From an uncultured Dehalococcoidia bacterium (lineage in GTDB: Bacteria > Chloroflexota > Dehalococcoidia > Lucifugimonadales > UBA3495), in assembly GCA_950072105.1 (NCBI GenBank), contig CATMOE010000005.1, positions 32,001-96,000 on the forward strand: a stretch of DNA of 64,000 nt. The letters are read 5' to 3'. Position numbers and translations under genes: made by a program. The notes below the pieces were generated by a model that worked only from the letters and a program-made list of their open reading frames with translations, was not told the DNA's origin and made no database searches. Position 1 is the stretch's first letter. The number at the start of each line of letters is the position of its first letter. Positions 1-64,000 of this stretch are shown piece after piece.

Positions 1-158
1 AGTACGATGTTCTTGAAACGCACCCCTTTTTATTCGAAAGAGATGTATCGTTATCATTCGGGTTAGACGACCCATGGTGGTAAGATTTCCCCTCGGGGCA
101 CTTAGAAGCTGAGAATCCTAAGCCGAGGATTCGCCGTATTTGCCGTTGGGAGACCTCG

Positions 159-365
159 ATGTTCCGCCCCGTGGCCTGCCCATTGAGAGCATTAATATTC
201 ACGATCTTTGCTCTTTTGACTCTTGGCGTAGCTGCTAGCGTCGCTGAGCCGACCCAGGTCCCTACCGCCGTTCCTCAGGTCGAACCTACGCCTGTTGATA
301 CTCCTGACGTAAGCGCGACCGTCATCGCCGCGATAGCAGCGACGGCCGAAGCCCAGAACCAGTAA
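159..365 (+). CDS. small secreted Pro/Thr-rich protein (possibly a truncated lipoprotein N-terminus)
   Basis: GGGAG upstream; hydrophobic signal-like segment followed by PT-rich linker and TPDVSATVIAAIAAT. Confidence 0.45.
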   Translation: MFRPVACPLRALIFTIFALLTLGVAASVAEPTQVPTAVPQVEPTPVDTPDVSATVIAAIAATAEAQNQ

Positions 366-602
366 GATGCCTGACTTGGCGTTGTAACCCAACGTTGCAG
401 CCCCCCAAGAAAGCCTCTGTAGTCATTCATTGTGACGCAGCTAAGGAGCAATCTCCACTACCCGATGGCGGATCGGCTTTAAGCTCTTTGGTGGGATATT
501 GTTGAGGAAAGGCTGCATAGGGGGTGGCGGTTTCGCGGCAAGAAAGGGGCCGAATCGCCTATTTTCGTGGTGATGACCAGCCATTTGGCGGGCGTCAAAG
601 GG

Positions 603-2042
603 CTACTTGCGGAACTTGTCCAGGGGCAGTTTGTCCACGGGAATCTTATCCAAAGGCAACTTGTCCAATGGAAGCTTACCCACAGGCAGCTTGTCGACGG
701 AGAAATCACTCAAAAGGCCGTCTAAAGGGGTATCTTCCAACTCGAGCTTGTCCACAAGACTGTCCAAAGGAATTGCATCTATGGGAACGTTATCGACGAA
801 AATCTTGCGCACTGGGGCCATCTTGGTCCAAGGAGGCATCTTCAATTCCGGAAATTCCGTGGGGAGTTTATCCACGGGTATCTTCTCTATGGTGACCTGG
901 TCCAGGGGAATGTTTTCCCATGGGATGCTGTCCTTTGGAACCACCTGCCACGCTTTTCTGGACGACTCTCTCTCGGCGTCGGCAGCGGTAACCAACCACC
1001 CAACGTTCAAGCAGGGATCGCTGTCGAAGGAATTGGACGGATCGCAACTGGATTGTAGCTCTCTCAAGGAGGCGTAATAGGATTTGAGGACGTGTTTAGG
1101 AAAGTCCAATAGCTGGAATAGGGCACTGGACTGGATGTCGTCCGGGGCCAACTGCGCGCCTTCCCCGTCGAACTGCAGTAGTTTGCCCACGTGCTCGTAG
1201 TCGATGAGCATCCCCGGGATGCGCGGAATAGGGTCGCCGTCCACGACCACCCGGTAGTTGTCCGGCACCAACTCTTCATAGGCCTGGCGGAACTTTTTCC
1301 CGCCGACCCTGGGCTGGCCGAAGGTGTAAACCGTGACCGGCCTCTGGGTGTGGGCCGCGATATCGAAGCTGCTCAAAACGGCCAGGGCGCCGCCCAGGCT
1401 GTGCCCTGTCACGTATATGTCCTTATCCGGGTGTTGGCCCACGTACTCAAGGATACGGTTCCGGTAGCGCAGATATTCGTTGTGGAAACCGGCATGAACG
1501 TTGATTTTCCGGTATTCCTTGGCGTTGGGCACAGAATCGTCGATGAAGTCGATTTTGGTGGGGTAGGCTCTGATGTCGGTCAAGACGTTCAAGGTCAGCT
1601 CCCAGCCGTCGTCGGAATCCGTGGAGCGAAAGGCAACCACCAGGTTATCGCCGGTGGTGGCGACGTAGGCTTGGCCACCGCTCATGGGAGGCGACTCGAC
1701 TCCCCAGATGTCTATCCCACTTCCCTCTTGATTGGTATCTCGGATTACTTCTCCCACCAACTCATACCGATTGTCGGCCAGCTTGTCCTTGATCGTGTCT
1801 TCGTCGGCCAAAACCCAGATGGTGTGTCGAAACATCCGCACTGCGTTTGTGGCGACATCCAGGCCGAATTCCTTTACGGCTTCATCGATGCTTTCTTCCA
1901 GTGCGGCCAACTTTTCCTGGACGGACAGCTGGGTAACCGAGGGAGGGTTCTCCGCGACCGCCACGGTCGGCGCTGACCCTCCGCAGGCCATCAAAAGCAT
2001 TGTCATCAAGCCGGACATGCCGGCGAAGGTCATCCGCAACAT
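603..2042 (-). CDS. lipase class 3 family lipoprotein with C-terminal (L/V)DK(L/I)P repeats
   Basis: lipobox LMA-C; VHAGF, VTGHSLGG nucleophile elbow, TFGQPRVG, DPIPRIP, YEHVG. Confidence 0.9.
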   Translation of the reverse strand: MLRMTFAGMSGLMTMLLMACGGSAPTVAVAENPPSVTQLSVQEKLAALEESIDEAVKEFGLDVATNAVRMFRHTIWVLADEDTIKDKLADNRYELVGEVIRDTNQEGSGIDIWGVESPPMSGGQAYVATTGDNLVVAFRSTDSDDGWELTLNVLTDIRAYPTKIDFIDDSVPNAKEYRKINVHAGFHNEYLRYRNRILEYVGQHPDKDIYVTGHSLGGALAVLSSFDIAAHTQRPVTVYTFGQPRVGGKKFRQAYEELVPDNYRVVVDGDPIPRIPGMLIDYEHVGKLLQFDGEGAQLAPDDIQSSALFQLLDFPKHVLKSYYASLRELQSSCDPSNSFDSDPCLNVGWLVTAADAERESSRKAWQVVPKDSIPWENIPLDQVTIEKIPVDKLPTEFPELKMPPWTKMAPVRKIFVDNVPIDAIPLDSLVDKLELEDTPLDGLLSDFSVDKLPVGKLPLDKLPLDKIPVDKLPLDKFRK

Positions 2043-2316
2043 AGCCCTTCCCGAAAAACCAAAGAGTTCAGGGCTTTATCATCCGCTATTTGCCACCTCC
2101 GACGCAAGCCGTTTGGAGGTAACCTGCTCTTACTATTGTTATCCAGCTGCCTTCCCCAGATGAGTTGACAGCGTCATCCGATGCTTTACCAACCTCATCC
2201 CGATGTCCCCAGCAATGTCATCCCGAGCGCAGCGAAAGATCTGGCGCGGGCCCCTCTCCCCGGCTTGCTTATCCTTTCCGCGAGGGTGTTATCATGGGGC
2301 CGAAAAGGGGGATGTT

Positions 2317-2511
2317 ATGAATTCATTTATGGACCGGGCCAAACGTAGTGGACTGCCGATTTGGGCCGCCCTGTTCGCCACTCTGATTATACTGGTGGCG
2401 ATCCTAGGCTTCATCATGGGAATGACCACCGTGGTCATGGGCATCGCCATCGTAGGAGCAGTGATTATTGGGGTCAGTGGGCTGGTGGTGCTGCGGAAGT
2501 TTTTTGCGTGA
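2317..2511 (+). CDS. small two-TM membrane protein (64 aa)
   Basis: purine-rich RBS before ATG 2317; two hydrophobic stretches with a basic C-terminus. Confidence 0.6.
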   Translation: MNSFMDRAKRSGLPIWAALFATLIILVAILGFIMGMTTVVMGIAIVGAVIIGVSGLVVLRKFFA

Positions 2512-2590
2512 TTGGAGGTGTCAGAAGTAACTCCAAGACAAGCACCATCACAATGTCCGTCTAGAGCTACTCCGGCCCGATGGCGCTAGT

Positions 2591-3115
2591 TTAGGGTAAG
2601 ACTGCACCGGTGCCGGGAGGGAGGTCCCAATTCTGGTTCTGGAGGTCGTGGATGTAGGCCACCTGACCGTGGCGATTGTTCTTGTGTCTGATTAAATGCC
2701 GCAAGTTTCCGGCCACACTCTGCTCGGGCCGGGACGGGCAGATGGGCTGATCAAGGTTGTCGGCCGTCAAATCGCCCAGCAGTCTTCGAATTCGCTCGCC
2801 GACAGCTTGAGAGTAACCCAATAAAACGGTCAGGTCCGGTATAGCCAACACCCGGAGGCTCATCCGATCAGCTGGATCCGGCGCATCCACGGGCTGGCCA
2901 AACTTCTCATGCCAACCGCCCACAACGTAGACCCGTTTTCCAGTCGGGGTATCAGATTGTCCTCGGCCCGTGTCACATGCCAGAGGATGACTCCGACATT
3001 GTTGGAGTAGGGCGAGCCGGCAAAGCACTTCTTCTTGGGTTAGATCCTCGCAGGTCTCTCTAAGCCTGATCGGTGCCTGCTCCAAACAGTCCGAGATAAA
3101 ACTTACCGAGGCCAC
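2591..3115 (-). pseudogene. DinB-family protein, frameshifted
   Basis: C-terminal LRHLIRHKNNRHGQVAY is in the ORF frame; the conserved NNVGVILWHVTRAED segment lies in another frame (~2918-3010). Confidence 0.75.
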
Positions 3116-3624
3116 AGCGCCCCCATACACCTGCCTACCAAGGCGTTTACGGTTCCTCAGGTTAGGAATTATACCCAGGCAAAGCAATCCCAGGAAACTT
3201 GGCAAGCTGGCCCGCTTTGTCAAATTCACCGAGGGGCCATGCTCCAAGGCCTACCCTTCCCACTTTAGATCTGAGGGCTGCTAAGCAACACGCGGTTTAA
3301 AATGCCGAATGAACCCAAAGTTAGCTAGATTCTATTCTTTCGACTTGATATTCTTTGTTTACCAGTAAGAATATCGACGGGTTCTACCGGATCACGAGAT
3401 GAAGTAGGATCGGTGAGGGTTGACAGCCTATATTAGGCATTGTCCGACCGGGGGGCACGACCAGAACCCTTGGTGCTACGCCGGTGGTCTCAGTTGACAC
3501 TCTGCCATTGCCACCAAATCCCCCCTATCCCGGCGCAGTCAGGTTTTAAACTTCACCTGCTTCATTCTGGCGTGTTCCCGGATTTTTTGGGTCACGTTAT
3601 GGATTGGAGTGTTAGATAGACTGT

Positions 3625-3653
3625 AAAAGGCCACCTTAATCGGTGTCCTCTTT
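3625..3653 (-). terminator. imperfect terminator-like hairpin downstream of tRNA-Sec fragment B
   Basis: AAAAGGCCACC-TTAATC-GGTGTCCTCTTT. Confidence 0.4.
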
Positions 3654-3682
3654 AGTTCATTGTGAACCAAAATTAAAATAAA

Positions 3683-3752
3683 TGGCGGGAGTGCGAGGGG
3701 GTCGAACCCACCTGCCCAGCTCGTCACGAGGTATGACGGATTTGGAGTTCGC
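3683..3752 (-). repeat. degenerate 3' half of tRNA-Sec (att-like copy B)
   Basis: 62/70 identical to 8412-8481 by manual alignment; no 5' tRNA half. Confidence 0.9.
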
Positions 3753-4259
3753 TCATAGAGGTACCGATAGGTTTTTCTAGCGCTGTACGGTTTGTATTTC
3801 GTGCCTAACATGGGCTGACTCGTCCATATGGTCATGTTCGTTGGTGGGAAGTTCTTGCACATTTCCGTGCACATTTTTTCGAGGCCGGAAGTGGGGCGAT
3901 CAGCTAATCCGATTAGATGTCGTTCCGAGGATGATTCTCATAAAGAGTCAATGGCTCGAGCGGATATTCTTAACCCGTCAAATTATTGATCTTCCTGAAA
4001 TTTTTATCGGGATCGAGCATCTCTGATTCCTTAATCTAAAAAACCCCTTCCAGCGGCTACCGTCTACACGATTTCCTCCGATTCGCTAGCATGAAGTTCC
4101 AACAATGATATGAGTTCACTGTCAGGCTTAGACGTAGGACTAGGCAATGTCAATTTGGCTAGCATATAATCGGTATTGATTCTTATGGCCTGGACGATAG
4201 TTAAATATCTCTTGCCAACTTGTATCACCACGTGAAACTTAGTTATCAAGGAGAGGAAC

Positions 4260-6488
4260 ATGCCAGAAGCGTCCCAGATCATTTACACCAAGATCGATGA
4301 GGCCCCGGCCCTAGCATCGCACTCGTTGTTGCCTATCCTCCGGGCCTTTACCAAGGGGTCCGGGATTGAACTGGAGGCCTGGGATATCTCGTTGACCGGC
4401 CGCATCATCGCCAATTTCCCAGATAATCTGACCGAAGAGCAAAAGCTCCCCGATTATCTGTCTATGTCGAGTGTACTGTGCGACGACCCGTCGGCGAACA
4501 TAATCAAACTGCCCAATATCAGTGCCTCTATTCCCCAGTTAAAAGGCGCGCTCAAGGAGTTGCAGGAAAAGGGATACGATATCCCCGACTACCCCGATGA
4601 GCCTGTGACCGACGAACAACACAAATTGTTCGAGCGGTTTTCCAGAGTGTTGGGAAGCGCGGTAAACCCGGTGCTGCGGGAAGGGAACTCCGATCGCCGG
4701 TCGGCCACCGCAGTCAAGGAGCACGGTAAGCGCAATCCGCATCGGATGATGCGGGACTGGCCGGAGGTTTCTAAATCCCGCGTTGCCCACATGACCAGTG
4801 GGGATTTCTACGGCAGTGAACAGGCCGTGACGATTTCGGCGGCGGGTTCGGCGGTGATTGAGTTCGTGGACCTAAATGGGCGTGGGACCGTGCTCAAATC
4901 CGATATTCCCTTGACCGCTGGTGAAATCATCGATTGTGCCGTGATGGATATCAGGGAGCTGCGCGCATTCTACGCTGAAGAGATGGACAAGGCCAAAGCT
5001 GATGGCGTGTTGCTTTCTCTACATCTGAAGTCGACCATGATGCGCGTGTCCGATCCGATAATTTTCGGACATTGTGTGTCGATTTTCTATGAGGACGTGT
5101 TTAAGAAACACGCGGCTGAGATGGATGAGATTGCCGTGAACCCTGACAATGGAGTGGCTGAACTCTACACCAAGATTCGGGATCTGACCGACGAAAAACG
5201 AGAGGAGATCGAGGCAGATATCCAGGAGGTTTATCGCGTCCGTCCCGAATTGATGATGGTGGACTCCAACCGGGGTATCACCAATCTGCACGTGCCGAGC
5301 GATGTGATTATCGATGCCACCATGCCGGTGATGGTCCGCGATGGCGGAAAAACCTGGGGCCCGGATAACGAGCTGCACGACACGGTCGCAATGATTCCTG
5401 ATCGCTCTTATGCGACCCTATATCAGGCGATTATCGAAGATTGCCAGGAGCATGGGGCGTTCGATCCGGCCACCATCGGCAGTGTCGCGAATGTCGGCCT
5501 GATGGCCCAAAGGGCCGAAGAATATGGGTCTCACGACAAGACCTTTCAATCTCCCGGTAACGGGACGATTCGGGTGGTGGACGCCTCAGGCACGACTCTG
5601 ATGGAACAGCGCGCCCAAGAAGGCGATATCTTCCGAATGTGCCAGACCAAGGACGAGCCGATCCAGGACTGGGTCAAGCTTGGAGTCAATCGGGCTAGGT
5701 TGACCGGCACGCCGGCCATCTTTTGGTTGGACCCGAACCGGGCTCACGACGCCGAGCTGATCAAGAAGGTGGACCAATATCTGCCCACGCACGACACGGC
5801 AGGGTTGGAAATTCGCACTATGTCTACTATCGATGCGATGGCATTTACGATGGGGCGCAGCCGAGCCGGCCAGGACACGATCTCCGTGACCGGCAACGTG
5901 CTGCGTGACTACCTGACCGACCTCTTCCCCATCCTGGAATTGGGTACCAGCGCCAAGATGCTTTCCGTGGTCCCTCTGCTCAAAGGTGGTGGGATGTTTG
6001 AGACGGGCGCCGGCGGTTCGGCCCCACGGCACGTACAGCAGTTCCTGCAGGAGGGGCATCTGCGCTGGGATTCTCTGGGTGAATTCTGTGCCCTAGTCGC
6101 TTCCTTCGAGCATCTAGGTCAGGTATTTGACAACGACAAGGCTAAGCTCCTGGCCGCGACCCTGGATCAAGCGATCGGGCAGCATTTGGAACACAATCGG
6201 GCACCATCGCGCCGGGTGAACGAACTTGACACCCGAGGCAGTCATTTCTACCTTGCTCTATACTGGGCGGAAGCGCTGGCCAAGCAGACCCAAGATCCAG
6301 AGCTGCAAGCCCGCTTTGCCGGAGTAGCTAAGCAGTTGGGCGACAACGAAGACAAGATCGTTCAGGAGCTTAACGACGCTCAGGGACATCCGGTGGACAT
6401 CGGTGGGTATTACCTTCCCAATGATGATATGACCGCCAAATGCATGCGCCCCAGCGCCACTCTGAACGCAATCGTGGACGCGCTCTAA
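4260..6488 (+). CDS. icd: NADP-dependent isocitrate dehydrogenase, monomeric type
   Basis: 742 aa; [83 protein letters not shown]. Confidence 0.98.
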
Positions 6489-6541
6489 TAGCACGCCGGC
6501 TGGCTGAGGCGCGGTCTTCGGCCAGCCGGTCACAATTCGGC

Positions 6542-6582
6542 AAAAAGAAGCTCCCGGCCGTTACAGTCAGGGGCTTTTTCTT
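6542..6582. terminator. bidirectional terminator-like hairpin after icd
   Basis: AAAAAGAAGCTCC...GGGGCTTTTTCTT. Confidence 0.65.
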
Positions 6583-6618
6583 ATTCGAAAGCAGGCGATT
6601 TCGTGCCTAATCAAGTGT

Positions 6619-6685
6619 TGGCGGGAGTGCGAGGGAGTCGAACCCACTTACCCCGCTCGTCTCGAGGCACAACGGATTTGAAGTC
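6619..6685 (-). repeat. 3' half of tRNA-Sec (att-like copy A)
   Basis: 65/67 identical to 8412-8478; runs from just before the anticodon loop to CCA. Confidence 0.95.
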
Positions 6686-7011
6686 TCTTAGCAACGGTGT
6701 TTAGCTATGCCGTTGGATGTTGTGTCGTAGGCCGGTTGTAGCTAACAACACGGGGCAACACGGTTCGATCGGCAACGAACGTGCACCTTCTGTGCACATC
6801 AAGGCTTCTGCTCTCTAGCCCGCGATCTCCGCCTTGAGAGAGCCATGCTTTACATGTTGTTCTATATTGCCAGATATGTTTTTAGAACAACCTGTCCGAC
6901 TCCTTTTCGCTCGTTTGTATCTGTAGTGTTGCCGGGTGTTGCTACGTGTTAACATGTTTGACAGTAAAATGGCAGCAAGGATAACCGATTTTACTTCGTA
7001 CTGAAATTGTT

Positions 7012-7097
7012 TTCCCCGCAGCCCTCTTTCCGTTGCTCTTTGTGAGCAGCAATCGCATGTTTGGCTTGAGGTTCCGCTCTAGCTGTACCCCAGGCGC
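7012..7097. repeat. 86-bp direct repeat, copy 1 (copy 2 at 7903-7988)
   Basis: 74/86 identical, ungapped; the two copies flank yajQ. Confidence 0.9.
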
Positions 7098-7160
7098 GAT
7101 ATCTCTAAGGGCCTTCGCCCCGACATCCCAGGAACAGGAATCTGAAGGAGCCATCCCGCA

Positions 7161-7646
7161 ATGCCATCATTCGATGTAGTCTCCCGGACCGACCTTATGG
7201 AAGTCGATAACGCCATCCACGGCGTCGAACGTGAGATCAAGCAGCGGTTCGACCTGGCCAACACCAAGTGCGCCGTTTCCCGCTCGGAAAATACGATGAC
7301 GTTGATAGCCGACAACAACATGAAGATGGAACAGGTGGTAGAACTTTTGCGCCTATACCTGGCCAAGCGAAAGGTAGAGTTGGGGGCCCTGGATTTCGGC
7401 ACACCCCAGAACGCTGCGGGCGGCGTTTTGAGGGAGACGGCGTCCATCAAGCAGGGGATCGACGGTGACCTGGGTAGAATTATCAGCAAGGAAGTGAAGC
7501 GCGCCAAGATGAAAGTCCAGGTGACGATCCAAGGCCAGGAACTCCGGGTCTCGGCCAAGAAGAGGGACGACCTGCAGGCGACGATCTCACTGATCAAAGG
7601 GATGGAGAACCAGCAACCTCTGCAGTTCGTGAATTACCGGGACTGA
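7161..7646 (+). CDS. yajQ: YajQ family nucleotide/c-di-GMP-binding protein
   Basis: MPSFDVVS...EVDNA, RFDL, IQGQELRVSAKKRDDLQ, PLQFVNYRD; AAGGAG RBS. Confidence 0.97.
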   Translation: MPSFDVVSRTDLMEVDNAIHGVEREIKQRFDLANTKCAVSRSENTMTLIADNNMKMEQVVELLRLYLAKRKVELGALDFGTPQNAAGGVLRETASIKQGIDGDLGRIISKEVKRAKMKVQVTIQGQELRVSAKKRDDLQATISLIKGMENQQPLQFVNYRD

Positions 7647-7752
7647 CCATGTAGGTATTGGACCAATCACAGGGCCAGTGCCTGTGGACCTGCGGCCCGG
7701 ACCAGGTGGTACTACCTGTCCACCCGCGCCTGCCATCCGGACTACTCACCCT

Positions 7753-8025
7753 TCACGTGGCGTAGGCGGACAAGCTCTGACCAACAGCCCACCGCTTCGT
7801 GCTTTTTAATAATAAGAAGCTTTCCCAGAACCCGAGGATGCCAAGAGCCGCGGGCTGCTTTCGCTGACCACGATCCGCCGAACCAACGCGGGTTAGCTTG
7901 CATTCCCCGCAGCCCTCTTTACGCTGCTCTTTGTGAGCCACAATTGCCTGTTCAGCTTGAAGTTCTGTTCTCGCTGTACCCCAGGCGCCACATCGACACC
8001 GTGGTCGTTAGCGTAATTTGGCCAT
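7753..8025 (-). pseudogene. small Cys/His protein remnant with an in-frame TAA
   Basis: MAKLR*RPRCRCGAWGTARTELQAEQAIVAHKEQRKEGCGECKL; differences from the paralogous copy fall mostly at third codon positions of this frame. Confidence 0.5.
7903..7988. repeat. 86-bp direct repeat, copy 2
   Basis: see 7012-7097. Confidence 0.9.
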
Positions 8026-8358
8026 CAATATTGCTGCCGACGGCTCTCGTCTGCTTACTCGCCTGGAAGGGTAAATTAAAAGATGGCCAGGGATCCTGTA
8101 GGTTTCCTGCCAAGGTGGCGGGAATGACGATAGTGAGCGCTTTTATTTACACTGGAATTGGAAAGATTCCTTGGGTGGTCTGCTTTTGATGGCCAAGCCC
8201 GACTCAGGGGAGTTTAGCGCTGTTGGAGCCTAGTTATCAAATGATGAAGCCGGGCAGAAACGGGGCGGCCTGGCAGCCTCCTTGCTGGCCCTTGATGCCA
8301 AGCTGTCCCGGAAATAGTCTGTGCACATTGGCCCGAGAAAGCGGTAACTGGCCACCCC

Positions 8359-8394
8359 AAAAAGACAGCCCCCGGGCGGTCCCAGGGGCTGTTT
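8359..8394 (-). terminator. intrinsic terminator downstream of tRNA-Sec
   Basis: ACAGCCCC...GGGGCTGT stem, followed on the minus strand by CTTTTT. Confidence 0.75.
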
Positions 8395-8411
8395 GTTGAG
8401 CCTAATTTAAA

Positions 8412-8508
8412 TGGCGGGAGTGCGAGGGAGTCGAACCCACCTACCCCGCTCGTCACGAGGCACAACGGATTTGAAGTCCGCAAGAGCCACCGGGCCCCTT
8501 CCACTCCC
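8412..8508 (-). tRNA. selC: tRNA-Sec (anticodon TCA)
   Basis: 97 nt; GGGAGTG/CACTCCC acceptor, long D stem with 4-nt loop, GCGGA-CTTCAAA-TCCGT anticodon arm, long variable arm, TTCGA loop, G discriminator plus CCA. Confidence 0.93.
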
Positions 8509-8528
8509 CCGATAAACTGCTGGTCTGT

Positions 8529-8858
8529 TTAGCTGGCCAGCACCGCGTCAATCTTGCTCTTCAAGACTCCCTTGGGGACCGCGCCGACTATCTGGTCAAC
8601 CGGCTGGCCGTTTTTGAAGAAGATCAGGGCGGGTATGCTCCGGATGCCGTACTTCGTGGCGATGGCAGGAGCGGTGTCCACGTCGAGCTTGCCGACATTG
8701 ATCTGACCGTCATATTCTACCGCCATCTCATGTACGGTCGGGGCAATCATCTTACAAGGACCACACCACTCAGCCCAGAAATCCACCATTACGGGCAGAT
8801 CCGACTCTAGCACTTCCGCATCCCAATTGTCCTCGTTGACTTCAAAGGGTTCCGACAT
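8529..8858 (-). CDS. trxA: thioredoxin
   Basis: DFWAEWCGPCK, GIRSIP; GGAGG RBS. Confidence 0.97.
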   Translation of the reverse strand: MSEPFEVNEDNWDAEVLESDLPVMVDFWAEWCGPCKMIAPTVHEMAVEYDGQINVGKLDVDTAPAIATKYGIRSIPALIFFKNGQPVDQIVGAVPKGVLKSKIDAVLAS

Positions 8859-9221
8859 TGTTTATGCCTCCATAGCATTTTGGTTTACGTATACTTAGAT
8901 GCGTTGGGGACCGTTGCGGTTCATTAATTGCCCCAATGGCCCCCCAGATTTGCCCAGTTTATACCCGAGCCAGACCAAGGTCAACATCGGGGAGTCGCTG
9001 CTTGGCGCGCGGGAATCGGCAGCGTCCCCTCCTTAATGAATGAGGGAATTAAGCGGAGGTTTTTCCGCGGAGAGGGGACGACCCCCCTGTAGTCCCCCCC
9101 TCTAAAAAGGGACATATACTTGGTCTCTCGGGAACTGCTAACGTTGTGATTGGCACGGAACTGAACACGAATCATTGGCTTCCGGCCCTCCTTACTTGTA
9201 TATTGTTGTTTAGGTACTTAA

Positions 9222-11060
9222 TTGCAAGAATTGAAATTAGTTAAAGGACAACAGATAACCCTGTCCCTGGTCTCCTGGGGGCGCTTGGGCGAAGCCATGG
9301 GCCAATGGGAGGAGACGGACGTCTTCGTGACCGGGGGCATACCAGGGGAGAAGGTGGTCGCCGAGGTGGTCAGGGTGCACCGGCGCTACGCCGCGGCGTC
9401 GGTGATAGAAGTGTTGGAGGCGTCGGAATGGCGGGTCGAGCCGCCTTGCCCCTACTACGGCGTGTGCTCCGGATGCCAGTGGCAGCACGTTGACTACCAG
9501 CACCAGCTGACCGTCAAGCAGGAAAAAGTGGCCGACGCTTTGCATCGGGTGGGAGACTTCATCGAATCTCCGGTGTTGCCGGTAAGGCCGTCGCCCATCC
9601 AGTACGGTTATCGCAACCACGCCAGGTTCACCATAAACCGGGATGGCGACCTGGGTTTCGTGAATCGGCAGACCCGGCAGTTCGTACGGATCGATCGCTG
9701 CATGCTGATGCATGAGGGTATCAACGGCCCTCTGGCGGAGCTGCAAGGCAAATGCGCCGAGACATCCCAGCTTTCCATAAGGTCGGGGCAGGAAACCAGG
9801 GATACTCTGGTGCAGCCGACCCTGATCAATCCGGAGATCTCCCTGGCCAGCGGCCAGAAATTCTACGGTGACTCGATCGACGGGCACGCGTTTCGGGTGT
9901 CGTCTCCCTCGTTCTTCCAGGTAAACGTGGAGCAGACGGTTCAAGTGGTGCAGGTCATCCGGGAAGCGCTGGATGTGAAGAAAACCGACGTACTGCTGGA
10001 CGCCTACACCGGAGTCGGCACCTTTGCCGTCCTTATGGCGCCCTACGTCCGGAAAGTAATCGCGGTGGAGGAGTCCTCGGCGGCGGTGGCCGACGCCCGG
10101 CTGAATACGGGCGGGATCCCCAACATCGAATTGGTCCTGGGTAGGACCGAAGACGTGCTGCCCAACCTTACGGAGAAACCAGACGCGGCGATATTGGACC
10201 CGCCCCGCGCCGGTTGCCATCCCCGGACGATAGAGAGCTTGATCGAGCTGTCGCCGCCCAAGATAGCCTATGTGTCCTGCGACGCGGAAACCTTGGGCCG
10301 AGACCTGAAACTACTGTGCGAAAGCGCCTACACGTTGGAACAGGTAGTCCCTTTGGATATGTTCCCCCAAACCCATCACGTGGAGTGCGTGGCCTTGCTC
10401 ACCCGTAAAGCTCCGGCTGCTCCAATCATTTTGGCGTCGGCATCGCCTCGGCGCCGGGAGTTGCTGACTGGCTTGGGACTGGACTTCCAGGTGGTTCCCG
10501 CCGATATCCTGGAGGAGCCTCAGCCCGGCGAGATTCCTTTGAAGATGGCGGAACGTTTGTCCTTGGAAAAGGCCCAGGCCGTGGCCGCCCGGTTCCAGCA
10601 TGGGTTCGTCATCGCCGCCGATAGCGTCGTGGTACACCAGGGCCGGCCCTACGGAAAGCCGATCGACGCCGATGATGCCCGCCGGATGTTGCGGGAGCTA
10701 CGGGGCACCAGCCATCAGGTGGTCACCGGGATCACCGTGATGAACGTTGAAGACGGCCGGGTTCTAACGGACAGCATGGCCAGCGACGTGTCGATTCGGG
10801 ACTTCACGGACGGCGAGATGGAGATTTCCATCGCGACGGGCACACCGATGGACAAAGCAGGGGCCTACGCGGTGCAGGACGAAGAATTTCGCCCGGCCCG
10901 ATCCTGGGAAGGGTGCTACACCAACATCATCGGCCTGCCTCTTTGCCGCCTGAGCCAGATGCTGGCCGAGTTGGGGTTTGATGGGACACTGAGCCATCCC
11001 GATGCGGACTCGCCCGTCTGCGGTCCGACCTGCCCGCTCCGGCCGGAAGTAACACCATGA
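9222..11060 (+). CDS. rlmD: fusion of RlmD/RumA-type uracil-5 RNA methyltransferase and Maf nucleoside triphosphate pyrophosphatase
   Basis: TRAM, CPYYGVCSGCQW Fe-S motif, SFFQVN, DAYTGVGT, DPPRAG, YVSCD, DMFPQTHHVE; then in frame ILASASPRRRELL, ADSVV, GKP, DKAGAYAVQ, NIIGLP. Confidence 0.92.
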   Translation: MQELKLVKGQQITLSLVSWGRLGEAMGQWEETDVFVTGGIPGEKVVAEVVRVHRRYAAASVIEVLEASEWRVEPPCPYYGVCSGCQWQHVDYQHQLTVKQEKVADALHRVGDFIESPVLPVRPSPIQYGYRNHARFTINRDGDLGFVNRQTRQFVRIDRCMLMHEGINGPLAELQGKCAETSQLSIRSGQETRDTLVQPTLINPEISLASGQKFYGDSIDGHAFRVSSPSFFQVNVEQTVQVVQVIREALDVKKTDVLLDAYTGVGTFAVLMAPYVRKVIAVEESSAAVADARLNTGGIPNIELVLGRTEDVLPNLTEKPDAAILDPPRAGCHPRTIESLIELSPPKIAYVSCDAETLGRDLKLLCESAYTLEQVVPLDMFPQTHHVECVALLTRKAPAAPIILASASPRRRELLTGLGLDFQVVPADILEEPQPGEIPLKMAERLSLEKAQAVAARFQHGFVIAADSVVVHQGRPYGKPIDADDARRMLRELRGTSHQVVTGITVMNVEDGRVLTDSMASDVSIRDFTDGEMEISIATGTPMDKAGAYAVQDEEFRPARSWEGCYTNIIGLPLCRLSQMLAELGFDGTLSHPDADSPVCGPTCPLRPEVTP

Positions 11061-11341
11061 ACTTCATGGGCATGGGTATCATGGAGCTTGCGGTGATCTT
11101 CCTGGTTTCCTTTTTAGTGCTGGGTCCTTCCAAGTCCATCGACATGGCGCGAACCGCAGGCAAGGTGATCCGGGACCTGCGGAGCGCCATGTCGGATCTG
11201 ACTTCTGCGGTGGACTTGGACCAGACTTCCCCTCCCTCGGCCCCTTCGCAGGCATCAACGACGGCCCCTACGAATGAACTCCAGCCCGGAGTCGCAGTTC
11301 CCTTAGAAGAAAACACCACCGGCAAGTCTGAGGATGAGTGA
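11057..11341 (+). CDS. tatB: twin-arginine translocase TatA/TatB family subunit (TatB-like)
   Basis: GMGIMELAVIFLVSFLVLGP; overlaps the upstream stop (ATGA); precedes tatC. Confidence 0.85.
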   Translation: MNFMGMGIMELAVIFLVSFLVLGPSKSIDMARTAGKVIRDLRSAMSDLTSAVDLDQTSPPSAPSQASTTAPTNELQPGVAVPLEENTTGKSEDE

Positions 11342-12098
11342 CCAACAGCTAACTTTGCTTCAACACCTGGGGGAGCTGAGAAAGCGGCTTTTTATCTCCG
11401 TTTTGGCTCTATTGGCGGGCAGCGCCGTATCCTTTGCTTTTTTCAAGCAGATCATCGAGTTTTTGGTCCGGCCCGCCCGGGATCTGGGCGGGGATGCCGG
11501 AGCCCAGTTGATCTACATCGAGGTGACCGAACTATTGACGACCAGCGTCAAGGTGTCTTTCGTCGGCGGATTCATCTTGGCCTCCCCGGTGATCCTGTAC
11601 CACCTCATCATGTTCGTCGCGCCGGGTCTGACCGGAAGGGAGAAGCGCTATTTGCTCGCCTTTCTGCCGGCGGTGCTGGGGGCGTTCGCCGCGGGCGTAG
11701 CTTTCGCCTACTTCGTTATGACCCCGCCGGCGCTCCACTTCTTGCTTACCTTCGGTGGCGACGTGGCGACGCCGATGATTCGGATAAGCAACATCGTCAA
11801 TCTGATGATCCGGCTTCTCGTCTGGATGGGTATCGTTTTTGAGACACCCCTGGTTATATACCTATTGGCGCTTCTGGGCATTGTCAACACCCGAATACTG
11901 GGAAAGTTTCGACGATATTGGGTGATCGTTTCTTTCGTACTGGCCGCGATCATCACGCCGACATTCGACCCCTTCAACCAAGTCCTGGTGGCGGCGCCCC
12001 TGCTGGTACTGTACGAACTCGGCGTCCTGCTGGCCCGCTTGGCCGGACGCAAGCGAACCCGGTCTGAGGCGATCGTTCCTTTTTCCGAGCCTGACTGA
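11334..12098 (+). CDS. tatC: twin-arginine translocase TatC
   Basis: HLGELRKRL, FVAPGLTGREKR, FETP, AAIITPTFDP. Confidence 0.97.
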   Translation: MSDQQLTLLQHLGELRKRLFISVLALLAGSAVSFAFFKQIIEFLVRPARDLGGDAGAQLIYIEVTELLTTSVKVSFVGGFILASPVILYHLIMFVAPGLTGREKRYLLAFLPAVLGAFAAGVAFAYFVMTPPALHFLLTFGGDVATPMIRISNIVNLMIRLLVWMGIVFETPLVIYLLALLGIVNTRILGKFRRYWVIVSFVLAAIITPTFDPFNQVLVAAPLLVLYELGVLLARLAGRKRTRSEAIVPFSEPD

Positions 12099-12128
12099 CC
12101 AGTGGTGCGCGGTAACGTCCCGCCCCAA

Positions 12129-12160
12129 TAAAAAGGGACCGGCAATCGCCGGTCCCTTTG
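12129..12160. terminator. bidirectional terminator between convergent tatC and tatA
   Basis: AAAAGGGACCGGC-AATC-GCCGGTCCCTTT. Confidence 0.85.
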
Positions 12161-12196
12161 ACTTACCCGAATGATGTTCTATCGACGCTAGTTCGT

Positions 12197-12400
12197 CTAA
12201 AGCGGATCTTTGTCTGAACTGGTCGTGGCCTCACTCCCGGCAGCTTCATTGTCGTCTTCACCGGTTACAGCGCTCTTAAACGTCCTGATACCTTTGCCCA
12301 GGGAGGAGCCTATCTCCGGCAGCCGCTTAGCGCCGAAAATCAGCATGATTACCAGCAAAATGATTAATAGCTCCGGTATGCCCAGCGGGCCGATTCTCAT
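12197..12400 (-). CDS. tatA: twin-arginine translocase TatA
   Basis: MRIGPLGIPELLIILLVIMLIFGAKRLPEIGSSLGKGIRTFK. Confidence 0.95.
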   Translation of the reverse strand: MRIGPLGIPELLIILLVIMLIFGAKRLPEIGSSLGKGIRTFKSAVTGEDDNEAAGSEATTSSDKDPL

Positions 12401-12727
12401 GTTGGTCACTTTCCTTGTAAGCCATTCTAAGCCATTTCTATCTGGCTTTAGACTGTAATGATAACAAAAATGCCCGTCCCGGCACAATTGGCTAAGGAAC
12501 GAGTTCTACGCTAGATAGGCCTGATATTAAGCCAGAGATGATTGACAGCACCAAAGTCCGACACTAAGCTCCAAATACTTTGCTCGGACTCTGCTAGCGG
12601 CATCGGGCCGGGTGATGTGTGGAATCCGAATTGATAGTTTGAGACAACCCAGAAAGTGCTATCATCACGGGAATCAGGACGATCTGGGAAATCCTAACTT
12701 AGAAGACGAAGCGTTCAAGGAGGGTCT

Positions 12728-14302
12728 ATGAAATATGACGTTATCATCGTTGGCGGAGGAGCGGCTGGATCAGTGCTGGCCAGCAGGCTGGCTGAAAACC
12801 CGAATACATCCGTTCTATTGCTGGAAGCCGGGACGGATTACCCGGACCCAGACAATCTTCCGGACGAGATAAAGTGGGGCCACACGAGATATGCGGAATC
12901 CCCAGACTCGAAACACAACTGGGCGTTGCGAGGAACGATCACCGAGGAGCAAGGGGAGATCCACGTGGCCCAGGGCAAGGTTATCGGGGGAGGGTCGTCC
13001 ATCAACGGCCAGGCGATGCAAAGGGGATTGCCCGAGGATTTCGACTCGTGGTCTTCTTTAGGCAACGAAGAATGGTCTTATACCAAAGTCTTGCCCTTCT
13101 TTAGAAAATCGGAGCATGATCTAGACATTCGAGATGATTTCCATGGAACGGACGGGCCGATGCCGGTAAGGCGCCGCCAGTCAGGCGCCTGGCCTGACAT
13201 CCAAAAAGCCTTCCATGCCGCCTGTTTGGAGGCTGGATTCGGGGCCTGCGAAGATACCAATGGTCCGAACCCCTCCGGCGTTGGGGTGGCTCCCACGAAC
13301 AACCTTGACGGCATGAGAATGAGCGCCGCCATGACTCATCTCAACCCGATGCGCCACCGTCTTAACCTTACGGTGCGGGGAGGGGTTTTCGTCAGGAAGG
13401 TCTTGATCGAGGATCTAAAGGCCGTGGGCGTGGAAGTCGAAAGCGGGGGAGAGGTCTTCAACGTTGAAGCAGACCGGGTTGTGCTGAGCGCCGGGGCTAT
13501 CAAATCGCCCCACCTGCTCATGTTATCGGGGATCGGCCCCAAGGACCAACTTGAGAAATTTGGTATAACGGCGGTTCATGATCTCCCCGGCGTAGGGCAG
13601 AACCTGATGAACCACCTGAGCGCCCAGGTTACCTTCAAGGTCAAAGAAGGTGTCACCATCGCTGCCGATCACGAAGCGGCTCACTTTAGTTTGCATTACA
13701 CCTCCCAAGGGTCCAGCGAGACCAACGATATGTTGCTGAGGACTACCGCCGTTGTCGACCAAAGAGAGGAGCGAGTAGCTGGTGTACGGACCAAGTACCT
13801 GACCGGTGAAGTTCCACCGGACCAGGTGGCCCGGATATCGTGTACTCTCGGGTTGCCCGACGGCTCGGGAAACGTCAGCTTGGCGTCCGCCGACCCCAGC
13901 GTGCAGCCGTCCTTTAACTACCGTTATCTCCAGCATCCAAACGACATCCGGCGGGTAAGGGAAGGCGTGCGGATGGCCATCAGCTTTCTGGAATCCGACG
14001 CGTACAAAGACTTGGCCGATCACCGGATCCAACCAACAGACGACATTCTGGCCGACGACGACGCTTTGGACCTGTGGATACGCCAGATCGTGGGAAGCGC
14101 CAGGCACGTGTCGGGCACCTGTAAGATGGGACCTGATTCAGACCCAATGGCGGTAGTCGACCAATACTGCAGCGTCAAGGGAGTTCAAGGGTTGTCGGTG
14201 GTTGATGCGTCGGTGATGCCGCGAGTTCCCAGGTCCGGGGGCGCCCATGCGACGGTTGTCATGATAGGGGAACGCGCCGCCGATTGGATCGCGCCGCGTT
14301 AA
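12728..14302 (+). CDS. GMC family FAD oxidoreductase (choline dehydrogenase/MftG-like)
   Basis: IVGGGAAG, LLLEAG, GKVIGGGSSING, LLMLSGIG, HVSGTCKMG, VVDASVMP. Confidence 0.93.
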   Translation: MKYDVIIVGGGAAGSVLASRLAENPNTSVLLLEAGTDYPDPDNLPDEIKWGHTRYAESPDSKHNWALRGTITEEQGEIHVAQGKVIGGGSSINGQAMQRGLPEDFDSWSSLGNEEWSYTKVLPFFRKSEHDLDIRDDFHGTDGPMPVRRRQSGAWPDIQKAFHAACLEAGFGACEDTNGPNPSGVGVAPTNNLDGMRMSAAMTHLNPMRHRLNLTVRGGVFVRKVLIEDLKAVGVEVESGGEVFNVEADRVVLSAGAIKSPHLLMLSGIGPKDQLEKFGITAVHDLPGVGQNLMNHLSAQVTFKVKEGVTIAADHEAAHFSLHYTSQGSSETNDMLLRTTAVVDQREERVAGVRTKYLTGEVPPDQVARISCTLGLPDGSGNVSLASADPSVQPSFNYRYLQHPNDIRRVREGVRMAISFLESDAYKDLADHRIQPTDDILADDDALDLWIRQIVGSARHVSGTCKMGPDSDPMAVVDQYCSVKGVQGLSVVDASVMPRVPRSGGAHATVVMIGERAADWIAPR

Positions 14303-14330
14303 CCCCGTCCAACATATATGTTTGGTAGGT

Positions 14331-14359
14331 GATGGGGCTCTCTAATTTGGAGCCCCATC
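14331..14359. terminator. hairpin between convergent genes
   Basis: GATGGGGCTC...GAGCCCCATC. Confidence 0.65.
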
Positions 14360-14414
14360 TGCTCAGTCAAAAGTTCTCCGGCCCTCGGCGCTCACCGGCA
14401 CAGTTGGCTGGTGC

Positions 14415-15398
14415 TCAGTCTATCGTCAGTACGATCTTACCGAAATTGGCGTTGGTTTCCATGTAGCGGTGGGCCTCCGCAACCTCTTCCAAGGGAAAAG
14501 TTCGGTCCACCACCGGCTTCATGCTCCCGGAAACCAGGTGGGGAAGCACGTGGCGCTTGAACTGGGCGGTCACGATCAGCTTCTCTTCGATGGACCGGCC
14601 CCTTAAGGTAGTTCCGCACACTTGCAGACGCTTGGCCATCAAGTCCCGCAGATCCACTTGGACCTGGCCGCCGCCCATCAGGCCCACCTCGACAATGCGT
14701 CCCAAGTTGGCCATGGAAGCGATATTCTGGTCCCAGTAAGGGCCGCCGATGAAGTCTATAAGCACGTCTACCCCGGCGCCCGCGGTTTTTTCTTTTACCA
14801 CGGCCGCGAAGTCCTGCTCGTGATAATTGATGCCCACGTCCATGCCCAATTCGGCCGCTCCAGCCAGTTTCGCCGCCGAACCGGCTGTACCGAACACAAA
14901 TGCTCCGGCATGGTGGGCCAACTGTACTGCTGCCGTGCCAACACCGCTTCCCGCCGCATGGACCAGCACGGTCTCTCCCATCTGGAGGTTGGCCTGGTTG
15001 AATAGCGCGTCGTAGGCGGTGAAATATACTTCCGGGGTCGCGGCGGCTTGGACAAAGTCCCATCCATCGGGGATAGGAATAGCCATGCGGTGATGGGTGA
15101 TGATACGGCTGGCATAACCGCCTCCGCCGAGGAGTCCAAAAACTCGGTCCCCCTTCGCCATGCCAATCACCCGATCGCCGGCCTCAAGAACCACTCCGGC
15201 GAACTCCAATCCCAGGATGTCCGATGGGCTACCGGGAGGGGAAGGATAGCCGCCTTGACGCTGAAGAGTGTCGGCGCGGTTCAAGGCGGTAGCTCTCACG
15301 TCAACCAGGATGTCTTCAGGGCCGGGGGCCGGGTCATCGACCTCCATTATCTTCAGAACTTCGGGACCGCCTGGCTCGGTTATAACGGCTGCGCGCAT
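14415..15398 (-). CDS. NAD(P)H-quinone oxidoreductase, PIG3/zeta-crystallin family
   Basis: ALNRADTLQRQGGYP, GLEFAG, VHAAGSGVG, AHRYMETNANFGKIVL. Confidence 0.95.
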   Translation of the reverse strand: MRAAVITEPGGPEVLKIMEVDDPAPGPEDILVDVRATALNRADTLQRQGGYPSPPGSPSDILGLEFAGVVLEAGDRVIGMAKGDRVFGLLGGGGYASRIITHHRMAIPIPDGWDFVQAAATPEVYFTAYDALFNQANLQMGETVLVHAAGSGVGTAAVQLAHHAGAFVFGTAGSAAKLAGAAELGMDVGINYHEQDFAAVVKEKTAGAGVDVLIDFIGGPYWDQNIASMANLGRIVEVGLMGGGQVQVDLRDLMAKRLQVCGTTLRGRSIEEKLIVTAQFKRHVLPHLVSGSMKPVVDRTFPLEEVAEAHRYMETNANFGKIVLTID

Positions 15399-15869
15399 GA
15401 ATCTTGTCCTTTCAGATCTAGGCTTGAATCAGGGGGTCGTAATCGCCTGGGGAGATTGCGGACCAGTTTATCACCCTTTAATCGTGCCCGTTGTAGAGTG
15501 GCATGCCTATCACGAGGTTGCATACTTGGGACACTCTATATAGGAACTATAGTGGTCAACGCGTCCGGGGCCAGTGGCCGTCGATCAAGGATTGGTAGCA
15601 GGCTCAATCTCTTGGTTGATCGCGTTTAAGTGCGCCCTTTTTGTAGCTCTGTTAGCGAGTATTACTGGGATGCGCCGGCGCAAGAAACGTGAAGGAAGGC
15701 ATTCGTAGTTGAAGCGCGACGAGGTGTATAATCGCGGCGGCAACAGCGAAAGCTTCGCCATAAGAGTCGTCACGCCGCTGGAGGCACTTGATCGGTGACG
15801 GCGAAAATGCCTCTTTCCGGCTCAAATCCAACCCAAATTTCCACTGGATTCCCTATCGCGGAGATAAAT

Positions 15870-16568
15870 ATGCATGAGTTGAACATCGATCCCTGGTTCG
15901 TGGACAAGGCGAAGCAGTCCCGCGACGGTAGGCTCAATGCCTATGAAACTCTGGATGCAAGTAAGACGGCGCTCGTCGTTGTCGATATGCAGAATTATTT
16001 CGTCGCCGACGGCATGCCGTCCTGTGCGCCCCAGGCGCGAACGATCGTGCCCAACATTAACCGCCTGGCCCAGGCAACGCGGACGGCCGGTGGGAAGGTG
16101 ATCTGGGTCCAGACCGAAGCGCTCTCCACGGACCCCCAGGACTGGGCCAACCGCAAGGAAGCAACGAGCGCCGCACGGTGGGCAAGTCGTCAATCGCTTT
16201 TAGCAACGGACGGCGATGGATTTCCGATCTACTCCACCTGCGAGGTGTTGCCGGAGGACAAGATCGCGATCAAGTACCGCTACTCGGCGTTCATTCCATA
16301 CCCATCGGAACTTGACGGCCTGCTCCGTGAGCTAGGCATCGACACGCTGCTCATCACCGGCGTTGCGACCAGCACGTGTTGCGAGTCGACCGCGCGTGAC
16401 GCTGCCATGTGGGACTACCGCACTATCATGGTCTCAGACGGCAACGCCGACCAGACGGATGCGCTGCACAATCACACGCTGGGCAAGTTTCTGGTGACCT
16501 TCGGCGATGTCCAGTCGACCGACGATTTGCTCACAAAGCTGAAGGCACCGGTGAAATCAGGAACCTGA
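15870..16568 (+). CDS. cysteine hydrolase (isochorismatase family)
   Basis: TALVVVDMQNYF, KYRYSAF, TGVATSTCCESTARDA; GGAG RBS before ATG 15870. Confidence 0.92.
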   Translation: MHELNIDPWFVDKAKQSRDGRLNAYETLDASKTALVVVDMQNYFVADGMPSCAPQARTIVPNINRLAQATRTAGGKVIWVQTEALSTDPQDWANRKEATSAARWASRQSLLATDGDGFPIYSTCEVLPEDKIAIKYRYSAFIPYPSELDGLLRELGIDTLLITGVATSTCCESTARDAAMWDYRTIMVSDGNADQTDALHNHTLGKFLVTFGDVQSTDDLLTKLKAPVKSGT

Positions 16569-16883
16569 ACCTCAGCGGCCTGAAAACAAACACCGCCAGC
16601 CCGTGATTTTTGGGGAGTTCAACGCTTCCCCGTCTCCCCGTCCAATCTCGTCTGCGTGATGTTAAAATCGGAAAATTCTTGCGTCGATCCGCAAAGTAAG
16701 CCAGAAAGAGGATCGCTTTATAGCCCCACGGCAAAGAGAATTCGATGATCCGTCTGTGACCTAACGCCTTGGGCTGAGGACACGATCGGCTCTCTCCGAA
16801 TAATTACGAGGTGCGCCGGGAGATCTCAACCGACTTACCACGGACGGTGACCCCATACCGGCGATAGTTGGAGTTGAACCGCT

Positions 16884-19091
16884 TTGGACGAGAAACAAGA
16901 AGCCCATCTTATCGAAGAGAACCTTTTCTTGCAGCAACGGTCGCAAGAGTTGGAGACATTGTTCAAGATCTCCGGGCTCCTTAACCAACAGGGAACCTAC
17001 AAGGATAAATTGAATGGCGTTATAAAGGAACTGGCACTCGTCGCGGAGGTATCCGGAGTGAGGATTGTTGTTCCAGACCCGGAGCATGGCGGTTTGCGAA
17101 CGATTATTCGAGAGGTGGGGAGCACATTACCGGAACTTCAGCAAGTCAGGGGCTTGTCGTTAATGGCGTTTGAAAGCGGCCAAGCCGTGGTTGCCAATGA
17201 CTACCCTTCCCACCCCAATGCAGATCCAGTTGCCCTGGCAACTGGGGCGAAATCGGTGATTGCGTTGCCTATCAAGAACGCCGAAGAGACGATCGCGGTG
17301 GCCGGTATCACTTCCCCGGAGATTAATCATTTCAATCCAGATCGAGTCCGGCTGTTGACTGCGATCGTCGATGGTTTAGGCCCCTTGTTAGAAAACGCCC
17401 GGCTGGATAGCCAACTGCTCCAACGGTCTGAGGAATTGGAAGCCCTGTTCAAAATCTCCAATATCTTTGGCCAACCCGGAACTTACGAAGATAAGTTGAG
17501 TGGTGTCATTGAGGAGATAGCACGCGTCGCAGACGTGTACGGGGTGAGGATTATTGTTCGAGACCCGGATGACGGCGGATTGAGAACAATGGTCCGAGGG
17601 CAAATGGAATGGGAAGCATTGCCGGCTCTCCAGCAAGTACAAGGTTTGTCGTTAATGGCCTTTGAAAGCGGAGAAGCCGTGTTGGCCAACGACTACTCGT
17701 CCCACCCCAATGCGGAGCAAATGTTCATCGAAAGGGGGGTTAAGTCGTCGATATCGTTACCGATCAAGGCCGACGATAAAATAATAGCAGTGGCCGGTAT
17801 CGCTTCGGACGAACTAAATCATTTCAATCCTGAGCGAGTGCGGCTATTGACCGCGATCGTTGATGGTTTAGGTCCTCTCCTAGAAAACGCCAGACTTGAC
17901 CAAGACCTACTTGATTCAAATAGCCAGCTATCGGAGGCGTTAGAAACTTTAAAGGCCACGCAGGAACATCTCGTCCATCAGGAACGGTTAAGCGCGTTGG
18001 GCACCATGGCCAGCGGCATTGCCCATGATTTCAACAACGCGTTGTCGCCCATCTTCGGCTATTCCGAGTTTCTCTTGGAGGACGCCGATGGATTCGACGA
18101 ATCCACCGTGAAATACCTCCAAGAGATCCGGACCAGCGCCCAAGACGCCGGTGCGGTGGTCAGCCGTCTGCGGGAGTTTTACCGGGAACGGGATGGCTCG
18201 GAGCTAATGGCGCCGGTGAACCTAAACGACGTCGTTGCTAGGGTCATCTCGCTGACTCAGCCCAAATGGCGGGACATGGCGTTGGCGAACGGTATCGACA
18301 TTCAGTTAATTACCCAACTCGCCGATGACCTGCCCGAAATTAGCGGTGACGAAGCCGAACTACGCTCGGCATTGGGTAATCTAGTTTTCAATGCAGTCGA
18401 CGCCATGCCCGAAGGTGGCACGATAACTCTGAAAACCTTCCAAGATGGTCAAGAAGTGATTCTGGAGGTAGCCGACACCGGGACTGGGATGAGAGATGAG
18501 GTGCTCAAGCGCGCTATGGAGCCGTTCTTCACCACCAAAGAAGAACGGGGAACCGGTATGGGCCTGGCTATGGTGTATGGCTCGCTCCAGCGTCACGAAG
18601 GCGAGCTGGAGGTTGAAAGCGAGGTCGGCAAAGGAACCACCTTCAGGTTCCGCATACCGGTCCAAACGGAAGTCCAAAATATCGCCGAGACGCTTGAAGT
18701 AGAGCCGTTCCCCTCTGGACTCCGGTTTCTCGTGGTGGATGACGAGCAAAGAGTTCGGGACATGGTTGGTGAGTTCCTGCGGCGCCAGGGTTCGGCGGTG
18801 GAAACTGCGGCCAACGGCCGGGAAGCGCTGGAGAAATTTCACCAGAGCGAATTCGATCTTGTGATAACGGACCGGGGGATGCCCGAGATGAATGGTGACG
18901 CGCTGGCAGAGGCGATCAAAGGGGAATCGCCCAATATGCCGATCATCATGTTGACCGGGTTTGGCGAGATGATGACCAGCAATAATGAAAAGCCTGCGGG
19001 AGTTGACGTCATTCTAGGCAAACCCGTCACTCCGGCGGCCCTCAGGCAGGCAGTCACCGTCTTAAGGGCGGAATACGCGGCCCGGGATTAG
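16884..19091 (+). CDS. hybrid sensor kinase (GAF-GAF-HisKA-HATPase-REC)
   Basis: two near-identical GAF repeats; GIAHDFNN, NLVFNAVDAM, DTGTGM, PFFTTK, GTGMGL; VVDDE, TDRGMP. Confidence 0.95.
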   Translation: MDEKQEAHLIEENLFLQQRSQELETLFKISGLLNQQGTYKDKLNGVIKELALVAEVSGVRIVVPDPEHGGLRTIIREVGSTLPELQQVRGLSLMAFESGQAVVANDYPSHPNADPVALATGAKSVIALPIKNAEETIAVAGITSPEINHFNPDRVRLLTAIVDGLGPLLENARLDSQLLQRSEELEALFKISNIFGQPGTYEDKLSGVIEEIARVADVYGVRIIVRDPDDGGLRTMVRGQMEWEALPALQQVQGLSLMAFESGEAVLANDYSSHPNAEQMFIERGVKSSISLPIKADDKIIAVAGIASDELNHFNPERVRLLTAIVDGLGPLLENARLDQDLLDSNSQLSEALETLKATQEHLVHQERLSALGTMASGIAHDFNNALSPIFGYSEFLLEDADGFDESTVKYLQEIRTSAQDAGAVVSRLREFYRERDGSELMAPVNLNDVVARVISLTQPKWRDMALANGIDIQLITQLADDLPEISGDEAELRSALGNLVFNAVDAMPEGGTITLKTFQDGQEVILEVADTGTGMRDEVLKRAMEPFFTTKEERGTGMGLAMVYGSLQRHEGELEVESEVGKGTTFRFRIPVQTEVQNIAETLEVEPFPSGLRFLVVDDEQRVRDMVGEFLRRQGSAVETAANGREALEKFHQSEFDLVITDRGMPEMNGDALAEAIKGESPNMPIIMLTGFGEMMTSNNEKPAGVDVILGKPVTPAALRQAVTVLRAEYAARD

Positions 19092-19403
19092 GTCGGCACG
19101 GATTTCGTGACCAGCTTATTGCCACTAGTACCGCCAGGCCGTGTTGCTGGTGGAGGTCAACTCTCCCGTTTCCACCAATCAGTTGGAATTTGCTAAACGA
19201 AGATCGAAGCAAATTCGGCATGTCTATTTTGGTCTTGGTTCCTCGGGCACACAATATTTGCCTAAGCTCTGACGACGCCACATGAATAATTTGTCGATTT
19301 AAATATGCAACACGCTCAACTTGAGCATCTTGCATAATTATGATATCTTCTAATTAGAACAAAAACAGAACGGTCATATGTTCTAGGTTTGGGAGGTGTG
19401 GTG

Positions 19404-19688
19404 GTGCCATTTGTACAACAAAATTCCCAAACGTTCACGCGGGCAAATATTGAAGTTATCACTCCAGGTCAAATGGGCGTTTATGGGATTTTTAAGACTA
19501 ACCGTTGGATATATGTTGGCAGTGGGGACATTAGGAACAGATTGCTAGCGCACTTCAACGGGGACAATACCTGTATTACTGGCGAGTTGCCGACGCACTA
19601 TGTTGATGAGGTCACAACTAGCTATATTCAGAGAGAAAAAGACCTGATTAGGGAGTTGACGCCTGCTTGCAATCAACGTGTTGGCTAG
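19404..19688 (+). CDS. small stand-alone GIY-YIG nuclease-like protein
   Basis: GVYGI...IYVGSG..RNRLLAH...REKDLIRELTPACN; GGAGG RBS. Confidence 0.8.
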   Translation: MPFVQQNSQTFTRANIEVITPGQMGVYGIFKTNRWIYVGSGDIRNRLLAHFNGDNTCITGELPTHYVDEVTTSYIQREKDLIRELTPACNQRVG

Positions 19689-19764
19689 AAACTTCCCGTA
19701 ATCGGTTCATTGCAACTATAAAGCCGTATACCACAAGGTACATTTGCCAGAGCTTCGGAGCGAC

Positions 19765-20046
19765 CTATGGCGATGCGGAGTCATCCATTCCGGACGCCCC
19801 CACGAGTCGATTTTGAGACCTCTGAATAGCCATTAGATTAGAGTGTGGCGGCTGCGTAAGGTTAGTGCTCGTTGATCGCGATTCAAGCGTTAGCTGGTCT
19901 ACCAAGGCCTTCTCAATGAACACAACGGCTCCTAGTTTCTGAGCGGGGAGTTCCCCAGACCTGATCCACCGCCAGATGGTATGGCGCCCCACGTGTAGCT
20001 GCCTGGCAGCGTGTGAGAGGGTATAGGAGGTTTCGGCGATTCTCAC
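19765..20046 (-). CDS. excisionase-like helix-turn-helix protein
   Basis: YTLSHAARQLHVGRHTIWRWIRSGELPAQKLG. Confidence 0.8.
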   Translation of the reverse strand: MRIAETSYTLSHAARQLHVGRHTIWRWIRSGELPAQKLGAVVFIEKALVDQLTLESRSTSTNLTQPPHSNLMAIQRSQNRLVGASGMDDSASP

Positions 20047-20118
20047 TGGTATCTAAACTTCTTAAGCTTAATGTTCAATCATGGTAGACTAAAGTCACAA
20101 ATTGCGCGGGAGGAGACC

Positions 20119-20321
20119 ATGGCAAACAAACCCAGAACCTTTACTAGGTATGAAGTCAGAGTAGGAAGAAAAAAGTACATGGCGGCATCACCGAGCGGCC
20201 ATTGGATCAGCGGGCAGCCGAGCATAAAAGAAAATATCCAGGAGCTAAAGTAACCAAAGTCGGCCCAAAGGTGACGGAAAAGAGCGCTCGCCAATGGGAG
20301 AAGGACAAAGGCTATAGCTAG
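20119..20321 (+). pseudogene. mini GIY-YIG-like protein needing a -1 frameshift
   Basis: MANKPRTFTRYEVRVGRKK, then in the -1 frame VHGGITERPLDQRAAEHKRKYPGAKVTKVGPKVTEKSARQWEKDKGYS*; shift at A-AAA-AAG 20169-20175; GGAGGAG RBS. Confidence 0.7.
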
Positions 20322-20677
20322 GCATCTGGCCCTCCCATTTGGCATGAGGTGCCATCAAACCGGCCTGTTTTCGTGACAAAGTAATATACCCTGCCTTCTA
20401 TGTGAATCGTTGAGAAGTAGGGAGAAACCTCTACTGCCTCCTCTGCCCATTTGCCCAGTCTCGTAGACGAACGACTTTAACTTCGCCACAGCCACGCCAC
20501 TCCTCGTTGTTTCTTCTGCTCTTATCATCAATTTATGCTCCCAATTTAAATATCCAACACGCTCAACTTGTATCCCCCCAGGGGCGCTTGTATACTACAC
20601 AGCCGTAAGCTGGCCGGATTCTTTGCCTGTAGGGGCAGGGGTGGTCCACGGTCGTCCGAGGATAGAGAACTTAGTTA

Positions 20678-22069
20678 ATGAGCACGGATTCGAATTACGA
20701 CTTGGTGGTGATTGGGGCGGGGCCGGGCGGGTATGTCGCGGCCATCCGCGCCGGACAACTGGGGCTCAAGACCGCGATCATAGAGAAGGAAAGCCTGGGC
20801 GGGGTTTGCCTGAACTGGGGCTGCATTCCCAGTAAAGCTCTCCTGAAAAACGCGGAGGTACTTTCCTACATCAACCGGGCTGATGAATTTGGCCTAAGCT
20901 TCGATAATTTCCACGCCGACTACTCCGTGGCTTACACGCGAAGCCGGAGAGTGGTCAACCGCAACACCAGAGGCGTTGCCTTTCTGTTGCGGAAGAATAA
21001 CGTGGAGCACATCCAGGGCGCCGGACGGTTGGCGGGCGAAGGAGTGGTTGAGGTTGCCCCCGATGGGCAGAGGCTCATCGCCAAGAACGTCATCCTCGCC
21101 ACCGGCGCCCGCCCCCGCACCATCCCGCCCCTCCCCGTGGACGGCGACAAGATCATCACCAGCCGCGAGGCGATCGTTCTCGACCAACTCCCGTCCAGCG
21201 TCGTCATCGTTGGCGGGGGCGCAATCGGCGTTGAGTTCGCCTATATCTACCGCATGTACGGCGTGGAAGTAACAATCGTCGAGTTGCTGCCTAGGTTGGT
21301 GCCCAACGAGGACGAAGACATAAGCCCCATACTGGAGCGCAGCTTCGAGCGCCACGGTATAAATATCATGACCGGCGCCGGGGTGACCGCGGCACGATCG
21401 GGGCCCGATGGTGTAGCGGTTACCGTGGCCAAGGACGGGGCCGAAGAAACCCTGAACTGTGAAAAGGTCTTGGTGGCGATCGGGGTCCAGCCGAACATTG
21501 AGGACCTGGGTCTGGAGTCGATGGGCATCACCATTCAGGATGGGAGCATCCAAGTAGACGACGTGATGCTCACCAACGTGGCTAACGTTTACGCCATCGG
21601 CGATGTTACCGGGAAGCTGGCCTTGGCCCACGTGGCCTCGGCCCAGGCGGCCATTGCGGTGGAGCATATGGCGGGTTTGGAGACTCAGCCGTTGGACTAC
21701 GGCTCGATACCCAGGGCTACTTACTGCAACCCGCAGATCGCCAGCTTCGGTCTGACGGAAGCCCAGGCCCAGGACCAAGGACACGACGTACAGATCGGGA
21801 CCTTCAACGTCCAGGCCAACGGCAAAGCGCTGGCCATGGGCGAATCCGAGGGGATAGTCAAGCTCGTTGTGGACGGCAAGTACGGGGAGTTGTTGGGCGC
21901 GCACATGATAGGCCCGGAGGTCACCGAATTGCTGGGCGAGCTGTCTCTTGCCAAGGTATTGGAAGGCACTACTCTGGAACTGGGATGGGCGATTCATCCC
22001 CATCCTTCTATCTCGGAGATGCTGAAAGAGGCTGCGCTCAGCGCCCAGGGCCGGGCCATCCATATGTAG
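20678..22069 (+). CDS. lpdA: dihydrolipoyl dehydrogenase (E3)
   Basis: GAGPGGYVAAIRA, GGVCLNWGCIPSK, GGGAIGVE, HPHPSISE. Confidence 0.97.
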   Translation: MSTDSNYDLVVIGAGPGGYVAAIRAGQLGLKTAIIEKESLGGVCLNWGCIPSKALLKNAEVLSYINRADEFGLSFDNFHADYSVAYTRSRRVVNRNTRGVAFLLRKNNVEHIQGAGRLAGEGVVEVAPDGQRLIAKNVILATGARPRTIPPLPVDGDKIITSREAIVLDQLPSSVVIVGGGAIGVEFAYIYRMYGVEVTIVELLPRLVPNEDEDISPILERSFERHGINIMTGAGVTAARSGPDGVAVTVAKDGAEETLNCEKVLVAIGVQPNIEDLGLESMGITIQDGSIQVDDVMLTNVANVYAIGDVTGKLALAHVASAQAAIAVEHMAGLETQPLDYGSIPRATYCNPQIASFGLTEAQAQDQGHDVQIGTFNVQANGKALAMGESEGIVKLVVDGKYGELLGAHMIGPEVTELLGELSLAKVLEGTTLELGWAIHPHPSISEMLKEAALSAQGRAIHM

Positions 22070-22457
22070 CCATCCAGTCCGGGATACGATCCCATCTCCG
22101 GTGATTTTCGAAGTAATCTGATAGATAGGGATGTCAGGTCAGAAAGTCGTCAACTTGCGACTAACGGAAGGCAAAGGTATACTGGGGGCAATAGTCCAAA
22201 GGGCTAATTTTTGATATATTGCCGATCTTTGCTAAGGCGGCTACGATTTCAATGATTCGACCGGGAAACACAATAATTGACCCAGTCCAATCAGCGGATT
22301 CAATGTGAGAGGGTGGTCAGACGGGCCTTTTCTAGCGATTCCTACAGAATTAGCCAACCAGTATTTTAATCTGAGTGATGTGATAGGCCGAGCGCCGTAA
22401 GTCCCAATCCAGGCGGTTTTGAGTAAGTCTCGCCTAGCAATGGTAAGGAGCGGATCG

Positions 22458-24236
22458 ATGACCGTGGGAAGTTTTGATCTTACGATCGCTATAGGTGGTG
22501 AAGCCGGACAGGGCATCGCCACCCCAGGCGATATTCTTGCTCGTATCTTCGTTCGGCGCGGCCTCCACCTGAACACCTATAACGCTTACCAGTCGATCAT
22601 CCGTGGCGGACATATCTTCCTGTACCTTCGTGTCTGTGACCAGGAAATATTCACCCACGGCGATAAAATCGACATACTCATGTGCCTGAATCAGGATACG
22701 ATGGACCGGCACTTGCAACTTATGAGGCCGGGGTCGTGGGTACTGTACAACGAAGACAACATCAAGCCCGGCGAAGCGGGCGATGGGATACAACTCTGTC
22801 CACTGCCGGTGACGAAACTGAGCGTCAGCCGAAACCGGTTGTCGCAAAACACCATGGCCGTAGGCGCGGCCTCGCATCTGCTGGGGCTGGACTTCCAGGT
22901 ACTTGAAGAAAGTTTGACGTTGCGGTTCCAGCGGCAGGGTCAGGCGGTTATCGATGAAAACGTGAGCGTTGCCCGGGCCGGGTACGACCACTCGGTGGCC
23001 AACTTTGAAGCTTTCGATCAAACCGTCCCCACCGGGCCTACGCCGCTGGCTGTTTGGTCAGGCAACGAAGCGCTGGCCATGGGAGGCGCGGCGGCCGGGG
23101 TAAAGTTCTACGCGGCCTACCCGATGAGTCCGGCTACCGGAGTGCTGCATTGGATGGCTCAGAATGCCCGAAACCTGGGCATCATGGTGCGCCAGGTTGA
23201 AGACGAGATCGGTGTAGCCAACATGGTCATTGGCGCCGCCCATACCGGTTGCCGGGCCATGTGCGCCACTTCAGGCGGCGGGTTCGCACTGATGACCGAG
23301 GCCGTGGGCAGCGCCGCAATGATGGAGATACCTGCTGTTTTCATCGACGTTATGCGGGCCGGACCCTCGACCGGGGTGCCCACCAAGACGGAGCAGGGCG
23401 ACCTGTGGCAGGTCCTAGGGGCGAGCCAAGGTGACTTCGAGCGGTTTATCGTTGCGCCTACGACTCCCGCTGACTGCTTCAACACCATGCCCGAGTTGTT
23501 TAACCTGACGGACAAATATCAATGCCCGGGCATCGTGGTTACAGACCTATTGCTGTCTGAAGGCCGGTTCAGCATAGCCCCGGACCTCATAGATATGCAC
23601 CCGCACATCGACCGGGGGGAGTTGATCACCAAGGGGTCCTCCACCGATGGCTACATGCGCTACAAGGACACCGAAACCGGGATCTCGCCCCGAGCCGTGC
23701 CCGGTCTGGAAGGCTATGTCCACGTGGTGGCCACCGATGAGCACGATGAGAACTCTCAGCTGCTCAGCGACGAGTTCACCAACCCCCACAAGCGCCGCAA
23801 GATGGTGGAAAAGCGGGCCCGCAAGTTCAAGGTGGCGATCAACGACATAAAACCACCCGAGTTGGAAGGATCGGCCGACGCAGAGATTACTCTGATCGGT
23901 TGGGGCTCTACCTATGGAGTGATCAGAGAGGCAGTTGAAATTCTTGCCCAGGAAGGGGTTGCCGTTAATCACCTCCCCATTAAGTGGATCGTTCCTTTCC
24001 ATGGCGAGGTCATTACCGACATTCTGTCCAAGTCCAAGCGGGTAGTCGTGGTGGAAAACAGCTTTTCCGGTCAGTTCTATCGTTACATGCGAAGCGAAAC
24101 TGGTCTCAGCGTCGATGGGCATATCCGTAAATACGATGGCGAGCCGTTCATCCCCCATCACATCGTCGATGGTGTGAAAGCGCACCTGGCGGAAAAGATC
24201 GAGTGCTTCGTGCCCTATCAAGAGGCAATCACGTAA
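22458..24236 (+). CDS. 2-oxoacid:ferredoxin oxidoreductase subunit alpha (gamma-alpha fused, KorA-like)
   Basis: GGEAGQG, IRGGH, YPMSPA, QVEDEI, ATSGGGFALM, RAGPSTGVPT, GWGSTYG; AAGGAG RBS. Confidence 0.95.
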   Translation: MTVGSFDLTIAIGGEAGQGIATPGDILARIFVRRGLHLNTYNAYQSIIRGGHIFLYLRVCDQEIFTHGDKIDILMCLNQDTMDRHLQLMRPGSWVLYNEDNIKPGEAGDGIQLCPLPVTKLSVSRNRLSQNTMAVGAASHLLGLDFQVLEESLTLRFQRQGQAVIDENVSVARAGYDHSVANFEAFDQTVPTGPTPLAVWSGNEALAMGGAAAGVKFYAAYPMSPATGVLHWMAQNARNLGIMVRQVEDEIGVANMVIGAAHTGCRAMCATSGGGFALMTEAVGSAAMMEIPAVFIDVMRAGPSTGVPTKTEQGDLWQVLGASQGDFERFIVAPTTPADCFNTMPELFNLTDKYQCPGIVVTDLLLSEGRFSIAPDLIDMHPHIDRGELITKGSSTDGYMRYKDTETGISPRAVPGLEGYVHVVATDEHDENSQLLSDEFTNPHKRRKMVEKRARKFKVAINDIKPPELEGSADAEITLIGWGSTYGVIREAVEILAQEGVAVNHLPIKWIVPFHGEVITDILSKSKRVVVVENSFSGQFYRYMRSETGLSVDGHIRKYDGEPFIPHHIVDGVKAHLAEKIECFVPYQEAIT

Positions 24237-24248
24237 AGAGGTGAACAC

Positions 24249-25157
24249 ATGGCGACCACCATGCCGGCAACCGACGATAAGCCGGTCATACCGCTAACGG
24301 CAAGGGATTTCAAAGGACAGGTTGACCCTGACTGGTGCCCCGGCTGCGGCGACTTCGGCGTTCTCAACGCCCTGCAGCGGTCCTGCGCGGAACTGGGTCT
24401 CAGGCCCCATGAAATTCTGACGGTTAGTGGAATCGGATGTTCCTCCAACCTGCCGGGCTACTTTAATTCATATGGCATGCACACCCTGCACGGCCGGTCT
24501 CTGGCCGTGGCCACCGGCGCCAAGCTGGGAAACCACCGGCTGCACGTGATCGTTACCGGGGGGGATGGCGACGGCTATGGCATAGGCGGGAATCACTTCA
24601 CCCATACCGCCCGGCGAAACGTGGACCTCACCTACGTGGTGATGAACAACCAGATCTACGGGCTGACAACCGGCCAAGTTTCCCCCACCAGCACCATGGG
24701 GATGAAGACCAAAAGCACTCCCTTCGGTAGCGTTGAGGCGCCGCTCAACCCCATCACGTCGGCTATTATGAACGGAGCGACCTTTGTGGCCCGCGGCTTC
24801 AGCGGCGACGTCAGGCACCTGACCGAACTCATGAAACAGGCGATACAGCATTCCGGGTTTTCGCTTATAGACATCTTCAGCCCCTGCGTCACCTTCAACC
24901 ATGACAACAGCAATGCCTTCTTCAAAGAACGGGTCAAGAAGCTGGAGGACGAGGGACACGACACCAGCGATTGGAAGACCGCTTGCGAAAAAGCCATGCT
25001 CTTCGGCGACACCATTTACACCGGGCTGTTCTTCCAGAAGCAAGCCCCTACCCTGGGTGGCAGTGAACCGGTCCTAGAGCCCGATCAGCCTTTGGGTTTA
25101 CAGACTCTGGGGTTGGACAAGGAGCAGACCAAGCGGATCATCGAGAGAATGATGTAG
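24249..25157 (+). CDS. 2-oxoacid:ferredoxin oxidoreductase subunit beta (KorB-like)
   Basis: WCPGCGDFG, SGIGCS, HTLHGR, GGDGD, NNQIYGLTTGQ, SPCVTF. Confidence 0.96.
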   Translation: MATTMPATDDKPVIPLTARDFKGQVDPDWCPGCGDFGVLNALQRSCAELGLRPHEILTVSGIGCSSNLPGYFNSYGMHTLHGRSLAVATGAKLGNHRLHVIVTGGDGDGYGIGGNHFTHTARRNVDLTYVVMNNQIYGLTTGQVSPTSTMGMKTKSTPFGSVEAPLNPITSAIMNGATFVARGFSGDVRHLTELMKQAIQHSGFSLIDIFSPCVTFNHDNSNAFFKERVKKLEDEGHDTSDWKTACEKAMLFGDTIYTGLFFQKQAPTLGGSEPVLEPDQPLGLQTLGLDKEQTKRIIERMM

Positions 25158-25185
25158 CCTGGTAGCGATAGCGAATAGAGCTTAG

Positions 25186-25213
25186 AAGGCGGCCGAAAGG
25201 CCGCCTTTAATTT
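25186..25213 (+). terminator. intrinsic terminator after the OFOR beta gene
   Basis: AAGGCGGCC-GAAA-GGCCGCCTT-TAATTT. Confidence 0.8.
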
Positions 25214-25352
25214 GGATTCATTGGACTGCTTCTTTCGGAATCGCGAATATACACTGGGCAGTCTTGCCGCGCCCCGTGCGGTGCATTAATATCTATCCAA
25301 CAAGGCCCAGTCTCCCGAGATTCAAATGCGAGGCGGGCGTTGGGAGGGTACG

Positions 25353-26744
25353 TTGGCAACTTCGATCGTCATGCCTCAAATGGGCTACGACATGCAACAG
25401 GGCACCGTAGTGCGTTGGCACAAACAGGAAGGAGACGCGGTAGCTCGGGGGGATGTTCTGGCCGACATTGAAACTGACAAAGCCACGGTCGAGTTTGAGG
25501 CCTTCGTCAGTGGGGTCCTGCGGAAGATCGTCGCCCAGGAAGGGATCGCCATACCGGTCGGCGACCTGATCGCCGTGATCACCGGACCCGATGAAGCGCT
25601 ACCTGAAGGTCTTCTGTCCGGAAGAGGGTCAGGTAACAAGGATGACGCTCCGGTCGGGAATGGCGCCACATCGGTGGCGGCTCAACCGGTATCCACCGTG
25701 GCCTCTGCTCCTCCGGCGGCTTCTCCCGGCGGTGAGGTCCGGGCTTCCCCCATCGCGCGCCGGCTGGCTCGGGAACAGGGAATCGACCTGGCAGTGGTGA
25801 CCGGCACCGGTCCCGGCGGCAGAATCGTCGAGAAGGACGTGTTGAACCACACCGATGCAGGGGCCCAGACCAGTCCTGTGGCAACTGCTGCTGCTGAGGT
25901 CCGCGCATCCCCCATCGCCCGGCGGCTGGCTCGGGAAGGTGGAATCGAGCTGGCCCTGGTCACTGGGACCGGGCCTGGCGGCAGAATCGTCGAACAGGAC
26001 GTGTTGAATAACTTAGAAGCAGCGTCCCAGCCCAGTTCTGACGCCGCCAGCGCGTCCGCCCAGCCGGAGCAGGTGGATCTGTCGCGTATGAGGCAGACCA
26101 TCGCCAAGGTGACAAGCGACAGTAAGCGCGACACTCCCCACTTCTACGTGTCCTCCGAAGTCGATATGACCAAGGCCACGGAGATGCGGGGCGACCTGAA
26201 CGAGGTCCTGGCTAGCGAAAGCCGGGTCTCGGTCAATGACTTGGTGGTCAAAGCCTGCGCCATGGCGCTGCAAAAGTTCCCCAAATTCAACGCCTTCTAT
26301 CAGGGCGGCCATCTCCAAATGAATCCCGATATCAATATCGGCATCGCCATTGCTTTGGAGAGCGGATTGATCGTACCCGGCATCAACGGATGCCAAGCGA
26401 AGAGCCTAGTAGAGATTGCCGCCGCGAGCAGGGACTTGATCGCCCGGGCCCACTCCGGCACACTCCGCAACGAAGAATACAGTGGAACCACCTTCAGTGT
26501 GAGTAACCTGGGAATGTTCGATGTCGATAGCTTCACCGCCATCATCTACCCGCCCCACGCCGCCATTCTGGCTGTGGGCCGGGTGAAGGAGCAGGCGGTA
26601 GCTAGGGATGGACAGGTAACGGTAGCCCAGATCATGACGGCAACCCTGTCCGTCGACCATCGTGTGGCCGACGGCGCGGAAGCCGCCCGATTTATCATGG
26701 AAATCAAAGGATTGCTGGAAAAACCAGCGGCGTTGATTATTTAG
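25353..26744 (+). CDS. dihydrolipoamide acyltransferase (E2) with one lipoyl and two E3-binding domains
   Basis: IETDKATVE lipoyl Lys; RASPIARRLARE.GI.L..VTGTGPGGRIVE.DV twice; SNLGMF; DHRVADGA; TTG start after GGAGG. Confidence 0.95.
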   Translation: MATSIVMPQMGYDMQQGTVVRWHKQEGDAVARGDVLADIETDKATVEFEAFVSGVLRKIVAQEGIAIPVGDLIAVITGPDEALPEGLLSGRGSGNKDDAPVGNGATSVAAQPVSTVASAPPAASPGGEVRASPIARRLAREQGIDLAVVTGTGPGGRIVEKDVLNHTDAGAQTSPVATAAAEVRASPIARRLAREGGIELALVTGTGPGGRIVEQDVLNNLEAASQPSSDAASASAQPEQVDLSRMRQTIAKVTSDSKRDTPHFYVSSEVDMTKATEMRGDLNEVLASESRVSVNDLVVKACAMALQKFPKFNAFYQGGHLQMNPDINIGIAIALESGLIVPGINGCQAKSLVEIAAASRDLIARAHSGTLRNEEYSGTTFSVSNLGMFDVDSFTAIIYPPHAAILAVGRVKEQAVARDGQVTVAQIMTATLSVDHRVADGAEAARFIMEIKGLLEKPAALII

Positions 26745-26747
26745 CGA

Positions 26748-26810
26748 GCTATCAGCCGTCAGCAGTCAGGGGGCCGAAAGCTGATAGCTGACGGCTGAAT
26801 GCTGATAGCT
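26748..26810. repeat. inverted heptamer-repeat element (GCTATCA/GCCGTCA units)
   Basis: GCTATCAGCCGTCAGCAGTCAG...GCTGATAGCTGACGGCTGAATGCTGATAGC; related copies near 41515-41733, 55480-55662, 56910-57027. Confidence 0.8.
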
Positions 26811-26829
26811 AACCTTAGGAGGATGTATT

Positions 26830-28467
26830 TTGCCCAGAATGACCGGAGGCCAGGCGATCACCGAGTCCTTGAAAGCGCATGAAGTGGACACAATATTCGG
26901 GATTATATCTATCCACACCTTGGACCTTTTCGACTCCATATTCGACAATCAAGACAGTCTCCGGTTCATCGGAGGCCGTCAGGAACTGGGCTGCGGCTTC
27001 ATGGCCGACGGTTACTCCCGGGCCACTGGCAAGCCGGGCATTCTGCTTACCAGCACCGGGCCCGGTGCGGCAGACTCGGTGGGCGCTCTGGGGGAGGCCT
27101 ATTTTTCGAGCTCGTCAGTTTTGGAAATCTGCACCAACGTGGAGCAGGAATTCATCGGCTCCGGGAAGCTGTCTACCCACGAAACTAAGAACCAGTTGGG
27201 TATGTTTGAAGCGGTGACCGACTGGAACGCCCTCATCAACCAGATCGAGTCTATTCCAGACTACTTCGTTGAAGCGTTCCAGAGGTTTCAATCGCGGCGG
27301 CCCCGGCCCATCGAACTGGAGGTTCCCACCGACCTGTTGGGACAACAGGCCGAAGTGGAGGTGTTGGGACCTAGGGACCCTCAGATCGCCCAAGGAGACC
27401 CCGCAATGGTTGAGCGGGCCCGGAAGACTTTGATCGAGGCTAAACGACCGGTCATTTTTGTAGGTGAAGAAGTCCAATCCCTGGGCGGCGCCGAGGAGAT
27501 CATTCGACTGGCCGAGATGCTGGGCGCGCCGATAGTCACCGGAGACGGGGCCAAGGGAACTATTCCGGAGGATCACCCTCTATCTTTAGGTCCGGCTATG
27601 GGTGGGCGGATCTGGGGCGAAAACCCGTTGCATGATTGGCTGAGCACGTGCGACGTGGTTCTTGTTCTTGGGTCGATCCTTCCCCTGCGCTCCACGTCCG
27701 GTGTGGGGCTTAAATTGCCCGATACGTTGATACACGTCTTATTGGACGGCGAGGCCATCGGCAAGAACTACGCCACTGGCATCCCCATCGTCGCCGACTC
27801 CCGGGCCGTTACCCGCCAACTGCTTGAGGGTATGGCGGGCACGGACGTTTACAAAGGAGACAAGTTTAAGGAAGAGATTGCGTCGGTCAAGGAACAGATC
27901 TACAAGACTCTTAAAGATACATGGGGCAACGAACTGCGCACTTTTGAGGCCATCCGCGCGTCCACGGCCAAACACACGATATTCGCCCTTGACGCCACGG
28001 TGCCTACCAGCCGGGCCATCCGCTGCCTGGAGATCAACCAGCCCAGGACCTTCATGTACCCTCACGGCTGGGTAGGGTTGGGTTTTGCTTTCCCTGCCGC
28101 TTTGGGCGCCAAGATTGGCAAACCAAAAAGCCCGGTGGTTTGCGTTACCGGAGACGGTGGCTTCCAGTACAATTTCCAGGAGTTGGCCACCGCCGCCCAG
28201 TATGGAATCAACCCCATCGTTTTGATGTTTAATGACAATGCATGGGGTGTGCTCAAAGGCATGCAGCAACAGAACCACAAGGGCCGGCTCATAGGGACCG
28301 ATCTGGTCAACCCAGACTTCGTAAAGCTGTTCGAGAGCTACGGCTTTGAAGGCACAAAAGTTACCTCGGTGGATCAACTTTCCAAGGCGCTGGAAGACGC
28401 CGTGGCATCAGACAAGATTCAGCTCATCGAAGTACAAACGCCAGACGGGTTCGGCGCATTTCGGTAA
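26830..28467 (+). CDS. ThDP-dependent enzyme (acetolactate synthase-like family)
   Basis: GRQELGCGFMADGYSRATGKPG, TGPG, GDGGFQY...NDNAWG; AGGAGG RBS. Confidence 0.93.
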   Translation: MPRMTGGQAITESLKAHEVDTIFGIISIHTLDLFDSIFDNQDSLRFIGGRQELGCGFMADGYSRATGKPGILLTSTGPGAADSVGALGEAYFSSSSVLEICTNVEQEFIGSGKLSTHETKNQLGMFEAVTDWNALINQIESIPDYFVEAFQRFQSRRPRPIELEVPTDLLGQQAEVEVLGPRDPQIAQGDPAMVERARKTLIEAKRPVIFVGEEVQSLGGAEEIIRLAEMLGAPIVTGDGAKGTIPEDHPLSLGPAMGGRIWGENPLHDWLSTCDVVLVLGSILPLRSTSGVGLKLPDTLIHVLLDGEAIGKNYATGIPIVADSRAVTRQLLEGMAGTDVYKGDKFKEEIASVKEQIYKTLKDTWGNELRTFEAIRASTAKHTIFALDATVPTSRAIRCLEINQPRTFMYPHGWVGLGFAFPAALGAKIGKPKSPVVCVTGDGGFQYNFQELATAAQYGINPIVLMFNDNAWGVLKGMQQQNHKGRLIGTDLVNPDFVKLFESYGFEGTKVTSVDQLSKALEDAVASDKIQLIEVQTPDGFGAFR

Positions 28468-28607
28468 GGGGCAATCCCGCCGGTCTGGATTCGGGCCGAT
28501 GTTGCTTGACATAACCCGTCCGCGGACTTGATCCTTAGACCGCTTTTATGAAACGGTGTAAACCGGGTTAATACGGGGAGTTGCTGTGACTCCATGCCTA
28601 AAATGAT

Positions 28608-30083
28608 ATGACTGAACCCATAGAAAAAGAAGTTCGGCGCCGGGTGTACCCGCTGGACGCTCATGAATTGACCGAAGAGCAGATCGCGGTGGCCTTCGCC
28701 ATGACATCCCGCCGCCCGGAGCCCTTCGACGAGATCGCAGAGCAGGTGAGCCAGGAGAAGGCAGCCGACTTTCATGAGAGATGGGTGGTGGGCTACGGCC
28801 ACGCTTCGGTGGCGGAGCACGCCGTGCTACATCTGGCGGTGGAGGATATCTCCCGCTTGGCTTGCGACACGCTGGAAGATAACCGGCTGGCATCGTACAC
28901 CGAAAAGTCGTCTAGATATCAGCTTCTACCCTCCGGCTATTTTTTCCATCCTCCTGAACTGGCAAACGAACCGGCCTTGGCCCAAGCGTTTGCCGATGCC
29001 TGCCGGGAGTTATTCCAGGTTTATCATCGATTGGTGGAAGGTTGCGTAGATCACTTGCGCGGAGCCCATCCCAAGAGGGAACGGGAGCGGTACTCTGCTT
29101 ATAACCTTCGGTTGCAGAGGGATGCCACCGATAGCTGCCGAGCCGTCCTTCCGGCGGCCACTCTGACCAACGTTGGCGTGACCGCCAACGCCCGGGTGCT
29201 GGAGCATGCCATCTCCAAGCTGATGTCGTCGGAACTGGCGGAGGAGCGAGACCTGGGGAGTGAGCTTCGCGAACAGGGCCAAAAAATTGCTCCAACGTTG
29301 ATCAAGTATGCTGAGCCAAACACCTACCTGGCGGAGATGCCCGAAGTCCAGAGGTCGCAAACAAGCCAGTTTGTGGGGGAGCCAAGCTCTCGCGACGTCC
29401 GGGAGGGTGGTGACGGTTCTGGAGCGCACCTGAAGGTCCGCTTGATCGCCTGCACCGGCCAAGCAGAGGAAAAACTAGCCGCGGCCTTGTTATACCGCCA
29501 GTCAGGCCTGCCCTACGATGAGATATGGCGGCGGGTGTTGGATATGGACGCTGAGGACCGGCAGCAAATCATCCAGAAGTGCGTTACCGGCATGGGTCCC
29601 CACGACGCTCCGGTGCGCGAGTTCGAGATGGTGGATTATACCTACGAATACTTGATGGATTACGGGGCGTACCGGGAGTTTAAGCGCCACCGCATGCAAA
29701 CATATATTCCCCAGTCGCTAACCACGGCTAACGGATTCGGCGTACCGGAATTGCTGGTCCAAGCTGGTCTGAACGGCCAGTTTATTGGCGCCATCGAACA
29801 GGCGGAAGAGGCTTACCGGCAGGTTTTCGAGTTCTCCCCCGTGGTGGCCCAGTATCTAGTGACCCACGCTCACTACCGCCGGGTGCTATCCAAGCTGAAT
29901 CTGAGGGAGTGTTACCACCTGTTCAAGCTAAGGACATCGGGATTGGCCCACTTTGCGATACGAGAGCCGATGATTGAAGCAATGAAACTGGCGGTGAAAG
30001 CTCATCCGGGACTTTTCCGGGGCTTGCAATTGAGGGATTATCCGGAGTGGTGGGAAACCGCCACGGGCAAAACTGCAGAGTGA
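28608..30083 (+). CDS. thyX: FAD-dependent thymidylate synthase, long two-domain form
   Basis: GYGHASVAEH, TEKSSRY, RAVLPAATLTN, REFKRHR, NLRECYH. Confidence 0.85.
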   Translation: MTEPIEKEVRRRVYPLDAHELTEEQIAVAFAMTSRRPEPFDEIAEQVSQEKAADFHERWVVGYGHASVAEHAVLHLAVEDISRLACDTLEDNRLASYTEKSSRYQLLPSGYFFHPPELANEPALAQAFADACRELFQVYHRLVEGCVDHLRGAHPKRERERYSAYNLRLQRDATDSCRAVLPAATLTNVGVTANARVLEHAISKLMSSELAEERDLGSELREQGQKIAPTLIKYAEPNTYLAEMPEVQRSQTSQFVGEPSSRDVREGGDGSGAHLKVRLIACTGQAEEKLAAALLYRQSGLPYDEIWRRVLDMDAEDRQQIIQKCVTGMGPHDAPVREFEMVDYTYEYLMDYGAYREFKRHRMQTYIPQSLTTANGFGVPELLVQAGLNGQFIGAIEQAEEAYRQVFEFSPVVAQYLVTHAHYRRVLSKLNLRECYHLFKLRTSGLAHFAIREPMIEAMKLAVKAHPGLFRGLQLRDYPEWWETATGKTAE

Positions 30084-30152
30084 TTCGGGCAACCTGACGG
30101 CAGGACAATCAGGAGCTTGAGCAGTGTCGGCAGTCGCCGCTGGGCAAGTTTG

Positions 30153-30263
30153 TTAGGGGTCTGAACAATCCCGCGTGTAGCCGCAGTTGAGGCAGATAAT
30201 CTTGCACTTCTGTTCCATCATGTGGCCGCCGCAGATGTCGCAGACCAATAGAAAGAGGGTCAC
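30153..30263 (-). CDS. Cys-rich zinc-finger microprotein (36 aa; 31 aa from the alternative TTG at 30248)
   Basis: hand translation CDICGGHMMEQKCKIICLNCGYTRDCSDP*; absent from the ORF track because of its size. Confidence 0.8.
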   Translation of the reverse strand: MTLFLLVCDICGGHMMEQKCKIICLNCGYTRDCSDP

Positions 30264-30394
30264 TCCCAACACGTTCACCCACACCCTTCACCGAGGAGTT
30301 GGCGCAAGTATACCAGGAGAACGGGCGGAGGGCCAAAGCGCGAATATCCACCGCTCTGGACGATTGAAAGACCCTTGGACCGGGTCTGCTGTGG

Positions 30395-31252
30395 CTACCG
30401 CGCAACCTTATGGGACACGATCTGGCCTTCCAGAACCATGTCCCCGCGGCCGGGCACCGGGTCTGAAGACGGAGCAGGGGTCAGCCGAACCATGTCGAAC
30501 TCGAATAACGGCTCGGGCGGGTGCAGGGTCACCGCTCCCCAACCCTTGGAATCGACCTTTAGCTGGCCGGCCCACATGCTTTGACCTTGTCTGACCAACC
30601 AGACGTCGTAGCTGGAGGGCGGTTCCAACTCCCGCATTCCAGTTACCATGAGCATGGCTCGGCGCCCGTCATCGGCTACCAGAAGGATGCCGCCGGAGTT
30701 ACCGGAATCATTGGGAGATTCCAGGATAACGTCGGTGCTCTCTGTTTCAGCTAGAAAATCGCTGGCGGCACGGAGTTCGTTCAGGCGGTCCATGACTTGA
30801 GACTCTTGAGCCGCCAATTTCCCCCATCGAGTCAGCACGGCGCTTTCGCGCTGCAGATTTTCTACACGGGAGGAAAGGATAGTGCTTACGTACACGCTGT
30901 ACGAAAGTAATCCCAAAACCAGGACTGCGGCCAGAGGCATCAAGACTTTGGACAGGGAGCCGGTCCAGCCTCGGGAGGCAGTGGTTTTTGCCGGGGTGGT
31001 GATCTCCACGCCCGTCCCCGGTAGGGATCTCATAATCCGAGCCTGCAATGAAGCGGGCGGTTGGAGACGGTCTACCGATTCCCCAATCAAGGCCGCCGAG
31101 GATTGCATGAGGGCCACGGTTGTCCGGCATTGGTAGCATCCCGACATGTGGAATTCAACCAGAACCGCTTCTTCCTGGTCCAGGATATCCAAGGCGTAGG
31201 CGCCCAATTGCTCTTCAGGGTGTTGTTCATTGTTTGAATCAGTCGTTAACAT
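30395..31252 (-). CDS. anti-sigma factor (RskA-like, zinc-finger N-terminus)
   Basis: LGAYALDIL, HMSGCYQC, one TM segment, YDVWL C-domain; overlaps the sigma gene. Confidence 0.9.
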   Translation of the reverse strand: MLTTDSNNEQHPEEQLGAYALDILDQEEAVLVEFHMSGCYQCRTTVALMQSSAALIGESVDRLQPPASLQARIMRSLPGTGVEITTPAKTTASRGWTGSLSKVLMPLAAVLVLGLLSYSVYVSTILSSRVENLQRESAVLTRWGKLAAQESQVMDRLNELRAASDFLAETESTDVILESPNDSGNSGGILLVADDGRRAMLMVTGMRELEPPSSYDVWLVRQGQSMWAGQLKVDSKGWGAVTLHPPEPLFEFDMVRLTPAPSSDPVPGRGDMVLEGQIVSHKVAR

Positions 31253-31835
31253 CGCCTTCTAGTACCAACCTTAGCTTTTGCATCGCCAACCGCACTCTGG
31301 TCTTGACCGTCCCCAGAGGCTGCTTTAGAATCTCCGCCATTTCTGACTGGGTGTATCCCTCGAAGTAAGCCATCATGATTACTTGCCGCTGCGGAGGCGG
31401 CAGGGTGGCCACGGCTTTCAAGATTCGTTCCCGCTCAATATTCCTTTCAACTTCCTCTTCGGTGGAGATTTGGGCCGATGGCAACAATTCCAGAGTTTCG
31501 TAGCCGTCGGGGTCCATAGCCGCCAGTGTCCGGCGTCTGGCCCGAATCACGTCCACAATCTTGTGGTGAGCCACGCTCATGATCCAAGCCCGTGGTTCGC
31601 CCCGGTCGGTTTTATAGCTGGATGCCTTCAGCCAAATGTTCAGAAATATGTCTTGAGTAGCTTCTTCGGCCAGGGCCTCCTGTTTGAGCATGTACATGGC
31701 CAGGGAATAGACCGACGACCCATATCTGGTGTAAATAGCTTCCAGCGCGCCCTTATCTTCGAGGGTCACCTGATGCATGAGCTGGTGATCGTCGTATTCT
31801 TGGTAGTCGACCACCTTGCTATGCCCCCGGACCAT
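31239..31835 (-). CDS. ECF sigma-70 factor (SigK-like)
   Basis: AEEATQDIFLNIW, AWIMSVAHHKIVD, AYFEGYTQSEMA, PLGTVKTRVRLAMQKLR. Confidence 0.95.
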   Translation of the reverse strand: MVRGHSKVVDYQEYDDHQLMHQVTLEDKGALEAIYTRYGSSVYSLAMYMLKQEALAEEATQDIFLNIWLKASSYKTDRGEPRAWIMSVAHHKIVDVIRARRRTLAAMDPDGYETLELLPSAQISTEEEVERNIERERILKAVATLPPPQRQVIMMAYFEGYTQSEMAEILKQPLGTVKTRVRLAMQKLRLVLEGDVND

Positions 31836-32184
31836 TGGAGAGCGCCCCCTTAAATAGGAATACGCCGCTGGGGGCAATATGGATTTCGCTAATATTGACC
31901 GAGGCCAAATTAATTACATCACGGACCTCGGTCCCTGATTCGATTCCTGAATTTGCCGGTCTGCGAGGCGTCCTTTCGAGCGCCCCGGTACCTGACCAGA
32001 TATGTGTCGGCAAACCGGTTCTCCTCTTGATGGATATGTCCGTGTATTGCTTTCGGGGTAGGGAGGACCTTGTGGTTGCCATGATTAGATGCAAATTAAA
32101 TATGCGGGATTATAACATAACCCACGAAAATCAAGCCGGAAACGTAAGTGTGCGGTTTGAAGCGGTTTAGGCTTGCTGAGCGGG

Positions 32185-33549
32185 CTAGATCACCATGCTG
32201 TCAAAGAGAGAGTCAAGGTTCGGGGCATCGTCCAATCCCCATACTTGCTCCAAGACCCGGTCACACTGCTTTGCGGAGACTACATCGGCGGCCAAACCGC
32301 GGAATTTGGCTTCTACTTGCCTATCGTCCAAAGGATTGTGGCGGTGACCCTTGGGGTAGCGGGTATGGGCCTCATAAATCTTTCCAGCGTCGTCGGTGAC
32401 CTGTATGCGGCAGTTGAATTCTTCCGGATATCTGGTGGTGAAGTCAGGAATCTCTTCCATGGTGAACTTTGCCATGAGGGTGCGGAGCGCCGGGTCATGG
32501 ATACGTTCGCTGGTGAAGGACCCGGCGTCCACGCTGCCGTATCGCAAGGCAACGGCCACCAGGTACGGGATGCTATGGTCGGCGGTCTCACGGGTCTTGG
32601 GGTCCCACTTCTGCGGTTCGGTGGCGGGTGAGCTAACGGCCCCGTCGTAGGATTGGATGAGAACCGACGTTATCTTCTCCGGGGAAACCTGGGGGTGTAA
32701 TTCCAGGGCCACGCCGATGGGCGCCTGGGTGTGGATCTGAGAAGGATAGGACTTGAAGGTGGTTTCCAGGATGCGGAAATCGTCGCTGCCTCGGCTCTTT
32801 TGGAAGGATGGGATGTTGACAGTATTCCCCAGTGCTTGCTCCCACAATCCCCGGCGTCCCTCAAAGGGCTCGTTTGGTCCGGTCATGCCCTGTTGCGCCA
32901 GTTGGGCGGCGAAGATCCCCGCCCTGGTGGCGGTGGCGGTGGCGCACCCTTTCCACATGGACAGCTCGCCGGTGCGTGTAACTCCCAGGGGCAGGTTAGG
33001 GGCTATCGCCAGGGATATGGCATGCCCCATCTGTTCTTGGTTCAACCCCAAGAGTTTCCCGGCGGCGCAGGTGGCTCCGATGATGGAGAACATTCCCTGG
33101 TCCCAGCCAAATTCGCCGGTAACCACTTCATCGCTCAACCGGCAGAACACTTCGTAGGCCAGAGCGATGGCGGTAATCACGCTGCGGCCATCGCTTTCCG
33201 TGGGGCCGCCCAGGGCCAATGCCGCCGGAATCATGTCGCTGGGGTGGCCGCCTCCAGGCGAGAAATACGAGTCGTTGCAGTCTAGATAACGGACCATCAC
33301 GCCGTTGGCGAATCCGGCCATGTCCGGAGAGCTGTATAACTGAGTCCCCAATATCCGCGAGGGAGTCGAGCTGGTGACGGACCCGGCCAAAGTCCTGGCT
33401 ATCGTTGCTGGTTCGGAATGGAAGCCGCCCACGGCGCAACCCAGGGTATCCACCACGGTGCGCTTGATCTGGTGGACCACCCGGGGGCTCAGGTCTTCGT
33501 ATTCAAGGCCGTAGGCGAAGGAACTTAATAGCTCGGTGGTTTGGTCCAT
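32185..33549 (-). CDS. MmgE/PrpD family protein (2-methylcitrate dehydratase-like)
   Basis: DTLGCAVG, VRYLDCND, GHPSD, RTGELSMWKG, RETADHSIPY. Confidence 0.93.
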   Translation of the reverse strand: MDQTTELLSSFAYGLEYEDLSPRVVHQIKRTVVDTLGCAVGGFHSEPATIARTLAGSVTSSTPSRILGTQLYSSPDMAGFANGVMVRYLDCNDSYFSPGGGHPSDMIPAALALGGPTESDGRSVITAIALAYEVFCRLSDEVVTGEFGWDQGMFSIIGATCAAGKLLGLNQEQMGHAISLAIAPNLPLGVTRTGELSMWKGCATATATRAGIFAAQLAQQGMTGPNEPFEGRRGLWEQALGNTVNIPSFQKSRGSDDFRILETTFKSYPSQIHTQAPIGVALELHPQVSPEKITSVLIQSYDGAVSSPATEPQKWDPKTRETADHSIPYLVAVALRYGSVDAGSFTSERIHDPALRTLMAKFTMEEIPDFTTRYPEEFNCRIQVTDDAGKIYEAHTRYPKGHRHNPLDDRQVEAKFRGLAADVVSAKQCDRVLEQVWGLDDAPNLDSLFDSMVI

Positions 33550-33569
33550 TTGTGGCTCTCCTTGTGGAC

Positions 33570-33676
33570 GGGGGGAATCCCCCCAACTCCCCTTTACGAA
33601 AGGGGGGCTAGATTTCCATTGACTTCGCTTTTTTAGGGGAGGCTAGAAATCCCCCAACCCCCTGTAGGAAAGGGGT
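33570..33676. repeat. C/G-run intergenic palindromic repeat
   Basis: AATCCCCCCAACTCCCCTTTACGAAAGGGGGGCTAG and AATCCCCCAACCCCCTGTAGGAAAGGGG; related unit near 9080-9113. Confidence 0.6.
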
Positions 33677-33688
33677 GCTCGCTGGTAG

Positions 33689-34534
33689 TTAGCGCAGGAC
33701 GGCTTCGGCGATGCGCTCCAATTGGTCGCCCATTTCATCTTCCGTGTCGCAGTGCTCCGGACGGATCACTACCCGGTTGGCTCCGGCGTTGATCAGGGAT
33801 CGTAGGGCCGTTCGATCGGGGTCTTGGCCGTAAACCGTTATCGTAAGTGACGCAGGGTCCCGGCCCGCCTCTTCGGCCATGGCATCCAGCTTGGCCCGGC
33901 TTTCCTCGATCTGGGCGGGGGTGACCCGGTTGGGCAGCCAGCCGTCGGCGTGGGCCACCACCCGGCTCAGCACATTCTTGGCCATTCCGCCGAGGAGTAT
34001 GGGCGGGTGGGGTTTTTGGATGGGTTTGGGGTAGGACCTGACGAGAGGGAAGTCGAAGTACCTTCCGTGATACTCGGCTTCCTCTTTGGTCCAGAGTTCC
34101 TTCATGACCTCGATAGCTTCACGGGTCTGGGTCCAGCGGTGGTCGAAGTCGCCGCCCATCAACTCGGTTTCTTCCCTGAGCCAACCGGTGCCGATGCCGA
34201 ATACGAACCGGCCGCCGCTAACCCGGTCCAAAACGGCGATCTCTTTGGCCAAGAGGAGGGGGTTACGTTCGGGCACCAACGTGATACCGGTGCACAATTT
34301 GATGGTGCTGGTCACCCCCGACGCACGGGCCAGAGCGATATACGGGTCGGTGAAGTGGGAATAGTTTTCGGGGATCGCGCCGCCGGTGGACGGAAAGGGG
34401 CTGTCGCTGTGGACCGGCACGGCGGGATGTTCTGCGTACCAGATCGACTCAAAACCCAACTCCTCGGCTTTTTTGGCGATGAAAGCGGGGTCTAGGGTGT
34501 AGGCCGGTAGAGGTATCGAAGTTCCAATGTCCAT
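33689..34534 (-). CDS. LLM class F420-dependent oxidoreductase
   Basis: AEELGFESIWYAEH, DPYIALA, LAKEIAVLDRVSGGRF.FGIG.GW, PKPIQKPHPPILLGG. Confidence 0.95.
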   Translation of the reverse strand: MDIGTSIPLPAYTLDPAFIAKKAEELGFESIWYAEHPAVPVHSDSPFPSTGGAIPENYSHFTDPYIALARASGVTSTIKLCTGITLVPERNPLLLAKEIAVLDRVSGGRFVFGIGTGWLREETELMGGDFDHRWTQTREAIEVMKELWTKEEAEYHGRYFDFPLVRSYPKPIQKPHPPILLGGMAKNVLSRVVAHADGWLPNRVTPAQIEESRAKLDAMAEEAGRDPASLTITVYGQDPDRTALRSLINAGANRVVIRPEHCDTEDEMGDQLERIAEAVLR

Positions 34535-34606
34535 GCGGAGTTCCTCCTTGATCGGCTTCTCTCTTACGTCAGGTTCAGGTAAAACTTAGATAATCATGTC
34601 CGATGG

Positions 34607-37600
34607 CTATTCTTCATCCAAATCATCGGGCGGATCGCCACCGGTGAAGCCCCGCCACCAGGTCTGAAAGTTGTCCTCACCGTATTTGTCCCGCAGGGAG
34701 GCCAGGTGGGCTTTGGCTGGAGCCAGGGCCGACAGCTGGTGTTCCGTCGCCAGACCGTGAGCCCGGGTTGCCCACTCCAGAGCTCCAGGCAAGTCGCCAC
34801 GGTCTTCCGCCACTTTCCCCAATTGGCCGTAGGTGCGGGCGGTACGGTCAACATCTCGGACCTGTTCAAAGTTTTCCCTGGCACGTTGGTACCACTGCTC
34901 AGCGTCATCCAGAAGGTTTTGCTCATGAAATAGGACGCCCAGTTGGCGGCATTCGTCTCCAGCGCCCCGCCGGTCGCCCATCTCATCCCGTTTTTCCAGA
35001 GCCAATTCGAACCACTCTTGAGCCATCTCATAGAGCAATCCCCGGGCCTGGGATAGAAGGCCCAAGTAGTGGAACTCAACGGCCATCTGAGACTGCAAGC
35101 CCAACCGGTGGGACAGACCCAAGGACTGCTGGTACCAACTTTCCGCTTCTTCGAACATATAACGGGCGTGGAATACGGTGCCCAGTTCATGGTAAACCAG
35201 GACAACCATTTCCTCATCCCGGTTTTCTTCCAAGATGGCCTGAGCTCGGCGGTACCAGCTTTCCGCTTCGTCGTACTCAAACTTGAATTGGGAGGCCAGG
35301 CCCAAGGCTCGGAAGTCTTTGACCAGTTCTTCCGGGTCTTGCAGCCTCTGATGGACCTCCAATGCTTTGCTGAACCACTCTTTCGCTTCGGTGTAATAAC
35401 GCTGATGTTGCTTCACCTGGCCGATGCAGTAGTAATCGTCGGCGGTGGACGCTTCGTCTTCGCCTATCTCGATAATGGCCAGGGACTTTTGGTACCACTC
35501 TGACGCGTCATCCAAGTGCCACCGATGCTGTTCCAGAACGCCCATCTGATGGTAAACGGCGGCTGCCCGTGGGTCAGTCTCTTTGTCGGGTAAAGACTCC
35601 AGGTAATCCATCATTTGTTGGTTCAGGTCTTGCGCGTATTCCAGGTTAAGCTGCTCGGTGGCTTCACTGGATTCGGTGCCCAATAGATACAGCCACAGGT
35701 CAATCGCGCCTTTGGAATCGGCTTCTGTGGCGCCGTTGCCCTCGGGGACGATGTCTTGAAGCAACTGGCGGCGCAGGCGGCGCAGTTCGGGGTACCGCTT
35801 TTGCATCCGGTACACCTGGGCCAACGGTTGGACCAAAACCTGGGCCGCATCCCACTGGTGGTCTTCCAGAGCCAGACCTAGCGCCTGGGTCAGGTTGCCC
35901 TCCTCGGCCAGGACCGCCATGGTCCCGGATTCCTGGTTCTCATACAGGGTTTCCATAAAGTAGTCGGCGGTATCCGCGTAAACCCGAACGAACTCCTGCT
36001 CCAACTGGCGGATGGCGGCAGGGGAGAGTTGTTGGTTGATCTGGCGTCCGTAGAACCAGGGCAAGGTGGGATGAATCTGGTAGACGCTTGGTGTGACCGA
36101 TTGAATGAATCCCGCGTCCCGGGCGGACCGCAGCAAGGTCCGGCAAGCGCCCCAGCCCAGTTCCTCGCCCATGACGGTGTGGTAGGCTCGCTCCTGGGTG
36201 ATGTGAGTCAGGATGTCCAACATGACCCGCTGCTGGAACATGGACAGGAAGGGTAGATGGGTCCGGCTGCGGCGGGGCATCCGCGAGAATGATTGGTCCA
36301 TGATGGCAGTCAGGAATGGGTCGCGGCCGGGCTCCATGGACGACTGGTCCAGCTCTTCCACGCGAGTCCGTATCTCTTCCAGAATCACCGAGGCTGGCAC
36401 TTCTTTAAGCAGAGGAAGGACTATCTGCATCGCCAGCGGATGTCCCTCGATGAGGTCCAGTAGCTCAAGGTAGGCGAGGCCCAGTTGGTTGTCGGCCTGG
36501 TTGCCGGGAGTGAGATCGGACGGTCCGGTACTTTCCTGAATCTTGCAGGCTAACTCCATCCGGTCACCCTGGCTCGGGGGAGGGAGTTGGTAGGAGTGGT
36601 GGGGAACTGACAGCCAGGGTTCCTCCGGACGGCGGGTGACCAAAAGTGCCCAGGATCGGCCCCCGTCGATAGCCTCGGCCAAAAATGCGTCCAGTTCCGC
36701 CAGTTCGGCCTGGTCCAACATTCCCGAGACGTCCTCACCCGGGTTTCCACCGGCGTGCTGCAGGGCGTCCCAGATGATCAGCGACGGTTGCTCTCTCAGA
36801 TAATCCACCACCCATTGGCGTTGGTCGGGACCGGACATGTCGGCGAAAGACAACCCGGCGACCGAGGTGCCAATCTCGTGTACGACACGTTCCAGTCCCG
36901 CTCCTATGTGGAAAGTCGTGTAAAAGACCCCACCAGGGCGAGCGCCGGTTTTTTGCAGCCATCGGGCTAGACCCAGCGCCAACTCCGTCTTGCCGGCGCC
37001 AGTGTTTGCGCTCATTAAGACCACCGGTTGGCGTTGGAACGTTCGCTCCAGTTGGCGAAGCTCGGCGCGCCGCCCAACCAAACCGTAAGGGCCTCCTTGA
37101 GGTAGTTGCTGGTCGAGCTCGGCCCCCTCCTCCGGTTGAGACTGGGGCGTCAGGGGCTCAGGTTGCTCAACATGTATGGTTCCCGGCACGTAACCACGGG
37201 ATTGATAGACTTGAGGGGCTATCCAGTCCCAGAAGGGCGCTTTGCCGGCGGCGCAGGGCCGTAGCGGCTCTTCCATCAAGCCCCGCCGGGCCGTCGAGGT
37301 TGCGGTGGGTACATCGACCCCCGCCACGATTTGCCGGAATAGCCTGTCTACGAATATCGACCGGGCTGTGGGGGTCAGCGGTACTGCCACTGAAACCACC
37401 AAGGGTACGCCGGCTTCAGACAATTCGGCCGCGGTGTTTGTGGATCGGTCGGGAGACGCGGCGCCGCCGCCGTTGATCAGGACCATAGGCACGCCGGCCT
37501 TCACCAGTAACTCCGCCACTTGAGCCGAGGCTAGTTGGGCCGCGTTCCCATCGTTAGACTCGAGTAGGATTCCGCCGCTGGTATTGGACTGGGCGTCGAA

Positions 37601-38296
37601 ATGGACCAAGTGATAATGCCCCGGACTCTGGTCTAATCGGTCGGCAAGGGCATCTAATGTCGGCGGCTGCAGGCAGTCCAACTGCACCACTACGTCTAAC
37701 GACTCCATGACCTGCAACGTTTCTGCCGCGATGCTCCCTGCGTCGTCCGGAGAGTCTCCATCTGGGAGACCATCGGCGGGAGCTGGAGAAACCAAGAGCA
37801 CGTTAAACTGTTCTTGGCTCAATTCGGTTACGAATGGGTCCATTTGGCCGGACGATGTCCGCCGTAGCATCGATCCGAATTGTGCCGGAAGAAACCCTTC
37901 CTGCGGGGAGTTGAGCAACTCCCAAGGCAGGCCAAGAAATTCGGGGCGGCCAGATACTATTACCAGTTGGTAGTTCGAGAATCCTTCTTCCAGGGCGGAA
38001 GAGTAAAAGGTCTGGGCGTCCTCGCTGGACTGGAACACGGTCTCGAAAAGTGAACGACCCAAGGCGTGGAATCTTGTTTCAACCTCACTGGCCCGTGCTT
38101 TCGCGTCGCCGAATGGATTCCGCAGGTATTCGTTGAAATACCAGCCGATTTCTGTTGAATCTGAGTCCGTGAGGGGAGCTTTGAAGGTCACCGGCGAGGC
38201 GGTTCGCCTGCCTTGGCTGCTGGTAAGAGCCAACTGTACTTGGCCGGCTTCCGCCAGATCGATTATCTCCAGTATTCTCTCTTTTTCCTGGGTCAC
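34607..38296 (-). CDS. CHAT-like domain + P-loop NTPase (STAND/NB-ARC-like) + TPR protein
   Basis: LPWELL, HLVHFD, WIAPQVY; LVGRRAEL, GAGKTELA, LIIWD, LIEGHPLA; multiple C-terminal TPRs; AGGAG RBS before GTG 38296. Confidence 0.88.
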   Translation of the reverse strand: MTQEKERILEIIDLAEAGQVQLALTSSQGRRTASPVTFKAPLTDSDSTEIGWYFNEYLRNPFGDAKARASEVETRFHALGRSLFETVFQSSEDAQTFYSSALEEGFSNYQLVIVSGRPEFLGLPWELLNSPQEGFLPAQFGSMLRRTSSGQMDPFVTELSQEQFNVLLVSPAPADGLPDGDSPDDAGSIAAETLQVMESLDVVVQLDCLQPPTLDALADRLDQSPGHYHLVHFDAQSNTSGGILLESNDGNAAQLASAQVAELLVKAGVPMVLINGGGAASPDRSTNTAAELSEAGVPLVVSVAVPLTPTARSIFVDRLFRQIVAGVDVPTATSTARRGLMEEPLRPCAAGKAPFWDWIAPQVYQSRGYVPGTIHVEQPEPLTPQSQPEEGAELDQQLPQGGPYGLVGRRAELRQLERTFQRQPVVLMSANTGAGKTELALGLARWLQKTGARPGGVFYTTFHIGAGLERVVHEIGTSVAGLSFADMSGPDQRQWVVDYLREQPSLIIWDALQHAGGNPGEDVSGMLDQAELAELDAFLAEAIDGGRSWALLVTRRPEEPWLSVPHHSYQLPPPSQGDRMELACKIQESTGPSDLTPGNQADNQLGLAYLELLDLIEGHPLAMQIVLPLLKEVPASVILEEIRTRVEELDQSSMEPGRDPFLTAIMDQSFSRMPRRSRTHLPFLSMFQQRVMLDILTHITQERAYHTVMGEELGWGACRTLLRSARDAGFIQSVTPSVYQIHPTLPWFYGRQINQQLSPAAIRQLEQEFVRVYADTADYFMETLYENQESGTMAVLAEEGNLTQALGLALEDHQWDAAQVLVQPLAQVYRMQKRYPELRRLRRQLLQDIVPEGNGATEADSKGAIDLWLYLLGTESSEATEQLNLEYAQDLNQQMMDYLESLPDKETDPRAAAVYHQMGVLEQHRWHLDDASEWYQKSLAIIEIGEDEASTADDYYCIGQVKQHQRYYTEAKEWFSKALEVHQRLQDPEELVKDFRALGLASQFKFEYDEAESWYRRAQAILEENRDEEMVVLVYHELGTVFHARYMFEEAESWYQQSLGLSHRLGLQSQMAVEFHYLGLLSQARGLLYEMAQEWFELALEKRDEMGDRRGAGDECRQLGVLFHEQNLLDDAEQWYQRARENFEQVRDVDRTARTYGQLGKVAEDRGDLPGALEWATRAHGLATEHQLSALAPAKAHLASLRDKYGEDNFQTWWRGFTGGDPPDDLDEE

Positions 38297-38637
38297 TGGA
38301 TGCTCCTGAGTGGATTGTTCGCAAACCTTCCCATTTCTTGTCAACCAGGTGCGCCTGGGTTAAAATCAGCCCCGTGCCTGGTGGCAACAGGGTAGGCGGC
38401 AGAATATCCGAGGGAATCCTGGCTGTTCGTAGCTGTCGAGGGTCCGCAGCGACCGCCTTATACTACCATCCACCAATCTGCCCGTCCAACGTTTTCGGTT
38501 GGGCCAAACACTCAAGGGGCAGCTATGGGTATCGGTATCCTGATTGAGTGCCGACGAAGAGCTGCCACCAGGGGCAGTTGGTTAGGGTGAACGGCAAAGC
38601 GCAGCTTAAGCGCGAGAATTCTTAAGGAGCGATCCAG

Positions 38638-39057
38638 ATGATTTCAATCACCGATGAGATGAAAGAAAATGTGGAAATAGCGCTGGCCGACGGCTACGCC
38701 TGTCTGCTGGGAAGCGTGTCCAAAAGCGGCGAACCCCAGATCAGCCCCAAGGGCAGCGTGCTGGTATATGACGGGGAAACTCTGGCTTACTGGGAGCGGG
38801 CAAAGCGCTCGGCGTTACAGAACGTGGGCGAAAATCCCAACGTGGTGATCTACTACAACCATCAAGCCAAGCGCTTGAGATGGCGGTTCCACGGGACAGC
38901 TACCGTTTATGAGGACGGTCCGATTCGCCAAGAGGTGATAGACCGTTGTGTCCAAGAGGAACTGGACCGGGACCCTGGGCTATTGGGAGTGGCGGTCCTG
39001 GTCAAGATTGACAAGATTACCGAGCTTTCCGGCAACGTGCTGCAGCAACGAGACTAG
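38638..39057 (+). CDS. pyridoxamine 5'-phosphate oxidase-like split-barrel protein
   Basis: GEPQISPKGS, LAYWER, NVGENPNV, RFHGTA; AAGGAG RBS. Confidence 0.88.
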   Translation: MISITDEMKENVEIALADGYACLLGSVSKSGEPQISPKGSVLVYDGETLAYWERAKRSALQNVGENPNVVIYYNHQAKRLRWRFHGTATVYEDGPIRQEVIDRCVQEELDRDPGLLGVAVLVKIDKITELSGNVLQQRD

Positions 39058-39081
39058 GGGGCGATAGGCTGATGCGGGTCG

Positions 39082-39648
39082 TTACTCAAAGAGTTGGACC
39101 ACCGCAAGGTCCAACTCCGGTAATACCCGGGATCGCACCTGCTCCCCCAAGCCGGAAATGCCGAGGCGGACCCAAGACCCTTCGGTCAACCCCAATATCT
39201 CCACGCTTCGCGCTTCGGGTGATACCAACCAGCATTCACTAACTCCAAGCGTTGCGTAGTCGGATAATTTTGCCTCCAAGTCGGAACGGCTATTACTTGG
39301 CGACAGGATCTCCACAACCAGATCGGGGCCCCCATCTACTTGGTCTCCCAGAATGCTCGCGCGTTCGTTGCTGACGAACAGCAAGTCTGGCTGCCGGGTG
39401 CGCAATGGATCTCTCTGGACGATGACATCCACCGGGGCGAACAGGACTTCTCCCACCTGCTGTTCGGAGACGAATTGGTCCAGCTTCCAGAATAGATTTC
39501 CGAGTATCCTTTGATGCGCAACAGTAGGAGTGGGGGCGATAGTCATCACCCCATCGACGATGTCGAATCGGGCTTTGATCTCTGGAGTTTTTAGGTACTC
39601 TTCGTAGGTCAACCGACGTGTTTGTGTGCACATGGTTGCTCTCCTCAT
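39082..39648 (-). CDS. Uma2 family endonuclease
   Basis: HQRI, APVDV, QPDLLFVS, PDLVVEILSPS, YATLGVSECWLV. Confidence 0.93.
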   Translation of the reverse strand: MRRATMCTQTRRLTYEEYLKTPEIKARFDIVDGVMTIAPTPTVAHQRILGNLFWKLDQFVSEQQVGEVLFAPVDVIVQRDPLRTRQPDLLFVSNERASILGDQVDGGPDLVVEILSPSNSRSDLEAKLSDYATLGVSECWLVSPEARSVEILGLTEGSWVRLGISGLGEQVRSRVLPELDLAVVQLFE

Positions 39649-39781
39649 GGAAGGGCGGCGAGCATTAGGCTGTAGGCTGGATATTTAAGGACTGGCGGAC
39701 GATTTTCTGAATTCATCCGCCAACCCTCGATGCTCTAGTTATAGCCAGTTTGATCTGGCATCGCTTTGCGGCCCAGATCCC

Positions 39782-41500
39782 CTAAGTCTCTCCGGCCCGG
39801 CGGGCGTCGGCTCGCCAGTCGTCGGGGCTGGGTCCCCGGTCGATCAGCACGTCGATAACGGCGGGTAGGCCGGAAGCCTGGGCTTGGCGGATGGCGTCGG
39901 GCAAGTCCCTAGAGTCGCCTATCTGGATGCCGAAGGCGCCAAATCCCCGGGCTACTGCCCCGTTGTCTGTGGTCACGAACTCCGATGCGATTCGGCGTCC
40001 TTCGGGTTGATGCTGCCGGACCATGCCCAGCGCGCCGTCGTTGAACACCACGCAGATGATAGGCAGGTCGTACTGAACGGCGGTGGACAGGGCGTTCACC
40101 GTCATCATGTAACCACCGTCTCCAGTGACGCAGACCACGGGACGGTCCTTGTATACCAACTTGAGCCCCACCGCCGCGGGCAAGCCCCAACCCATCCCGG
40201 CAGTCCCACCCGGGCTGAAGAATGTGTTGGCCTGGCGGGCTTGGTACAAGTGCGCCATCCAGGTGCGGTTGTTGCCTGCGTCTAAAGCGAATATCGTGTC
40301 GGCGCTCAGGTTTTCGTTCAATAGCGCAACCAAACGTTGCGGGGTGACGGGAGAGCTTTCCCGGTGCATCTCCGGGTCGTCGTAGAAGGAATTATCCTGT
40401 TTTCGCCGGGGCAGGGCGTCGGCCCACTCCTTTCTGCCCGCGGCTGAGTTGGCGGCTACCGGCCGGGACGCCTCAACCAATTGGGACAGGATACTTCCGG
40501 CATCGCCGATAAGCCCCAATTCCACCGGGAATGTCCAGCCGGCGTTGCGGTCGTCGATGTCGATCTGAATGATCTTCTGGCGGAGCGGGTCGAAGATACT
40601 GGGCCGCTCCCGGACCGTGTCCTGGGGAGTCAACTTGGCGCCCACCACCACCACCGTGTCGGCTTCGCCCACCGACCGGTTGGCGGCTTCCTGGCCGTAC
40701 ACTCCCACCATCCCCACGGACAAGGGATGGGTCTCGGCGATAGCGCTCTTTCCTTTATAGGAGGTAGCCACCGGCATGTTCCAAAGCTCCGCCAGTTCTT
40801 GTAATTGTTGGTGTGACTTGGACATGTGCACGCCGTTGCCGGCCACCAGGACGGGACGTTGCGACTGGGACAGGATATCGATGGCCCGCTGGATGTCTTG
40901 AGGAGCGCTTTGGGGTTTGGCGGTGTTCAGGTATCCGGCGGCATTGTGTATGAACGGGGGAGACTCCAAGTCTACTTCTCCGCTGATAGCCGCTGACCGC
41001 ATGACCACGCAAGCCGGCCCGGGCCTGCCGCTGGTGGCATGCTTGATGGCCAACTGAGTCCCAATGACCGCTTCCTTGGGGTTGGTGGCCAGGGTGGTGT
41101 ATTTGCTCATCGTCTTCAATATCGTGGTGATGTCCATGCTGCCGTACTCTCCGGCCCCGGACTGGTTGGCCGCATGAAAACCCACTCCGCCGTCGGAGGT
41201 GTCGGTTATCACCACCATCGGTGAACTGCTCAGCATGGCCTCCATGATGCCGAAGGTGGCGTTGGATGCCATGAACAAGCCCTGACCCATGATGGCCGCC
41301 GGGCGGCCGGTGGCCCGTCCGTAGGCGTCGGCCATGATGGCCGCTATTTGCTCATGGCGAACCAGGATAGTTTTGATGCGGTCTTCTTTGCCGTAAAGCA
41401 GGTTGTAGATCTGTCCGGTGCCGCCGCCGGGGATACCTATTACGTATTCCACTCCTGCTTCTTCCAGGGTCTGGACGATCAATTCGTCGGCTGTGGGCAT
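39782..41500 (-). CDS. ThDP-dependent enzyme (acetolactate synthase-like family)
   Basis: VRHEQIAAIMADAYGRATG, GMGWGLPAAVG, GDGGYMM...NDGALG. Confidence 0.93.
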   Translation of the reverse strand: MPTADELIVQTLEEAGVEYVIGIPGGGTGQIYNLLYGKEDRIKTILVRHEQIAAIMADAYGRATGRPAAIMGQGLFMASNATFGIMEAMLSSSPMVVITDTSDGGVGFHAANQSGAGEYGSMDITTILKTMSKYTTLATNPKEAVIGTQLAIKHATSGRPGPACVVMRSAAISGEVDLESPPFIHNAAGYLNTAKPQSAPQDIQRAIDILSQSQRPVLVAGNGVHMSKSHQQLQELAELWNMPVATSYKGKSAIAETHPLSVGMVGVYGQEAANRSVGEADTVVVVGAKLTPQDTVRERPSIFDPLRQKIIQIDIDDRNAGWTFPVELGLIGDAGSILSQLVEASRPVAANSAAGRKEWADALPRRKQDNSFYDDPEMHRESSPVTPQRLVALLNENLSADTIFALDAGNNRTWMAHLYQARQANTFFSPGGTAGMGWGLPAAVGLKLVYKDRPVVCVTGDGGYMMTVNALSTAVQYDLPIICVVFNDGALGMVRQHQPEGRRIASEFVTTDNGAVARGFGAFGIQIGDSRDLPDAIRQAQASGLPAVIDVLIDRGPSPDDWRADARRAGET

Positions 41501-41750
41501 AATGTCTCCTTGAAGCTATCAACGTTCGGCTATCAGCATTCAGCCTATAACCGTGCGTCGGTGAGGTTGTTGGGATGATACGACGGGCCCGATAACCGGT
41601 CAAGGCTGGGCAAACTTGCCGTGTGCTTGCCTACGGGGAAGATCGCGTTGATTTCTTGACCCGGTTCAGGCGTGAGCGTATTATCCCAGCAGTCAGCCTG
41701 GACTGTACTGATGGCTGACGGCTGATAGCTGAAATCTTGGAGGACTTACT

Positions 41751-43436
41751 ATGAAGGGCGGAGACGCATTAGTCCGCTGTCTGGAACTGGAAGGAGTGCG
41801 ATACATCACCGGATTTGCTGGGGGTGGGCTTAACGTCTTGTTCCCCGCTCTTCGGACTTCAGAGACGATAAAAGTATTTGCCACCCGCCACGAACGGTTG
41901 GGGGTAGAGGTGGCCGACGGCTATGCTCGAGCCACCGGACAAGTGGGCGTGGCCATGACCGGTAGCGGCCCCGGCGCGACCAACACCCTGACTGGAATAG
42001 CCGGCGCTTACGCCGACAATATACCGGTGCTGTTGCTTATGGGCCAGATCGCGCTACGCAACTTGGGCAAAGAGTACCAGCAGGAAGTTCCTTCCAGCAT
42101 CTTCGACAACCTGGTCAAGTGGAAAGCGACCATCACCCGAGTGGACGAGATTCCCACAATTATGCGCCGTGCCTTCACCAATCTTCGCTCGGGCTCCCCT
42201 GGGCCAGTGGTGATAGAAATGCCTCAGGACATCATGGCCGGCGAGATTTCTGATGAAGACTTTAGCTATACGCCGGTCGGTCCAGGCGCAAAACCGTCGG
42301 CGGCCCCGGCCGACGTTGAAATGGCCGCTGATCTATTGGTAGGGGCAGAGTACCCTGTGTTAAACGTCGGTGGTGGCTGTCTGTCGGCGGACGCCGCCGA
42401 CGAGGTGATGGAGCTGGCCGAGTTGCTGTCCATGCCGGTGGCCAGTTCTCTGGTGGCCAAAGGAATCTTCCCAGAGGACCACCCTTTGTCACTCGGTATG
42501 GGGATCTACCCCCGCAGCAAGTACGCCAGTGGACCGGCTATGCAGATCAACCGCAAGGTCGATGTGGTGTTGGCTGTAGGAAATTCCTATCGGCAACCCA
42601 ACGGCACCGACGGGAGACCCTTCTCCCCTGGCGTGAAACTGATCCACGTCAACGCCGACCCAGCCGACCTGAACAAGACTTATATGGCCGATGTTCCCAT
42701 TCTGGCGGACGCCAAGCTGGCCCTCCGCGACATCATTAACGCCGTCAAAGACCGGGTTGGACCGGGCCGAGGCGGCGCTAAAGAGGAAGTGGTGGCGGAG
42801 ATTCAGCAGGCCAGGGACAAATGGCTGGGCGAGTGGTATTCCGTTTTCACCGATGAATCGACGCCAACCAATGGTTACCGGGTGGTCTATGATCTGATGC
42901 AGTTGGTTGACAAGGACAAGACCGTCGCCATCCATGACGCCGGCGGAAGCCGGGGATACGTCTCCCCCTTCTGGGTTACCACCCGGCCCCGCAACTACGT
43001 TGGAATGGGCGGAATGGCGGCCATGGGTTGGTCCATGGGCGCGGCGGTAGGCGCCAAATTGGGGAAGCCTGACCATCTGGTCGTCCACCTGCTGGGGGAC
43101 GCTTCCTTTGGTATGACGGGCATGGAGGTTGAGACCGCCGTCCGGATGGGCCTCCCAACCCTGACGATAATCGTCAATAACGGTGGCACTGGAGGAGGCT
43201 TGATGGGCATGGAAAGACCGGGCGGCGCTCCTCCCGCCTTCGCTCAACTGGGTGGGAATTTTACGATGGTGGCCCAGGGGCTTGGCGCCCATGCCGAGCG
43301 GGTTGAAGATCCGGCCGAGATAACTCCGGCTCTCAAACGGGCCATCCAGGCCACGGAGAACGGCCAAGCGGCGGTGGTGGAGGTAATGATTAAGCCCATG
43401 CGCACACCTGAAGTCCCCGACGATTGGTCATTGTGA
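41751..43436 (+). CDS. ThDP-dependent enzyme (acetolactate synthase-like family)
   Basis: RHERLGVEVADGYARATG, GPGATN, GDASFGM...NNGG. Confidence 0.93.
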   Translation: MKGGDALVRCLELEGVRYITGFAGGGLNVLFPALRTSETIKVFATRHERLGVEVADGYARATGQVGVAMTGSGPGATNTLTGIAGAYADNIPVLLLMGQIALRNLGKEYQQEVPSSIFDNLVKWKATITRVDEIPTIMRRAFTNLRSGSPGPVVIEMPQDIMAGEISDEDFSYTPVGPGAKPSAAPADVEMAADLLVGAEYPVLNVGGGCLSADAADEVMELAELLSMPVASSLVAKGIFPEDHPLSLGMGIYPRSKYASGPAMQINRKVDVVLAVGNSYRQPNGTDGRPFSPGVKLIHVNADPADLNKTYMADVPILADAKLALRDIINAVKDRVGPGRGGAKEEVVAEIQQARDKWLGEWYSVFTDESTPTNGYRVVYDLMQLVDKDKTVAIHDAGGSRGYVSPFWVTTRPRNYVGMGGMAAMGWSMGAAVGAKLGKPDHLVVHLLGDASFGMTGMEVETAVRMGLPTLTIIVNNGGTGGGLMGMERPGGAPPAFAQLGGNFTMVAQGLGAHAERVEDPAEITPALKRAIQATENGQAAVVEVMIKPMRTPEVPDDWSL

Positions 43437-43452
43437 GGAGCGATTAACTTCC

Positions 43453-44562
43453 ATGAAAAGTATCGAGATCGACCGTAACAAACGCCTTAAAGAAGAACCC
43501 GGTAAGGGTCACAACCGGTGGCATCCCGATATCACGCCGGTGCTGGAGGTGGACCCAGAGGAAGAAGTGCTGTTGGAGACCCGGGACGCATCCGACGAGC
43601 AAGTTAAGCCCCACATGACAGTAGCCGACATGGAGGGCTTCGACGCCAAGGTGGCGCACCCGCTGACCGGGCCGGTTTACATAACCGGAGCATCCCCCGG
43701 GGACCTGCTGGAAGTCGAGTATATTGACGTGATTCCCCAACCTCGAGGTTGGACGCGCAGCAGGCCCGGCGCCGGGTTCCTGCGGGACCTGTTCACCGAG
43801 CCCTACATCGCTCACTGGGAAATGAGCGACGGTTGGGCGACTTCGCCCCAGTTGCCCGGCGTGCGCATACCCAACGGGTCGTTCATGGGCACCGCCGGCA
43901 TCGCGCCGTCTCACGCTCAGTTGGAGGAGTGGACCCGCCGGGAGGCGGACCTGGTGCGGCGAGGCGGAATCGCTCAGCCGCCGGATCCGGAAGATGCGGT
44001 GCCCTCGGGTGGTGACATCGCCGATACCGGCCTGCGCACCATACCGCCCCGAGAAAACTGCGGAAATGTAGATGCTAAGCAATTGACCAAGGGTTCACGG
44101 CTGCTGATACCGGTAAACGTGGACGGGGCCTTGTACTCCGCCGGGGATGGACACTTTGCCCAGGGCGACGGGGAGTGCTGTATCACCGCCATCGAGATGG
44201 GTGCTACAGCGGTGGTTAAGTTCAAGTTGCATAAGGGGGAAGCGGCCCGGCACAACATCAAGTTCCCTCGATTCGCCCATCCCGGCTATTTCATCGCTCC
44301 GGAGTGGGCAGCTCCCCGAAACTTCATCGCCACCATGGGGATGCCCTTCCGGGATGACGGGACCCAGGAAGGCGAAGACCTGACCTTGGCGGCGCGCCAC
44401 GCGTTGATCCAGATGATAGATCTGCTCCAGGAGCGGGGTTGGTCCCGCCAGCAGGCGTATATCATCTGCAGTGTCGCCGTGGATCTAAGAGTTAGCAACA
44501 TTGTGGACCTGCCGAACGTCACCGTGTCGGCCTTCCTCCCCGAAGACATCTTCCAGGGTTAA
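43453..44562 (+). CDS. acetamidase/formamidase family protein
   Basis: HNRWHPDI, HPLTGPV, PPRENCGNVD, GDGHFAQGDGE, AIEM, CSVAVDL. Confidence 0.95.
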   Translation: MKSIEIDRNKRLKEEPGKGHNRWHPDITPVLEVDPEEEVLLETRDASDEQVKPHMTVADMEGFDAKVAHPLTGPVYITGASPGDLLEVEYIDVIPQPRGWTRSRPGAGFLRDLFTEPYIAHWEMSDGWATSPQLPGVRIPNGSFMGTAGIAPSHAQLEEWTRREADLVRRGGIAQPPDPEDAVPSGGDIADTGLRTIPPRENCGNVDAKQLTKGSRLLIPVNVDGALYSAGDGHFAQGDGECCITAIEMGATAVVKFKLHKGEAARHNIKFPRFAHPGYFIAPEWAAPRNFIATMGMPFRDDGTQEGEDLTLAARHALIQMIDLLQERGWSRQQAYIICSVAVDLRVSNIVDLPNVTVSAFLPEDIFQG

Positions 44563-44607
44563 AGGCGGGCAAGGGACCAGAAAGTCCCTTGCCGATCCCA
44601 AGACGAA

Positions 44608-44646
44608 TAAAAAGAGCCCCCGGCATTTGCCGGGGGCTCTTTGTTT
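44608..44646. terminator. bidirectional intrinsic terminator
   Basis: AAAAAGAGCCCCCGGCA-TT-TGCCGGGGGCTCTTTGTTT. Confidence 0.85.
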
Positions 44647-44786
44647 ACATAACACCTGCAGTAGCAATAATGTCGTCCTTGCCGAGCGTTGACAAGGATT
44701 TAAGACCTTGCAGGCTACCTAGGTTCGGTGACCGGCCTTAGTGGGCCTTAAAAGGGCCCACAAGGCCGGGCATCCAAAAACCGTGG

Positions 44787-45011
44787 TTAACTCGCGCGCT
44801 TTACCTCGAGGGTCTCACCCGGCGCCAACGCTACCCGTCGTACATTTATCCCCAACTTCAGCAACCAGTATCCCAGGGTTGCTTTACTCACACCCAACTC
44901 TTCGGCGGTGGCTGACAAGCCGACTTCATTGACCATCTCAGGTAGGAGGCGCTCCAGAGGCCGTTGGTGATCCCGCTCGACTCTTTGCATCAACTTAGTC
45001 TTCCTGGCCAT
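44787..45011 (-). CDS. small helix-turn-helix DNA-binding protein
   Basis: GLSATAEELGVSKATLGYWLLKLGI; GGAGG RBS. Confidence 0.85.
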   Translation of the reverse strand: MARKTKLMQRVERDHQRPLERLLPEMVNEVGLSATAEELGVSKATLGYWLLKLGINVRRVALAPGETLEVKRAS

Positions 45012-45202
45012 AATGTACCTCCAATGTACTGAAGTGGACTCTCGGTGTACCGAGGTGTAAACACATTAGCATATATTTGTGTTAATTGTCAACATTTGTT
45101 TAAAAAAGTTTTAAGCTTTTCCTAAACAAAACTAGAACACGTAGCTAAATGCGCCTTGTTTCCGATTGACCCGCCTTTGCGGCGCTGCTAAACTCGGGCC
45201 TT

Positions 45203-45889
45203 ATGGAAATCATTGAAACCATAGAAATTCTGTTTCTGGGAATCATTACTCAGGTCTACGGCGCTATCGGATGGCCCGGTGTGGTGTTTCTAATGGCCAT
45301 TGAAAGCGCGGCCATACCTTTCCCCAGCGAGTTGATCATGCCCCTTGCCGGTTGGCTATTGATCCAGGCTAAAGGCGGAAGTGTGTGGTGGGTGCTATTA
45401 GCTGGGTTTTACGGCGGCATGGGGAACCTGCTGGGCTCGTGGGTGGCTTATTGGATTAGCATGAAGGGGGGACGGCCCCTTTTGCTGAAATATGGCAAAT
45501 ATGTACTGATGAGCAAGGACGAGGTTGATAAAGCCGAGATCTGGTTCAATAAGTACGGTGAGTGGGCCGTCTTCATCGGCCGGTTGCTGCCGGTAGTGCG
45601 TACATTCATCAGCATCCCCGCTGGGTTGGCCAGGATGAATCTTTGGCGCTTCTCCCTATATACCTTCGCCGGTTCCTTTATATGGAGTCTTGGATTGGCT
45701 TACGGCGGCTTTTTGTTAGGCGAAAACTGGGAGGACCTGCGGGCCGTGATGCGGCCCTTCGATATCCCTATCTTGCTCATTCTGGCTGCCGGGGCGATCT
45801 GGTTGTTGGTGCACCGCATCAAGTCGATTCGGGCTCAGAATAGGACTTATGACGCAACTGATGGGACACCCGGCTCGCTGGACGAGTGA
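45203..45889 (+). CDS. DedA family membrane protein
   Basis: MAIESAAIPFPSELIMPLAG, FIGRLLPVVRTFISIPAG. Confidence 0.95.
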   Translation: MEIIETIEILFLGIITQVYGAIGWPGVVFLMAIESAAIPFPSELIMPLAGWLLIQAKGGSVWWVLLAGFYGGMGNLLGSWVAYWISMKGGRPLLLKYGKYVLMSKDEVDKAEIWFNKYGEWAVFIGRLLPVVRTFISIPAGLARMNLWRFSLYTFAGSFIWSLGLAYGGFLLGENWEDLRAVMRPFDIPILLILAAGAIWLLVHRIKSIRAQNRTYDATDGTPGSLDE

Positions 45890-46012
45890 TCCTAAGTTCT
45901 TCCTTGAGCCAACCGAGGGCATGATACCCGCCTCGATTGACACCTCCAGACCGGTAACCTAAGCTGGTTGTACTCCAACCGCCAACCGAATTTAAACCGT
46001 GTCTAACGAGGA

Positions 46013-46987
46013 ATGAGGATGCAAGCGCCCACCCTTCGGGACGTGTACGAAGCCAAGAAAACCATCGCGCCCTACTTACCTAGGACTCCGTTACACTTTT
46101 CTCTAGGAATCAGCGACTTCTTGGACGCACAGGTCTATTTGAAACACGACGAGTATCTACCTCTGGGAGCATTCAAAGCCAGGGGAGGAGTCAACCTGTT
46201 GGCCCATCTGAGCGATGAGGAACGCGGCCGCGGGGTTATTACCGCTTCCACCGGCAACCATGGCCAGTCCATCGCCTATGCCTGCGGATTGTTCGGCGCC
46301 CGGGCACTTATCGTGCTACCGGAGGAAGCTAATCCGGTAAAGGTAGCCGCCATGCGGGCCTTGGGCGCCGAGTTGATCTTCCATGGGCAAAACTTCGATG
46401 AGGCTAAGGACTATTGCGAGCGGTTGGCCGCCGAGGAGGGCTACCGATACGCGCACCCGGCTAATGAACCCCTGCTCATCGCCGGAGTCGCCACTCAGAC
46501 ATTGGAAGTTATTGAGGACCTGCCCGACGTGGAGGTTATCGTCGCTCCCATGGGCGGGGGCAGCGGCGTTTCCGGCGCATGTCTGGTGGCCAAATCGGTG
46601 GACCCTAACATCCAGGTCGTGGCGGTTCAATCGGAAGCCGCACCCGGTGGTTACCGGTATTGGAAGGAAGGGCGGCCGGTGGAATCTGCAGTGGAGACCT
46701 TTGCTGAAGGGTTGGCCACCAAAGTAGGCTACGACCTGCCCCAGTCGATCCTCCGGGAGCTTCTCGACGACTTTATCCTGGTGAGCGACGATGAGATCCG
46801 TTCGGCCATGGGCTTACTGGTGGAGAAGGCTCACACCTTGGCGGAAGGCGCGGGAGCGGCAGCCACTGCCGGCGCCGTGAAGATCAAGGACCGACTGAAG
46901 GGTAAAAAGGTAGCGATTACAGTCAGTGGGGCCAACGCCACAGTGTCCCGGTTGATAGACGCTTTCCAAGTGTACCAGAAGGAGTAG
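46013..46987 (+). CDS. threonine/serine dehydratase family PLP enzyme
   Basis: GAFKARG, ASTGNHGQS, PMGGGSG, AEGAGA, SGAN. Confidence 0.92.
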   Translation: MRMQAPTLRDVYEAKKTIAPYLPRTPLHFSLGISDFLDAQVYLKHDEYLPLGAFKARGGVNLLAHLSDEERGRGVITASTGNHGQSIAYACGLFGARALIVLPEEANPVKVAAMRALGAELIFHGQNFDEAKDYCERLAAEEGYRYAHPANEPLLIAGVATQTLEVIEDLPDVEVIVAPMGGGSGVSGACLVAKSVDPNIQVVAVQSEAAPGGYRYWKEGRPVESAVETFAEGLATKVGYDLPQSILRELLDDFILVSDDEIRSAMGLLVEKAHTLAEGAGAAATAGAVKIKDRLKGKKVAITVSGANATVSRLIDAFQVYQKE

Positions 46988-47012
46988 GGTAACCCTTTGG
47001 TGTAAGCGTGAG

Positions 47013-48029
47013 TTACTCGCTAGCGGACATGTATCGGGCCAACTCGTCACGGCTGAACTCGGGCAATGGCGTTTCCCCATGGAGTTCGACCATCTGAAGG
47101 CCTTCGGCGGCATCCATCATCGTCCCTATCTCAAACCCGTCGATTCCCTCTTGTTCCAAGGCCGTCAGCAATCCAGGTACATCGGGGGTGGGCAAAGTGA
47201 TTAGCAGCGCACCCGAAGCCAGCAACCCCATTGGGTCCAAGCCCAGAACTCGGCAAACCTCCTGACACTCGGGCAAGATTGGCACACTGCCTTCCTCGAT
47301 GGCCAGCCCCAGCCCAGAGGCCTTTGCAACCTCTCTCAGGCCGGTAACCAACCCCCCTTCGGTAACGTCGTGCATGGAATGAACCTGGCTTGAGGCACAG
47401 GCGATGCGGGCGTCGTTGAGTACACTTATACCCGGTACACTTAATAGGGAGGCGGCTTGATCTATCTCCCCTTGAGTCATCCCGCCCTGAAGCAGGGCGG
47501 CTGGGCGCTCCCGGGCCAGTAACGCCGTTCCCTCAATGGCGATGCCCTTGGTTAGCACGATGCTGTCGCCGTCTTGGGCGCCGCCGGTAAGAATCAACCG
47601 GTCTTGCTCAACTTCTCCCAGCATCGTCCCCATGATGATCGGCCGGTCGATGCCGTAGGTCACCTCGCTATGTCCTCCCACCAGGGAGACATTCAGGGAG
47701 CGGCAGGCATCCAAGATCTGGTCGAACACCGCCTCAGCTTCGTCTTCGGTGAACCGTTCCGGCACCAACAGGGTGGCCAGGAACCACTTGGGGATCCCTC
47801 CGGTGCAAGCAACGTCGTTGGCGTTGACCTGAACGGCATACCAGCCTATCCGGTCGGTGGCGAAAGTTACCGGGTCGCTCTTGGCCACCAGTAAGCTTCC
47901 CCCAGTTTGTAGCACCGCTGTATCCTCGCCCACCCGGGGTCCCACCACCACTCGGGGGTCGGTAATGTCTACCTTGGCCAGGATCTTCTCCAGCAGGGCC
48001 GCCGGGAACTTTCCTACTTCCAAAGTCAA
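47013..48029 (-). CDS. AIR synthase/HypE-like family protein
   Basis: GEDTAV, SDPVT, NANDVA, VGGHSE, MHDVTEGGL. Confidence 0.88.
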   Translation of the reverse strand: MTLEVGKFPAALLEKILAKVDITDPRVVVGPRVGEDTAVLQTGGSLLVAKSDPVTFATDRIGWYAVQVNANDVACTGGIPKWFLATLLVPERFTEDEAEAVFDQILDACRSLNVSLVGGHSEVTYGIDRPIIMGTMLGEVEQDRLILTGGAQDGDSIVLTKGIAIEGTALLARERPAALLQGGMTQGEIDQAASLLSVPGISVLNDARIACASSQVHSMHDVTEGGLVTGLREVAKASGLGLAIEEGSVPILPECQEVCRVLGLDPMGLLASGALLITLPTPDVPGLLTALEQEGIDGFEIGTMMDAAEGLQMVELHGETPLPEFSRDELARYMSASE

Positions 48030-48317
48030 CTCCTTGGATATATTTAGTTCCAGTTCGCCGTTGCCCGGTCCTTCTAAAGGCCCAGCCGCCGGCTCCGGGG
48101 GTGAGCTTGCCGTGGGCCCGCCGGCCAGACACTAGCGGACGAACGAATCCTGTTTTCGTATCCTGGCGTAGCTTCAGGTATAACGGATGTTACTGGAACA
48201 CTAGAATAGTCGAATTATAACGGTACATAACCTGTCTTGGGCCCGGGTTCCTTGTAGTCCGTTAGAGATTGTGATAAAAATAACAAAGTGGGATCTTCCG
48301 TAGATTAAGGAGAAACG

Positions 48318-49145
48318 GTGTTACAAGTAACCCTAAAACTAACCGGTATTTTCGCGGTCGTGTCGTTCTTGGCCATAGCGTGTGGTGGCGGCGATGTCCC
48401 GACGCAAGCTCCGCAGAATACAACAGCTCCGCCTGACGTCTCTTTCGGCCAACCGGGCGGCCCGATACCGCCCCACGCTTTCGTGGGGACAGTGACCGTT
48501 GACGGAGCGACTGCTGTCGATGGCACCCAGGTTACGGCATTTCTGGAAGGCGTACCGGATTCGGTGGCGGGGACCACGGTTACCGATGGCCGCTACGTTA
48601 TTAAAATAGTCCAACGTAGCAGCACCCTCTTCGCCGATCGAAAGATAATCTTCAAGATTGGCGGACGGGACGGCAGCCCCACGGCTGTCTGGACCTCCGG
48701 GGAGGCCACTGAGTTGAACCTGTTGGTTGGCTCGGGCGCTCCGCCCGCGGTAAATGCTCCGCCCCCGGTCGATGTTCCGGCAGGAGCGCTTGCGATTTCC
48801 ACCGAAGGTGACACGCTGAAATTCGACCAAGCCAGCCTGGAGGCCAAAGCCGGGTCCACGATTACGGTGGTTTTCCAGAACGCCTCCACCATCAATCAGC
48901 ACAACTGGGTGTTGGTGCAGTCAGGAACGAAAGATGAGGTGGCCGCCGCCGGGACCGAAGCGGGAGCCGAAGCTCACTGGATCCCCCGTAGCGACGACCG
49001 AGTGCTCGCGAAATCTGGCCTGCTGGAGCCCGGTGGGACTCAGGGAGTCAGGTTTACCGTGCCGGCCGCCGGTACCTACCAATTCGTATGCACTTTCCCT
49101 GGTCACAATTTCACCATGTTCGGTGACTTTGTAGCGACCCCGTAA
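48318..49145 (+). CDS. azurin/auracyanin-like blue-copper lipoprotein with an extra N-terminal domain
   Basis: lipobox LAIA-C; HNWVL and CTFPGH...M type-1 Cu ligands. Confidence 0.9.
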   Translation: MLQVTLKLTGIFAVVSFLAIACGGGDVPTQAPQNTTAPPDVSFGQPGGPIPPHAFVGTVTVDGATAVDGTQVTAFLEGVPDSVAGTTVTDGRYVIKIVQRSSTLFADRKIIFKIGGRDGSPTAVWTSGEATELNLLVGSGAPPAVNAPPPVDVPAGALAISTEGDTLKFDQASLEAKAGSTITVVFQNASTINQHNWVLVQSGTKDEVAAAGTEAGAEAHWIPRSDDRVLAKSGLLEPGGTQGVRFTVPAAGTYQFVCTFPGHNFTMFGDFVATP

Positions 49146-49296
49146 GCCTTGGCCGCGTTAGGACTGCAAGAATTGATATGTCTCTGCCCAGGCCAGATAA
49201 CTTGTGCTAATAGGCGGTCAGAGCCGGTTTACAAGCCTAGAGGACCTCTGATACGATGTTTCCATGGGCCCTAAGTTAACCCCCAGCTACTTGCGT

Positions 49297-49374
49297 GGCG
49301 CGTTCGTCTAGTTGGCCCAGGACACCGCCCTCTCAAGGCGGAGATCGCGGGTTCGAATCCCGCACGCGCTACCA
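49297..49374 (+). tRNA. tRNA-Glu (CTC)
   Basis: GGCGCGT/ACGCGCT acceptor, CCGCC-CTCTCAA-GGCGG anticodon arm, GGTTCGAATCC, ACCA end. Confidence 0.96.
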
Positions 49375-49388
49375 ATCGTTGAATCTCG

Positions 49389-49424
49389 AAAAGGCCCCCG
49401 GAATACACCGGGGGCCTTTCAATT
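49389..49424 (+). terminator. terminator after tRNA-Glu
   Basis: AAAGGCCCCCGG...CCGGGGGCCTTT. Confidence 0.85.
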
Positions 49425-49676
49425 TGGGTCTTGTTAACATAAACACAGATCGGTTTTATCTCCCGGATGATCTACGCCCCGATCTGAAATTACATGCATC
49501 ATCCGGCGGGCTGAACGATCGCGGAACCCGGCGGCTCGGTGGCCGGACAAAACTTTCTCCTCTACCTTTGGTGGCTAGGCGGAAACCGTTTATCGATACG
49601 AGTTGAGGCTGAGCGGCCAGTGTGATTAGTCGCGACGGTCTTCTTTCGCAGCCGAGGTTATCGCTTGTCCTCGGGC

Positions 49677-50972
49677 TTAAGGGAGCGGCGGCAAGGTTCC
49701 CAAGTTGTTAAGCGAGAGGGCGCCTCCCCCGCAGGCCTCTCCGGGGGTGCTTGAGTGTTCGGCGGGGTCGTTGGGTTGGTGCAAAAGCAGATCAATGTCG
49801 AAATGAACCATGTCCCCTTGGTAGCGGTTGTCCGCAGCCTCGTCGATCCTGAACAATAAAAGCAAGTCTCGGGTTTCACCGGAGCCTAACCCTCCGAGTT
49901 CCACGCATAGATCCTCGACCGCGCCCAGAGGCACGGAAGCCAGGAGTTCAGTGGAACTTTCCTCAACGCCGAGCTCGAAAAAGCGCCCCAGATCATTTTG
50001 ATCCGGTGTCACCAGCCCCGTGCAAGCAGGTGGCGACCCAGGTGCGTATGCGCCCCCCTGGCTGGTACATTCTGCCTCCGAGAGGATGCCGCCGCTTTCA
50101 GTCACGTTATAGATGCGAATCGCCAAGTGCCCATCCACGCCCCCGGAATTGGTGAGTTGAACCGGCTCTGGGGCGATAGGCTGGCCCGGCTTGCTTTCCA
50201 TTGACAGGGTTGTCAGAACTCCAACGTTCAAGTCCAAGCCGATGAGCCCGTCTACCGCTTGTTCCCCTTGAACCAGACCAAAGCCGCTATCGTCGTCGGG
50301 CCCCGGTACCCCCATGTCGATGGCGGTGCTCTCCATTTTCGAATAAATCTGGGAAGGGGTAATCAGGGGCTCTGCGTCTATCATCATCGCTGCCAATGCC
50401 GCGGCATGCGGAGCAGCGGCGGAGGTACCGAAGAAATTGGGGAAACCATCCTGCTCGCAACATCCACCTCCCGATGCATCGGACGATCCGAAGAAGGTAG
50501 TGTTGGTGCCGTCGGGGGCAACGATTTCGGGCTTGGCCCGCACTTCGGCCGTTCCTAGCCGGACGCCCGAGACATCGAACAGGATGGGCGTCGGCCCCGC
50601 CGATGAGAAGGATTCCAATTCGGGCGGGTCAACTCCGAAGGCGGGTGTCTTAACATAGTCGGCGGCGCCGGTGGCCTCGGCTCCGGCGGCGTTGGCGTGT
50701 CCGTAAATAGTTCCGCTGTTGGTGGCGAATTCATTGATCGCGCTCGAGCCGAAGATCACGTATTTCATGAAACCGGGATTCGCTCCGCTGAAGACCCCGA
50801 TCAGTACATTGACCGTGAGGTTCGAACCCGTTGTGTTGGTGTAGGCGAAAACTTCACCCGGGTCGCCACCCACGTTTCCCACAGTGGCCCCGGCGATCGC
50901 GGTGGTTATCGCCGCATCTATCAGGAAAATGTCCAGGTCGTTGGCAGCGCTGGCGCTGCGGCCGAGACCGGA
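49677..50972 (-). pseudogene. 5'-truncated S8 (subtilase) peptidase
   Basis: NDLDIFL, FSSAGP, KPEIVAPDG, FFGTSAAAPHAAA, SGFGLV present; no catalytic Asp/His region or signal peptide before the in-frame stop near 50975. Confidence 0.8.
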
Positions 50973-51253
50973 CTAGAGGACTTAACTGCCGGCCTAACCT
51001 CTGGCTCGACGGATACGCCTTCGGCGCCATAAAGTTCCCAAGGCTTGAAAGACTCAACGAAAGCCTTGGCTTCTTTCATAGTCGGTAATCCGTCTTTCGA
51101 ATTCCTTGGGTCATATTCGGCGGTGGTTACATAGGCGGCGAATCTTTGGTTGACCTCCGTAAACCCACCGATTCTCTGTTCCCGTCCGGTTACGTCGTTG
51201 GTGAGTACCAGGTTCTGTCCCCGTCTCGCGTCTTGCCAGTAAACTATAATCAT
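50921..51253 (-). CDS. hypothetical protein (110 aa)
   Basis: protein-like ORF MIIVYWQDARRGQNLVL...AKAFVESFKPWELYG; 3' end runs into the S8 remnant. Confidence 0.65.
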   Translation of the reverse strand: MIIVYWQDARRGQNLVLTNDVTGREQRIGGFTEVNQRFAAYVTTAEYDPRNSKDGLPTMKEAKAFVESFKPWELYGAEGVSVEPEVRPAVKSSSPVSAAAPALPTTWTFS

Positions 51254-51673
51254 TAAGATTTCCAGATTGATAAGAATTAACCGCGCCTCCCGTTTCGAGG
51301 ACTCGTCCAGAAAGATTACCAGGGCGTTCTGGTCCAAATCTCCAGTGCTGGACTGAGCCGGTTATCTTAAGCCCAGGCCGCGGCTGGCGGAGATGGCGAA
51401 CCGTCGGATGCTAACACAATATCAACTAAATGACGGCGTAGTCTATGAGTCATTCTACCTAGATTTGCTTTATATAACCTTTGTTCTAGGTTTCAGTGTT
51501 CTCTCGGATAAGACCACCATCAGCTTATGCTGGGCGCTACGCCGATAGACACGGTCTAGGCGGATTTGGCGCGAGAGCCGCGGAAAACAATTGGATGGAC
51601 ATACTGGAAGGTGCTCTATGGACCAGTTCTGCCATAACGTGCGTGGCAGATTATATTAGCTCGTGGAGGGTTT

Positions 51674-52153
51674 ATGAAAAGGACCTCACTGATAACTTTA
51701 GGACTTTTTACCGCCACGTTGGTCTTAGCCATCGCCTGCAGTGCTCCCGAGCCTACAAAGACTCCCGCTCCTCGCTCGCAATCCGAGATCGACAGTAAGC
51801 GGGGCCGGCCCATCATCAGCACGGTAGGCGACGCATTGAGATTCGATAGGGCCGAACTTCGCGAAACCAATCAGGCGTCGATAAAGCTAACTTTTGTCAA
51901 CGCGTCCAAGATTTACCAGCACAACTGGGTGCTGGTGAAGGCTGGCACTAAAGACGCGGTGGCAAGTGCCGGCGCGGCCGCGGGCGCCGAAAATGGCTGG
52001 ATCCCGGCCGGGGATGATAGGATTCTTGCCCACAGCGGTCTGTTGGATCCCGGCGAGACGGAAGTGGTAAGTTTCAGCGCCCCATTCGTTGGGACGTATC
52101 AGTTCGTGTGCACCTTTCCTGGGCACGCCGCCACCATGTTCGGGAATTTGTAG
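51674..52153 (+). CDS. azurin/auracyanin-like blue-copper lipoprotein (paralog 2)
   Basis: LAIA-C lipobox; HNWVL, CTFPGHAATM; GGAGG RBS. Confidence 0.88.
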   Translation: MKRTSLITLGLFTATLVLAIACSAPEPTKTPAPRSQSEIDSKRGRPIISTVGDALRFDRAELRETNQASIKLTFVNASKIYQHNWVLVKAGTKDAVASAGAAAGAENGWIPAGDDRILAHSGLLDPGETEVVSFSAPFVGTYQFVCTFPGHAATMFGNL

Positions 52154-52310
52154 CGACGGGGCTAGCCCGGCCTAACAGGTGAGATAGTCTCGGCTGGGGA
52201 GATTCCAGTAGCGGTTGGACCGAATCGGCAGGCAAATCACCCGAACATGCCGGTTCATAGAGCGGCAGCTAGGTTCCCCATCCGGCGAAAATTGGGATAA
52301 CATAACGCCG

Positions 52311-52766
52311 ATGAGATTCTTCCTGCGGTCTTTGTTGCTACTCAAGAGCGGCGTGGTTCTGCTGGTCAGGTTGCTTTGGACGGTTGCCAGGCTTTTGGCT
52401 GGGGCGCATCCTCTGCAAACCGGCAAGTCTGGGCGGGGCCGGGAGCCCGGCGGCCGGACGCCGGTTCGGGTCCGGCGGGATTGGGACGACCACCGTGTCG
52501 GGACAGTCCGCTGGTCCGACTTGGGAAACCCCCGTTGGGACATGGTTTCGGGCGGGACCCAAACTCGAACGCCCCAGCCCTTCGTCCACGGCTACGTGAT
52601 GTGCGACAAAGTGAGGGGCGATATTGCCCACTCATGCATCCACGGGCCCGCTCCCCACAACATCAAGGTATGCATTGTCGAAAAGGACAACAGCAGACAG
52701 GTCTGGGATTACTTGATGAAGATCGTGGGGGCCAGACTGCCCCGGAGCCACTTCGACAATAGGTAG
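52311..52766 (+). CDS. hypothetical protein with a Cys/His cluster
   Basis: HGYVMC...HSCIHGPAPHNIKVC. Confidence 0.7.
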   Translation: MRFFLRSLLLLKSGVVLLVRLLWTVARLLAGAHPLQTGKSGRGREPGGRTPVRVRRDWDDHRVGTVRWSDLGNPRWDMVSGGTQTRTPQPFVHGYVMCDKVRGDIAHSCIHGPAPHNIKVCIVEKDNSRQVWDYLMKIVGARLPRSHFDNR

Positions 52767-52791
52767 CCGGTGGCTGGGGACAGGAAGTCCC

Positions 52792-53181
52792 CTAGCCCAA
52801 CACCGCGATAATCTCCAGTTGTACCTGCACCCCCGGTGGGAAGGCGTCGTATTCGATGGCGTGACGGGCCGGACGGTTGTTTTCGTCGGGGAAGAGCTTC
52901 AGCCACGGCTTGTTGACCGCGTCCCGCTGGGACCGGTCCTTCATCCAGACCTTGACCGACCCAATGTCTTCTATGGTGCCCCCGGCGTTCTCCACCAGCG
53001 CCTGCATGTTTTGGAAGGCGAACTCGCATTGGCTTTCCAAGTCGTCGGGAGGGGTTCCGGTGGCGGGGTCGATACCTATGATGCCGCTGGAGAATAGAAC
53101 GTTGCCCACCAGGGCGCCCATGGGGATAGGCGCGCCGTGATGGACACCTTCAACGTGGATCGAGCGTCTCTTTCCGGCCAT
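52792..53181 (-). CDS. RidA/YjgF family protein
   Basis: LFSSGIIG, AVNKPW, RPARH, VQLEIIAV; AAGGAGG RBS. Confidence 0.92.
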   Translation of the reverse strand: MAGKRRSIHVEGVHHGAPIPMGALVGNVLFSSGIIGIDPATGTPPDDLESQCEFAFQNMQALVENAGGTIEDIGSVKVWMKDRSQRDAVNKPWLKLFPDENNRPARHAIEYDAFPPGVQVQLEIIAVLG

Positions 53182-53410
53182 GTAGCCTCCTTTGATGGTT
53201 GAGGATGGAGCTTGTCTGTCGGCCAGAGGCCGGGCGGCCAGGGTCTTAACGGAAGATCGATACACGAGGGCTTATTGGAGTTCTGGCCCTGGCGTCGACC
53301 GCAAACATATTAGCACAGGGCAGGTTGAGCGGCTTGGTTCGACAGATGGGCCTCCGAGGCTCCCGGTAAAATCACCGGCGGTCTCCAGCGACGGTGCTAT
53401 ACTCACCCCC

Positions 53411-54286
53411 ATGACTCCCCTCTCCCTTGGCCTCGTCCTTCTGTCCGCCCTGGCCCACTCCTCCTGGAATCTGATGCTGAAAAAGTCGGACAACCAAGAG
53501 GTATTTATATTTTGCCTCTTGGTGGCGTCGGCCGTGTTGCTAGCGCCGTTGGGCGTAACGCTATTTTGGCTATTTCCTTTCGACCCCATCGGCTGGCTGT
53601 TTGTTTTGGCCACCGTGATTCTTCATGTCTTTTATTTCATACTGTTGGGGCGCGGCTACGCCCAAGGCGACCTATCGTTGGTCTACCCCATCGCCCGAGG
53701 GTTCGGCCCGATGTTGGTGCCCATTCTGGCGGTGATCTTGCTGGGGGAAACCATTGCCTTCCCGGCGGTATTAGGTATCATCGCGATCGTCGTCGGGATT
53801 TACATAATCTCGTGGACCGGGGAGCTTCAGCGGTTCCTGTTCCAACCCTGGAGCATCCTCAGCAACACCGGCGCCCGCTACGCCGTCCTGACCGGCCTCA
53901 CCATCGCGGTCTACGCCATCATCGATAAAAGGGGTGTCAGTCACGTACAGCCCTTTCTGTACATGTATCTGATGACCTTGGGTTCGGCCGTCTGCCTGTT
54001 TCCATACATCCGGCGAAAGTGGGGAACCCAAGCTCTGGGACGGACGTGGCGTTCCCACCGGAAGTCTATCGTGGCTGCCGGCCTGCTGACTTTCCTGGCC
54101 TACGGGTTGGTGCTCACCGCCTTTTCCCTGTCGCGGGTGAGCTACATCGCCCCGGCGCGAGAGGTGGGGATAGTCGTCGGCGTGTTGATGGGAGTGGTTA
54201 TCTTGAAGGAGCCCTTTGGCCGGGCCCGGCTCGTTGGGTCGGCGGTCATCATGTTGGGCCTGGTGGCGATCGCCGTCTCGCCCTAG
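53411..54286 (+). CDS. EamA/DMT family transporter
   Basis: HSSWN, GDLSLVYPIARG, IAPAREVG; about 10 TM segments. Confidence 0.92.
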   Translation: MTPLSLGLVLLSALAHSSWNLMLKKSDNQEVFIFCLLVASAVLLAPLGVTLFWLFPFDPIGWLFVLATVILHVFYFILLGRGYAQGDLSLVYPIARGFGPMLVPILAVILLGETIAFPAVLGIIAIVVGIYIISWTGELQRFLFQPWSILSNTGARYAVLTGLTIAVYAIIDKRGVSHVQPFLYMYLMTLGSAVCLFPYIRRKWGTQALGRTWRSHRKSIVAAGLLTFLAYGLVLTAFSLSRVSYIAPAREVGIVVGVLMGVVILKEPFGRARLVGSAVIMLGLVAIAVSP

Positions 54287-54394
54287 CGGGTTAAGCGGGG
54301 CCGCAGGCTGAAGGAGTACTGTATAATACGCGGGGCCGCCTCCCTGGCGTTCCAAAGCGGCAATACTCTATCCAATATCGACAAGAAGGTAGAA

Positions 54395-55477
54395 ATGGCT
54401 GATCAAGAACGACTGGTCAATTCATTTTGCGAGATGGTACAGATCGATAGCCCCTCGGACGAAGAGGAAGACGTTGCCCGGCACCTGGTAGACCGCTTGG
54501 AAGGATTAGGGTTCCAGGTGGCCCGGGACGCCCACGGCAACGTGATCGCGTCTGAAGAGGGCGGTCAACCCTTGCTCTTATCGGCCCACATGGACACGGT
54601 GGAGCCGGGCCGGGGCATCAAACCCAGGATACAGGGAGACCGTATCGTTTCCGACGGGACAACCATATTGGGCGGCGATTGCAAAGCCGGGGTTGCGGCC
54701 ATTCTGGAAGGCCTGCAGTCGATCAAAGACGAAGGGCTGACCCGTTGTCCGGTGCAGGTAGTTTTCACCCGGGGCGAGGAGATCGGACTGATTGGCGCCA
54801 CCAACTTGGATTACTCCATGATCAGAGCCAAAGAGTCGGTGGTGTTTGACGGCAATGGACCGGTCAACACTATCACCGGAGCCAGTCCCACTTACGTGGG
54901 TTTCGACGTGACCGTCAAGGGCCGGGCGGCCCATGCGGGAGTTGAGCCGGAGAAGGGGATCTCGGCTATCCGCATCGCGTCAGACATCATCTCCCAGTTG
55001 CCCAACGGGCGATTGGACGAAGAAACCACTTTCAACGTTGGGACCATCGCCGGCGGCTCGGTACGTAACGCGGTGCCATCCGATGCTACCTTTAGCGGCG
55101 AGTTCCGCAGCCGCAACACCGAGACCCTGGACCTGCTGCGGATGGACGTCGAGGCCGTTTTTGAAAAGGCACGGCAAAAGTACTCCGAAGCCACCATCGA
55201 TGACCAATTAGAAGTGTTATTCCATATGTATAACCTGGACCCAAACGATCAAATCGTGAAGCTGGTGACCCGGGTGATGAGCGATCTGAACCTAAAACCC
55301 AACATCAAGCCCTCAGGGGGCGGCACCGACGCCAACGTGATGCGGCACCACGGCATCGAATGTGTCGTGGTCGGAATGTCCACCAACGAGATGCATACGA
55401 TAAACGAATACGTGGTGATACCTGACCTGGTAAACACAGCAATCTTTTGTCAGAACGTGCTCACGGCAAAACCGTAA
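54395..55477 (+). CDS. M20 family peptidase T-like metallohydrolase
   Basis: SAHMDTV, GGDCKAG, GEEIGL, GRAAHAG, GGGTDAN, MHTINE. Confidence 0.93.
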   Translation: MADQERLVNSFCEMVQIDSPSDEEEDVARHLVDRLEGLGFQVARDAHGNVIASEEGGQPLLLSAHMDTVEPGRGIKPRIQGDRIVSDGTTILGGDCKAGVAAILEGLQSIKDEGLTRCPVQVVFTRGEEIGLIGATNLDYSMIRAKESVVFDGNGPVNTITGASPTYVGFDVTVKGRAAHAGVEPEKGISAIRIASDIISQLPNGRLDEETTFNVGTIAGGSVRNAVPSDATFSGEFRSRNTETLDLLRMDVEAVFEKARQKYSEATIDDQLEVLFHMYNLDPNDQIVKLVTRVMSDLNLKPNIKPSGGGTDANVMRHHGIECVVVGMSTNEMHTINEYVVIPDLVNTAIFCQNVLTAKP

Positions 55478-55675
55478 AAGCATTCAGCTATCAGCGGTCA
55501 GCGCCCACCGCCCACCTCCCCCAAGGCTATTGTTGCTGGGGCAAAAGGTCAATCTCTTTACATGGATAGGACCGGTGTTTCGTTCCTCTGGTTACGAACC
55601 GCGCGAATGGGTCTGTTCCTGAAAGGTATGGGGGCGGGAAGCCCTGACAGCTGAAAGCTAACTAAGGAGTGAATT

Positions 55676-56464
55676 ATGAACGGCGCTGAGTTAAAAGCAA
55701 TATTGAAAGACGGGGGCCGGGTCTTTGGCACCATGCTAAGTCTGAGCCGGAATCCACGCTGGTTGCCGGTACTGGACGGCGTGGGTCTGGACTACGCGGT
55801 CATCGACACCGAACACGGCGCCCGCAGCCGGGGCGAATTGGGCGATTTCTTGACTATGATGAACACTACCGGCGTGGTGCCCATCGTCCGCATTCCCATA
55901 CCCGATTCCCATTACGTCACCATGGCCATGGACGCCGGCGCCCAGGGAATACTGGCGCCCTATTGCGAGACCGTGGACCAGGTTAAGGAAGTGATTGGGG
56001 CGGCCAAATGGCGTCCTTTGAAGGGCGACGCGGTGCGGCGTGTCGTAGAGACAGGAGAGCACGTCAGCGAGGCCACCAAGGCGTTTCTTGAAGAGAGGAA
56101 CAAGAATAGCATCGCCATCATCGGGATAGAGAGTGTCGACGCCGTGAAGAACCTGGAGGCGATCCTGGACGTCCCCGGTATCGACGGGATCTTCGTCGGA
56201 CCCAACGACATGAGCATCTCCCTTGGATTCCCCGATCAGTACGACCGCCCGGAATACCAGACCACGGTTAAGCATGTGATCGATACTTGTGATGCCCGTG
56301 GGATCGCCTGTTTGGTGCACCACCAGAACCCGGAGCTATCCAGTTACTGGATCAACCAGGGGGCCCGATTCATCCTTCACGGCACCGACCGCCGTGCCCT
56401 GGCCGAAGGCTTCCGCACCGAGTTCACCGAACTCCGCAAGGTGGCCGGCAATCTGCCCAAGTAG
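55676..56464 (+). CDS. HpcH/HpaI aldolase family protein
   Basis: IDTEHG, DAGAQG, IESVDAV, FVGPNDMS. Confidence 0.93.
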   Translation: MNGAELKAILKDGGRVFGTMLSLSRNPRWLPVLDGVGLDYAVIDTEHGARSRGELGDFLTMMNTTGVVPIVRIPIPDSHYVTMAMDAGAQGILAPYCETVDQVKEVIGAAKWRPLKGDAVRRVVETGEHVSEATKAFLEERNKNSIAIIGIESVDAVKNLEAILDVPGIDGIFVGPNDMSISLGFPDQYDRPEYQTTVKHVIDTCDARGIACLVHHQNPELSSYWINQGARFILHGTDRRALAEGFRTEFTELRKVAGNLPK

Positions 56465-56495
56465 GGCTTACCTTCGTTGGTTTTCTTGATGACGC

Positions 56496-56524
56496 GTAGG
56501 GGCGGGTTTCAAACCCGCCCCTAC
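56496..56524. repeat. GTAG-type REP palindrome
   Basis: GTAGGGGCGGGTTT-C-AAACCCGCCCCTAC perfect inverted repeat. Confidence 0.8.
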
Positions 56525-56604
56525 AATGTTAAGGGACTCGTAGTTAGGGGACTGGTACATAAGCGGTGGGTTGCCCGCAAGTGACCCTGGCGCGTCAAAA
56601 ACCT

Positions 56605-56892
56605 TCAGCCGATCTCGTCCTGCGATTCCCAACGGCGGCGTAACGACTCGACATAAACCCGATCGTAATCGCCGTGATGGGCGTTGCCTTCAGATTCCGC
56701 CAGTTGTTCGGCCCAGAGGTACTCCACATCCTCCCACCTGATCGGATAGGGCGTCTGGTCGAAGAACTGGGTGACAGCTTCATTAGGTCCCGGAGCGTCG
56801 ACGTATCCCATCATCTGGAAGTTGTCGTAGACGTTGCCCTGGTCCGAGACGAACCGCCCTTTCATGGCTGCCATCACTATGAAAGAAGGCAT
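56605..56892 (-). CDS. hypothetical acidic protein (95 aa)
   Basis: GGAG RBS; protein-like composition; downstream of the thiolase gene. Confidence 0.7.
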   Translation of the reverse strand: MPSFIVMAAMKGRFVSDQGNVYDNFQMMGYVDAPGPNEAVTQFFDQTPYPIRWEDVEYLWAEQLAESEGNAHHGDYDRVYVESLRRRWESQDEIG

Positions 56893-57035
56893 TTTTTGCT
56901 CCAGCAAAAAGCTATCAGCTGTCAGCCCTCAGCTTTCAGGTATTAGTATCCGAATGTTGTCTTGGTCCGGCGAACAATCCTTCGCTGGGGGGCGAGAGGC
57001 CTGGCGGCTGACAGCGGAATGCTGATCGACGCCTT

Positions 57036-58190
57036 CTACCGGGTAAGGATGTGTACGGTGGTTACGTCTCCGGCGCCGGAGCATTCGGCCAAGCCCACTC
57101 TGGCATCCTTCACTTGGCGCGGGCCTGCCTCGTGCCGAAGTTGCAGCACCGTTTCATGGATCATGCGGATACCCGTCGCGCCAAAGGGATGGCCCATGGC
57201 CAACAGGCCGCCGTCGGTGTTGGTGGGTATGTCTCCGGTCAGGGCGGTTCGCCCGTCCTCAGTGGCCCGCCAGGCTTCGCCAAATGGGACCAAGTGCAAA
57301 GCCTCGAGCTGTTGCAGTTCGCCGATGGTGGCCGCATCGTGCACTTGGACCAGGTCTACGTCCTCGGGCTTCAGTCCGCTGATCTCGTAGGCTTCCAGAG
57401 CGGCGGGTTCGGTGCGGTAGGGGCTGAAGGCCGAATGGTCGCTGCCTTTGCCGTTGTAGCCACCGGAGGTGAGCACCGCGGCGGCGATGCGTATCGCCCT
57501 ATTCTTGTCGATACCGTACCGGCTTAAGGCGTCCTCGGCGACCAGAACGGCGGCGGCGGCCCCTTCGCTGGTGGGACAACACTGGTACAGAGTCAAAGGG
57601 TCGGCGATCATTCGGGATTGTAGGACGTCCTCCACGGAATGGGTTTCCTTGCGGTGGGAGTAGGGATTGAGGGCGGCGTTCCGCCGCGCTTTCACCGCTA
57701 CTTGGGCCAGCGCTGTTTCGGGCGCGCCGGTTTCCATCATGTAGCGGCGCATCCGCAAAGCGTAGCCGGCCATCATGTGGTCGGCCCCGATGTACCGCTC
57801 CGGGCTATCTTCGGCCGTCACGGTCACCGGGCCCCGGGGCACCTTCTCCGCGCCAAAGGCCAGGGCCAAGTCAAAGATACCCGTGGTTATGCCCCAGTAG
57901 GCTTGCCAGAAGGCGGTAGAGCCGCTGGAGCAGGCGTTCTCCACGTTAATTATAGGTATCCCGGTTAGTCCTAACCGGCCCAGGGCGCCTTCGCCCATGG
58001 ACATGCCGTTGTAGTACACATGCCCGAAGTAGGCCACTTGGATATCACGCCATTGGACACCGGCGTCGCCCAGGGCGGGCACCACCGCTTCCAAAGCCAG
58101 AGCAGGCAGGTCTTTTTCCGGAAACCGGCCAAAGGAATGCAGACCAACCCCGGCCACCATTACCTGACGTCCCGGACGAAATTGGGTCAA
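57036..58190 (-). CDS. thiolase family protein (SCP2/Ltp type)
   Basis: VENACSSGS, CCPTSEGAAA, VHDA, NTDGGLLAMGHPFGATG. Confidence 0.95.
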   Translation of the reverse strand: MTQFRPGRQVMVAGVGLHSFGRFPEKDLPALALEAVVPALGDAGVQWRDIQVAYFGHVYYNGMSMGEGALGRLGLTGIPIINVENACSSGSTAFWQAYWGITTGIFDLALAFGAEKVPRGPVTVTAEDSPERYIGADHMMAGYALRMRRYMMETGAPETALAQVAVKARRNAALNPYSHRKETHSVEDVLQSRMIADPLTLYQCCPTSEGAAAAVLVAEDALSRYGIDKNRAIRIAAAVLTSGGYNGKGSDHSAFSPYRTEPAALEAYEISGLKPEDVDLVQVHDAATIGELQQLEALHLVPFGEAWRATEDGRTALTGDIPTNTDGGLLAMGHPFGATGIRMIHETVLQLRHEAGPRQVKDARVGLAECSGAGDVTTVHILTR

Positions 58191-58303
58191 GGATGTACCT
58201 CCGCAGTGGGCTAGATTGCTGCCTCAAATGAGAGAACTCGAGATTCAGTGCGATATGTAAGCGCTTGGCCGTCCTTTCCGATCCGCTTTTAAAGCCTACT
58301 GAG

Positions 58304-58582
58304 CTAATAAGATGGCCGACGGTGATGATGGGCCACAGCCAGGACTTGAACCGTGCCATCAGATTCGCGGTAAAGTACCGTGAACGGAAACCGCCCGAAT
58401 CTAATGCGGCGAATATCCGGTTCGCGCTCAATAGGGTAGTTGTTTGGGGCCTCGCAAACCCGCTCCAAGACAGATTCAAATTCGGAGAGGTAGGACTCGC
58501 CAAGTCCTGATTGCTGAGTCTCGTAGTAAGCGACTGTTTCTAGATGTTCGGCTTCGGCTGCGGGATGAAACTGGTATCTCAC
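58304..58582 (-). CDS. RelE/ParE family toxin
   Basis: FHPAAEAE, YYETQQSGLG, RFPFTVLY, LAVAHHHRRP. Confidence 0.88.
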   Translation of the reverse strand: MRYQFHPAAEAEHLETVAYYETQQSGLGESYLSEFESVLERVCEAPNNYPIEREPDIRRIRFGRFPFTVLYRESDGTVQVLAVAHHHRRPSY

Positions 58583-58803
58583 CTTAAGAGTGACCGGGCT
58601 TTCCTTCGTACCTCTTCCGCGGAGATAGGCTGTACATTCTCATTATCAAGTTCACGGGCACGGCGATCGGCTTCAACAAGCCAGGCTTGTTTCGATTCCT
58701 CTTCAGAGAGAGTGTCAAGGCTCAAAAGCAGCTTTTGTGCAAGTTTGGCTCGAGCTTCTTGAGGCAGAAGCAGTGCCTCTTGTTCGACGGTCTGAGGGTC
58801 CAT
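58579..58803 (-). CDS. addiction-module antitoxin
   Basis: ALLLPQEARAKLAQKLLLSLD...AWLVEADRR; 4-nt overlap with the toxin. Confidence 0.9.
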   Translation of the reverse strand: MDPQTVEQEALLLPQEARAKLAQKLLLSLDTLSEEESKQAWLVEADRRARELDNENVQPISAEEVRRKARSLLR

Positions 58804-58857
58804 GTCATCACCTCTTTTAGTACCGTGCGCTCAGATATTGTAACGTTACCCAGGACC

Positions 58858-59283
58858 TCATGCCATTCTGGGTTCGGGCTGGGCAGGCCGCCATTTGTAC
58901 ACTACTTTGGCGGCGCTGGAGTCTTCCCCTTGTACAAGTCTGAGAGTAAGTTCCACCGGCATGCCTATTTGTAAGGCATCCTCCTGGCAGTCCACGAGCT
59001 CCGCCAAGACCTGTGGTCCTTCCGAAAGCTCTACCTGCGCCAGTATATATGGTACTGGCCCCGGCCATCCCGCCGGTGGGATCCGGACTACGGTGTAGCT
59101 GTACAAAGTACCGGTCTGGCTGAATTCCATGGGTTCCAGCTTGGCCGAGGTGCAGCGTTGACAGAATGTCCCTGGGCCGAAGATCACCGTGCCGCACTCC
59201 AGGCAGCGCAAACCCAGAAGGACTCCTTTGGTGCCCTCGTCGTTGGTCAGTTTTAAGCGTCTGGTATCAACTGATTCTGGCAT
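58858..59283 (-). CDS. Zn-ribbon/OB-fold (DUF35) protein, thiolase partner
   Basis: CLECG...CQRC, GTLYSYTVV, PY, IGMPV. Confidence 0.92.
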   Translation of the reverse strand: MPESVDTRRLKLTNDEGTKGVLLGLRCLECGTVIFGPGTFCQRCTSAKLEPMEFSQTGTLYSYTVVRIPPAGWPGPVPYILAQVELSEGPQVLAELVDCQEDALQIGMPVELTLRLVQGEDSSAAKVVYKWRPAQPEPRMA

Positions 59284-59513
59284 TGCTCGAGCGTCCTTGT
59301 AGAGATCGAAATTTAGCTTAAACCGGCCTTGAAATAGTGTCAACTTAGGCGTCGGCCAGCCACCGCCCCATTGACCGGGAAGCGGCTACATGGTAGTTTG
59401 AGTTCGCCGATTAGTTAGCGAGTCTCTGGCCCTGCGCTGTCTAAAAAAGGCCGTTCCTCCAGCTGTCCTGAGCTTCAGATACACGGTCACCGGCCGGAAT
59501 AATTAATTTCGAT

Positions 59514-61175
59514 ATGAGCAGTATCGCCGGACCCAATGGTCCTGGCCGCCCGATGTGGGAGATGTCCCTGGGCGAATTCCTGGACGCCGCAGTCCGCCAG
59601 AATCCCGACAAAGTTTTCGTGGAGATGGCCGGGGAGAAAGTTACTTACCGGCAACTCCAACTAAGCGTTGGCAGAACCGCGTCGATGTTCCAAGATTTGG
59701 GTGTGGCGCCGGGGGACCGGGTCGGTCTGTTTATGCCCAATTGCCTGGAGTACCTTTACTGTTGGTTCGGCCTGTCCTTATTGGGCGCCATCAGTGTTCC
59801 CATCAACACCGCCTACAAGCGGGATGAGACCGCTTACATCCTGAACGACGCCGAGGCGGTTGGGTTAGTAACGCACCACACTTTGGTTTCCGTGGCCCGA
59901 GAAGCGTCTGCTCTCGCTTCCAGCGTGCATCATAGATTGGTTGTTGCTGAAGGACCCACCTCCGGCCCTCCCGTCGAAGGTGATGAAGAGGAGGCGGATG
60001 GGTGGACGAGCTTTGCGGACGCTCTTTCCAAAGCACAGCCCTTAACTTCGCCGGCTCCGGTTTCTCCGGATGCGGTGTCCATGTTGGTCTACACCTCTGG
60101 GACCACCGGCAACCCCAAGGGCGTTATGGTTTCGCACCAGATGTACGTTGCCGCAGGACAGGGTTTCGCCCACTGGACCCAAGCAACCCCCGATGACCGG
60201 TTCTTCACCTGCCTGCCCTTTTTCCACGCCAACGTCCAGTACTACTCGACGATGGGGTCCCTAGCGGCGGGCGCTACATTGGTGGTAGTTGACCGGTTCA
60301 GCGCGTCCCGGTTCTGGGACCAAGTGCGGGCGGCCAATGCCACTGTAGTTAACTTCATCGGAATGATGATGCCGGTATTGTCCAAGCAGCCGGAAACGCC
60401 CCAAGACCGGGACAATCAAGTCCGGCTGTTTTACGGTTCACCGGCTTTTCCGCCCGAATTTTTGGAGGCGTTTCAGGAGAGGTTTGGCACTGATATTATC
60501 GTCGGGTTCGGTATGACCGAAACCTGCTACGGGACGATTGAGGGGATCGGAGATAGGCGGCGTCCTTCGTCTTCGGGCGCGCCTCGCCGGCATCCGGACC
60601 GGCGCTTCGAAAACCATGTCCGCATCTCCGATTCGGAGTCAGGAGAGCCGGTCCCAACCGGCACGGTAGGGGAGATTACCATAAAGAATCCGGCCGTGAT
60701 GTCCGGTTACTGGCGGAACGAGGAGCAGACGCGCCAGTCTCTCCGGGATGGCTGGTTGTATACCGGAGATCTGGGCTGGATGGACGAAGACGGCTACCTG
60801 TTCTTTGTGGACCGAAAGAAGGACATTATCCGGCGGAGAGGTGAGAATATCTCTTCCCAGGAAGTGGAGGACGTGATCAAGCGTCATCCCGATGTCCTGG
60901 ACTGCGCGGTGATCGCCGTCCCATCGGAGTTGGGCGAAGACGAAGTGAAAGTCTACGTGGCGCGGCGGCAGGAGTCGAGGCTGGAACCGGCGGAGGTAGT
61001 ATACTGGTGTGCCGAGCACTTGGCCTACTTCAAGGTGCCGAGATACGTGGAACTGCGGGATGAATTGCCCCGCACGCCCAGCCTAAGAGTTCGAAAAGAC
61101 CTGCTTCGCCAGGAACGAGACGACCTTACCCAGGGTTGCTTCGACCGGGAAGCGGCGGGCATACGCATCCGGTGA
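59514..61175 (+). CDS. acyl-CoA synthetase (crotonobetaine/carnitine-CoA ligase-like)
   Basis: YTSGTTGNPKG, GFGMTE, TGDLG, DRKKDIIRRRGENIS. Confidence 0.95.
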   Translation: MSSIAGPNGPGRPMWEMSLGEFLDAAVRQNPDKVFVEMAGEKVTYRQLQLSVGRTASMFQDLGVAPGDRVGLFMPNCLEYLYCWFGLSLLGAISVPINTAYKRDETAYILNDAEAVGLVTHHTLVSVAREASALASSVHHRLVVAEGPTSGPPVEGDEEEADGWTSFADALSKAQPLTSPAPVSPDAVSMLVYTSGTTGNPKGVMVSHQMYVAAGQGFAHWTQATPDDRFFTCLPFFHANVQYYSTMGSLAAGATLVVVDRFSASRFWDQVRAANATVVNFIGMMMPVLSKQPETPQDRDNQVRLFYGSPAFPPEFLEAFQERFGTDIIVGFGMTETCYGTIEGIGDRRRPSSSGAPRRHPDRRFENHVRISDSESGEPVPTGTVGEITIKNPAVMSGYWRNEEQTRQSLRDGWLYTGDLGWMDEDGYLFFVDRKKDIIRRRGENISSQEVEDVIKRHPDVLDCAVIAVPSELGEDEVKVYVARRQESRLEPAEVVYWCAEHLAYFKVPRYVELRDELPRTPSLRVRKDLLRQERDDLTQGCFDREAAGIRIR

Positions 61176-61212
61176 CGGTTCAGTAGCTGAAGGTTCAGTA
61201 AAGGAGACGTTC

Positions 61213-61686
61213 ATGGCGGACCGGCGATACTGGCTGTTCAAGTCCGAACCTACGGCATATTCCTTTGCCGACCTTCTGGCCGAGGAAAATCAAACCGCGG
61301 AATGGGACGGGGTGCGCAACTACCAAGTGCGAAATTATATGCGCGACGACATGCGGGTTGGCGACGGGGTGCTCTTCTACCATAGCAGCGCCAAACCGAT
61401 GGCTGTCATCGGCACCGCCCACGTCGTGCGCGAGGGTTACCCGGATAGCACGTCTTGGGACCCGGCGGAGAAGCATTACGACCCTAAGAGCACTCCCGGC
61501 AACCCCATCTGGATGATGGTGGATATTCAAGCCGATGAGCAGTTTGCCCGTCCCGTCACGCTTCAGGAGATCAAGGAGAACCCCAGGTTGGAATCCATGC
61601 TTCTGGCTCGCCGGGGGATGCGCCTGTCGGTTCAACCGGTCACCAAGGAAGAGTGGGACGAAGTGATATCCTTAGGGAACGGTTAG
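61213..61686 (+). CDS. EVE domain protein
   Basis: YWLFKSEP, WDGVRNYQ, FYHS, YDPKS, RLSVQPV. Confidence 0.95.
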   Translation: MADRRYWLFKSEPTAYSFADLLAEENQTAEWDGVRNYQVRNYMRDDMRVGDGVLFYHSSAKPMAVIGTAHVVREGYPDSTSWDPAEKHYDPKSTPGNPIWMMVDIQADEQFARPVTLQEIKENPRLESMLLARRGMRLSVQPVTKEEWDEVISLGNG

Positions 61687-61833
61687 CGAGAATAGCGTCC
61701 CTGTTTTTCAGTGGAATTCGTTCATCCTGAATCAAACGAACTATTTAGCGGGAAGCATTGAATGGGAAGCGCCCGGCCATGTTCCGGTGACGGTCGGCTG
61801 TAGGATTAGAACGGGACTATCAAGGAGACATAA

Positions 61834-63450
61834 TTGTCCAACCAAGATGGGGAAGCGGCCAGATCCTATCACCAAGCGACAAAGCTGTCGTACATTGATC
61901 TAGCCAGCAAACCGCCCCTTTTCAAGACCTATTCCGCTCTACCTCTGATGCCGCTGCCACCGGGATTTCCGTCGCCTGAGACTCCGACGCTAGAAGCGGT
62001 CTCAAGTAGATTTAATGCGGGAGCGGCATCGAGTACCGCTGCCGAAGGAGAACAGCCGGCCGAGACCGGTTCGCTTGATTTAACCTCGGTGTCCCAATTG
62101 CTTTTCTTCTCCGCCGGATTGGTGCGTAAGGCTTCCATGCAGGTTATCGGCGATGTCCATTACCGGGCTGCGGCGTCTGCCGGGGCCCTTTACCCCATTG
62201 ACGTTTACCTGGTATGCCAGGATATAAACGGGCTGGAGGCGGGGGTTTACCACTTTTCTCCGATGGACTTCGCGCTTCGCCCATTACGAAAGGGTGATTA
62301 CCGGTCGGAATTGGTAGAAGCCGCTGGAAATGATCCGGTGTTCGCGTCGGCCCCGGCCACCCTGGTTTTCACCGCCAACTTCTGGCGTAGCGCGTGGAAA
62401 TACCGGGCCAGAGGCTACCGTTATTGTTATTGGGATTGCGGTACGATGCTGGCCAACTTATTGGCTTTGTGTTCGTCGCTCCGGTTGCCTGCCAATCTGG
62501 TTGCCGGTTTTGTCGACGAACGCGTAGACCAGTTGCTGCGCATCCGAGGGCAGCAGGAGGCTGCCATCTGCCTGGTGCCCATCGGTTCGGGCGGCGGACC
62601 GCCTTCGGCGATCGACATGATTGAGCCGGCCCCACTGGCCCCAGACACCAAGGATGGGTCCAACGATAGGATCGACTACCCGGAAACCGACCAAGTTCAT
62701 CAGGAATCGTCTTTGATGGATGAAGAAGAAGTTGTGGAATGGCGCGGCCTTTTGCCGGATGAGTCAGGCGAGGAGTTGCAGGGACCAGCCGGCGCCGGTC
62801 TGACTCTGTTGGAAGCCAATAATCTTTCTTCGGAACCCCTGGGTGAGGTTATCCGCAAACGGGGTTCCACTCGGCGTTTTGCCCAGGATCCCATCTCCCA
62901 GGCCCAGTTCGAAGCAATTCTGGCCGGATCTTCCAGAGGGTCCCCTTCGGATTTTCACGGGAAAGATGGAGAGAGCTTGGTGGACATGTACACCATCGTC
63001 CATGCCGTGGACGGCGTGCCTGCCGGGTCATATTATTTTGACCCACAAACCAGCAAGTTGGAACTTCTGCGGGAAGGCGACTTGCGAGCGCGGGCGGGCC
63101 ATCTGTGTTTCGAGCAGGCCCTGGGCGCCGATGCCAGCGCGGTTACGTTTTTCATGGCTGATCTGGAGGCCATATTTCAACAATACGGCAACCGCGGCTA
63201 CCGGGCCGCTCAATTGGAAGCGGGAATCGTTGGCGGCAAGATGTACTTGTGCGCCCACTCTTTGGGCCTGGGCGCCACCGGCATGACCTTTTACGACGAT
63301 GAAGTCGCCGAGTTTTTTTCGCCCCATGCCGAGGGGAAGAGCCTGATGTTCCTAGTGGCCGTTGGGGTACCTGGCCGGCCCAACCGGGTCCGGCCGTTCC
63401 GCTCGCAGATCGCCGTCACCTTGGACGCCCTGGCCCGAGGCGCGTCGTAG
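61834..63450 (+). CDS. SagB/ThcOx-like two-domain nitroreductase family protein
   Basis: YHQATK, RAAASAGALYP, RSAWKYRARGYRY, RGSTRRF, YGNRGYRAAQLEAG. Confidence 0.9.
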   Translation: MSNQDGEAARSYHQATKLSYIDLASKPPLFKTYSALPLMPLPPGFPSPETPTLEAVSSRFNAGAASSTAAEGEQPAETGSLDLTSVSQLLFFSAGLVRKASMQVIGDVHYRAAASAGALYPIDVYLVCQDINGLEAGVYHFSPMDFALRPLRKGDYRSELVEAAGNDPVFASAPATLVFTANFWRSAWKYRARGYRYCYWDCGTMLANLLALCSSLRLPANLVAGFVDERVDQLLRIRGQQEAAICLVPIGSGGGPPSAIDMIEPAPLAPDTKDGSNDRIDYPETDQVHQESSLMDEEEVVEWRGLLPDESGEELQGPAGAGLTLLEANNLSSEPLGEVIRKRGSTRRFAQDPISQAQFEAILAGSSRGSPSDFHGKDGESLVDMYTIVHAVDGVPAGSYYFDPQTSKLELLREGDLRARAGHLCFEQALGADASAVTFFMADLEAIFQQYGNRGYRAAQLEAGIVGGKMYLCAHSLGLGATGMTFYDDEVAEFFSPHAEGKSLMFLVAVGVPGRPNRVRPFRSQIAVTLDALARGAS

Positions 63451-63530
63451 GGAAACCTAGAGGCTGATCTGATCTGTTAACCCCCCAGATCAAGTTCGTT
63501 CTTGGGGGCCTGTTGGACCACTCGCCCAAG

Positions 63531-63607
63531 TCCGTTCGTGGCGAGCCTGTCGAACCACCCTTCGGTAAAGGACGGGAGGACCCTTTGACAACCTCAGGGC
63601 GAACAGA
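63531..63607. repeat. miniature inverted-repeat (REP-like) element
   Basis: CCGTTCGTGGCGAGCCTGTCGAA...TTTGACAACCTCAGGGCGAACAG imperfect inverted arms. Confidence 0.5.
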
Positions 63608-63695
63608 AAGAGGACGTGGCCGCTCTTTTAACCCCGATACCATCTTGGCGAACCATTTACTGTATCAGCGTCTATGCTGAATACCGGCGTTCGTC

Positions 63696-64000
63696 TCACT
63701 TGGTTGCGATGACAAACAGATAGTCCCCTCCCCGGTTTTCGTATGCCGCCATGACCTCATTGATGCGCCCCGATCGGATGTCTGCAGCCAGACGCAGGCA
63801 ACCGCCTGCTACCTCCGCAGGGTCGGCCAAACTGGCGAACGTTGAGATTCCCCGTCGTACTCCTTCGTCCAGGTACATCTCCGGCCGGTGCTTTCCGCTG
63901 TAGAGGAAAAAGTCCTGAAGGTCGTTCCGGATGTCGAACCCCTCAGTCTCCAGGGACGTGAAACCCGCCTGGGTCAAAGCGCCGGTAACCAAGTCAAGCG
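63696..64000 (-). CDS. C-terminal part of a probable class I SAM-dependent methyltransferase (runs off the window)
   Basis: DLQDFFLYSGKHRPEMYLD..VRRGIS.F, GDYLFV tail; SAM motif not in the window. Confidence 0.6.
   Translation of the reverse strand, partial: LDLVTGALTQAGFTSLETEGFDIRNDLQDFFLYSGKHRPEMYLDEGVRRGISTFASLADPAEVAGGCLRLAADIRSGRINEVMAAYENRGGDYLFVIATK

Follow-up and report, generated by a model that had tools for sequence, protein, structure and literature searches.

Related systems and how the locus compares

The closest known counterparts of the array analysed here are the cis-mobilizable elements (CIMEs) and tandem accretion at tRNA genes, as set out for ICESt1/ICESt3-type elements of Streptococcus in PMC5704250, which cites Pavlovic 2004 and Bellanger 2011 and in which 'gene capture' via accretion is already described. 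As presented there, CIMEs have lost integration and transfer genes and kept attL and attR, and they follow one another in a tandem array where the 3′ part of a tRNA gene lies, later elements entering the regenerated target. In both respects they are like the two units that lie beside the tRNA-Sec gene in our window (the whole stretch of 64,000 nucleotides that was analysed). These units differ from CIMEs, however, in their very small size (1.7 and 2.9 kb, a single gene in each) and in carrying chromosomal cargo, including the genome's only icd gene, which comes from a conserved native slot. The window also lacks a functional partner element, any mobilisation here being putative, and its host is an uncultured marine member of the Dehalococcoidia.

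Within the same bacterial class, tandem ssrA islands have been described in Dehalococcoides (McMurdie et al. 2011, PMC3146451). Like the present array, they lie downstream of one small RNA gene, with direct repeats of its 3′ end as their boundaries; an integration module is missing from fifteen of them, which are discussed in that paper as possible CIMEs or fixed relics. According to the same source, they use the tmRNA T-loop as target, a 20-bp repeat and the serine recombinase DsiB, and carry rdhA genes, whereas the array in the window involves the tRNA-Sec anticodon loop, a 67–70-nt repeat, a tyrosine integrase with arm-type sites, and cargo consisting of central-metabolism or nucleotide-binding genes. 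The islands of the Islander catalogue of tRNA/tmRNA-integrated genomic islands (PMC4383910) are alike in that integration restores the target tRNA and the end of the island can be told by a displaced fragment, but by the definition used there they need an integrase gene, of which the window keeps a 13-codon stub only. In Islander-type islands, as here, the block of identity begins in the anticodon stem-loop. Integron cassette arrays are superficially alike, being ordered single-gene units at one site; an integron was rejected, since the window is without intI, attI, attC and a common promoter, and its units come with promoters of their own and with long att sites that bear arms. Williams 2002 reportedly recognised an anticodon-loop 'sublocation' class of tRNA integration sites.

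The tRNA-Sec gene, its displaced copies and their flanking arms

The window stems from a MAG of 164 contigs and 4.08 Mb (92% complete, 6% contamination). The intact tRNA-Sec gene, with anticodon TCA, occupies 8412–8508 on the minus strand (ARAGORN; 66.4 bits with Rfam RF01852, whose gathering score is 47) and forms the attL of the array. The repeated core is its 3′ part from about position 28–31, that is, from the anticodon loop to the CCA. Copy 1 (6619–6685, minus strand) corresponds to tRNA positions 31–97 with 65 of 67 nucleotides identical (97.0%), and copy 2 (3683–3752, minus strand) to positions 28–97 with 62 of 70 (88.6%) and an anticodon mutated to CCA. Genome-wide BLAST gave E-values of 1.5e-27 and 5e-15 for the two copies and no further tRNA-Sec pieces elsewhere in the 4.08-Mb assembly. 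An earlier note on this DNA, written from the letters alone, had described the intact gene, the two 3′-part copies and their growing divergence with distance from the tRNA; ARAGORN, Rfam and BLAST confirm all of this at the coordinates above. Copy 1 is the attR of the unit holding yajQ and attL-like for the unit holding icd, while copy 2 is the outermost attR. Both begin at the anticodon loop, as do fragments of other tRNAs in the same genome. The note's hairpin after every 3′ end was also borne out by fold tests: the one at 8365–8392 is strong and terminator-like (12 pairs and a T run, −32 kcal/mol, z = −3.6), the fold of 3615–3682 is good (z = −3.8) and that of 6535–6618 is the weakest (z = −1.7). 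The flank past the outermost copy (3615–3682, minus strand; hairpin 3625–3653) shows no P′ box, and we presume it to be the trailer that the tRNA-Sec gene had originally.

Integrase-bearing islands at tRNA-Arg (contigs C130/C43) and tRNA-Trp (C24/C18) of the same genome have one common layout. On their P′ side, the core is followed by a TTAGGCAYGAA box and a terminator, behind which come tandem boxes and an antisense integrase gene; in their P arm, tandem boxes precede AACTTCCC, CCATATGG and TTAGGCACGAA, at a distance of about 45 nt from the core. TTAGGCAYGAA occurs five times in the genome, four of them at most 60 nt from a tRNA 3′ fragment. The arms of this layout are present in both window units. 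Next to the tRNA, the P′ arm of an element remnant (8321–8411, minus strand) has a TTAGGC box 7 nt after the CCA, then the terminator hairpin 8365–8392 and a single AATGTGCAC arm-type box at 8321–8329; the same order of parts is found in the integrase-bearing metagenome locus L097, and the stretch is missing from G001, a relative of the same genus. The P′ arm of the icd unit (6530–6618, minus strand) comprises a TTAGGCACGAAAT box (6598–6610), a hairpin (6542–6582) and a degenerate box at about 6530–6539, a module that is conserved behind tRNA-Sec copies in at least 122 metagenome stretches.

The P arms fall into two classes. That of the yajQ unit (class I; 6686–6800, minus strand), with tandem GTGCAC boxes at 6781–6799 and one TTAGCTAC box, has homologues 5′ of tRNA-Sec fragments (G004, G079, G128) and of tRNA-Lys fragments (G104, G004, G059, G042, G183), and is present in 8 of 202 family genomes, tRNA-Lys sites included. 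That of the icd unit (class II; 3753–3876, minus strand) has tandem AATGTGCA boxes at 3856–3876, CCATATGG, a TTAGGCACGAAAT box at 3797–3809 and a 45-nt linker before the core; it aligns with arms at tRNA-Sec fragments of G001, G042, G009 and G128 and at a tRNA-Trp fragment of its own genome, and was found in 10 of the 202. Arms of both units are thus also found in other genera, as well as beside tRNA-Lys and tRNA-Trp. This att architecture shows that both copies are true att sites, belonging to a family of tyrosine-integrase elements that targets tRNA anticodon loops within the window's family of marine Dehalococcoidia. The repeats are accordingly att-type duplications by tyrosine integrases, as had been proposed, the arms being common to integrase-bearing islands.

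The absence of an integrase noted earlier holds for open reading frames: Pfam detected none in 3539–8504, and tblastn with six integrases over window positions 3000–9000 gave a best E-value of 0.18. It does not hold for a C-terminal integrase stub of 13 codons, ASLLALDAKLSRK, followed by a stop codon, at 8276–8317 (plus strand). Ten of its 13 residues equal the C-terminus of the 379-aa integrase of L097, with the stop codon in the same place, and its DNA is 84–86% identical over 36–44 nt to L097, L170 and the tRNA-Lys unit of G104; the remainder of the gene has been deleted. The stub lies where related metagenome loci have full-length integrases. In L097, which also encodes an HTH protein and an AAA_25 ATPase, and likewise in L093, the integrase gene directly follows a tRNA-Sec P′ arm, and in the 9.5-kb tRNA-Lys island of G004 it adjoins the tRNA, with a class I arm at the far end. 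Integrase-bearing elements with like ends thus occur at tRNA-Sec (L097, L093) and tRNA-Lys (G004), which is largely what the earlier note had named as speaking against its own reading of the units as minimal cassettes mobilised in trans.

Among 82 P′ junctions in 80 metagenome loci, 2 had an integrase alignment of at least 180 aa, 4 had C-terminal stubs of 43–96 aa, and 40, with at least 1.5 kb downstream, had no integrase match; the other 36 were too short for judgement, leaving 46 informative. Beside this same type of P′ arm, both the window and relatives have stubs of 13 to 96 codons. Four integrases of the family are encoded in the window's own genome, three of them adjoining other tRNAs (Arg, Trp, Val), and are 32–44% identical to that of the G004 tRNA-Lys island. 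A closely related integrase was not found in the assembly, which is 92% complete in 164 contigs, so that the cognate enzyme could have been missed. The icd unit yielded no integrase remnant, and it is accordingly its arms only that point to an origin from a full element.

Captured chromosomal genes

The icd block (3958–6494, plus strand; Pfam PF03971, NCBIfam TIGR00178) contains an open reading frame at 4260–6488 for a monomeric NADP-IDH (NCBIfam) and keeps about 300 nt of ancestral upstream sequence, including a sigma-70-like promoter at 4141–4170 predicted by a promoter scan; homology to the native icd locus of G008 starts at position 3958. In 11 genomes of 8 other genera icd lies beside mdh and/or a DUF255 gene, whereas all three genomes of the window's genus have DUF255–MFS–mdh without it. 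These comparisons show that icd moved out of a conserved DUF255–icd–mdh slot. In the IDH tree the genus is monophyletic and sister to G004, and mdh and DUF255 identities are also higher to G004, in agreement with that tree; icd is vertically inherited. Linkage between icd and tRNA-Sec is absent from 8 other genera, where closed genomes have the two hundreds of kb apart. The icd gene is the sole IDH gene in the assembly, the two PF00180 proteins being LeuB and a tartrate-dehydrogenase-like protein.

The yajQ block (7022–7749, plus strand; Pfam PF04461, NCBIfam YajQ) comprises a leader, D2a (7007–7103), the yajQ/DUF520 open reading frame (7161–7646) and about 100 nt downstream. It is the genome's second copy, the other (G000:C6:17129–17857) being 89% identical in DNA and 93% in protein, and within the family the gene has a patchy distribution, being found in 10 of the 30 relatives that were searched, own genome counted. 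The description of the cargo as housekeeping is therefore apt for icd but only half right for yajQ. A partial duplicate of the leader without the gene, D2b (7898–7994, plus strand, 84% identity), is a rearrangement relic also present in G001. Nested in the unit is a tRNA-Glu attR relic (6819–6978, minus strand), made up of the 'M2' P arm (6853–6978) and 25 nt of tRNA-Glu(ctc), positions 31–55, at 6819–6843; elsewhere in the same genome the M2 arm adjoins tRNA-Arg and tRNA-Leu fragments. In the sister species G002, two tRNA-Glu 3′ halves enclose yajQ, a PNPOx gene and an M2 arm. Two different tRNA contexts, tRNA-Sec and tRNA-Glu, are thereby shown for yajQ and, together with the loss of icd from its native slot, sustain the earlier suggestion of chromosomal gene capture.

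History of the array

All three genomes of the genus carry the icd unit, two of them (G000, the genome of the window, and G001) also have the yajQ unit, and only G000 has the tRNA-proximal P′ arm with the integrase stub, which upholds the proposal of a tandem array with the oldest unit outermost. G001 has the same order on one contig at 91–94% identity; it retains copy 2 and has lost copy 1 by a 587-bp deletion between CGCTCTA microhomologies. In G002 copy 2 is cut to a 43-nt remnant. The relatives thus form a deletion series. Assemblies of relatives break at the tRNA repeats, as in G002. At least 0.93 of the sampled words of the stretch occur in each of 19 runs from 15 studies, and contigs of three independent-study runs match at 99–100%, together covering every junction (icd to copy 1, copy 1 to the yajQ unit, P′ arm to tRNA). 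The mobility of single units expected earlier is not borne out: the order is fixed in G000, G001 and the three independent metagenomes, and a low-power search of three contig runs and one raw-read run supported no circle or excision joint.

We consider it likely that decayed integrative elements are stacked here at tRNA-Sec, with retained genes of chromosomal origin; the order of events and the capture route are what we infer. Elements of one tyrosine-integrase family would recombine in the tRNA anticodon loop, each insertion bringing its own tRNA 3′ copy and a terminator-containing P′ arm and displacing the previous 3′ part further out. Three or more insertions would have occurred. The first, oldest and genus-wide, would be the unit now holding icd; the second, common to G001, would be that now holding yajQ; of the third, the P′ arm and the final 13 integrase codons beside the tRNA would survive. 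Later deletions would have removed the integrase and other element genes and left the recombination arms, so that the units would be CIME-like relics. The icd gene would have brought its own promoter from the DUF255–icd–mdh slot and, being now the only isocitrate dehydrogenase gene, would have fixed its unit in place, while yajQ, a second copy, would have come along with part of the tRNA-Glu attR. Against this account, a simple aberrant excision as the route of capture would cost a unit one arm, yet both arms are kept.

That the tRNA copies arose by segmental duplication or replication slippage among native neighbours, with no mobile element, would agree with the interval having no integrase open reading frame, but is very improbable: the copies begin at the anticodon loop as other tRNA fragments here do, icd and tRNA-Sec are unlinked in 8 other genera, and the idea is already contradicted by the integrase stub and by conserved arms shared with integrase-bearing islands and other genera. 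A chimeric contig joined via the tRNA repeats, or a binning error, could be suspected in a MAG that has 164 contigs and 6% contamination and whose relatives' assemblies break at such repeats (G002), yet the single G001 contig and the junction-bridging contigs from three independent studies make an artefact extremely improbable.

The reading put forward earlier, in which minimal integrase-less cassettes with working att sites are moved in trans, by an integrase whose gene lies elsewhere or is supplied by a transient helper element, so that tRNA-Sec is a gene-capture array, deserves closer attention, although we regard it as unlikely. It would account for the retention of both arms in both units, and it draws on the integrase-less yajQ units at tRNA-Glu (G002) and tRNA-Sec (G000, G001) within one genus; the internal att site has, however, been deleted in G001 and the outer one eroded in G002. 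Integrase-less units of 1.05–2.9 kb with varied cargo also stand at tRNA-Sec in G104, G079, G109, G073 and G128, several units in other genera being just 1.05 to 2.0 kb, and a short one stands at tRNA-Lys in G104; the latter and the window carry stubs by the P′ arm that show a former integrase of their own. An integrase-free state is the majority at informative metagenome P′ junctions (40 of 46), but the yajQ unit, in which non-coding relics, D2b among them, make up about 570 nt, is hardly streamlined, and the genome's own integrases are distant from that of the G004 island, the sole full element with a class I arm. With the stubs, the deletion series, an array that is stable in independent metagenomes and no close integrase in the assembly, mobilisation in trans loses ground, and eroded islands, the earlier note's alternative, are favoured over it; they fit better, once amended to have the retained genes come from the chromosome and not from the original islands. 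Contig L116, 99.6% identical over 2,491 nt, lacks the yajQ unit, and in it an intact-type tRNA-Sec adjoins the icd unit. It would speak for cassettes as a precise loss of recent date, but may also be a chimera of the assembly. Against cassettes, its two diagnostic core positions are of the tRNA type, so that the join lies within the last 29 nt, outside the anticodon loop, which is the expected cut site for this type of integrase.

Displaced tRNA-Sec copies and their att architecture

The intact tRNA-Sec gene (8412–8508, minus strand), on which ARAGORN and Rfam agree, is followed downstream in the tRNA sense by two displaced copies of its 3′ part. Fragment 1 (6619–6685) covers tRNA positions 31–97 with 65 of 67 nucleotides identical, and fragment 2 (3683–3752) covers positions 28–97 with 62 of 70 identical, one of its eight substitutions altering the anticodon. 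The earlier note had described this set of one intact gene and two partial copies, and the description stands. An intact target gene with displaced direct repeats of its 3′ part at the far end is a hallmark of genomic islands; no further tRNA-Sec piece was found in the 4.08-Mb assembly. A hairpin follows all three copies, that after the intact gene (8365–8392) being a terminator of textbook type. The tRNA-proximal unit carries a YajQ/DUF520 gene (7161–7646) and the outer unit the gene for a monomeric NADP-IDH (icd, 4260–6488). Spacer ORFs at 3539–3874, 6942–7154, 7944–8189 and 8214–8504 have no Pfam match and were treated as non-genes.

Thioredoxin, TrmA–Maf, tatA and tatC genes lie on the 5′ side of tRNA-Sec, and lipase and DinB-like genes on the far side of the array. 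The TrmA–Maf gene is a single 612-aa ORF (9222–11060) fusing a tRNA (uracil-5) methyltransferase domain to a Maf domain, and it stands beside thioredoxin and tRNA-Sec in other genera as well (loci L019 and L069). The DinB-like and lipase genes were not found beside tRNA-Sec in the other genera compared, so that the ancestral flank could not be fixed. In G001, one of the other two genomes of the genus, the DinB-like gene that adjoins fragment 2 aligns in two frames (L011:5341–5977), possibly through a frameshift or because it is a pseudogene.

In the tRNA sense, every copy of tRNA-Sec in the window except the outermost is directly followed by a P′ module, consisting of 7–9 nt, a TTAGGCACGAAAT-like box and the terminator hairpin. 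Seven family relatives (G104, G079, G128, G046, G097, G124 and G008) have this module after tRNA-Sec copies too. It is absent after tRNA-Sec genes without insertion (G008:C6, G005) and after outermost fragments, indicating that it was brought in by the element. On the other side of the core, the P arm 5′ of fragment 1 (class I, 6686–6800) recurs 5′ of tRNA-Sec fragments in G004, G079 and G128 and 5′ of tRNA-Lys(CTT) fragments in five genomes, with a total of 8 out of 202 family genomes. The arm 5′ of fragment 2 (class II, 3753–3876) is found in 10 of the 202, including at tRNA-Sec fragments of G001, G042, G009 and G128. Clusters of arm-type boxes with conserved spacing thus flank the core in both window units, in other genera and at other tRNAs, and they qualify as putative integrase-binding arms. 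An Rfam search of positions 1–14000 and of the region upstream of icd in genus g2 returned tRNA-Sec only; the arms and the leader upstream of yajQ match no known RNA family.

Two islands of the same genome retain their integrase, one at tRNA-Arg(TCG) (integrase on contig C130, far end on C43) and one at tRNA-Trp (integrase on C24, far end on C18). On the tRNA side, both show the core, the box, the terminator, two tandem boxes and the stop codon of an antisense integrase gene; at the far end, two tandem boxes are followed by AACTTCCC, CCATATGG, TTAGGCAC, about 45 nt and the core (alignment A3). Of the five occurrences of the 11-mer TTAGGCAYGAA in the genome, four are within 60 nt of a tRNA 3′ fragment; PF00589 has 11 matches. 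Fragments of many tRNAs (Lys, Leu(CAA) three times, Trp, Thr, Arg and others) start at positions 25–36. The tandem-box motif was matched by no viral contig and, among species-representative genomes, by only six loci, all within the family of the window bacterium. On this comparison of sequences, the window repeats are att sites of one element family, and the att origin proposed in the earlier note is borne out by the conserved P and P′ arms that they have in common with integrase-bearing islands. This documents, in an abundant and uncultured group of marine bacteria, a family of integrative elements that targets the tRNA anticodon loop, with an att architecture defined by core, TTAGGCAYGAA box, terminator, tandem boxes and integrase.

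Further tRNA 3′-half fragments with P arms lie on contigs C51 (2271–2634), C43 (1320–1502), C18 (7684–7728), C74 (14459–14510), C128, C66 and C110 of the same genome, and derive from tRNA-Leu (three), -Arg, -Trp, -Lys and -Thr. The whole mobilome of the element family could be mapped from such fragments. A short palindromic REP-like repeat of about 35–45 nt, found dozens of times in the genomes of genera g1 and g3, was also noticed at C17:21281–21435 (L065:281–435).

Integrase loss and the question of present mobility

No ORF of the array matches PF00589, and the tRNA gene has no integrase neighbour. Full integrases occupy the equivalent position in the metagenome loci L097 and L093, in a tRNA-Lys island of the relative G004 and on C130 and C24 of the same genome. 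In L097 the integrase is accompanied by genes for an HTH protein and an AAA_25 ATPase; the G004 island measures 9.5 kb, its integrase adjoining the tRNA and a class I arm lying at the opposite end. Alignment of L097 with the window reveals a common order after the terminator, namely a AATGTGCAC box, then AGACTATTT, then the integrase stop codon. At this spot the window keeps a C-terminal integrase stub of 13 codons (8276–8314, stop 8315–8317), 10 of whose 13 residues equal those of L097. The stub was recognised through this comparison and not by the earlier tblastn searches, in which the G004, C130, G097, G086 and G075 integrases revealed no integrase remnant in the window. Its DNA is 84% identical to the P′ side of a 1.7-kb integrase-less tRNA-Lys unit of G104. 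Since a different stretch of 170 nt replaces positions 8000–8411 in G001, the stub would represent a third and most recent insertion, specific to the lineage of the window genome.

A metagenome scan for tRNA-Sec ends followed by a P′ box yielded 122 stretches, 80 of them with flanking DNA, holding 82 junctions. An integrase alignment of at least 180 aa directly follows P′ at two of the 82 (L093 and L097), and C-terminal stubs of 43–96 aa at four; 40 have at least 1.5 kb downstream without an integrase match, a figure that includes L100, where a short stub is visible by eye, and 36 are too short to judge. Some of the loci counted overlap on one contig (L083/L084, L085/L086), and the count includes the window's own contig (L124) and the near-identical L116. 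Decay is also seen in the sister genomes. G001 has lost the equivalent of 6488–7074, including fragment 1 and clipping the yajQ leader, between 7-bp CGCTCTA repeats; in G002, the third genome of the genus, 43 nt of fragment 2 are left and the class II arm is gone. The whole course of decay is thereby documented, from elements that carry an integrase down to bare relics flanked by att sites, and the units of the array are probably products of erosion, not of design. The interpretation offered in the earlier note accordingly survives in part: att origin, tandem order and gene capture are supported, and mobile minimal cassettes are not, given the full integrase-bearing elements, the 13-codon stub and the decay in sister genomes.

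Other arrangements also occur at tRNA-Sec. In G073 (C1:3196272–3197910, L024), two full-length tRNA-Sec genes stand 1.45 kb apart with a single AAA_16 ATPase gene between them. In G086 (C3, L037) and G075 (C5, L038), a second copy of the tRNA-Sec 5′ half (positions 1–44) precedes the intact gene by 2.5 kb; an alpha/beta-hydrolase gene separates the two, and a P4-like integrase lies downstream. This is a different type of insertion.

The array is stable in the metagenomes searched. It is held at no less than 0.93 of sampled words in 19 runs from 15 studies, of marine, hydrothermal-vent and subsurface origin, and contigs from three independent runs match it at 99–100% with every junction bridged. 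No well-supported excision or circle joint was seen, in contigs, which drop rare variants, or in the sole raw-read run, which is thin; neither 3753-to-6618 nor 6686-to-8411 joints occurred in the reads searched. A single joint of 6610 to 8413 in run X8 has a 24-nt side and eight foreign letters, and was read as the tRNA–P′ junction of a relative. Likewise, two raw reads of run X22 that join 8477 to 3761 carry 12 foreign letters, and were read as a relative's fragment–P-arm junction; coverage of the array in X22 is thin and mostly at 90–95% identity.

The metagenome contig L116 (2,525 nt, 99.6% identical to 4195–6685) lacks the yajQ unit. In it, the P′ arm of the icd unit leads to an intact-type tRNA-Sec, with a 2-nt deletion in the T stem, and to 6 nt of the thioredoxin-side flank (compared with 8412–8514). 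Since G001, diverged by 6–7%, carries the yajQ unit, L116 would reflect the precise and recent loss of that unit. The two diagnostic positions of the core are of tRNA type, which places the join in the last 29 nt; a crossover in the anticodon loop accounts for this less well than homologous recombination or an assembly chimera. As a form without the yajQ unit, L116 speaks against full fixation in a suggestive way only. One may nevertheless imagine that, in these marine Dehalococcoidia, the integrase-less single-gene units, bounded by tRNA halves and complete recombination arms, are a working exchange system, moved in trans between tRNA genes and between cells by resident or passing integrases, with core genes such as icd re-filed at tRNA 'docks'. 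The integrases at hand in the same genome speak for stability: the four that belong to the element family are only 32–44% identical to that of G004, and three of them adjoin tRNA-Arg, tRNA-Trp and tRNA-Val. No functional element was seen adjacent to the array in the assembly, and we regard such exchange as improbable; were it true, the array would be a tRNA-anchored analogue of the integron.

An integron cassette array in the strict sense, with intI/attI and with attC sites bounding promoterless cassettes, does not describe the array, which has no adjacent integrase; its repeats are tRNA halves with arms, and icd keeps a predicted promoter region of its own. The closest concept is that of CIMEs combined with tandem accretion (PMC5704250). 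Like CIMEs, the window units lack any integrase gene that could be found and appear to retain attL and attR, both arms and cores being present, although the att competence of fragment 2, with eight substitutions including one in the anticodon, is uncertain. Within the same class, PMC3146451 reports tandem islands of Dehalococcoides at ssrA, associated with the serine recombinase DsiB and a 20-bp repeat; 15 of them have no integration module and are discussed there as CIMEs or fixed relics. The window array is not one of these islands, for its target is tRNA-Sec, its repeats are 67–70 nt long and related full elements of its family encode PF00589 integrases instead. A limited literature search found no report of such arrays in marine Dehalococcoidia, nor of a relocated icd. 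The array calls for caution with island-prediction tools that require an integrase.

Relocation of icd and the tRNA contexts of yajQ

What goes beyond routine here is the movement of a core gene into an element relic, together with the two tRNA contexts of yajQ. In 11 genomes from eight other genera, icd adjoins mdh and/or a DUF255-thioredoxin gene. The three genomes of the window genus all show DUF255–MFS–mdh in this slot and have icd at tRNA-Sec. Homology to the native icd locus of G008 extends from 3958 to 6494, so that icd took about 300 nt of its upstream sequence along; a sigma-70-like promoter is predicted upstream of the gene at 4141–4170. A tree of 14 IDH sequences recovers the genus as monophyletic (100/100), with G004 as its sister (98/97), in agreement with the identities of mdh and DUF255, which are likewise higher to G004. 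This indicates that icd was relocated within the lineage and not imported from afar. No second IDH is recognisable in the assembly, which is 92% complete; two PF00180 proteins proved to be LeuB and a tartrate-dehydrogenase-like protein. A core TCA-cycle gene has thus given up a position kept in eight genera or more and settled for good in the relic, a concrete example of core gene order being reshaped by what mobile elements leave behind.

Of 54 g2 genomes, five (G155, G167, G168, G170 and G175) carry the middle 70 nt of the class II arm upstream of icd at its native locus as well, at a distance of 75–80 nt and with the orientation to icd that it has in the window (L066:9904–9969, L067:9991–10058, L068:10120–10188). 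Neither a tRNA-Sec piece nor a P′ box was found near this motif. Import of icd from this subclade, or export to it, was rejected, as the IDH tree does not group the sequences concerned. A match between the MFS gene in the vacated slot and the MFS gene beside icd in g2 was likewise rejected, as they show no similarity at E 1e-20. The motif may be a trace of early contact between icd and an element of this kind, and it possibly points to a capture of icd through recombination among scattered arm relics.

The distribution of yajQ is patchy, the gene being present in 10 of 30 relatives, own genome included. A second copy on C6 of the same genome (93% identical in protein, 89% in DNA over 7022–7749) has an ordinary chromosomal setting. 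In the window, the interval that separates the yajQ leader from the class I arm holds a nested relic: a P arm of another type, M2 (6853–6978), followed by tRNA-Glu(CTC) positions 31–55; M2-type arms also adjoin tRNA-Arg and tRNA-Leu fragments of this genome. In G002, two complete tRNA-Glu 3′ halves flank yajQ, a PNPOx gene and an M2 arm. Taken together, the M2 arm and tRNA-Glu piece of the window and the G002 layout suggest that the yajQ block formerly belonged to a tRNA-Glu unit and would later have been joined into the tRNA-Sec array. Within a single genus, relics of this kind at two tRNAs thus hold the same accessory gene. With icd gone from its native DUF255/mdh slot and yajQ placed in a tRNA-Glu unit in a sister species, the gene capture that had been proposed for the array holds.

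The tRNA-Glu(CTC) array of G002 comprises one intact gene and three 3′ halves (C234:6–83, C251:2496–2545, C39:24186–24229 and C39:25834–25878), its yajQ/PNPOx unit being without an integrase. A truncated extra yajQ leader (7898–7994) has no gene behind it. Upstream of yajQ itself, a non-coding leader of 97 nt is conserved in all copies (7007–7103 in the window; C6:17776–17857 at the second copy).
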